Shown: positions 1-39,041 of the stretch, piece after piece | Numbering within the stretch: the first letter of the stretch is position 1 | Layout: each line of letters begins with the position of its first letter | DNA from: Octopus bimaculoides | Lineage: Eukaryota | Length of the DNA stretch: 39,041 bases | NCBI RefSeq assembly: GCF_001194135.2 | Contig: NC_068982.1 | Coordinates: forward strand, 127,090,830-127,129,870 | Direction of reading: 5' to 3' | Notes under the pieces: model-generated | Seen by the model: the letters and a program-made list of their open reading frames with translations, nothing else | Databases searched by the model: none | Told to the model about the DNA's origin: nothing | Program-made: the position numbers and the translations under genes

Positions 1-116
<116 letters not shown>

Positions 117-729
117 ATGTTTATATTTTTATAATATATATATAAACAAACATATTATATATGTGTATATAACATGTTTAGATTGATCAGCGAAAACTAA
201 TGGCTGACCAGCAAAGATGGGCGAGTATGATTGAAATAAAGCCTTGAGGGAATACCTTTAATCTTAGAAAGATTTCAACAGGTTTCAACATTAAGTTCGA
301 TGTTTCCTTGTTCTTGGGAAATATGTTTCTATTTACTTTAAATATAAAATCAATTTTAAACGATACTGACTTTACGAGAAAAAACATCTAAAAATATTAA
401 CGCGCATATGTTGTAATTGCATCAACAATTTCTTCAAAATAATTGAAAGCGCTGTAGTAGCTATTGTATGATGTAATTAGGACCAAATGACCATTAACGC
501 AACAGATACCACGTTATTGGCACTTTAAAAATTTAATACTTTACTTTTATGAACTAGTTTTCTCAAAGTATTGTAATAAACACTAATTCCATGCTTATTA
601 TATAGTATTTCCGCGCTTTGTCTTTCTAAGATTGCGCATTCATACTACAATATGATTCAAAGTTTCTAAAAGAATAGGAAAGAAGGTTTCATTAAATTTC
701 TCTAAATATTTTTATGATTGGCCAAAAAT

Positions 730-1112
730 TTGTTGTTGGCACTCCGTCGCTTACGACGTCGAGGGTTCCAGTTGATCCGATCAACGGAACAGCCTGCTCG
801 TGAAATTAACGTGCAAGTGGCTGAGCACTCCACAGACACGTGTACCCTTAACGTAGTTCTCGGGGATATTCAGCGTGACAGAGTGTGACAAGGCTAACCC
901 TTTGAATTACAGGCACAACAGAAACAAGTAAGTGTGAGAGAAAGTTGTGGTGAAAGAGTACAGCAGGGTTCGCCACCATCCCCTGCCGGAGCCTCGTGGA
1001 GCTTTAGGTGTTTTCGCTCAATAAACACTCACAACGCCCGGTCTGGGAATCGAAACCGCGATCCTATGACCGCGAGTTCGCTGCCCTAACCACTGGGCCA
1101 TTGCGCCTCCAC
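730..1112 (-). mobile_element. tRNA-derived SINE, family A (full length)
   Basis: Minus strand starts GTGGAGGCGCAATGGCCCAGTGGTTAGGGCAG (box A) with GGTTTCGATTCC (box B-like) and ends GGAGTGCC(AAC)n. 10-bp TSD GGCCAAAAAT at 720-729 and 1113-1122. Homologous copy at 21005-21390. Confidence 0.92.
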
Positions 1113-2390
1113 GGCCAAAAATATTACTAGTATAAATTTTGAAATATAAAAATAGCGCATTGACCATGCAAACCGTTTCAGTGACCAAAGAAAAGAAACG
1201 TTCAATCCTGGAAAGTAACTACCAGGTGCAAGTCTGGTACCCCTGTGTATATCTTACTCTGAGATATCCTCAAGAACGATATATAACATCAGCGGGCAGA
1301 CGATAAACCTCGAATCGAAAGTACACTTCTTTGTCGCTCTCGCGAAATGATATACAGTTGACAACTGATTGTTCATTTGAAAATGTTGCTCACAAAATGT
1401 CTGATATAATTTTTCTTCATAAAATTAAACGCACCATAGATGATTGCGTTAGGTAGGTGGTGGAGAAGCAGCAGAAAAATTATCGGTTCGTATCTTATTA
1501 CCGACATCGCATGTTATCTATTATGAAACATTTAAAAGTCAAATGCTCAGTTTGCTCGACTGCGAAGTAGTTATAATGAGATGAAATTCATTACTCTTAT
1601 CAGCAGGAGTATTGAATAATTTACGAATGTCTAATTAACTGGTGAGTAGGAAATGCTGGAGGTATTAAAGGAACAGTAGATACAGCAGCTAAGCTTAATG
1701 AAATGGTGAACAAAGTCTTACAAATTATGGAGAGGAATGAGGATTTTACGCAAAATGTTGATAGAACGCAGAGATGTTGAAGTAGAGAGGGTAGCCTGAC
1801 GAGCTGTGAGTGATATATGAGCCGCAAAGAGGTTTTAAAAAATGTGTGGTTTGCATGTTTGTGAGAGTGGTGATTGAAGTCATAGCTTTAACAAAATCCA
1901 TGACTAATGGCGTAGGGCAATGAAAACGAACCTACAACACACGCGTCAACAGTGATACGCCGCGGGTTTTTAGGTGACACGCGATGGACTTAATCTCCAT
2001 GCAATATCATGTTAAGAAAAGCTTATCTAAGAAAATTCCTAAAACTAAAATACACGCATACATGTAAGTGATACTTTGATTAATTAAAGAAATTGAAGCT
2101 TTGACACGCCAGGCTAAAACTGTTCTCCCTTACTAGCGTAGAGAATCACTGAGGAAGTTAGTTTCTCATTTATACACAATTGTGTTTGTGTGTGTGAGAG
2201 AGAGAGAGTGAACAGGCGGGTGCGCGTTTGTGTATATTAGTGTTTGTTTTTATGTCATGCTATAATAAAAATAATTTTATATTAAACTGAAAGATTATTC
2301 AATACTTTTGGTAGAGTACATATTTAGCATACTTTACAGGACGAGTGATGATTCTAACTTCGAAGTTACGGCCTGATAGCCTTCATCGGA

Positions 2391-2393
<3 letters not shown>

Positions 2394-2435
<42 letters not shown>

Positions 2436-2505
2436 TGTGATGTGTGTCTGTGTGTGGGTATGTATATGTATGTGCATATGTGTGTACATGTATGTGTGTG
2501 TGTAA
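2394..2505. repeat. (TA)n and (TG/TATG)n microsatellite
   Basis: Directly visible. Confidence 0.9.
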
Positions 2506-2658
2506 GTCTACGTAGTAGATACACAATCATGTCAAATAGACTGAATAAATGATGAACGGACTTAATCGATTTTCAACACTTATTGACATCTCATCAGAGA
2601 CGTCTACATCACTTGACCAATCCTGTTTATGCACACATCAAATCTAGTAGCTTCACGT

Positions 2659-2709
2659 GCATACATACATACATACATACACACATACATACATACATAC
2701 ATACATACA
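2659..2709. repeat. (TACA)n microsatellite
   Basis: Directly visible. Confidence 0.9.
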
Positions 2710-3061
2710 TCAAAAATGATAAATTTTAGAAATGTATTCATAATATATTATATAACCATGTCATTGGGAAGTAAAACCTTTCATATATTGCTATTTGATT
2801 TGGACTTCTGCTATCTTGTAAGACCTAGCGTCAAGCATTAATATAAAAGTTATGCTTTAAGCCTTTATCTTTAGTATTAATTAATACAACAATGTAATGA
2901 CTCTGTTGAAAGGATTTTTTTAGCATTTCACACAAATCATTATGAAAATGAGATATTACTTCTGATAATCTCTAAGAACTGTTATGGTTGTGCTTATGAA
3001 TATTTAATTTGCTGAAAGCTGTTTGAGAAAGTGATTATGTCTAAGCAATTACAGAACTCAT

Positions 3062-3067
3062 ATAATG

Positions 3068-3143
<76 letters not shown>
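3062..3143. repeat. (AAT)n microsatellite abutting the 3' end of the Tx1-like element
   Basis: Directly visible. Confidence 0.95.
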
Positions 3144-3144
<1 letters not shown>

Positions 3145-3388
3145 TTTTTTCTTATTGGCCACCAGGGCCGAACACAAAACATAGAGGACGATACACAGAC
3201 GAGGGATAGTAAGGTTAAATGTGTAAACACCCAACACAACGTTTAACAAAGAGATTAAATCAACAATATGCTTCCTCAATAGGGGAGGAGCGCCACCGTA
3301 AAATGACCAAAGTGACCTCATGCAGTTTGGACCCCTTAACACCAAAGGCTCCTCGGAAAGGCACCCTATCTTCTTCTTTCCATCCGGC

Positions 3389-5067
3389 CTACAGGTGTAC
3401 ACTTAGAGTAGACTCATTCACGCGGGACATTCTTGCCACATTCACCCACTTTTCAACGAACTTACTGGGTGACAGTGCCTCCCTCTCCAGCCTCAATTTC
3501 CTTTTCAGGTGAAACCTGAAAAAGTCAATGAGGTCTTGGCCAAAAGGGAAGGTACCTGTCTTCAACCTTTTCAATCGCGTCCACCACACAACCTCTTTTG
3601 CCATAGCCACCAGACAAAAAAAAATTGTCCTCCCTTCTCGGCCAAAGGAAGGCAGCGGGGCGATCTTCACAATGGACTCGGACGATAGCCGGATCCGTTC
3701 TACACGTGACAATAACAGTTCGACAAAGTTCCACAAGTCAGCAATGCGCGGACACGGAACGAAAGCATCCAGAACGGTTTCATCATTCCGCGTGCATCTC
3801 GGACAACCCCGACTGAGTGCATACCCGTGCCTGTAGAGCTTATCTCGAACTGGCAGCGCCCTCCCGTAGCACTGCTAGGGCTTTCTGGAAGTTTTCCATA
3901 GTTCCCGGCACGAAAGTTCTCCGAAGAGACCAGCCAGTTGATCCCACTCGACGCCCAGGATCTCTCCGAATATGTCGTCGCTCTTGCCCTCCACTAATCC
4001 CCTATAGAACTCCAAGGTGGAAATTCCACCGACTGGGTCGCCCGTGTCAAGCGCCCTGCCTCGGATCCAGTACTGTAACTCCGTCAAGGAGATGAGCTGC
4101 GGAAAAGCGCGTTCAACAAACAGCGACCACACCTGCTCACCGTTAAGGAGATATCGTAGCTTCAACGCATGTCTAGGCATCCTCAGCCAAGCATGCCTAA
4201 TCCTCCATGTAACGAGTGCTGACAGCAAATGGACCATCGGTTATTGACGACTGCACCTGTCAACGTTCGATGCCCTAACTTGCTAAGCCGGTCTCTGAAA
4301 GCTTGATGCGCCGGGAAGGACGCGTTCCTGTATTCGGGTCCCTGGCTAGGAAGACTGTCTAGGTCAACAGTACAGATCACAAATGTGTGGTCTATCTAGT
4401 TGACGAATTCAAATTGTGGACAACCTAAGCTATTTCTATATGCTGGCCTACAAAATATTGTATCTAGATAAGATCTGGATGACCCGGCACTGTTTGCCCA
4501 TGTCCAAGCTGGAGTATTTGGGATATCTAGTCTGAATCTGTCCGCCAGCTGGAAACGACTGAGCAAGTTTGCGAGGCTTACGCACCCCGTCTTTCCTATC
4601 CGCTAGCTCACTCAATTCATACGTGCATCCAAAATAGCGTTCCAATCGCCCACTAACACTAAAGAGCGAGACATCCCTAGAAAGGCTTCCAGGTGTCTGA
4701 AGAACTCCGGTTGCCCCGATCCAGTCGGTGCGTGCACTGCGACTAGTCTAAAAGCACTGTCTTCGTTATCGTCCACGTCCAGGACCACCAACTTACCTTC
4801 CAGGTCCAGGAAAACCGACCATATCTCGAAATCCAGGCTTTTTTCTGAACAGCAGTGCCACCCCACCCCCATTCCCGGTCGACTAAGAAATGCGACTATC
4901 TCAAAGTCATCGAAAATGGGAGCCAAGGCCCGTATGTCCATGATCCTGGTCTCACTAACGGCTATTACATCCAGACTTAGCCACCTGAGGTCGTTGCACA
5001 AGCGTCCTTATTTCTACAACGACCCCAGGCTCCGTACAATTATACAACCTACTTTAAGAACCGCCAT
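3389..5067 (-). pseudogene. ORF2 relic: APE endonuclease joined to the C-terminal (zf-RVT-like) region; RT domain missing
   Basis: ATG at 5067 gives MAVLKVGCIIVRSLG...LDVIAVSETR, LVAVHAP, LVLVGDWNAILD, SYLDTIFCR (APE motifs), then GPEYRNASF (GPGYWKLN-like). After ...VNNRW it jumps to SICCQHSLHGGLGM (post-RT GGLG motif), CPRCTRNDETVLDAFVPC (CX2C..ET..C knuckle) and ...TLSVHL stop at 3389. Multiple stops and frameshifts. Confidence 0.85.
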
Positions 5068-5911
5068 GCTGGTCAGGAAGTAAAGAAACGAAAAAGGGAG
5101 AGTCACTTACCGACCTGCTGTTTGTGGTCGAGTGGTTCTCTCACCATGTCTGCTTTGTTGGGTTCCTCTGGAAACCTCCTTAAAAGCCATCTGCTGGCCG
5201 TTACACTGGTATATCCAATGTTATACGGGTAACTCCGCTCAATGCTCGTATAAGTCTCTAATGTAATTCGCACCGTCATTAGGTTCTCCGGTACCCTTAA
5301 AAGTGTTGGGGCTGCAGATCACTCTCTCTGCTTCAATGTTCTTGTTTTGTGCTATGAGAGCCATCATCCTCACTTGCACGAAGTTTCACGGCTGAACGAA
5401 TGGTTATTGTTGTTGTTGTTGTAGTGACATTTTTTTCTTTTTTAGTTTGTTGTGCTTTTGATTCTGTTGTGGATGCTTGTGATGCTTGTAATGTTGGTGT
5501 TGTCATCAGTGTATCTGTGTTTGTCGTTTCTTGGATTTCTCCCTTTTTTCTGTAACGCTTTCTTGATTTTCTTTTTCTTTTTTTTTATTTGCCTTTTGGA
5601 CTTCTCCTCCATCATCACTTGGATGCGTGGAGGAGTCAGTGTCTTGTGTGTTTTCTTCTCGTGTTGTTTGTTCTGGTTCTCTTGTAGTAGTTGTAGTTAT
5701 TGCTCCTGCTAGTGTAGCTTCTTCCACTGTTGTGGGTGCTACTCCCACTGCCACCTTCACTGTAACACCTGCATTTTTGTCTGTTTGTGTTCAATTTCTG
5801 CTTCTATTCCCCAGCCTTTCTGTTGTTGTTTTTGTCGACACGTGGGTTGTGGTGCTTTCGTTTGGACATTTCTTCCTGCCCTTCTGTTCTGGTTCTGTGG
5901 GCAAAAAACCG

Positions 5912-6581
5912 GGATCTTTGTGATTTGACGGGCAACACTTGTTTTCTTAACGAAACACTTTCAAACTTGGGACACTGGTAGAATGTGTCATATAAAACAA
6001 CTTCTTCTCTTAACCTTCTTAACAAAATTTTGTACATCGCAAGTTATTTCATGTTAAAGTTGTCGTATTTCTGTAATTTCAACCAATCACTGACGTCTAT
6101 TCAGCTGAATACAGTTAGTGCTGTTCGGTGTCAAGTGTGTTATTCCCTGTTTAATTATATCATTATTCCCTAGTAAGGGTTTAGGGTTTTAGGGTTAGGG
6201 TTCGGGTTTTAGGGTTAGGGTTTTAGGGTTAGGGTTGGGGTTAGGGTTGGGGTTAGGGTTAGGGTTAGGGTTATGGTTATGAGTTATAGGGTTAGAGTCA
6301 AGGTTATGGCAAAAATAATCATAACCCTAACCGTAATCCTAAAACTAACCCTAACTCTAAAACCCGAACCCTAACCCTAAAACCCTAAAGCTAAAACCAG
6401 TACAAACTCAGTGATTGGTTGAAATTACCGAAATACGACAATTTTTTACATGAAATAACTTCGAATACAAAATTTTTTATCTGTTCTATACCACAAAATA
6501 TACAAGTATTCGAAGTTTGAAAGTGTTTCGGTACCAAAAACACTACATAAAAAAATGTTGCCCGTAAAATCACAAAGATCC
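5912..6581. mobile_element. Non-autonomous DNA transposon (MITE, Merlin-like termini) with internal inverted telomere-like repeats, copy 1
   Basis: 26-bp TIR GGATCTTTGTGATTTGACGGGCAACA / TGTTGCCCGTAAAATCACAAAGATCC (1 mismatch). Perfect 8-bp TSD AAAAACCG (5904-5911, 6582-6589). Further internal inverted segments. Near-identical copy at 23495. Confidence 0.92.
6176..6395. repeat. Degenerate (TTAGGG)n followed by (CCCTAA)n inside the MITE
   Basis: G-rich block ~6176-6308 and C-rich block ~6322-6395. Variant units TTCGGG and TTTTAGGG are mirrored. Confidence 0.95.
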
Positions 6582-7384
6582 AAAAACCGTAAGTGGCCCG
6601 TTGAACCACCATCGTGACACCTCAGCCTTCTGCCCTCCGAGTTCACCCTTAGTTCTACTCCATTCGAGAAGGAAATCAAGTCTGGGACTTTCTCTAACTG
6701 CTCTGGCTTAACGTGGATAAGAACCTCCAAGGTAGTCCCAACCCAATTCTCCCTCCTCGATCTTTTAACATGCAGGAGATTCTCTCGTCTGTCCGTACAA
6801 ATACACGCGAGAATCCACCATAAATCCAGGCCTGGTGGGACCCCAGGTACCGTAATTCGCACCGCCCTTCTTCCCATGTGTGTTGAGAAGAGGGTGATTT
6901 CCTCGCTGGGACGCGTGGTCACCGAGTCCTGTATCGCCTGCTCCTCGGTCTTAAAAGGACCTCTACTCCACCGTACTGTCTCGCCCTCGCAATGTGGTGG
7001 ATATCCTGCCATATGTCTTTCAAGGCTTCTCCCACCTGGTCGCGTTTAGCGTTTTCATGTTTCCTTGTCTTTGTGTTCACGCACCTGTAGATAACTGTCC
7101 GTTTGGCTGTTGCTTCAAGCACGTCACTTGGATGGAGGCGTCAATTCTGCTCTCCTTCCATTCATTTTAATATATTTTGCAGCCTCGTTCAGTTTTTCTG
7201 TTTTGTTCTCCAATGAGATGTTAGCCAATTCCTTAGCTGCCACGATATTTGCAAAAGTCTCTTCCTCGCTGCTTTTTGTTAGACTCTTCGTAATTGTTGT
7301 CAGTGTAATGAGGAAGACTTTACTGCTTCCTTCCTCTCACCTTCTTTCTGCTTTTTATCTTCTTTCTTCTTTTCTTGACTTTTC

Positions 7385-7397
7385 TTTCTATCTTTTT

Positions 7398-7433
<36 letters not shown>

Positions 7434-7490
7434 TCCTTCCTTCCTTCCTTCCTTCCTTCCTTCCTTCCTTCCTTCCTTCCTTCCTTCCTC
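7385..7490. repeat. (TTTC)n-(TTCC)n microsatellite inside the ORF1 relic
   Basis: Directly visible. Confidence 0.93.
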
Positions 7491-7743
7491 ACTCCGGCTC
7501 TTTTGTCGCCATCGTCAATGCTTACTTTCTTCGAAGTAAATTTTCGAAGAAATTTGAAAACAAAAAGGTTTATATCGATCCCAAAATGGGGCATTGATTA
7601 ACAAACGTCAGCACCCCACCCCCAGAAGAGCAGCTAGCTTGCAAAACGATTTAAACAACAAAATACAGTATAGAACTTTTTAAAACAAGTGAATTAATCA
7701 TAAACTTACAGCGATCCAAAAGCACACCCGCAGCTATAGTGAC

Positions 7744-7829
7744 AATAATAATAATAATAATAATAATAACAATAATAATAATAATAATAATGAGAAGAAG
7801 AAGAAGAAGAAGANNNNNNNNNNAGTGAC

Positions 7830-7861
<32 letters not shown>

Positions 7862-8008
7862 TAATAATAATAATAATAATGAGAAGAAGAAGAAGAAGAA
7901 GAAGAAGAAGAAGAAGAAGAAGAAGAAGAAGAAGAAGAAGAAGAAGAAGAAGAGCAGCAACAACAACTACAATAATACTAATAATAAAATAATATTAATA
8001 ATAATAAT
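7744..8008. repeat. (AAT)n/(AAG)n compound microsatellite with a 10-N gap
   Basis: Directly visible. Confidence 0.93.
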
Positions 8009-8110
8009 CTTTTCTACTCATGAGGGGAGGAGTTAGTCAATTACATCGACCCTAGTGCTTAGTTGGTATTTATTTTATCTACACTGAATTGATGGAAGGC
8101 CAAGATGACC
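8005..8110 (-). mobile_element. SINE family C, 3' fragment
   Basis: TTAGTCAATTACATCGACCCTAGTGCTTAGTTGGTATTTTATTTTATC matches the reverse complement of the family C body. Confidence 0.6.
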
Positions 8111-8337
8111 ATTAATAACTGCACTGGGATATTAACAGAGCATGTGGATTCAAAGTAACAAAACAGAGGTATGTACGCGAGTTGATACAGTGTAGGAAGA
8201 AATTGTGACGTCAGTTATTATCTCACGTTACGTTTGTAGTTTTTCAACTAACGATTTTTCACCACACTCGTTTAGCTATAATGGATCACAGAACCTACTG
8301 GCGAGTATTTACGTGCTTGTTCGATGAACAAATGATA

Positions 8338-8668
8338 AAAAAGGAGCACTCCGTCGGTTACGACGACGAGGGTCCCAGCTGATACGATCAACGGAACAGC
8401 CTGCTCATGAAATTAACGTGCAAGTGATTGAGCAATCCACAGACACGTGTACCCCTAACGTAGTTCTCAAGGGAGACTCAACGTGACACAGAGTGTGACA
8501 AGGCCGGTCCTTTGAAATACAGGTACTACTCAATTTTGCCAGCTGAGTGGACTGGAGCAACGTGAAATAAAGTGTTTTGCTCAAGGACACAACGCGTCGC
8601 CGGGAATCGAACTCACGACCTTACGATCGTGATCGAAGGCCCAAACCACTAAGCCACGCGCCTTCACT
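8338..8668 (-). mobile_element. tRNA-derived SINE, family A2 (different head, family A tail)
   Basis: Minus strand starts GTGAAGGCGCGTGGCTTAGTGG...GAGTTCGATTCC. The 3' ~190 nt are homologous to 730-1112. 13-bp TSD TGAACAAATGATA (8325-8337, 8669-8681). Confidence 0.9.
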
Positions 8669-8867
8669 TGAACAAATGATAGCATCAAAGTCTCTCTTAA
8701 ATCGTACCCTATGACCTTGCTAAAAGAGCACAGACATCTTTGATAACGTTGTCTTATAGTGTTTTAAAAAGAAAATAGTTAAACATAGGGATAAACCCAA
8801 GTTGCATACGCGCATTTCACAATTATGATTGCTTGGAGCCCTGCGATAGATGTTCCAAATGCATATA

Positions 8868-8946
8868 AATGCTCAACCACAATGGATCCTCAGAGAACAC
8901 TTTATTGTATCAACTGTTCTCCGAGGATCCGTTCCAGCTGAGCATT
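8868..8946 (-). ncRNA. Candidate pri-miRNA hairpin
   Basis: About 35-bp stem with 3 mismatches and G-U pairs that form only on the minus strand, closing a 9-nt loop. No expression evidence is available. Confidence 0.4.
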
Positions 8947-9171
8947 AAAATGCTCTTGAAACTCCTATTACAGGGCCCCAGTTATAAGGATGAAACGCTC
9001 GCTGGAACATTAATATAAACTTGTGTTTATCTTTATATTTCCTGCATTTGATCTGTAAGTTATGACTGGTAATACTAGTCGGTAGAGTAATTAATTGACA
9101 ACTATACAGAGAGCAGGCTGGATTACGAAAATCTACGTAACAGTAGCATTCATATCTTGTACTTCTTTTCA

Positions 9172-9379
9172 TATCTTTTACTTGTTTCAGTCATTAGACT
9201 GCGGCCATACTGGTGTACTGTTTTGAAGAATCTTTTAGTCGAATGAGTCGACCCCATTACTTAATTTCTTTTTTTTTTTTTCTTTTTTTTTTTTGCTAAG
9301 CCAAGAACTCATTCTATGAGTTTTCTTTTTGCCGAACTACTAAGTTATGGAGACGTAAACACCGGTTGTCAAGCGGTGG

Positions 9380-9415
<36 letters not shown>

Positions 9416-9570
9416 CTGACGGGCTTTTTCCAGTTTCCGTCTACCAAATTCACTCACAAGGTTTTGGTGGCCCCGAGGCTATAGTAGAAGACACTTGCCC
9501 AAGGTGCCACGCAGTGGGACTGAACCCAGAACCATATGGTTGGAAATGAAGCTTCTTACCACACAGCCAA
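9172..9570 (-). mobile_element. SINE family B (tRNA-like head, internal CA/TA microsatellite, AGTAAAAG tail)
   Basis: Minus-strand head GGCTGTGTGGTAAGAAGCTT...GGGTTCAGTCCCACTGCGTGG. Homologous to 12191-12577 and several other copies. Confidence 0.88.
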
Positions 9571-10113
9571 GCCTCCGTCTATATCTATTTCTGTACATAA
9601 TTTCTACTCCCCCCCCCCACAAAAAATAAATACCAAGATGGTCGCAGATGGAACCAGTTCTTTGTTTTTATCATAAGTCTTCCAGACTGGACTGACTTGG
9701 ATTAGACAACAATAGTAAAAACATTTTTAGGTCAAACCTATAAATAGTAGGATTACTGTGTAATTAATAAATGTTTCATTAGTCAATTGACCTGGAAAAG
9801 GATAATGGGAGACCATTCCAATTCTCTCCTTTAGTGTAGATTCCTCAATTATCTCGGTTCACTTCACTGTCTAATTTGATCGTTGATTCTGTTGAGCAAT
9901 CTATGAATATTGGGTGGTGTCTAGCAATTGGAGTCGCCCCCATAGTTACTGAAATTGTGTGAAAGCTTAATTTCGACGCCCTTCTAAACATTTTTTTTTT
10001 ACAAGGAGGAAAAACAACAACTGTAGAAATAGTGTTTATAACAATATGGAAGCTAAAGAGAGAATTTCAAACACAGCATCGAAGTTTTAAACCTTTTTTG
10101 TTAATATAACTAG

Positions 10114-10147
<34 letters not shown>

Positions 10148-10307
10148 AAAAGAGAGAGAGAGAGAGCTACTTGACAATATTCTGAACACATTTGTATTAC
10201 AAAACTGAATGGGAGGATGTTTTAATGAAAGTCCGAAGGTTTGTACTAATATCCTTTTGATATAACAAATATTTTCATGATAAATTAAGAAATGTGATCA
10301 AAAGATT

Positions 10308-10437
10308 GGCGGAGGTAAAGAATACGTACACCACCCGTTTTCGGCATAACAAAAAAAACCTAACCCTAATCCTAACCCTAAACCCTAACCCCTAACCCCA
10401 ACCCTAAAACCGGTTGTACGTATTCTTTACTTTCGCC
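10308..10437. mobile_element. 130-bp MITE with CCCTAA-like internal repeats
   Basis: TIR GGCGGAGGTAAAGAATACGTACA / TGTACGTATTCTTTACTTTCGCC. 9-bp TSD CAAAAGATT (10299-10307) / CAAAAGATC (10438-10446). Degenerate CCCTAA units at ~10360-10410. Confidence 0.8.
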
Positions 10438-10899
10438 CAAAAGATCATATGTAAAAGAAACAGATTTAACGAAAACATTTTTCCTCGACTCTAAATGTTT
10501 CTATAGAAATGTCTATATCTATCATTCTTAGGTAGCAAAGTTATCGAAGAATTTTACTTTTTTTTTTATTTGTCTATTACATGGATGAAAGTAAATGTTT
10601 CCATAAGCTTCAGTTTACTAAAGTTACTCTTCTCCATTTCCACAGCAACAGATGAATACATAACGTGACTACACCTCGTACATGGCACTCCAAGCGATTG
10701 CCTGAGATCCTGATACCTTTAACTGGCTCTGATAGCAAACGATCCCACATTAACGTAAACTTCTGCTGAAACACATTACTATGGGAATATCTTATTGCTT
10801 TATTTAAATTCAAAGAAATGAAAGACAACGTCCTTGGTCTCGATAAATGGTTGCGAAATACTTTCCGTTGAATCAACGATTTTTTTCGCATATGATGGT

Positions 10900-11302
10900 G
10901 TTAACGGTTAAATGCATAAGTTTTATTAATCCTTCAATGGAGACAGGAAAAAAAAATTCCATTATTTCACACGTATCTGAATGCTAAACAATTACACGCG
11001 CATACTTACTCATGAATTTCTCACACAAATTGTTCATAAAATCCAACTTGTACATATATAAATTTCATTACTATTCATACTTTTATGATATTTCAAACAA
11101 CAAAGAAATAGTTCCCAACATTAACATAGAAATAACGAAAAATATTAAAACTAACAACATAATATTTTTGTAAAATATTACAGAAAAAAATATGCAGAAA
11201 TCTCAAATGAATGAAGTCAAAAAATATTTGGCGTATCATTTTCATCAGGATTTCTGTCATGGGCGTGAGCGAAACATTTCGTTTAACTGCCATAGGCACT
11301 AC
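10900..11302 (-). other. Candidate terminal exon (short coding end plus AT-rich 3' UTR)
   Basis: Strong acceptor TTTCCTTTTGCAG|G at 11303, then GT AGT GCC TAT GGC AGT TAA (stop 11283-11285) and AATAAA at ~10922-10927. Based on splice signals only. Confidence 0.3.
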
Positions 11303-11830
11303 CTGCAAAAGGAAATGACATGGTAGATATATGATTGCTTTGTCACGACAAAGCATACGAAGTCGAGGTACATAAAACTATAGATAACTTTCCAGATAAC
11401 GAATCTGTGACTCGATTTCGAGTTTTGGCTGAAGTTAAATCATTTCACTTATGTCACGGGAGTTTCTAATTAAGGAAGAAACGACATGCGATCATAAGCA
11501 TCTTTCCAAAGAATTTATTCCTGAAAGAAGGGGAACAAGAAATGTAGAGGAGACTGAATTACTAATTGTGACAAACTCACTTCATTTAAATTGTTAATAT
11601 TCTTGACAAAGCGTGAATGTTTCACGATATTATTTTCTGTTTACCCATAAATCTGAGGCATAACGAAAGAAATATCAGAATACATTAATTTATCAATGGA
11701 ATTTATACCAATAACTAGCAATTTTGCTATTACCAGTTTATTCTTGTAATTAAATAGCTCTAGTTATTTTCTTACACGAACACGTGACTATCACTTTGAT
11801 GGGTAATTAGAACCTGAAGAGTTAACTCAC

Positions 11831-11868
11831 CGGAAACTAATCTCTTATAGTATTGGGTTCGCCACAAA
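11831..11868 (-). other. Candidate 38-nt exon
   Basis: GTTTGTTTATTCAG|TTTGTGG...TTTCCG|GTGAGT. One open frame (LWRTQYYKRLVS-G) is phase-compatible with the candidate terminal exon. Confidence 0.3.
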
Positions 11869-11968
11869 CTGAATAAACAAACTATTTGTGATTGACACTT
11901 GGTTGCATATTGCTGAAGGTAGGGTGTAGTTGACTTACTTAGGTTCAAGGTTTTTTTTCTGTTTATAA

Positions 11969-12183
11969 GGCGGTGAGCTGGCAGAATCGTTACCGCGCCA
12001 GACAAAAATAGCAGAATTTCTTTCGACTTTACGTTCTAAGTTCAAATGCCACCGTGGTCAACTTTATCTTTTATCCTTTCTGCATCGATGAAATAAATAC
12101 CAGTTGAATACTGGGGTTGATGTAATCGACTTAACCCGTCTCCCAAAATTTCTGGCCTTGTACCAAAATTTGAAACCAATATA
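11969..12183 (+). mobile_element. SINE family C
   Basis: GGCGGTGAGCTGGCAGAATCGTTA...GTTCAAAT (box B-like)...GGGGTTGATGTAATCGACTTAA...TTGTACCAAAATTTGAAACC. Confidence 0.88.
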
Positions 12184-12190
12184 TTTTCTA

Positions 12191-12577
12191 GGAGAGGCTG
12201 CGTGGTAAGTAGTTTGCTTACCAACCACATGGTTCCGGGTTCAGTCCCACTGCGTGGTAATTGGACAAGTGTCTTCTACTATAGCCTTGGGCCGACCAAA
12301 GCCTTGTGAGTGGATTTGGTAGACGGAAACTGAAAGAAGCCCGTCATATATATGTATATATATATGTGTTTGTTTGTGTGTCTGTGTTTGTTCCCCCAAC
12401 ATTGCTTGATAACCGATGCTGGTGTGTTTACGTCCCCGTAACATAGCGGTTCGGCAAAAGTGACCGATAGAATAAGTACTAGGCTTACAAAGAATAAGTC
12501 CTGGGGTCGATTTGCTTGACTAAAGGCGGTGCTCCAGCATGGCCGCAGTCAAATGACTGAAACAAGTAAAAGAGTAA
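12191..12577 (+). mobile_element. SINE family B (full length)
   Basis: GGCTGCGTGGTAAGTAG...GGGTTCAGTCCCACTGCGTGG through to GAAACAAGTAAAAGAGTAA. Confidence 0.9.
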
Positions 12578-12586
12578 TTATTTTAC

Positions 12587-12808
12587 ATGCAGCAAGTTGG
12601 CAGAATTGTTAATACGTTGGGTAAACTACTTAGCTGTATTTCTTCTGGGTTTTTTACGTCCTGGGTTCAAATTCCACCGAGGTCGGCTTTGCTTGTCCTC
12701 ATTTCGAGGTTGATAAAATAAGTACTAGTCGAGCCCTGGGGTCAATGTAATCAACTCACACCCTCTCTTTAAAACTGTTGGTTTTGTACCAAAAATTGAA
12801 AGAATTAT
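12587..12808 (+). mobile_element. SINE family C (diverged)
   Basis: TTGGCAGAATTGTTAA...GGGTTCAAATTCCACCGAGGTCGG...GGGGTCAATGTAATCAACT. Confidence 0.8.
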
Positions 12809-13121
12809 TTTATACATCTTGAAAGACAATGCAAGGTTTGACAGTTAAAAGGGATTGGCGTTTATGGAATGTCTATGTTCAAACTATTCTCAGTATAAGT
12901 AATTTAGCTATCAACATGAATGGTCCCCCTAGTTTTAAAACTCAACATTCAAGAACCTTAACTTAGGGCTCTTGTCATAAAATATTGTAATTATAGGTTT
13001 ATTTCGCTTTGGTTAATGAGTTTATTCTTATGGGAGAGAAGAAATGAAAATAGATTCTACTTGGTTCTAAAGTGCATTGACGGCGTAAGTGAAGTTATAT
13101 GGTTACATAAAAAAAGAGTCG

Positions 13122-13534
13122 AGTACTTTTTGGTTATCTCAACCCCATTAAAAAATTACCATTAAAAAATTGGGTTACCTCCCCTCTAAAAAGATTGAGT
13201 TCGTGGCGACAAGAGATTGAATTAAAGATGTTAGATCCTTTTGACTCAATACTTCAACACATTGTTAACATTTGACCTCCTCAATAGGCATGGTATGATG
13301 TGTTATAAAAATATTATTAGATTCAATAAGATGATTCATTTTTTTCAGTTTTCCTGTTTATTAATTTTTTCACTTTTCATGTTTATTGATTTCTCCATAT
13401 TTTTTTTTTTTTGTTCTATTGAGGGTTAAACAATGTTTTTAGGTGGGGGAGATATAAGTACCGATATTTTTCATTAAACGGGGCGGGGGAGATAATCCAA
13501 TTTTTTAATGGGGGTGAGATAACCAAAATGTACC
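13122..13534. mobile_element. Merlin-like MITE (no telomeric repeats)
   Basis: Termini AGTACTTTTTGGTTATCTCAACCCCAT / ATGGGGGTGAGATAACCAAAATGTACC (consensus GGTAC). Perfect 8-bp TSD AAGAGTCG (13114-13121, 13535-13542). Subterminal inverted GGGGAG(A/G)TAA motifs. Confidence 0.8.
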
Positions 13535-13829
13535 AAGAGTCGAAGTCATGAAACAAAAGGAGCTTTCTCTATACAGTAGATTGTTAATTGTTTTTTTTTT
13601 CTCTTTTTCATTAGGTACCAAAGCCATATATTTAAGTGGAAAAATCGTGTTCTTGATTTTTAAAGAAGATACGCACTGGTGTATTTGTGTATGTTTGATT
13701 CACTTTTCATAAATTTAAAGATTAACTATAACTAGGAAATAAGCTGTATATAAAATATCTGTCTTTGTATGTGCGATCGAATACCACCAGTTTGTATATA
13801 GACGTAACGTAGGCCCAGCAAGACTGAAT

Positions 13830-14110
13830 GATAAAGAAACTCACTTCGAAATCGCGAAGTTCCGGATTCGCACTTTCTGCGTGACATCTTGGGCACGTAT
13901 CATTTTCTATAGCCTCGGGTAGACCTATGAGTGGACAGAAACTGTATAGAAGCTCGTCGATTGGACTGTAGGTTTAATTCAAAAGGTACAGCCTTGTCTC
14001 TCACACACTGTCACGTTGGTTCTGCTTGAGAATTATATTAAGGGTTCGCATGTCAGTGGAATGCTCGGTTACACGTTAATCCAAGAGCAGGAATCCAGTT
14101 GATCATATTA
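13830..14110 (+). mobile_element. Degenerate SINE fragments (B-like head, then family A tail)
   Basis: CTATAGCCTCGGGTAGACC...AGAAACTGTATAGAAGCTCGTCG is B-like. CAGCCTTGTC...ACGTTAATCC...CCAGTTGATC matches the A tail. Confidence 0.5.
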
Positions 14111-14154
14111 CTGAATCGTCATCGTCGAACGACGGGTAAAAACACAACAATAAC

Positions 14155-14188
14155 ATCATCATCGTCGTCGTCGTCGTCGTCGTCGTCG

Positions 14189-14242
<54 letters not shown>

Positions 14243-14290
14243 ATAACAACAACAACAACACCAACACCGCCACCACCATTATTGCCATTG
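14155..14290. repeat. (TCG)n-(TCA)n-(ACA)n compound trinucleotide repeat
   Basis: Directly visible. Confidence 0.92.
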
Positions 14291-16439
14291 CCACGATATC
14301 TGCGCATTGCTGAGATCAACGGGTATGTGTTCTATGGTGTTTGTATATGTATGCGTGTGCACATGTATGTATGTTTGTATGATGTGTATGTGTGTGTGTA
14401 TGATCAGCGTGTATATCATTTGTGTATGAATAAATAAAACGAAAGGAAAAAAAAAAAACAGAAACTTTGTGAAACAAAGAAACGATAAAATATGTATGTG
14501 TGAGTATACCAGACGGTAAGACACGGAGATCATGTATGCGTGAACACATATACACATATGCAAACACACATATATGTGTGTATGTATGTATGTATGTATG
14601 TATGTATGTATGTATGTATATATATGCATGTATGTGTGTGTATATACATGTNNNNNNNNNNATATATATATATATATATATACATGTATGTGTTTATGTG
14701 TGTATGTCTATATGCATCTGTTGTACGTTTATGTGAATAATGTAGATCATTGTTTGTGGAAAGTAAACATAACCATCGGCTTTTTGTCTGGATTGCAGAC
14801 CAAGCATGTGTCCTGTCAACGACAAAGCAAAGGCTGAATGCAACGTGTGGTAAACCAACTAAAATGTAAACATATTAGAGTGTCGGGTGTTGTTCCTACT
14901 TCATGGACTTATTCAGCTCGAAATAGCAATAATTTGCTCTAAATAATTGTCGAACAATAAAACAATAAACACCGAAAATTTTGTGAATAAAGAAGGGCGT
15001 CAGGTTAATCTATACAACAAAAGACTGTCTCAATGGGGTTAGGGGCGAAGTTAGGAATAAAGGTGACAGCCATGATGGTTATAGTTGATGGCAGGCAACA
15101 ATTTGTAGTTCTTACAAATTTACTGACTCAGGAAAAACATGGACGATGTCTCTTGCTCTTTCCCCTTCCGTTATAACTCTAAGACTTACTATGTTACAAG
15201 TCATTATGATTACTGGTAATTAAGGATTCAGTGATTATATTAGAAAGGAAATTCAAAAGAAAATAATGAATAAAAATAAACAAATGAAGAACTGTCATGT
15301 TGATAAAGGCTGAACCTTTAGTTTTTACTGTGTTACATTCCAAGGAATGTTCAAAAAACGCTGAAAGAAGTATACAAGAAGAGGTTAAAAATGAGATAGG
15401 TGAAATGGCTCAACTGAGAATTGAAACCGCATCGTAAACATTATTTTCCAAGGCTAAATCTATACACTGTACTTACTTAGTGTACAAATTTATATTTGAT
15501 TTTAACTAAAAAAAAAAAATACTGGAGTGCAAATTATACAAGGGACAATGTGAAAACTATGAAGGGAAAAAAGTTGTGTGCCAAGACTTAACATTAAAGA
15601 GAGGGTTGTGATATATACATGAAAATCTGCAGTAAATGTATCACCTGTGAATGATTAGCAAAATTAGATTTGCACACGTAGTTGGTGATAGATTGGAGAT
15701 CTGGGATAAAAAGAAATAAATAACAACTGCAGATTTTATGAAATCAGATCATAGAGCAAAAGACAAACTAAATAAATTAACATCCGTTTGTAATCCAAAC
15801 AAAACGTCTGAAAGCTATGTGAGATGCTAAAAGTGCAAGGGAACAAGAGATTTCCAGCAAGTTGGTAGGCCAAAATGAAAGCCAAAGAATAACTTCAATC
15901 TTCAGGATGTAGATGCAAAAAAAAAAAAAAAAAAAAAAAAAGCCCTGTTTCTATTCCTGTAAATATCACAGAGTATATGATTCATGGATAGAACCACTCA
16001 TGATCAACAGGAGGTATACTATAATGAAACTTCTGATATCACTGTAGATAAAGTAGATAACCTACAATCAGGATAAACTATTATAGCCACAAGGCTAGCA
16101 TATTATTACAGTGTTAGACAAAAGTCTGAAAGAATGACACTATATATCATTCATCAATGATAGAACATTCAGGATTATCCTGAGAATAACCCTGACTCAG
16201 TGATATGTTTGCTGAGAATGAATAGCTTGTAGAAAAAAAGGAGAAAAAAATAAATAAAAATAATCCTACAACAATTTATCTTAACTGTACAACAGGCAAG
16301 CTTAGGATTATGTTTTAAATAAAGACAGGCAAAAATCAAAGTATGAATTAATGTGAGGACCCTGTAGGAAAGTTACTTTCACACAACATGGAAATTTGAA
16401 AAAAAAACACAAACACTCACAAAAAATTTAATAGTATGA

Positions 16440-17200
16440 TGTTACTAGCAATGAAAGAACCCGTTCAAGGATCCATTGATGCTGTCAATTCCTTGTGTTT
16501 ATAAAACCAAACAGGAAGCTGAGTGTCTGTTGGCAGCTAAGACTTCTGAATAAAGTCTCCAAATTACTCCTGAATTGAATATAAGTGTATCCTTTTATAT
16601 TTTTAAAAGAATTAATGAAAGAATTTATGTGTTGTGATATGGAGTGAATATAGATCAATTCTCTTCACATATAACAAAACATTTCTGGTGATGAACAACA
16701 TTGGACTGTTTATTAGAGACTGGACATGGCTACATGGTAGAATAGCTCTTCTGTACAACAATATACCAGACTTAACCTCACAGAGTGTATGAATTTCTCT
16801 GATGAAACAAATGTTAAATGCATCCAACTACATTCCAGAAAAATCAGGGAGAATGATGCCATTTATCACTTCCAAAAAAAAACCAGTTACTATGATTTTG
16901 TGCACCGATCACTGGCTCTTGAACTTCTTATGTTTTGGAGGGGCTAAGCTTTTGTTTCAAGATCATAAAGATAAGTTCCCATTTCAACCTGTGTCATCAA
17001 AATCATGATTTATTGACCACAAATATTTCCAGCAAATCAGAACATTCTCCTTGATTTTCTGGATTGTAGTTATAAAGAAGCCATTAAGAGGAAGAGACCA
17101 AACAAGATTCTGAAAATGGCCCACCATGATAACATATAACTATGCACATCTTTGGCAACATATGAGGCAATCAACAAATTATGCTGGTCAGTGTTTTCTC
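16440..17200 (+). mobile_element. Highly decayed Ty3/Gypsy pol relic
   Basis: Motif-like fragments in Gypsy order: VFIKPNRKLSVCWQLRLLNKVS (RT start, cf. KKxGxLRxCxDYRxLN), PVTMILCTDHWLL (RNase H TDH motif), KILKMAHHD...ATYEAINKLCW (integrase H-H zinc-binding start). Many stops and deletions. Confidence 0.4.
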
Positions 17201-17388
17201 CATCCACTGTACAGTTTGAATTTGGTATCCTCTACCTCCCACTTATTAAATTTAAAGATTGTAATAAATAGTATTATGATAGGATCATGACAAATAGTTA
17301 AACCTTCAAATCAAATAAGCAGTTTGAATCTATTTATGTTTCTTCAAATCTTTAAAATACAATTACAATTCAAATCAACTCTACTTAC

Positions 17389-17427
17389 GACCAAGAGACC
17401 ACTTGTTCATAGTAAATCTATGGTATT
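17389..17427 (-). other. Candidate 39-nt exon
   Basis: TGTCTGTTCTAG|AATACC...CTTGGTC|GTAAGT. One open frame (E)YHRFTMNKWSLG, phase 1-1. Confidence 0.25.
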
Positions 17428-17569
17428 CTAGAACAGACATATAGATAAATATCCAGTACTCATGTAGCTAAATAATATTCACTGTTCAAACAGCATTCAA
17501 TCCATAGTAGTCCGTTCATTAGTATACCAACATCATCATCAGCAGCAGCATAATAATGATAATGATAAT

Positions 17570-17783
17570 AATTCTTTCTACTGAAAGTACAAGGCCTCAA
17601 ATTTTGGGGAAGGGATTAAGTCGATTACATCAATCCCAGTGTGTAACTGGTACTTTTATTTAATCGACCCCCAAAAGGCTGAAAGGCAAAGTCAACTTCG
17701 GCGGAACTTGAACTCAGAACAAAGTGGCAGATGAAATACTGCTAAGCATTTCACCCAGCATGCTAACAATTCTGCCAGCTTGC
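17570..17783 (-). mobile_element. SINE family C
   Basis: Reverse complement of GGCAAGCTGGCAGAATTGTTAGCA...GAGTTCAAGTTCCGCCGAAG...GATGTAATCGACTTAATCCC. Confidence 0.85.
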
Positions 17784-17801
17784 CTCATCTCCTTTTATCA
17801 A

Positions 17802-17836
<35 letters not shown>

Positions 17837-17889
17837 CGATAATAATAATAATAATGATAATAATAATAATAATAATTATAATAATAATA

Positions 17890-18404
17890 CTCTCTCTCTC
17901 TTTACTCTTTTCAGTCATTTGACTGTTGCCATGCTGGAGCACTGCCTTTAGTCGAGCAAATCGACCCCAGGACAGTACTTATTCTATCGGTCTCTTTTGC
18001 CGAACCGCTAAGTTACGGGGGTCATAAACACANNNNNNNNNNNNNNNNNNNNNNNNNNNNNNNNNNNNNNNNNNNNNNNNNNNNNNNNNNNNNNNNNNNN
18101 NNNNNNNNNNNNNNNNNNNNNNNNNNNNNNNNNNNNNNNNNNNNNNNNNNNNNNNNNNNNNNNNNNNNNNNNNNNNNNNNNNNNNNNNNNNNNNNNNNNN
18201 NNNNNNNNNNNNNNNNNATATATATATATATATATATACATATATACGACGGGCTTCTTTCAGTTTCCACCTACCAAATCCACTCACAAGGCTTTGGTCG
18301 GCTCGAGGCTATAGTAGAAGACACTTCCCCAAGGTGATACGCAGTGGGAATGAACCTGGAACCATGTGGTTGGTAAGCAGGCTACTTACCACATACCCAC
18401 TCCT
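17890..18404 (-). mobile_element. SINE family B spanning an N gap
   Basis: Tail at 17890-18032 and head at 18240-18404. The gap (18033-18217) replaces the internal microsatellite. Confidence 0.85.
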
Positions 18405-19021
18405 AAGGATTTATTGGTATTTTCTACTGTCTCCTTTTATCAAAAACAGTGGAGATGGGATTTTAATATCATATATTTGATAAAAGTAAGTCAATTACAG
18501 ACTGACAATTAGTTAAGGTCATTATCTAATATATAAAGTGTGACTTAAATTTGGTATGCTTAATTTAAATCTATTCTAAAGGATCTCTCATGCTATAGCA
18601 ATGGCAACCCATTTAAGCATAGAATTCACCTTGTAATTTTACTGTTGTAAACACTAAATAAATACAACCTATCTTGATCCTTTTATGACTATATTTCTGT
18701 TTAAGTACACAGCCCTTGTTTCAATTGTTTAATTAATTCTGAAAACAATGCAGAATTTAGAATTATAATTTCATTATTATTAAACTGAGATTTGGAGTAT
18801 AAATTAATATGAAAGAAGGTTTTAATTTAAATGACTTTAAACAGAAAGCTTGTATCACAGAACCTGAGGTAGTTTCAAACAAGTTGAAATTGAATGGGTT
18901 AATATACTAAATGAATCATTCATCGAGGTTTACTTGATTACTTAACTTCAGTGGTTAAGAATAGACTTGTACTGTTTCATTGCCAACTATCCCTTATATG
19001 TGTATATTACAGCCGAACAGA

Positions 19022-19054
<33 letters not shown>

Positions 19055-19104
19055 AAAAAAATCAACTTACCCTGAAAACAACAATATAGCTATATTGAAC
19101 AACT

Positions 19105-19142
<38 letters not shown>

Positions 19143-19149
19143 ACATGTA

Positions 19150-19300
19150 TATGATGAGTTTCTTTCAGTTTCCATCAACCACATCCACTTGCAAGGCTTT
19201 GGTCAGCCTGCGGCCACTATTTCAGGGTGTTGCACAGTGGGACTGAACCCAAAACCACATGGTTGGGAACTGAACTTCTTATCCATATAGCCATGCCTGC
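19150..19300 (-). mobile_element. SINE family B, 5' portion
   Basis: TTTCTTTCAGTTTCC...GCAGTGGGACTGAACCC...ACTTCTTATCCATATAGCC. Confidence 0.75.
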
Positions 19301-19304
19301 ATCC

Positions 19305-19632
19305 ATACTCTTTACTCTTTACTCTTTTAAATGTTTCAGTCATTTGACTGCAGCCATGCTGGAGCAGCATCTTTTAGTCGAAGAAATCGACCCCAGGAAT
19401 TTTTCTTTGTAAGCCTAGTACTTATTCTATCGGTCTCTTTTGCTGGAGCACTGCCTTAAGTCGAACACATCGAACCCAGAACTTATTCTTTGTAAGCCTA
19501 GTACTTATTCTATCAGTCGCTTTTGCTGAACTGCTGAGTTACAGGGACGTAATAAACACACCAACATCGGTTGTCAAGTGATAATGGCGGGACAAACACA
19601 GGCACACAAATACATGCATACATACATACATA

Positions 19633-19666
<34 letters not shown>
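19305..19666 (-). mobile_element. SINE family B, 3' portion with an internal duplication
   Basis: Tail (TACTCTTT)n and body up to the TA repeat at the gap. An ~80-nt segment is repeated. Confidence 0.8.
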
Positions 19667-21004
19667 NNNNNNNNNNNNNNNNNNNNNNNNNNNNNNNNNN
19701 NNNNNNNNNNNNNNNNNNNNNNNNNNNNNNNNNNNNNNNNNNNNNNNNNNNNNNNNNNNNNNNNNNNNNNNNNNNNNNNNNNNNNNNNNNNNNNNNNNNN
19801 NNNNNNNNNNNNNNNNNNNNNNNNNNNNNNNNNNNNNNNNNNNNNNNNNNNNNNNNNNNNNNNNNNNNNNNNNNNNNNNNNNNNNNNNNNNNNNNNNNNN
19901 NNNNNNNNNNNNNNNNNNNNNNNNNNNNNNNNNNNNNNNNNNNNNNNNNNNNNNNNNNNNNNNNNNNNNNNNNNNNNNNNNNNNNNNNNNNNNNNNNNNN
20001 NNNNNNNNNNNNNNNNNNNNNNNNNNNNNNNNNNNNNNNNNNNNNNNNNNNNNNNNNNNNNNNNNNNNNNNNNNNNNNNNNNNNNNNNNNNNNNNNNNNN
20101 NNNNNNNNNNNNNNNNNNNNNNNNNNNNNNNNNNNNNNNNNNNNNNNNNNNNNNNNNNNNNNNNNNNNNNNNNNNNNNNNNNNNNNNNNNNNNNNNNNNN
20201 NNNNNNNNNNNNNNNNNNNNNNNNNNNNNNNNNNNNNNNNNNNNNNNNNNNNNNNNNNNNNNNNNNNNNNNNNNNNNNNNNNNNNNNNNNNNNNNNNNNN
20301 NNNNNNNNNNNNNNNNNNNNNNNNNNNNNNNNNNNNNNNNNNNNNNNNNNNNNNNNNNNNNNNNNNNNNNNNNNNNNNNNNNNNNNNNNNNNNNNNNNNN
20401 NNNNNNNNNNNNNNNNNNNNNNNNNNNNNNNNNNNNNNNNNNNNNNNNNNNNNNGGGGGGGGGGATATTGAATAAAATCATGATAAACTAATCCTCCTGT
20501 ATTTTCTTTTACCCAAAGCCAGGATCTTTTCAGTGACCCCTCATATGAGATAAGTCTAACAAAATACATTCAATTATTGACTATAAAGGCTCCAACCAAT
20601 TATAAGCCATTATAAGTCCTTGCTAAAATGAGCCAACACTAAAACTATGAACCTACACTGGAACCATAATCTTATTAAAAACATTATATAATGAACTCTC
20701 TCCATCTCAACAGGTAAATCTATGCTTAAGAGTGCAGTACATAATTAACACTAACAGCATCTTATAAAATCTACACTGACCAGCACATTGCATAATATAA
20801 ACTCAACAACATGCATTATCATCTATACTTATATATCCCATATAGAATGCTCAGCATAATAAGTAGTATCACATCATAATGCTAAATAGAACATTACATA
20901 ACCTCTTCTCAAAGTCACATGGCATATCTAATTTCAAAAGCATAATAAGCAGTATTAAGGCTATACTATACAAGCTATATATAACAATGCTATATTTATG
21001 GTGT

Positions 21005-21390
21005 GTGGAGGCACAATGGCCTAGTGGTTAGGGCAGTGGACTCGTGGTCATAAGATCGCGGTTTCGATTCCCAGACCAAGCATTATGAGTGCTTATTGAG
21101 CGAAAACACCTAAAGCTCCACAAGATTCTGGCAGGAGGTGAAGACGAACCCTGCTGTACACTTTCACTACGACTTTCTCTCACTCTTTCTTCCTGTTTCT
21201 GTTGTCCCTGTATTTCAAAGGGCCAGCCTTGTCACACTCTGTGTCACGCTGAATCTCACCCCGAGAACTACATTAAGGGTACAAGTGTCTGTGGAATGCT
21301 CAGCCACTTGCACGTTAATTTCACGAGTAGGCTGTTCTGTTGACTGGATTAACTGGAACCCTCATCGTCATAACCGATGGAGTGGCACAA
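21005..21390 (+). mobile_element. SINE family A (full length)
   Basis: GTGGAGGCACAATGGCCTAGTGG...AACCGATGGAGTGGCACAA. TSD TTTATGGTGT (20995-21004) / TTTATGTTGT (21391-21400). Confidence 0.9.
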
Positions 21391-21616
21391 TTTATGTTGT
21401 ACATAAAAAGTAAACAAAATTAAACATTATATACCTAATATGCTACATGACTTAATACAAAGATACCTTTAGGTACCATAGTATATTCTGTGGAAAATAT
21501 AGTCACAGTTCACACTAGTTATTTCACTTTGCCTGTTTTTCATACAGATACTGAAATCTGAGATAAACATTAGCTGCAACAATTTGACCATGTGAAAAAA
21601 ATGTGGTATGTATGTA

Positions 21617-21659
<43 letters not shown>

Positions 21660-21662
21660 TTA

Positions 21663-21993
21663 TACATTCTTTTATTCTTTTATTTGTTTCACTCATTTGA
21701 CTGTGGCCATGCTGGAACACCACCTTTAGTTAAAGAAATAAACCCCAGGACTTATTCTTTGTAAGCCTAGTACTCATTCTATCGGTCTCTTTCACCGAAC
21801 CGCTAAGTTACAGGGATGTAAACACACCACCATCAGTTATCATGTGATGGCAGGGGAACAAATACAAAGACATACAAATATATACATACATACATATGTA
21901 CATACATACATACATGCATACATACATACATACATCATACATACATCATACATACATCATACATATATATATGTGTGTGTGTGTGTGTGTGTA

Positions 21994-22054
<61 letters not shown>

Positions 22055-22185
22055 ATACAACAGGCTTCTTTCAGTTTCTGTCTACTAAATCCACTGACAA
22101 GGCTTGCCCAAGGTGCCACGTAGTGGGACTGAACCCAGAACCATGTGGTTGGGAAGCAAGCTTCTTAACACACCCACACCTGCAC
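21663..22185 (-). mobile_element. SINE family B with a long internal microsatellite
   Basis: Homologous to the other B copies. Confidence 0.85.
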
Positions 22186-22199
22186 CTGTGTATGTGTGT

Positions 22200-22327
22200 G
22201 TTAAGAGGTTTGCTTCCCTACCACATGGTTTCAGGTTCGGTCTCACTGTGTGGCATGTTCAACAACCTTGGGGCTGACCAGAGCCTGGTGAGTGGATTTG
22301 GTAGACTGAAACTGAAAGAAGTTTGTC
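22200..22327 (+). mobile_element. SINE family B, 5' fragment
   Basis: TTTGCTTCCCTACCACATGGTTTCAGGTTCGGTCTCACTGTGTGG...ACTGAAACTGAAAGAAG. Confidence 0.7.
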
Positions 22328-22554
22328 GAGTAGCAAGGTTTTATAATAATAGTTAATTACAAGTGTACTTTTATTAGTTCCTATTTAATAAATTTAATGT
22401 TTCTATTAGTTACTGGAAAGTTTATATTAAAGCTTGTAAGGATAATATATTAATGAATATGTAGTGTTTTATTATTAACTTTTGAATTATGAAATAATAT
22501 ATTTCACTCATAATTTTTATATTATTTGTTAAATTAAATTCAATCATGTTTCGT

Positions 22555-22978
22555 TTTACTCTCTCTCTTTCTCTCTCTCTCTCTCTCTTACTTGTTTCTG
22601 TCATTTGACTGCAGCCATGCTGGAGCACCGCCTTTAGTCGAGCAAATCGACCCCAGGACTTATTCTTTGTAGGCCTAGTACTTATTCTATCAGTGTCTTT
22701 TGCCGAACTGCTAAATTATGGGGACATAAACACACCAACATCCATTGTTAAATGATGGTGGGGACAAACACACACACACAAATACACACACACACGCACA
22801 CACACATACACATATATATATATATTTGTATATGATTGGTTTCTTTTAGTTTCCGTCTACCAAATTCACTTACAAGGCTTTGGTCAGCCCAAAGCTATAG
22901 TAGAAGACACTTGCCCAAAATGCTACGCAGTGGGACTGAACTCGAACCATGTAGTTGGGAAGCAAACTTCTTACTATA
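22555..22978 (-). mobile_element. SINE family B (full length)
   Basis: Homologous to the other B copies. Confidence 0.88.
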
Positions 22979-22989
22979 GAGCTCGTATA

Positions 22990-23185
22990 GTGAATGGGGA
23001 AAGCTTGGTCTGCAATGTTTGCAGTCGTGTATGCTTGTCAAGAGCAGGGCTCATTAGCCACCAACGGAGCCACAATTGCAAAATATAAGTTAGTCCTAGA
23101 GCGCACAATGTTCCTGAAGGTCGGCAATGGTCATCCTCGGTCACGAGTGAACGGCCATCATGTATGCATGTATGTATGTATATAA
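22990..23185 (+). mobile_element. RTE-clade LINE, 5'-truncated 3' end (C-terminal C2H2 finger)
   Basis: Frame from 22993 reads NGESLVCNVCSRVCLSRAGLISHQRSHNCKI* (stop 23086-23088), the CxxC-R-C-S-R-G-L-SH-R-H finger typical of RTE ORF ends. A short 3' UTR and an (ATGT)n tail follow. Confidence 0.8.
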
Positions 23186-23494
23186 AGTATAAATACGCTG
23201 TCATTTTATACCTTGCAATGTAGACAAAAAACTGGGATCAGCGACATTGTATAAAAGGTAAACAGTCGTTTACGATTGACTAGTATATTTGATAAATTTC
23301 TAGTTCATTTACAGCAGTCATAGACAAACTGCGGCCTGTGAAATTTTCATAATAGTGCGCCTAGCGAAAAATTACCTTGAAAGTTTTGAGGATGAGCCAT
23401 GTATCATGCGGTCTGCTTCTTGGAAAAGGTTTTCTACACCTAATTTACAACACGCAGTGTCGGCAATGGAAGGGTCGGAATCAGGGAAAGAGGC

Positions 23495-24262
23495 GGATCT
23501 TTGGGGTTTGACAGGCAACATTTGTTTTCTTAACGAAACACTTTCAAACTTGGGACACTAGTAGAATGTGTCATATAAAACAACTTCTTCTCTTAACCTT
23601 CTTAACAAAAAATTGTACATCGCAAGTTATTTCATGTTAAAGTTGTCGTATTTCTGTAATTTCAACCAATCACTGACGTCTATTCAGCTGAATACAGTTA
23701 GTGCTGTTCGGTGTCAAGTGTGTTATTCCCTGTTTAATTATATCATTATTCCCTAGTAAGGGTTTAGGATTTTAGGGTTAGGGTTCGGGTTTTAGGGTTA
23801 GGGTTGGGGTTAGGGTTGGGGTTATGGTTATGAGTTATAGGATTAGAGTTAAGGTTATGGCAAAAATNNNNNNNNNNNNNNNNNNNNNNNNNNNNNNNNN
23901 NNNNNNNNNNNNNNNNNNNNNNNNNNNNNNNNNNNNNNTAAAGCTAAAACCAGTACAAACGCACGAACGATGTCATAAATAAGAATAACACGGGTAGTTG
24001 TTGTTGACAAACAACGGGACTAATTTTATTCAAGGGAAAAGATCCCATGACACCGTTACGGCATTAATTGTTTTCACCTCAATAGACGTCAGTGATTGGT
24101 TGAAATTACCGAAATACGACAATTTTTTTACATAAAATAACTTCGAATACAAAATTTTTTATCTGTTCTATACCACAAAATATACAAATATTCGAAGTTT
24201 GAAAGTGTTTCGGTACCAAAAACACTACAAAGAAAATGTTGCCCGTCAAACCTTAAAGATCC
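23495..24262. mobile_element. Telomere-repeat MITE, copy 2
   Basis: TIR GGATCTTTGGGGTTTGACAGGCAACA / TGTTGCCCGTCAAACCTTAAAGATCC. TSD AAAGAGGC (23487-23494) / ATAGAGGC (24263-24270). TTAGGG-like block ~23760-23865, then an N gap (23868-23938). Confidence 0.9.
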
Positions 24263-24429
24263 ATAGAGGCTTCAATATCACCATCCTTCGGCGTGGTTGA
24301 ACAATCAGTCCCAACCAGTCGGAATGTATAGTAGGACCAACTCCCACATCACCCACACTTTGGTGCTTGATTCGTTCGTACAATTTAACTCTTAGGTAAT
24401 TTCATCTGGGTCGCCAATATTTTTCATCT

Positions 24430-24565
24430 TTCGTAGCTGAGTGACTAGCAACGTAGAATGAAGTACTTTACTGAAGAACACTACATATCGTCCGGTCCAA
24501 GAAACGAAAATACAATCTTACGACCATGAGTCCAACACCAAAACTACTAAGACACACAACCCCAC
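24430..24565 (-). mobile_element. Degenerate SINE head (A2/V-like type)
   Basis: Minus strand GTGGGGTTGTGTGTCTTAGTAG...GGTCGTAAGATTG...CTACGTTGCTAGTCACTCAGCT. Confidence 0.6.
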
Positions 24566-27394
24566 TTATATATGTACACGCTATTGGATGGCCGTTGACT
24601 CTACAGTTTGAATATGGACCAGTGGCTGGTTAATATGCTGACAGAGGAATTAAACTTTCTAGTATTTCAGTGTTTTGTGATAGTTGCAGGAGGGTTAACT
24701 AACAATTAAGAAGACCTAAAAGTTTTATATTTAGTCTGAAGAAGTAATTACACAGCAAACAAAATCATGAGTTAATATGAATACAGATTTTTATCGCTTG
24801 TTTCCAGTTTTCATGCCTTCCCTGAGCAGACGATAATGAAGCAGAAATGTATCTAATAGACGACATATTGGTAATAAAGGGAGAGGCGGAGGAGGAGGGG
24901 TAGAGGAAGGGATGAGCGGATGGGGAAGTATGGGGGAATAGGGAAGAGGGCGGTGAGAAAGTGTGGTGTGAAAGAAAAAAGATTGTGATACATGGTTGAG
25001 AAATAGAGAAGGATGTAAGAAAATTGGGGAAGGAATAGAAAAGATGAAGCAGCGAGAGAAGACTGAGTGAAGCGAAGAGAATAGAGTGAAGCGAAGAGAA
25101 TGTGTATAAGAGGGAAAAGAGAAAGAGTGTAGAGCGAAAGAGGAAGGAAGAGGGAGAATAGAAAAACATAACGGGAAGAAGGGGGTAATAGGGACAGGTG
25201 GAGAGAGAAAGTTGAAATTGGGAAGGAGCGAAAGAGCAGATTGGGATAAGGAGTGGATTAAGAAACAAACACAAGTAACAAAGAAAAGAAAAGAATTTGA
25301 GAACAGAAAAGCGTGAGAAGTTGAGCTTTATCAGTATTCATTAATTTTGCCCGTCATTATCCAATATATAATTTAACTGGCTTAGCTACGTACGATAGAG
25401 ACCCTCTGCTACTTGCTAAGACAAACAGACCATGTATCTCTGATGACCGATTAAATCTCTCATTCTCTCCTTTTCATTTCCGCATGCACGCATGCACGCA
25501 CGCACTCACCCGCACATGTACACACGCACGCACGCACGCACTCACACAGACACACACACACACACGCACACAAAAGCATATTTGTATATATGTTATATAT
25601 ACATGTATGAATGTGTGTGCGTGTATATATATATATATATATATATAAATTGTACAAAAACGCAATAGAGGATAATAAAACATTCGGACAAATAGACGAT
25701 ACTAAGGTGATACAAGGCAAAAACAGACGGGTCATTTGTGGCCTTCTTTCCTGTCAAGTACCAGAAGTCACGACCGTTTCGGGCAGTTACACTCGAGACG
25801 GTTCGATCTGGTTGCCCCTAAAATGTCTAAGCTGGAGTTAGAGGTTAAGTAACCATCTAAGGGATATTAAACATCCAATGTACTACTGGATGTATACCTA
25901 TGTATTTGTATCCAAGGGCTTACTATTGCAGGGCAATATCGCAATTGAATACTAGGTATGGGTGGGGGTAAATTGGAAATTTACCCAGGATTTATAAGGC
26001 AAATAACAAAATGGAAAGGATAAACAATCGACAAATATCAGCCTGTAAACATTCAATTACATCTATTTCTTAATTGATTACAACCATATGTGTAAGTGAT
26101 CCAAATTAAAAAAAATGAAATGAGCAAATAAATAAGTAAATAAAAATAAGCGAATAAAAATAGATGAGTGTACAAATAATAAACTCTTACAGCTGTTTTT
26201 AACACGAGGCTGCCAAATCTTCCAAGTTTTCCACATCACGCCAGTGATATACAGGGATGAACAAACACTGTACAGGGGTTGGACACTGGTTGAGCCCCAA
26301 GACTTCATCAGAGAGAGACCAAATGTTAAGAAACTAACATGTGGGAAAGTAAGTTAAAATAATAAAGTAACGTAAAATAAAAATAAAAGTAATGTAACCA
26401 AAATAGTAAGGAATGGTAAGAACGTCATTTCAAGGTGCTATCATAATCCATGGTATTACATTTTATGGTAAAGAAAGTCACTTCCAGGAGGAATTTCCGC
26501 AGGCTGTGAAGGTTACATTGTGCTTCAATTATACCGGGGGAAATAGCGAGGGTAAGATGTTGTGTAAAAGAGTTTGATGGTATGATCCATGTCACAGGGG
26601 TCAGAAGTTAGAGGCTAACTGCTATTTAATAGAGCATTATAAAAGGAATTGGCAGAATTAACTTAAATTGAACCTGTTTGGAGAAATTTAATACGTAAGT
26701 ATATCAATGAAAAAAAAATTAGGTAAAACCTTAGTGCGATGTTGTTATTTATTAACAGAAACTTAATCCCAATATCCATATGGGTAGTAGGGTGAGGTCA
26801 AAGTTAATCCTATAACTTAATTGGTCAGCTAATATTTGAAAACAATGGCGTTGTTCAGGTCCGTTAAAACAATAAATAAAGTACAAGACAAGTAAAAACA
26901 AAAATAAAATGATTCTCGGCCCGGACTATGTATTGTGACTTTTTACCATGACTTTTTGCCATGACAACCGCTGTGTATTGTGACTTGTTACCATGACAAC
27001 CGCACGTTGTGTTGTGTTCCACACGCAGACCACGAAATTTACTTCACCTGCGTGTTTTGTTTTAACGAAAATTTATATTTATCAATAAGAACTTTATTAT
27101 AAATTTTTTTGCCAAATGTCTTAATATTTTACATATTTTTCATATATAGCAAAAGTTGTTTACGATGTTTATGCAGTTTCTTGGCATTACGAAGGTGAAT
27201 GGAATATGTGAACTTAGTACAGATAATTTGACATTATTCTTGAATTCTGCATGCAAAAACATATAAGATACAGGTATTCTTTTTCTTGGGACACATTCTT
27301 TGTTGACCAGTGTTATCCTTATCCTAGTTTACAAATCCAAACATAAAAACGTTACTCAACTTTGAAGTTTTGGAGACAGACGTCCCCATTTCAC

Positions 27395-27457
<63 letters not shown>

Positions 27458-28231
27458 CACATCCACTTATATATTAACGATGTACAGAAATACATGACAG
27501 GTAATCATAATACTGAAATACGCATAAAATAAACCCATGCAGACAGATATGTTAATATTACAAATTAACAAAAAAAAAAAAAGATAATAATAATAAAATA
27601 AAAACATACAATCAATGAAGAGACAGAAGAAACAGTAAGATGATACATGTTGATTTTATTAGGTATTTTTCAGTTTGTTTAGAAACCTACAATGAAGAGA
27701 TGCTAAACTATAAATTACACAGGGTACAACCTTAAAGTTGACACCGCTTTGCTAAACGCAGAAAATTTGTGTCTCGCTATTGGCTATAAATATGGTTTTT
27801 TCGATTTTTAAACCTCTATAACTTTTCCTTCCAATTTCATTCTCCACAACATCATACCTTCATAACAATTAGATTGGAAAACTTTATTATTATAACCGAT
27901 TTTCAGATTCTTTACTGTCTTAAAAGATGCATATTTTGCGAATGAAACAAAAAACTAGATTCGTGACTCCTACCACAGTGAAGACTCACCGGAGCCTGGG
28001 CACAGTAAGATGTTCAAATATTTTTGAAAATGCTATCATCCACTCAGTGTAAATCTGTTATATTTTGAGAGAGAACATTGAAGATTTGTGACCAGCCTCT
28101 ACGAAATCCAAACTATTGCACAGTCTTATTCTTATTGAAGAAAAAGTAAAACTTATAGAACTATGCAATGGCACCCTGTTCGGTAATTTGCGTAGTTTTC
28201 AATGTCAATGTAGTTTTCTGTCGCTCCAGAA

Positions 28232-28479
28232 CAGTGATTCTCACCCATTTTCTTTTTAACTATGGACCCCTTTGATTTCTATTTTGATTAAGTAGAACCT
28301 CACAGTCATTCGATATCTTTAAAAATCCCATTATAATTTTATAATTGAATATAAAAAATTGCATTAGAAGACTGTCGAAATATTTTGTGTATTTTAGTAA
28401 TATAACCAATTTATTGCACTTAAATTATATCAACAAAATGGACCCCAAATGTCATATGGACCCCGGTTGAGAACCACTA
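28232..28479. mobile_element. hAT (Charlie-type) MITE
   Basis: Termini CAGTGATTCTCA / GGTTGAGAACCACTA. 8-bp flanks CTCCAGAA / CTCTAGAC resemble the NTCTAGAN target of hAT-Charlie elements. Internal ATGGACCCC repeats. Confidence 0.78.
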
Positions 28480-29874
28480 CTCTAGACATTTCTAGATAAA
28501 GAATGTGGCATATAATTTCATTCTTCATTCCAAAGAATATAACTTCAAAAATTATATCTTCTCCCATTTGGTGCATGAAATCAAATTTTTTCTGAGTGAG
28601 AAATGTAAGAGAAAAAGAAAAGGAAACTACCAAATTTACCATATCTGGGTGACGTAGTTTAAAAATTATTGCTATTTCAGTGATTAGGTATGTTTCAGCC
28701 TTGTATTTTGTAATGTGATTTTAAAGAAGAATAATAATCAAGCGAAAAATATTGTGACTCTATCTGTGAACGGGAAGCCAAAATTTATAAAGAAGTTAAA
28801 GGCTGGCTTCGATGGCGAGAATTTGTGAAGTGTATTTATTAAAATGCCAAGTTTTGTGTATATACAAGGTAAAAGATAACATTTTTACATTTTCTTAGAA
28901 ATAAAACGTGAGAAATTCTGAATTACGCCACTGGTGCAAGGAAGTGTATGAGAGTTGGGGAAGATACAAACCATGAGAAGACATTAATGAAGCGCTTATT
29001 AACCAAAGATCTCTTATTAACAACGTCAAGGGTGCCGGATCTTAAAGTGCTATTGCCATATGGGCAACAAGAATTTTAGAACTGGTCTCAGGTGATTATG
29101 AGAATTTCTAAATCACCATGGAATGGGCAATAAACCCACCCAAGCTGAATCAGGCAGTGCACCAACCGAAGAAATGGAATCATTAAAAAAGATGCTGAGA
29201 GTGAAGAGCTCCTAAATTTTCAAGTTTATAATAAGAATAAAACCGACGACCTCTAACCCGGAATTCCTAAACTTCCAGAAGTGAAGCATTCTTACTTGGT
29301 CGTAAAATAAACAAGAAACGTTTGTCGGCATCGTGTTGCACGGAAATAGAAAGTATGCATATTTTAAAGCTAGTCGTTGGATAGATCAGCATGGCTGTGA
29401 GTTTTGAAAGACGTGTTGCATCAACTACCAATGTATTTTTAGCATTCTTTAAAATCGTGTATTACTTTCTTGTAGTTCATTCCTGGAGAGCGTAAATGTT
29501 GAGAAAACTCTATTCAGAATTTCTGATGATGATAACGTGATGGTGCTACAAATTTTGAAAAATGCGTCTCCTCGACCAGGTAGTCACAAACATATTTGTA
29601 ATCGTAATGAAATTAGTGACATGATTTTTGCATTCAATATCACCTCCATAGACCTGCTAAAGTTTGAAGACATAATTGTATAATTGAAAAATTGCAATCT
29701 GCAAGCGAATCCATCTACGAAGATTGGCGAGTTCTAGATATCGAATTGGACAAAATGGCAAAAGGGAAATAGATAAACAACTCCCTTTAAAATAATTTAG
29801 AATTATCATAACAACAACAACAACAATTATAAGAAATAAAAACAGTTTTCATGCTACTGAATGATAAAAGATTC

Positions 29875-29906
<32 letters not shown>

Positions 29907-30013
29907 GGGAAAGAGAGAGAGAAGGGGAAGAGGGGGGGCTACATATATACACACACACACAATATATTTATACTCAAATGCAAGTACCTGATTCTATCTG
30001 AATCCTTATTTTA

Positions 30014-30052
<39 letters not shown>

Positions 30053-30299
30053 CACATACACATTAATTCATACATGCATGCATATACAAATATTGTATGT
30101 GTGTGTGTATGTGTGTGTCCATGTGTGTCTGTGTGCGCGTGTGTGCGTGTGTGTCTCGCTTCCTCTCGTAAGGATCGGTCTTCAGGAGTAAAGGGAACGC
30201 AAAGATGAACGCGCTTGGCGAAGCAGCCCCCACATCTTTTTTTATTAACAAACAGGTTCACATTGACACAGCACGCCATGACCACTCCTAAAAGGGTTC

Positions 30300-30650
30300 T
30301 ATCATCCCTTCTGACGCCCAACAACCGTGAATCCATCCTTACGTAGCACCTGTCTCTCGTTTCCGGTGAGGGTCACCAATCAAACTGATCAGCCAGAGAC
30401 TTGGCGAAAAATAACCCACTTCCTCATTTTTTTATTGTTTATTTTATTCGTTTTTGTTTTTGGCAGCTTCCGGTTTCGACACGTGGGCTGATGTCTGCGT
30501 CATGCATAAACCACCGTTTAATTGCTTTTACATAAGTATTATAACTCATAGGTACACGCTAATATATGTATACGCTCACATTTTACACAGAATATTTTGT
30601 ACACAAAACTCGCAATTTTACTGACTTACATTGACTTCCGGTGCAACTCA
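30300..30650. promoter_or_regulatory. Candidate Pol II promoter or regulatory region
   Basis: Non-repetitive and locally CpG-containing, with three TTCCGG (ETS-like) sites at ~30361, 30468 and 30636, CCAAT at 30376, CACGTG at 30480 and TGCGTCA at 30496. Motifs only. Confidence 0.25.
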
Positions 30651-30753
30651 GACTAAAACAACAAACTCAAATCATAATTTTTTTTTACTCTACTTTATAT
30701 TATTCATTTGTAAATATCCAAACTATTTTACATCATCATCATCATTATCATCG

Positions 30754-30785
<32 letters not shown>

Positions 30786-30793
30786 CGTTATTA

Positions 30794-30826
<33 letters not shown>

Positions 30827-31324
30827 GCTAATAATGAATGAGACAGACACATTGAAACATGGTAAAAATAATATTTATTTCAATAAATTGTGAATTACTT
30901 TTTCTTGTCTTTTTTTCTTTTTTGTAACATGTCCAGTTGCTGAAAAGAACATTTTTTTTTCCTAGGAATATATCATTTCTATATGAAGATGTTTGTATTT
31001 AATTCGTCTTTCGTTGAAAGCATTAAAAAAGAAATTGTTTTATAAATGGCAGCTTATGTAAAAAAAGACCGTATTATAATGAGAGAAACAAGCCTCTTTT
31101 ATTTATCGGGTTTGAGCAACGGCGATAACAATACACGAAGAATAGCATAACCACCACCACCACCACCACCACTGTCGCCGCCGCCACCGCCATCTTCATA
31201 TTCATCATCACCATCTCCACCACCTTCGTCATCATTGTCACCATCACCACCACCACCACCATCACCATAGCTGCCATCACTAACAAAATAAAAAAAGACC
31301 AAATAAATTCATAAATAGCACACC

Positions 31325-31760
31325 ATCGCAAGAATTGGCCCCACTCTTCAGGGCTAGAAGATATTTGAGCTCCCAACGGCTGCTGACACTCTACAAAAGT
31401 TCAAGTGAGAAATACTGCTCTTAAACCTAGGACGGTGCTACTGCTATGCACACAGACATCTTAAACCACATCCAGTCAACTGACTGTCATTCATTCACCA
31501 ACCAACAAGCGCCAGCCTCCCGCCCATGAGCACATTGTCCCCTCCCTCCTGTTTTGTTATAATGGCCGCTCTTCCTCAGAGCTAGTTTGTCTCATACCTT
31601 CTCCATATTCAAACATTTCTGATCCACTAATCCAATCTCCGTTTCTGGACTAACCCTATGCTATTTGGAATCTTCTCTCTGCCGACTCATGTCTTTCCTG
31701 CAAGTGTTGACCTGCAACAGTTTAAATGGAACGGCAACGGCATCACGTGTACTAGTTTCA
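31325..31760 (+). mobile_element. CR1/L2-group LINE, 3' fragment
   Basis: Frameshifted translation LFRARRYLSSQRLLTLYKS..KYCS**DGATAMHTDILNHIQ...SLLFCYNGRSSSELVCLIPSP...WNLL..HVFPASVDLQQFK matches the post-RT C-terminus of invertebrate CR1-group ORF2. Confidence 0.75.
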
Positions 31761-31906
31761 GTGATCCTCCAAAGGCCATAGGCATTAAACCTTCTAGAAT
31801 TAGCAAGCAAAGAAAAACAAAACAAAATACATTATTATAATTAGCAACGACACGGACAACAGCCACAGCAACAACATCAAAAACAATAAAGCAGTGACAT
31901 ATAATA

Positions 31907-32233
31907 GGAGCACTCCGTCGGTTACGACGACGAGGGTCCCAGCTGATACGATCAACGGAACAGCTTGCTCGTGAAATTAACGTGCAAGTGACTTAGCAAT
32001 CTACAGACACGTGTACCCCTAATGTAGTTCTCGGGGAGATTCAGCGTGACACATAGCATGACAAGGCCGGCCCTTTGAAATACATGTACTACTCATTTTT
32101 GTCAGCTGAATGGACTGGAGCAACGTGAAATAAAGTGTCTTGCTCAAGGACACAACGCGTCGCCAGGAATTGAACTCACGACCTTACGATCGTGAGCCGA
32201 ATGCCCTAACCATTCAGCCACGCGCCTTCACTA
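31907..32233 (-). mobile_element. SINE family A2 (full length)
   Basis: Homologous to 8338-8668. 12-bp TSD TGACATATAATA (31895-31906, 32234-32245). Confidence 0.9.
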
Positions 32234-32586
32234 TGACATATAATAGTGGCACTGTAGACAGAGTAACTTCAAATGGATAGCATTCCAGTTTTAAAAGAAT
32301 ACTGAAAGCGTAAATCAGGTCAAACAATAATGCCATAGCCTCATCTTACTTGAGGAGGAGGTATAACGCCTACACTGGAGCAACATTACCTGTTGGTGTT
32401 TCAAGAAAAAAAAACCCTCAACGTTCAGGCTGAAAATTTCTCAAGTTGTCAAGTAATTAATTTCAGGGACTTTCCGGGTGTTCATAACTTACCTTTATTA
32501 TTGAAAAATTCAGAAACAAAAAATGCAAATTAAATATAGCTCAGCAAAGTTCATTGGCAAACAAATAGTTTTTTTGGAAACATTAT

Positions 32587-32730
32587 AGCGGTTCGGCAAA
32601 CGGTCACCAATAAAAGAAGTACCAGCCTTTAAAAAACGAAAAGAAGTACTAAGGTCGATTTGTTAGAATGAAATTCTTCAAGGTAGTACCCCAGCATGTC
32701 CGCAGTCTAATGACTGAAACGAGTAAAGAA
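32587..32730 (+). mobile_element. SINE family B, degenerate 3' fragment
   Basis: TAGCGGTTCGGCAAA...CCAGCATGTCCGCAGTCTAATGACTGAAACGAGTAAAG. Confidence 0.7.
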
Positions 32731-33447
32731 TTTACACGTTGGCCCCTTTGGTTGCATGCTGCATCCAGACGAAACAATACGAGTATGAGCTCGGTGTATT
32801 TTAATTTATGGTAGGCGATTTGTTCCATCACAAGAAGAAAGCAGGGTAAGGTGGAACTGTTACTTGTTCGCAATTAAAATCCTAAGTACTAAATACTCCT
32901 CAATATGCGGGGGTAAGAATTTCTTAGAAGTAATTAATCGATTCCAGTTGAAGAGTAGATATCAGAAAAAACCTCCCTGATTGTATATTATATATACAGC
33001 AGTAGTAAATCGACTAAGTTGTCCGCAGAGTTTTAACACACTTAAGAGTATTTAGCTACATAAATCACAAAATCGTTATGGGCACTGTAAACCAAGATAG
33101 AAACTCCAGACAAATTCCCAGATTCTGAAGCTAGGCGTCTACAAAGACTAGCTTTATCTACGAGTTAACTGATGGGATCCGTTGTAAATTGATGAAAAGC
33201 AACAGACTTCAACAAGGTATGAAGAAAGAAGTGTCTTTAGCATGAAGCAATGCACAGTTATGCCAATGGCCTTCTTACCAATATCAACATGAAAACCTTA
33301 AGAAAGAGAGTATAACTCTGCTGAGTTCAGCACGTGAAGACGCGATATCGACAGTTTTTTCTTGTCGGTCTGCCATAGCTCTTAGCATCATAAGCAAAAT
33401 GGTGGAGCATCTCAGCATCATGGTCTCAGCATCATAAGCAAAATCGT

Positions 33448-33562
33448 AGAGCTTTAGGTGTTTTCGCTCATTAAACAAACGCAACGCCTGGTCTGGGAAT
33501 CGAAACCGCGATCCTCCAACTGCGAGTCCGCTGCCCTAACCACTGGACCATTGCGCCTCCAC
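33448..33562 (-). mobile_element. SINE family A, 5' head fragment
   Basis: Near-identical to 1000-1112. Confidence 0.82.
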
Positions 33563-33567
33563 ATAAA

Positions 33568-33819
33568 TAAATGCGCCCTTTTAAAGCCTAGCCAGGCTCA
33601 TGGGTCCGGTTTCCCGGTTTCAATGGCGTATGTGTTCCCCAGCTGGACGGGACACCAGCCCATCGCAGCGTCTCTCATTTTTGCCAGCTGAGTGGACTGG
33701 AGCAACGTGGAATGAAGTATTTTGCTCAGGAACACAATGCGTCGCCCGATCCAGGAATCAAAACCACAATCTTACGACCATGATGGTGACACCCTAACCA
33801 CTAAGCCACGTGCCTCCAC
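33568..33819 (-). mobile_element. tRNA-derived SINE with an A2-type head/middle and a distinct (V-domain-like) 3' half
   Basis: Minus strand GTGGAGGCACGTGGCTTAGTGG...TTGCTCCAGTCCACTCAGCTGGCAAAAATGAG, then CTGCGATGGGCTGGTGTCCCGTCCAG...GAAACCGGGAAACCGG. The V-domain label is recalled similarity. Confidence 0.8.
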
Positions 33820-34464
33820 GATGTTAGAATACACAAATTTAAAATTATTAGTCGTGTTTCTCATAGCTCTTATGTATTTCATATAATTATGTTAACACTT
33901 ATGATTATTATACCACATTAGAAGTTATTTTTTAGGGGAATTGCCTTTCACCTTNNNNNNNNNNNNNNNNNNNNNNNNNNNNNNNNNNNNNNNNNNNNNN
34001 NNNNNNNNNNNNNNNNNNNNNNNNNNNNNNNNNNNNNNNNNNNNNNNNNNNNNNNNNNNNNNNNNNNNNNNNNNNNNNNNNNNNNNNNNNNNNNNNNNNN
34101 NNNNNNNNNNNNNNNNNNNNNNNNNNNNNNNNNNNNNNNNNNNNNNNNNNNNNNNNNNNNNNNNNNNNNNNNNNNNNNNNNNNNNNNNNNNNNNNNNNNN
34201 NNNNNNNNNNNNNNNNNNNNNNNNNNNNNNNNNNNNNNNNNNNNNNNNNNNNNNNNNNNNNNNNNNNNNNNNNNNNNNNNNNNNNNNNNNNNNNNNNNNN
34301 NNNNNNNNNNNNNNNNNNNNNNNNNNNNNNNNNNNNNNNNNNNNNNNNNNNNNNNNNNNNNNNNNNNNNNNNNNNNNNNNNNNNNNNNNNNNNNNNNNNN
34401 NNNNNNNNNNNNNNNNNNNNNNNNNATATATGAGTGGCTATGTCATAGGCGGGGGAATGGCTGT

Positions 34465-34697
34465 CTAGCAAGTAGCTTGCTTATCAACCACATGGTTTCC
34501 GGGTTCAGTCCCACTGCGTGGCACTTTGGGGCCGACCAAAGCCTTGTGAGTAGATTTGGTAGACGGAAACTGAAAGAAGCCCGTCGTATATATATGTATA
34601 TGTGTGTTTGTGTGTGTGTGTGTGTGTGTGTATGTTTGTGTGTTTGTATTTGTCTCCCCACCATCGCTTGACAACCGATGCTGGTGTGTTTACGTCT
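34465..34697 (+). mobile_element. SINE family B, 5' portion
   Basis: AGTAGCTTGCTTATCAACCACATGG...GGGTTCAGTCCCACTGCGTGG...GGTGTGTTTACGTC. Confidence 0.82.
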
Positions 34698-34861
34698 GAG
34701 CAGTGGTTTTACAAAATCAATTGGCTTTTTGCGTGCAAATACCCATAGGGATTTTATTTTGGGCCGTAGCTTTTATATTTTTTTATCTGATTTTAATAAA
34801 CATCGATATTATGTAAATAGAGGAATTTATCTGTAAAAATATGTGACACTTATTCGGTAGC

Positions 34862-34909
<48 letters not shown>

Positions 34910-34957
34910 TATCATCATCATCATCATCATCAACAACAACAACAACAACAACAATAA

Positions 34958-35322
34958 GGCGGTGAGCTAGCAGAATCGTCAGTACTCAGGGCAAAATATT
35001 TAAAGCAACAAATTCGCCCATCTTTACGTTCTGAGTTCAAATTTCGCCGAGGTCAAATTTGCGTTTCATCCTTTCGGATTCGATAAAATAAGTACCAGTT
35101 GAACACTGGGGTCAATGTAATCGACTAGTCCTTTCCTCAAAATTTCAGACCTTGTGCCTTTGCTAGAAAGGGTTATCATTATTATTATCATTATTCCGCC
35201 GAGGTCGACTTTATCCTTCATTCTTTCGGGCTCGATAAAATAAGTACCAGCTAAACACTGGGATCGATATAATTGATTTATCCCCTCCCCCAATTTTCTG
35301 GCTTTGTGCCAAAATTTCAAAC

Positions 35323-35382
<60 letters not shown>

Positions 35383-35653
35383 CATTATTATTATTATTAT
35401 TATTATTATTAAAGAGGCGAGGTGGCAGAACCGTTAGCACGCCGGGTGAAATGCTTAGCGGTATTTCATCTGCCGCTTCGTTCTGAGTTCAAGTTCCGCC
35501 ATCCTTTTCCTTCCACCCTTTCGGGGTCGATAAATTAAGTACCATTTGAGTACTGGGGTCGGTGTGATTGACTGACATCCTCCCCACAAAATCCAGGCCG
35601 TGTGCAAATGGTAGAAAAGATTATCATTATTATTATTATTGTTATTGTTGTTG

Positions 35654-35691
<38 letters not shown>

Positions 35692-36720
35692 GCTGTTGTT
35701 GTTCTTATTACTGTCGACTAAGTTTGATGTACAGAGGAAAACGCTTCAAGTTTCAGATAAATATTTTACTTTCAGTTGCTTTATGTTGTTTCCTTTTATT
35801 GTTTCACTGATTTTGCAAGATGAGAACTTCTTTATAGTCCTTTGGGGGAAATAAGTTTGAACTTTGTCGTCATTTCTCAGTAAAAGAAAACCAAATTCTT
35901 AGAAATGATAGCGGAAGAAGGTGTAAAACTTCTTTTGTGAGAATGGGCCACCCAACCTTATTGTGGGGGAGTGAAATAAAACATAGCATCACATAATGGC
36001 AATAACATAGCAGAGATGGCGGCGGTGAGCTGGCAGAATCGTTAGCACAGCGGACGAAATGCTTAGCAGTATTTCGTCTGCCGTTACGTTCTGAGTTCAA
36101 ATTCCGACGAGGTCGACTTTGCATTTCATCCTTTCGGAGTCGATAAATTAAGTACCAGTTACGCACTGGGGTCGATGTTATCGACTTAATCTCTTTGATG
36201 TCTTTGTTTGTCCTCTCTATGTTTAGCCCCTTGTGGGCAATAAAGAAATAAGAATCGTTAGCATGTCTAGGGCGGCGAGCTGGCAGAATCGTTAACAGGC
36301 CGGTCGAAATGTTTATCGGTATTTCGTCTGCCGTTACGTTCTGAGTTCAAATTCCGTCGAGGTGTACTTTGTCTTTTATCCTTTCGGTGTGGATAAAATA
36401 CGAACCTGTTGAGCACTAGGGTCGATGTAATCGACTCAACGTCTTCCCACAAAATTCCCGGCTTTGTACTAATATCAGAAACCAATAATATAACAGAGAC
36501 AAGGAGGCGAGCTGGCAGAATTGTTAACACACCGGGCAAAATGCTTAGCGACAATTCGTCCGTCTTTACGTTCTGAGTTCAAATTCCGTCGAGTTCGACT
36601 TCGATTTTTATCCTTTCGGTGTGAATAAAATAAGAATCAGTAGAGCACTGGGATCGATGTAATCGACTTACCCCTTCTTTCGAACTTGCTGGCCTTGTGT
36701 GCCAAAATTTGAAACCAATA
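34958..36720 (+). mobile_element. Head-to-tail cluster of six family C SINEs
   Basis: Copies at ~34958-35178, 35194-35323 (5'-truncated), 35416-35620, 36018-36253, 36271-36490 and 36503-36720, all on +, mostly separated by (ATT)n tails. Confidence 0.88.
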
Positions 36721-36924
36721 ACATAATGGAGATAACAACAACAACAGTGATAACTGCAGCAACTACGACTGGAGTAATAACAGTGTCTGCGAATGTAGTA
36801 CGAGCGACAAACACAGAAACAGTAACTGAAAGAAAAACGTCAAAAGATGCATAAGTAACAACAACAACAACAGCAAGGAAAAGAACAACAATAATGTACA
36901 CTTAACAAGATTGTTGCAAATTTT

Positions 36925-37115
36925 GGTGTATCAATTTTAAGGCCAGTGTTAGTAAATTACATTGACCTTGGTATTTTTCTGGTACTTTACTCTGTCGACC
37001 TCGAAAGGCTGAAAAACAAATCTGACTTGAACTCGGTGAGATTTGATCTCAGAACGTACAATGCCAGAAAAAACGCCGCTAAGCATTCTTGCCCGACGCG
37101 CTGACGGTTCTACCG
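36925..37115 (-). mobile_element. SINE family C, inverted diverged copy
   Basis: GTAAATTACATTGACC...GTCGACCTCGAAAGG...CTCAGAACGT...CCGCTAAGCATT...GGTTCTACCG is the reverse complement of the family C body and head. Confidence 0.72.
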
Positions 37116-38074
37116 CAATCAGATTGATAAGAGCAGCAACAACGATGACAATAGCAATCTCGCCAAAAGCATCAATGTTACCAACAACGAAAATAATATC
37201 AATGAAGAAAACAGCAAAAAGGAGGAGGAGGAGCAAGAAGCTGAGGAGAAGGAAGAGGAGAGGGAAAAGGAGGAGGAGAAGGAGGAGGAGGAAGATGAGG
37301 AAGAAAAGGTGTCCTCCCCTCCTCATCCTCCTTATCATCAGCAGCACCAGCTAGATTTACGATTCTGTTTCTATTCTTAGTATATCGGTCTTCAATATTT
37401 GTTTTCCAGTATCCATAATATTAACACAGTATGAAGGTTGCCATCTCCAGTATCTCAAAACTCACATTTTATATTCTGTTGTCTGAATGTTAAATCATCC
37501 TCCTGGATATGACGTTAGTCTGATGCAAATTACATTCACAGAATCTTTCGCATCTGTTCTGGAATTTTCGTTTTAACTGAGGTGCATGGACATACTTGAC
37601 CTGTAGTACAAGCAGACGTCTGATATGAACTCAGACCAATTGACAATATTTTTCTCCATTCAGCCATTTCAAATACATTCTTTTCCCTACTAATCCTCAC
37701 CAGTTTTATTGATAATTGAACAATTATTATGTATTAGAACGTTTTTGTTTTTGGAGAAAATAATAATTTTCTAATACGAGGTGACTCTGGCATAACATGT
37801 TATGAGATATTGAACATTGTGACTTCCATGCATTTCTCAAGATCAGAATCGAAGTAATTGAAATCATTTCAATCTAGAATTGAAACTAAGTTTGCCGAAA
37901 ACATGACCCTATACTACAAACACTCGAACATGAATAAATAAGGGCCAAAGATTTAAACATAAATGTAAGTTTAATCCACTTTCGTGTTTAAATCTTTGTC
38001 CCTTATTATTTCCTTTATAATATACAAGATATTTCAAACTGAAGAGCTATGGGATTATGGATGCTTATTGAGAG

Positions 38075-38267
38075 TTGGGAAGTGGCCTACTGCTATGGCT
38101 GCCAAAGCATGGCCGTACACGCGTAGGTCTTCGAAAACATAACGTATATAGATCAATTCACCAGAGACACTTAACGCCTCCCTGAAGACCTCCCTTAACT
38201 AATGCAGGATCGAGATAGATGGTGTGTGCGGGTAAAAAATGTCCGAGCAAGCTCGACTTGATGATGA
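38075..38267 (+). mobile_element. RTE-clade LINE, 3' end fragment
   Basis: LLLWLPKHGRTRVG / ITYIDQFTRDT*RLPEDLP*LMQDRDRWCVRVKNVRASST* followed by a (TGA)n tail, an RTE-type C-terminus. Confidence 0.8.
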
Positions 38268-38492
38268 GCAGTGGACGCAGGTACGTTTTCGATGTAAAAG
38301 AAATGCAATGGTTGAATGGTTATGTGTAAGTTTATTAACGAGTACACGAGTTCATAACCTACAGAAGCAAAATCATTTAATTCTGCTTGACTCAGATCAT
38401 ATTTGGAGAATACACTTTATACTTGTTGGAAAGTTATTCGTGGGAAATTAATATCTTGCCAAAGTAGGGGTCTCTTTTTCATTGACTTAACT

Positions 38493-38720
38493 CAGGGGTT
38501 CTTAACCATTTTTTAAAAAATCTATGAAGCCCTTTGATTACCATTTCATTCTGGTGGATCCCCATAGCAACTCGATGTTTCAAAACTAGTTTTATAGATA
38601 GATACTTCTTTCAAAAATTCTATTTTCTAAGAATTAACTAGAAATATAACATAATTGTATTTTTCTTCAGTTTTAATTAATACCTCTGAAATTTTTGAAT
38701 AACTCATCATAGATTGTTAA
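38493..38720 (+). mobile_element. hAT-type MITE fragment related to 28232-28479
   Basis: Starts CAGGGGTTCTTAACCATTTT...CCCTTTGATT. The right end is not seen. Confidence 0.5.
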
Positions 38721-38738
38721 TTCTTTAAAAGAAAAATC

Positions 38739-39041
38739 GGATCTTTTTTAAAACGGGGGCCACATTTTTCATTAACGAAACACTTTGAAACTTGGAACAC
38801 TGGTAGAATGTGTCATATAAAACATCCTTTTCTCTTAGTCTTCTTTAAAAAAAAAGAAATCCATAAATTATTCCATGTTAAAGTTGTCGTATTTCTGTAA
38901 TTTCAACCAATCACTGACGTCCATTCAGCCGATATACATTAAGTGCCGACTACATAAACAAACGATTCTGAAACAATTAATCCTAACCCTAACCCTAACT
39001 CTAACCCTAACCCTAACCCTAGGGTTAGGGTTAGGGTTAGG
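38739..39041. mobile_element. Telomere-repeat MITE, diverged copy 3 (truncated by the window end)
   Basis: Starts GGATCTTTTT... The left arm is homologous to copies 1 and 2 (CGAAACACTTTGAAACTTGG...TTGTCGTATTTCTGTAATTTCAACCAATCACTGACGTC), then (CCCTAA)n|(TTAGGG)n at 38982-39041. Confidence 0.85.

What the first reader, a model, noticed from the sequence alone, without database searches (positions are those of the whole stretch)
5912..6581. MITE family carrying a mirrored telomere-repeat cassette
A 670-bp element with 26-bp GG...CC TIRs and a perfect 8-bp TSD carries (TTAGGG)n then (CCCTAA)n at its centre. About 33 nt including the variant units TTTTAGGG and TTCGGG are exact reverse complements (6181-6212 vs ~6357-6388). 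The block is therefore a foldback palindrome, not a chromosome-end fusion, and it is nested in further inverted segments of the arms. Related copies occur at 23495 and 38739, so the cassette moves. GG termini with 8-9 bp TSDs fit the Merlin/IS1016 superfamily better than hAT or P (inference). Such an element would scatter interstitial telomere-like sequence, potential G-quadruplex/cruciform DNA and possible telomere-protein binding or telomerase-healing sites. Ciliate TBE elements are a loose analogy, but their repeats are terminal.
Basis: partly seen in the sequence, partly recalled or inferred. Interest (0 to 1): 0.8.

Follow-up and report, generated by a model that had tools for sequence, protein, structure and literature searches.

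The report
Foldback MITEs carrying telomere repeats
A short, non-coding mobile DNA element in an animal genome carries a back-to-back pair of telomere-type repeat arrays in its middle and has copied them to new chromosomal sites, which is a concrete example of how telomere-like sequence gets scattered inside chromosomes.

Summary
Window 5912-6581 is a 670-bp non-coding element with 33-nt terminal inverted repeats (first 26 nt 25/26, GG...CC ends). It has a perfect 8-bp target-site duplication, AAAAACCG. Its core is (TTAGGG-like)n followed by (CCCTAA-like)n, and the variant units are mirrored in order: a 33-nt exact run, reached by 0 of 5000 unit shuffles.

A second full copy (23495-24262, 95-97% identical) sits in unrelated flanks with its own 8-bp duplication. 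It has the same variant units and the same degenerate centre, so the cassette is part of the mobile unit.

- The whole element is a diverged foldback.
- The third copy (38739-window end) has the opposite polarity, C-strand array first.
- A sequence-unrelated 130-bp MITE at 10308-10437, also GG-ended with an 8-9-bp duplication, carries a one-orientation (CCCTAA)n.

All four telomere-like arrays in the window therefore lie inside such elements.

Merlin affiliation fits (GG ends, 8-9 bp duplications) but is untested, and Foldback/MULE remains possible. No copies outside the window, no autonomous partner and no prior description could be retrieved. Verdict: a real, moderately interesting new variant of a known kind.

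The parts
5912..6581 (+). Copy 1 of the foldback MITE (670 bp). It is a deletion derivative lacking about 125 bp of the inner right arm.
   Evidence: DNA fold -173.7 kcal/mol, z = -23.
5904..5911 (.). Left target-site duplication of copy 1, AAAAACCG.
   Evidence: Identical to 6582-6589.
6582..6589 (.). Right target-site duplication of copy 1, AAAAACCG.
5912..5944 (+). Left terminal inverted repeat, GGATCTTTGTGATTTGACGGGCAACACTTGTTT.
   Evidence: I9: 33 nt, 91% complementary to 6549-6581.
6549..6581 (-). Right terminal inverted repeat.
   Evidence: I9.
6056..6097 (+). Most conserved subterminal block of the arm, AAAGTTGTCGTATTTCTGTAATTTCAACCAATCACTGACGTC. It is nearly invariant in the arms of the three copies and is a candidate transposase-binding site (inference).
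   Evidence: I8 (95% to 6408-6445). Alignment A1 invariant columns.
6408..6445 (-). Inverted copy of the conserved subterminal block in the right arm.
   Evidence: I8.
6176..6308 (+). G-strand telomere-type array: TTTAGGG TTTTAGGG TTAGGG TTCGGG TTTTAGGG TTAGGG ... It becomes degenerate towards the centre.
   Evidence: G4 motif 6177-6270.
6309..6319 (.). Loop at the palindrome centre, GCAAAAATAAT, between GGTTATG and CATAACC.
   Evidence: Read. The same centre is present in copy 2 up to its gap.
6320..6398 (+). C-strand array, the mirror image of the outer G-strand array. It is shorter than the G-strand array.
   Evidence: I1 and I4.
23495..24262 (+). Copy 2, full-length arms. Left arm 257/264 and right arm 166/173 identical to copy 1.
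23487..23494 (.). Left TSD of copy 2, AAAGAGGC.
   Evidence: 7/8 match to 24263-24270 (ATAGAGGC).
24263..24270 (.). Right TSD of copy 2, ATAGAGGC.
23759..23867 (+). G-strand array of copy 2. It has the same variant units as copy 1 and is about 36 nt shorter.
   Evidence: 102 matches, 3 mismatches, 36 gap positions.
23868..23938 (.). 71-N assembly gap exactly at the palindrome centre of copy 2. The end of the C-strand array (TAAAGCTAAAACC) resumes at 23939.
38739..39041 (+). Copy 3, a diverged subfamily truncated by the window end. It has an L-type arm about 85% identical over 180 bp, then a different inner segment.
38978..39020 (+). C-strand array of copy 3. Its polarity is opposite to copies 1 and 2.
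39021..39041 (+). G-strand array of copy 3. It forms a perfect palindrome with 39001-39020 (junction CCCTAGGG) and is cut by the window end.
   Evidence: I4.
10308..10437 (+). Second, sequence-unrelated 130-bp MITE. It has a 23-nt TIR GGCGGAGGTAAAGAATACGTACA (21/23) and GG...CC ends. The flanking direct repeat is CAAAAGATT / CAAAAGATC (10299-10307 / 10438-10446, 8/9).
   Evidence: I1. Not matched by the arm profile of family 1.
10355..10408 (+). Single-orientation (CCCTAA-like)n array inside the second MITE, abutting its right TIR.

Best explanation
This is a family of non-autonomous cut-and-paste DNA transposons of the foldback type (MITEs) in an animal genome.

**Structure.** Each copy is one long, diverged inverted repeat:
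- GGATCTTT... termini;
- about 260-bp arms containing a nearly invariant 42-nt subterminal block;
- an innermost pair of inverted, degenerate telomere-type hexamer arrays around a short loop.

**How it moves.**
- Inferred: a transposase supplied in trans recognises the termini and the conserved subterminal block.
- Shown: insertion makes an 8-bp target duplication.
- Shown for copies 1 and 2: the telomere-type cassette is inherited with the element.
- Shown by comparing copies and arms: after insertion the arrays change length by slippage.

**Origin of the cassette (inferred).** The mirrored order of variant units means the two arrays arose by inverted duplication of a single array, or are kept alike by conversion between the arms. 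They did not arise by two independent telomerase additions or by a chromosome fusion. The most economical origin is a half element that had acquired a telomere-type array at an internal break and was then palindromised by fold-back repair or sister-end joining. That restored two inward-facing ends which a transposase can use.

**Recurrence (inferred).** Acquisition of such arrays seems recurrent. A diverged subfamily has the opposite polarity, and an unrelated GG-ended MITE has a one-orientation array.

**Role and affiliation.** The arrays are most likely passengers, but they have structural consequences: hairpin/cruciform potential, G-quadruplex motifs and assembly breaks. The superfamily is most compatible with Merlin (GG termini, 8-9-bp duplications), which is unproven.
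For: - TIRs and a perfect 8-bp TSD at copy 1.
- Copy 2 lies in different flanks with its own 7/8 TSD and 97% identical arms.
- Similarity among the three copies begins exactly at GGATC.
- No ORF inside the element exceeds 62 aa; the longer ones run out into the flanks. An arm ORF has no homologue.
- Removing copy 1 plus one TSD gives a reading frame that stays open across the junction (187 aa), continuous with a decayed LINE.
- Copies 1 and 2 share the same variant units and the same degenerate centre, with a 36-nt length difference.
- The mirrored unit order is beyond chance, 0 of 5000 unit shuffles.
- The whole element is a foldback, z = -23, and the arms are homologous up to the arrays in the full-length copy 2.
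- Copy 3 has the opposite polarity and a perfect palindromic junction CCCTAGGG.
- A second MITE has GG ends, an 8-9-bp duplication and a (CCCTAA)n core.
- All four telomere-like loci of the window lie in these elements.
- Merlin hallmarks (5'-GG, 8- or 9-bp TSD, TIR 24-462 bp) are taken from PMC8101967.
Against: - Only two complete copies and one half copy could be examined. No copy outside the window was retrievable.
- No autonomous element or transposase is present in the window, so mobilisation in trans and the superfamily are inferred.
- The outer 43 nt of the arrays are 98% symmetric, while the arms are only about 84% symmetric at aligned positions. A single ancient palindromisation does not explain this without later homogenisation or constraint.
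- The polarity of copy 3, with the G-strand running into the arm, is not explained by telomerase extension from a broken arm.
- The perfect palindrome of copy 3 at the very end of the window could be an assembly artefact.
Confidence: 0.8

Rival explanations
1. Same kind of element, but it belongs to the Foldback/MULE (Phantom-type) lineage, or to another 8-bp-TSD superfamily such as hAT, rather than to Merlin. Foldback elements have long composite inverted arms built partly of tandem repeats whose number varies between arms and between copies.
For: - Long diverged arms, with tandem repeats in the innermost part that differ in number between arms and between copies.
- Tm1 Foldback/MULE elements have composite TIRs of 13-15-bp tandem repeats, MITE-like members and TSDs of 8-10 bp (PMC3169594).
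- An 8-bp TSD also fits hAT (own knowledge).
Against: - Foldback/MULE TSDs are mostly 9 bp. Here both complete copies have exactly 8.
- The GG terminus is the stated hallmark of Merlin.
- hAT ends usually start YARNG and P ends start CATG (own knowledge), not GGATC.
Confidence: 0.3
2. The cassette was made by telomerase. The hairpin or cruciform centre of a pre-existing foldback MITE was cleaved, telomerase extended both 3' ends with TTAGGG repeats, and the two healed ends were rejoined head to head.
For: - In copies 1 and 2, and in the small MITE at 10308-10437, the G-strand runs 5'->3' away from an arm towards the centre, as telomerase extension predicts.
- The unique sequence ends in telomere-like seeds (..GTAAGGG..ACCGG).
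- Short interstitial telomeric repeats are known to be inserted at double-strand-break repair (abstract of PMC7215372).
Against: - Two independent extensions would not give the same order of variant units on both sides (0 of 5000 shuffles).
- Copy 3 has the G-strand running into the arm.
- The arms are homologous right up to the arrays. This fits duplication of arm plus array together.
Confidence: 0.2
3. The telomere-type arrays are maintained because they serve the element or the host. They might recruit telomere-binding proteins to protect or pair the foldback, or provide internal seeds for new telomeres.
For: - The outer 43 nt of the arrays are more symmetric (98%) than the arm average of about 84%. 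The probability of at most 1 mismatch in 43 at 16% divergence is about 0.005 (own calculation).
- Arrays occur in two subfamilies and in one unrelated MITE family.
Against: - The mirrored units include non-canonical variants (TTCGGG, TTTTAGGG). Their conservation points to descent or conversion rather than selection for the TTAGGG motif.
- Array length varies freely between copies, and the inner parts are degenerate.
- No functional data exist.
Confidence: 0.1
4. Not a mobile cassette at all. Either these are relics of telomere-telomere fusion or ordinary repair-inserted interstitial telomeric repeats that happen to lie between inverted repeats, or the inverted arrays are assembly artefacts of a short-read draft genome.
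For: - The (TTAGGG)n(CCCTAA)n order is that of a head-to-head fusion.
- The assembly is a gapped draft: there is an N gap exactly at the centre of copy 2, and the window ends inside the palindrome of copy 3.
Against: - Three loci share homologous arms that start at the same nucleotide.
- TIRs with TSDs are present at both complete copies.
- The same variant units and centre appear at two loci that differ by substitutions and by array length.
- Copy 1 is assembled without a gap.
- The left and right arms are distinct sequence types in both copies, which a fold-back assembly artefact would not produce.
Confidence: 0.04

Closest known systems
Merlin-superfamily MITEs (IS1595/IS1016-related DNA transposons of animals)
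   Same: - Termini begin 5'-GG.
- TSD is 8-9 bp.
- TIRs fall in the 24-462-bp range. These three features are as summarised in PMC8101967.
- Short, non-coding derivatives.
   Different: - No Merlin transposase partner was found or could be searched for.
- A central inverted pair of telomere-type arrays is not a described Merlin feature in anything I could retrieve.
Foldback elements (Drosophila FB, Tetris, nematode Tm1; Mutator/Phantom-related)
   Same: - The whole element is a long inverted repeat.
- The arms contain tandem repeats whose number differs between arms and between copies.
- MITE-like members exist, and TSDs are 8-10 bp (PMC3169594).
   Different: - Their repeats are element-specific 10-31-bp or longer units that lie through most of the arm. 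Here the repeats are the host-type telomere hexamer, confined to the centre.
- The TSD here is 8 bp, not the usual 9 bp.
Tandem-repeat-containing MITE-like elements of bivalve molluscs (pearl/DTC84 type, now linked to Helentrons)
   Same: Short non-autonomous elements that carry and disperse internal tandem repeats and a microsatellite (PMC7492417 abstract; further details from own knowledge).
   Different: - Those elements lack TIR-plus-TSD ends and are Helitron-like (own knowledge).
- Their repeats are satellite monomers, not telomeric.
- They are not arranged as a palindrome.
Fusion-type interstitial telomeric sequence (e.g. human 2q13 head-to-head arrays)
   Same: Head-to-head (TTAGGG)n(CCCTAA)n order with degenerate units (PMC6410037).
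   Different: - A fusion ITS is a single-locus scar flanked by two subtelomeres.
- Here there are multiple loci with TIRs, TSDs and homologous arms, and the unit order is mirrored.
Short interstitial telomeric repeats inserted during double-strand-break repair
   Same: Short arrays at internal sites. This is a possible source of the first array in a broken element (PMC7215372 abstract).
   Different: Those are single-orientation, locus-specific insertions that are not mobile afterwards. Here the array is copied with a transposon.
Ciliate telomere-bearing elements (TBE1, Tel-1) and telomere-associated retroelements (Athena/PLEs, TRAS/SART)
   Same: Mobile elements physically associated with telomere repeats (own knowledge).
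   Different: There the repeats are at the element termini or form the insertion target. Here they are at the centre of a TIR element.

Membership tests
MITE (non-autonomous TIR DNA transposon) | Terminal inverted repeats | tested here: met
   33 nt at 91% (I9). The first 26 nt match 25/26. The same termini occur in copy 2.
MITE (non-autonomous TIR DNA transposon) | Target-site duplication of fixed length flanking each copy | tested here: met
   Copy 1 has AAAAACCG, 8/8. Copy 2 has AAAGAGGC/ATAGAGGC, 7/8. Neither extends to 9 bp. Only two complete copies were available.
MITE (non-autonomous TIR DNA transposon) | Several copies at unrelated loci; small size; no coding capacity | tested here: met
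   - Three copies in 39 kb with unrelated flanks.
- Sizes are 670 and 768 bp.
- No ORF inside the element exceeds 62 aa; the longer ones run out into the flanks.
- An arm ORF has no homologue.
MITE (non-autonomous TIR DNA transposon) | Precise insertion: an empty site differs by the element plus one TSD | tested here: inconclusive
   In-silico excision of copy 1 leaves a reading frame open across the junction, 187 aa in all, within a LINE. No real empty paralogue or orthologue could be retrieved (no hits).
Merlin superfamily | Termini begin 5'-GG (PMC8101967) | tested here: met
   GGATC...GATCC in copies 1 to 3. GGCGG...CGCC in the second MITE.
Merlin superfamily | TSD of 8 or 9 bp (PMC8101967) | tested here: met
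   8 bp in both complete copies of family 1. 9 bp (8/9) in the second MITE.
Merlin superfamily | Autonomous partner encoding a DDE_Tnp_IS1595 transposase between the same termini | not testable with these tools
   - The window holds no further match to the arms and no long ORF resembling a transposase.
- The source genome is absent from the searchable collections.
hAT superfamily | 8-bp TSD | tested here: met
hAT superfamily | Short TIRs beginning YARNG (own knowledge, not checked against a source here) | tested here: not met
   The termini are GGATCTTT.
Foldback / MULE (Phantom-type) | Long composite inverted arms containing tandem repeats of variable number | tested here: met
   The arms are homologous over about 260 bp. 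The inner tandem arrays differ in length between arms and between copies. Features are compared with Tm1, PMC3169594.
Foldback / MULE (Phantom-type) | TSD most commonly 9 bp (range 8-10) | tested here: inconclusive
   Both complete copies have 8 bp, which is inside the range but not the mode.
Fusion-type interstitial telomeric sequence | Single head-to-head junction flanked by two different subtelomeric or chromosomal sequences, not repeated elsewhere | tested here: not met
   The same arms and the same cassette occur at two loci with TIRs and TSDs.
Ciliate TBE/Tel-1-type telomere-bearing transposons | Telomere repeats at the element termini | tested here: not met
   The arrays are central and the termini are unique sequence.

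The most novel reading that the evidence does not exclude
In this genome, telomere-type arrays are acquired again and again at the centres of GG-ended foldback MITEs, by healing and fold-back repair of broken elements. The MITEs then become the main vehicle that spreads interstitial telomeric sequence. This would put hundreds or thousands of hairpin-prone, G-quadruplex-prone, telomere-protein-binding sites, and potential seeds for new telomeres, throughout the chromosomes. The unusually well-kept outer units of the arrays might even be maintained because they serve the element.
Probability: 0.2. Interest if true: 0.8.

Novelty: new variant of a known kind. Interest (0 to 1): 0.58.

Why it matters
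Interstitial telomeric sequences are usually read as scars of chromosome fusion or of break repair. Transposition by mobile elements has been listed only as a possible mechanism (review PMC6410037).

Here the mechanism is visible at nucleotide level. A TIR/TSD-bounded element carries the arrays, and two insertions share the same array variants. If the family is abundant, three things follow:
- Telomere-probe FISH signals and telomere-motif hits used to infer fusions or chromosome ends in this lineage would need re-reading.
- The elements would be a dispersed source of palindromes and G4 DNA, and so of fragile sites and assembly gaps.
- They would offer a natural test of whether internal telomere repeats recruit telomere proteins or seed new telomeres.

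The three configurations seen (G-to-C, C-to-G and single) also give a handle on how foldback MITEs are born.

Tried and rejected
**Copies outside the window.**
- A 19-mer from the most conserved arm block was scanned in metagenome, viral and prokaryote-genome contigs. It gave only 19-24-bp chance matches.
- A 62-aa ORF of the left arm, searched against the 5.8-billion-protein collection, had no candidates.

**Source organism and more of its genome.**
- The LINE endonuclease ORF found only 52-78% identical fragments in unrelated samples. The genome is therefore not in those collections.
- A full-text search for SINE-like sequence strings found nothing.
- From memory, the dispersed repeats resemble cephalopod SINEs. 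This is unverified.

**A real empty site.** The reconstructed pre-insertion ORF had no homologues.

**Further family members or an autonomous copy in the window.** An nhmmer profile of the arms found only the five known arms. There is no transposase-like ORF.

**RNA genes.** There are no Rfam hits at gathering threshold and no tRNAs.

**Literature.** Six full-text searches for telomere-repeat-bearing MITEs, foldback elements or transposons returned no description of such an element. Two candidate papers were checked and were irrelevant.

**Readings rejected.**
- Chromosome-fusion relic.
- Coincidental inverted repeats.
- Relatedness of the 10308-10437 element to family 1. It shares only the GG end and the telomere array.
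Full report
**1. What is in the sequence**

The window is a gapped draft assembly of a eukaryote, most likely an animal. It has six N runs, about 36% G+C, very many microsatellites and a decayed LINE.

At 5912-6581 lies a 670-bp element:
- Its ends are inverted repeats: 33 nt at 91% complementarity (I9). The first 26 nt match 25/26 and read GGATCTTTGTGATTT(G/T)ACGGGCAACA.
- It is flanked by AAAAACCG on both sides (5904-5911 and 6582-6589). The repeat is exactly 8 bp and does not extend to 9.
- Its core is a G-strand telomere-type array (6176-~6308), an 11-nt loop (GCAAAAATAAT, 6309-6319) and a C-strand array (6320-6398).
- The outer 43 nt of the two arrays are 98% complementary (6180-6222 vs 6347-6389, I4).
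- The exact run is 33 nt. It contains the variant units in the same order: TTTAGGG TTTTAGGG TTAGGG TTCGGG TTTTAG...
- When the order of the units in both arrays was shuffled 5000 times, the longest shared run averaged 16.9 and never reached 33.
- Telomere-type 12-mers occur 34 times in the window against 0.12 expected.

**2. It is a mobile element and the cassette travels with it**

A second copy lies at 23495-24262 in unrelated flanking sequence.
- Its arms are 257/264 and 166/173 identical to copy 1.
- Similarity starts and stops exactly at GGATC / GATCC.
- It has its own 8-bp duplication, AAAGAGGC / ATAGAGGC.
- Its G-strand array has the same variant units and the same degenerate centre (GGTTATGGTTATGAGTTATAGG.TTAGAGT.AAGGTTATGGCAAAAAT). 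It is 36 nt shorter.
- After a 71-N assembly gap placed exactly at the palindrome centre, the end of the C-strand array (TAAAGCTAAAACC) resumes as in copy 1.

The arrays were therefore already in the element when these two insertions were made. Only their length has drifted since.

Three more facts fit a non-autonomous element:
- No ORF inside the element exceeds 62 aa; the longer ones run out into the flanks.
- An arm ORF has no homologue.
- Removing copy 1 and one TSD in silico leaves a reading frame open across the junction, 187 aa in all, on the minus strand. That frame lies upstream of the endonuclease and zf-RVT remnants of a LINE, which is consistent with insertion into that LINE. No real empty site could be retrieved.

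**3.

The alignment of all five arms (A1) shows that the element is not an ordinary MITE with a palindromic insert. In the full-length copy 2 the left and right arms are homologous, though diverged, all the way to the arrays: about 84% identity at aligned positions, with many indels.
- Copy 1 has lost about 125 bp of the inner right arm.
- As single-stranded DNA, copy 1 folds into one long hairpin: -173.7 kcal/mol against -63.8 for shuffles, z = -23.

Symmetry between the arms is uneven:
- TIR: 91%.
- An 18-nt stretch, CGAAACACTTTCAAACTT: perfect.
- A 38-nt block (6056-6093 / 6408-6445): 95%. It is nearly invariant in the arms of the three copies.
- The remainder of the arms: 70-78%.

By analogy with other TIR elements, the conserved blocks are the likely transposase-binding sites (inference). 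The conserved block contains CCAAT and TGACGTC motifs, whose meaning is unknown.

**4. Two further configurations**

*Copy 3* (38739 to the window end) begins with the same GGATCTTT terminus.
- It shares an L-type arm at about 85% over 180 bp, including the invariant block.
- It then has a different 30-nt inner segment, followed by (CCCTAA)7 and then (TTAGGG)n. This is the opposite polarity.
- The junction CCCTAGGG is a perfect palindrome for at least 20 nt on each side, up to the window end.

*A 130-bp element at 10308-10437*, unrelated in sequence, was found independently.
- It has a 23-nt TIR (GGCGGAGGTAAAGAATACGTACA, 21/23) and GG...CC ends.
- Its flanking direct repeat is CAAAAGATT / CAAAAGATC.
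- It carries a single-orientation (CCCTAA-like)n array that abuts its right TIR.
- It is not matched by the family-1 arm profile.

Thus all four telomere-like loci in the 39 kb lie inside GG-ended, TSD-flanked inverted-repeat elements. Four of the five G-quadruplex-motif intervals in the window lie in them too.

**5. How it most likely works**

*Shown:*
- TIRs and TSDs.
- Independent insertions.
- Inheritance of the cassette.
- Change in array length.
- A foldback structure.

*Inferred:* a transposase supplied in trans binds the termini and the conserved subterminal block, and makes staggered 8-bp cuts at the target.

*Origin of the cassette (inferred).* The mirrored order of non-canonical units excludes two independent telomerase additions and excludes a fusion of two different telomeres. 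It requires an inverted duplication of one array, or conversion between the arms.

The arms are homologous up to the arrays. The simplest history is therefore as follows. A half element had acquired a telomere-type array at an internal break, either by telomerase or by capture during repair. It was then palindromised by fold-back priming or by joining of sister ends. That recreated two inward-facing ends.
- The perfect CCCTAGGG junction of copy 3 is what such joining with a 2-4-nt microhomology would give.
- In copies 1 and 2, and in the small MITE, the G-strand runs from an arm towards the centre and starts at telomere-like seeds (..GTAAGGG, ..ACCGG). This fits a telomerase origin for the first array.

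*Unexplained:*
- In copy 3 the G-strand runs into the arm.
- The outer 43 nt of the arrays are far more symmetric (1 mismatch) than the arm average would predict. The probability is about 0.005 (own calculation). This needs either later homogenisation between the arrays or some constraint on them.

I regard the arrays as passengers with structural side effects. A function for them is possible but unsupported.

**6. Comparison with known systems**

- *Merlin.* The stated hallmarks are 5'-GG termini, 8- or 9-bp TSDs and TIRs of 24-462 bp (PMC8101967). All are met, in both MITE families. The defining transposase partner could not be sought, because the source genome is not in any searchable collection.
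- *Foldback/MULE elements such as Tm1.* They share the long composite arms with tandem repeats of variable number, and TSDs of 8-10 bp, mostly 9 (PMC3169594). They remain a serious alternative.
- *hAT and P.* They fit the TSD length but not the terminal sequence (own knowledge).
- *Fusion-type interstitial telomeric sequences.* They share only the head-to-head order.
- *Ciliate telomere-bearing elements.* They carry the repeats at their ends, not at the centre.
- *Bivalve tandem-repeat MITE-like elements.* They carry satellite monomers and are Helitron-related.

**7. Novelty**

Six full-text searches found no description of a TIR element with a central, mirrored telomere-repeat cassette. [quoted passage not shown]

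Repbase and Dfam could not be queried, so prior cataloguing of this family cannot be excluded.

**8. Verdict**

- The superfamily and the genome-wide impact remain open.
- Kind: a new variant of a known kind (a tandem-repeat-bearing foldback MITE).
- Interest: moderate (0.58).

Noticed in passing
window 10299-10446: A second MITE of 130 bp, unrelated in sequence. It has a 23-nt GG-ended TIR, an 8-9-bp flanking duplication (CAAAAGATT/CAAAAGATC) and a single-orientation (CCCTAA)n core that abuts the right TIR.
   Followed up: partly
window 3000-7045 (minus strand): A decayed LINE. It has a zf-RVT remnant at 3392-3874 (E = 6e-5) and an endonuclease remnant at 4615-5007, whose homologues carry PF03372. 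An upstream ORF1-like frame is interrupted by MITE copy 1. The reverse-transcriptase core seems to be missing.
   Followed up: partly
window 23868-23938 and 39041 (window end): The assembly breaks exactly at the palindrome centres. There is a 71-N gap in copy 2, and the window ends inside the perfect palindrome of copy 3. These elements probably fragment short-read assemblies. The copy-3 palindrome could itself be a contig-end artefact.
   Followed up: no
window 6081-6097 and 6408-6420 (also copies 2 and 3): The most conserved arm block contains a CCAAT box next to a CRE-like TGACGTC (CAACCAATCACTGACGTC). It is a possible transposase-binding or promoter-like motif.
   Followed up: no
window 22114-22255; 19357-19528; 35065-35347: SINE-like dispersed repeats. 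One is an inverted dimer forming a 66-nt-arm hairpin, and two are tandem duplications. From memory they resemble tRNA-derived SINEs of octopus, which would make the source a cephalopod. No tool confirmed this.
   Followed up: partly
window 6177-6270(+), 6363-6385(-), 10376-10404(-), 23775-23821(+), 24922-24950(+): G-quadruplex motifs (four G3+ runs with loops of 1-7 nt). Four of the five in the window fall within the telomere-type arrays of the MITEs.
   Followed up: yes
protein P0006: A 73-aa protein labelled as Escherichia coli is 78% identical to the LINE endonuclease of the window. This is probably animal DNA contamination in a bacterial record.
   Followed up: no
window 5904-5911, 23487-23494, 38731-38738, 10299-10307: All four insertion sites are A-rich at their 5' side (AAAAACCG, AAAGAGGC, GAAAAATC, CAAAAGATT). 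This hints at a target preference, but there are too few sites to judge.
   Followed up: no
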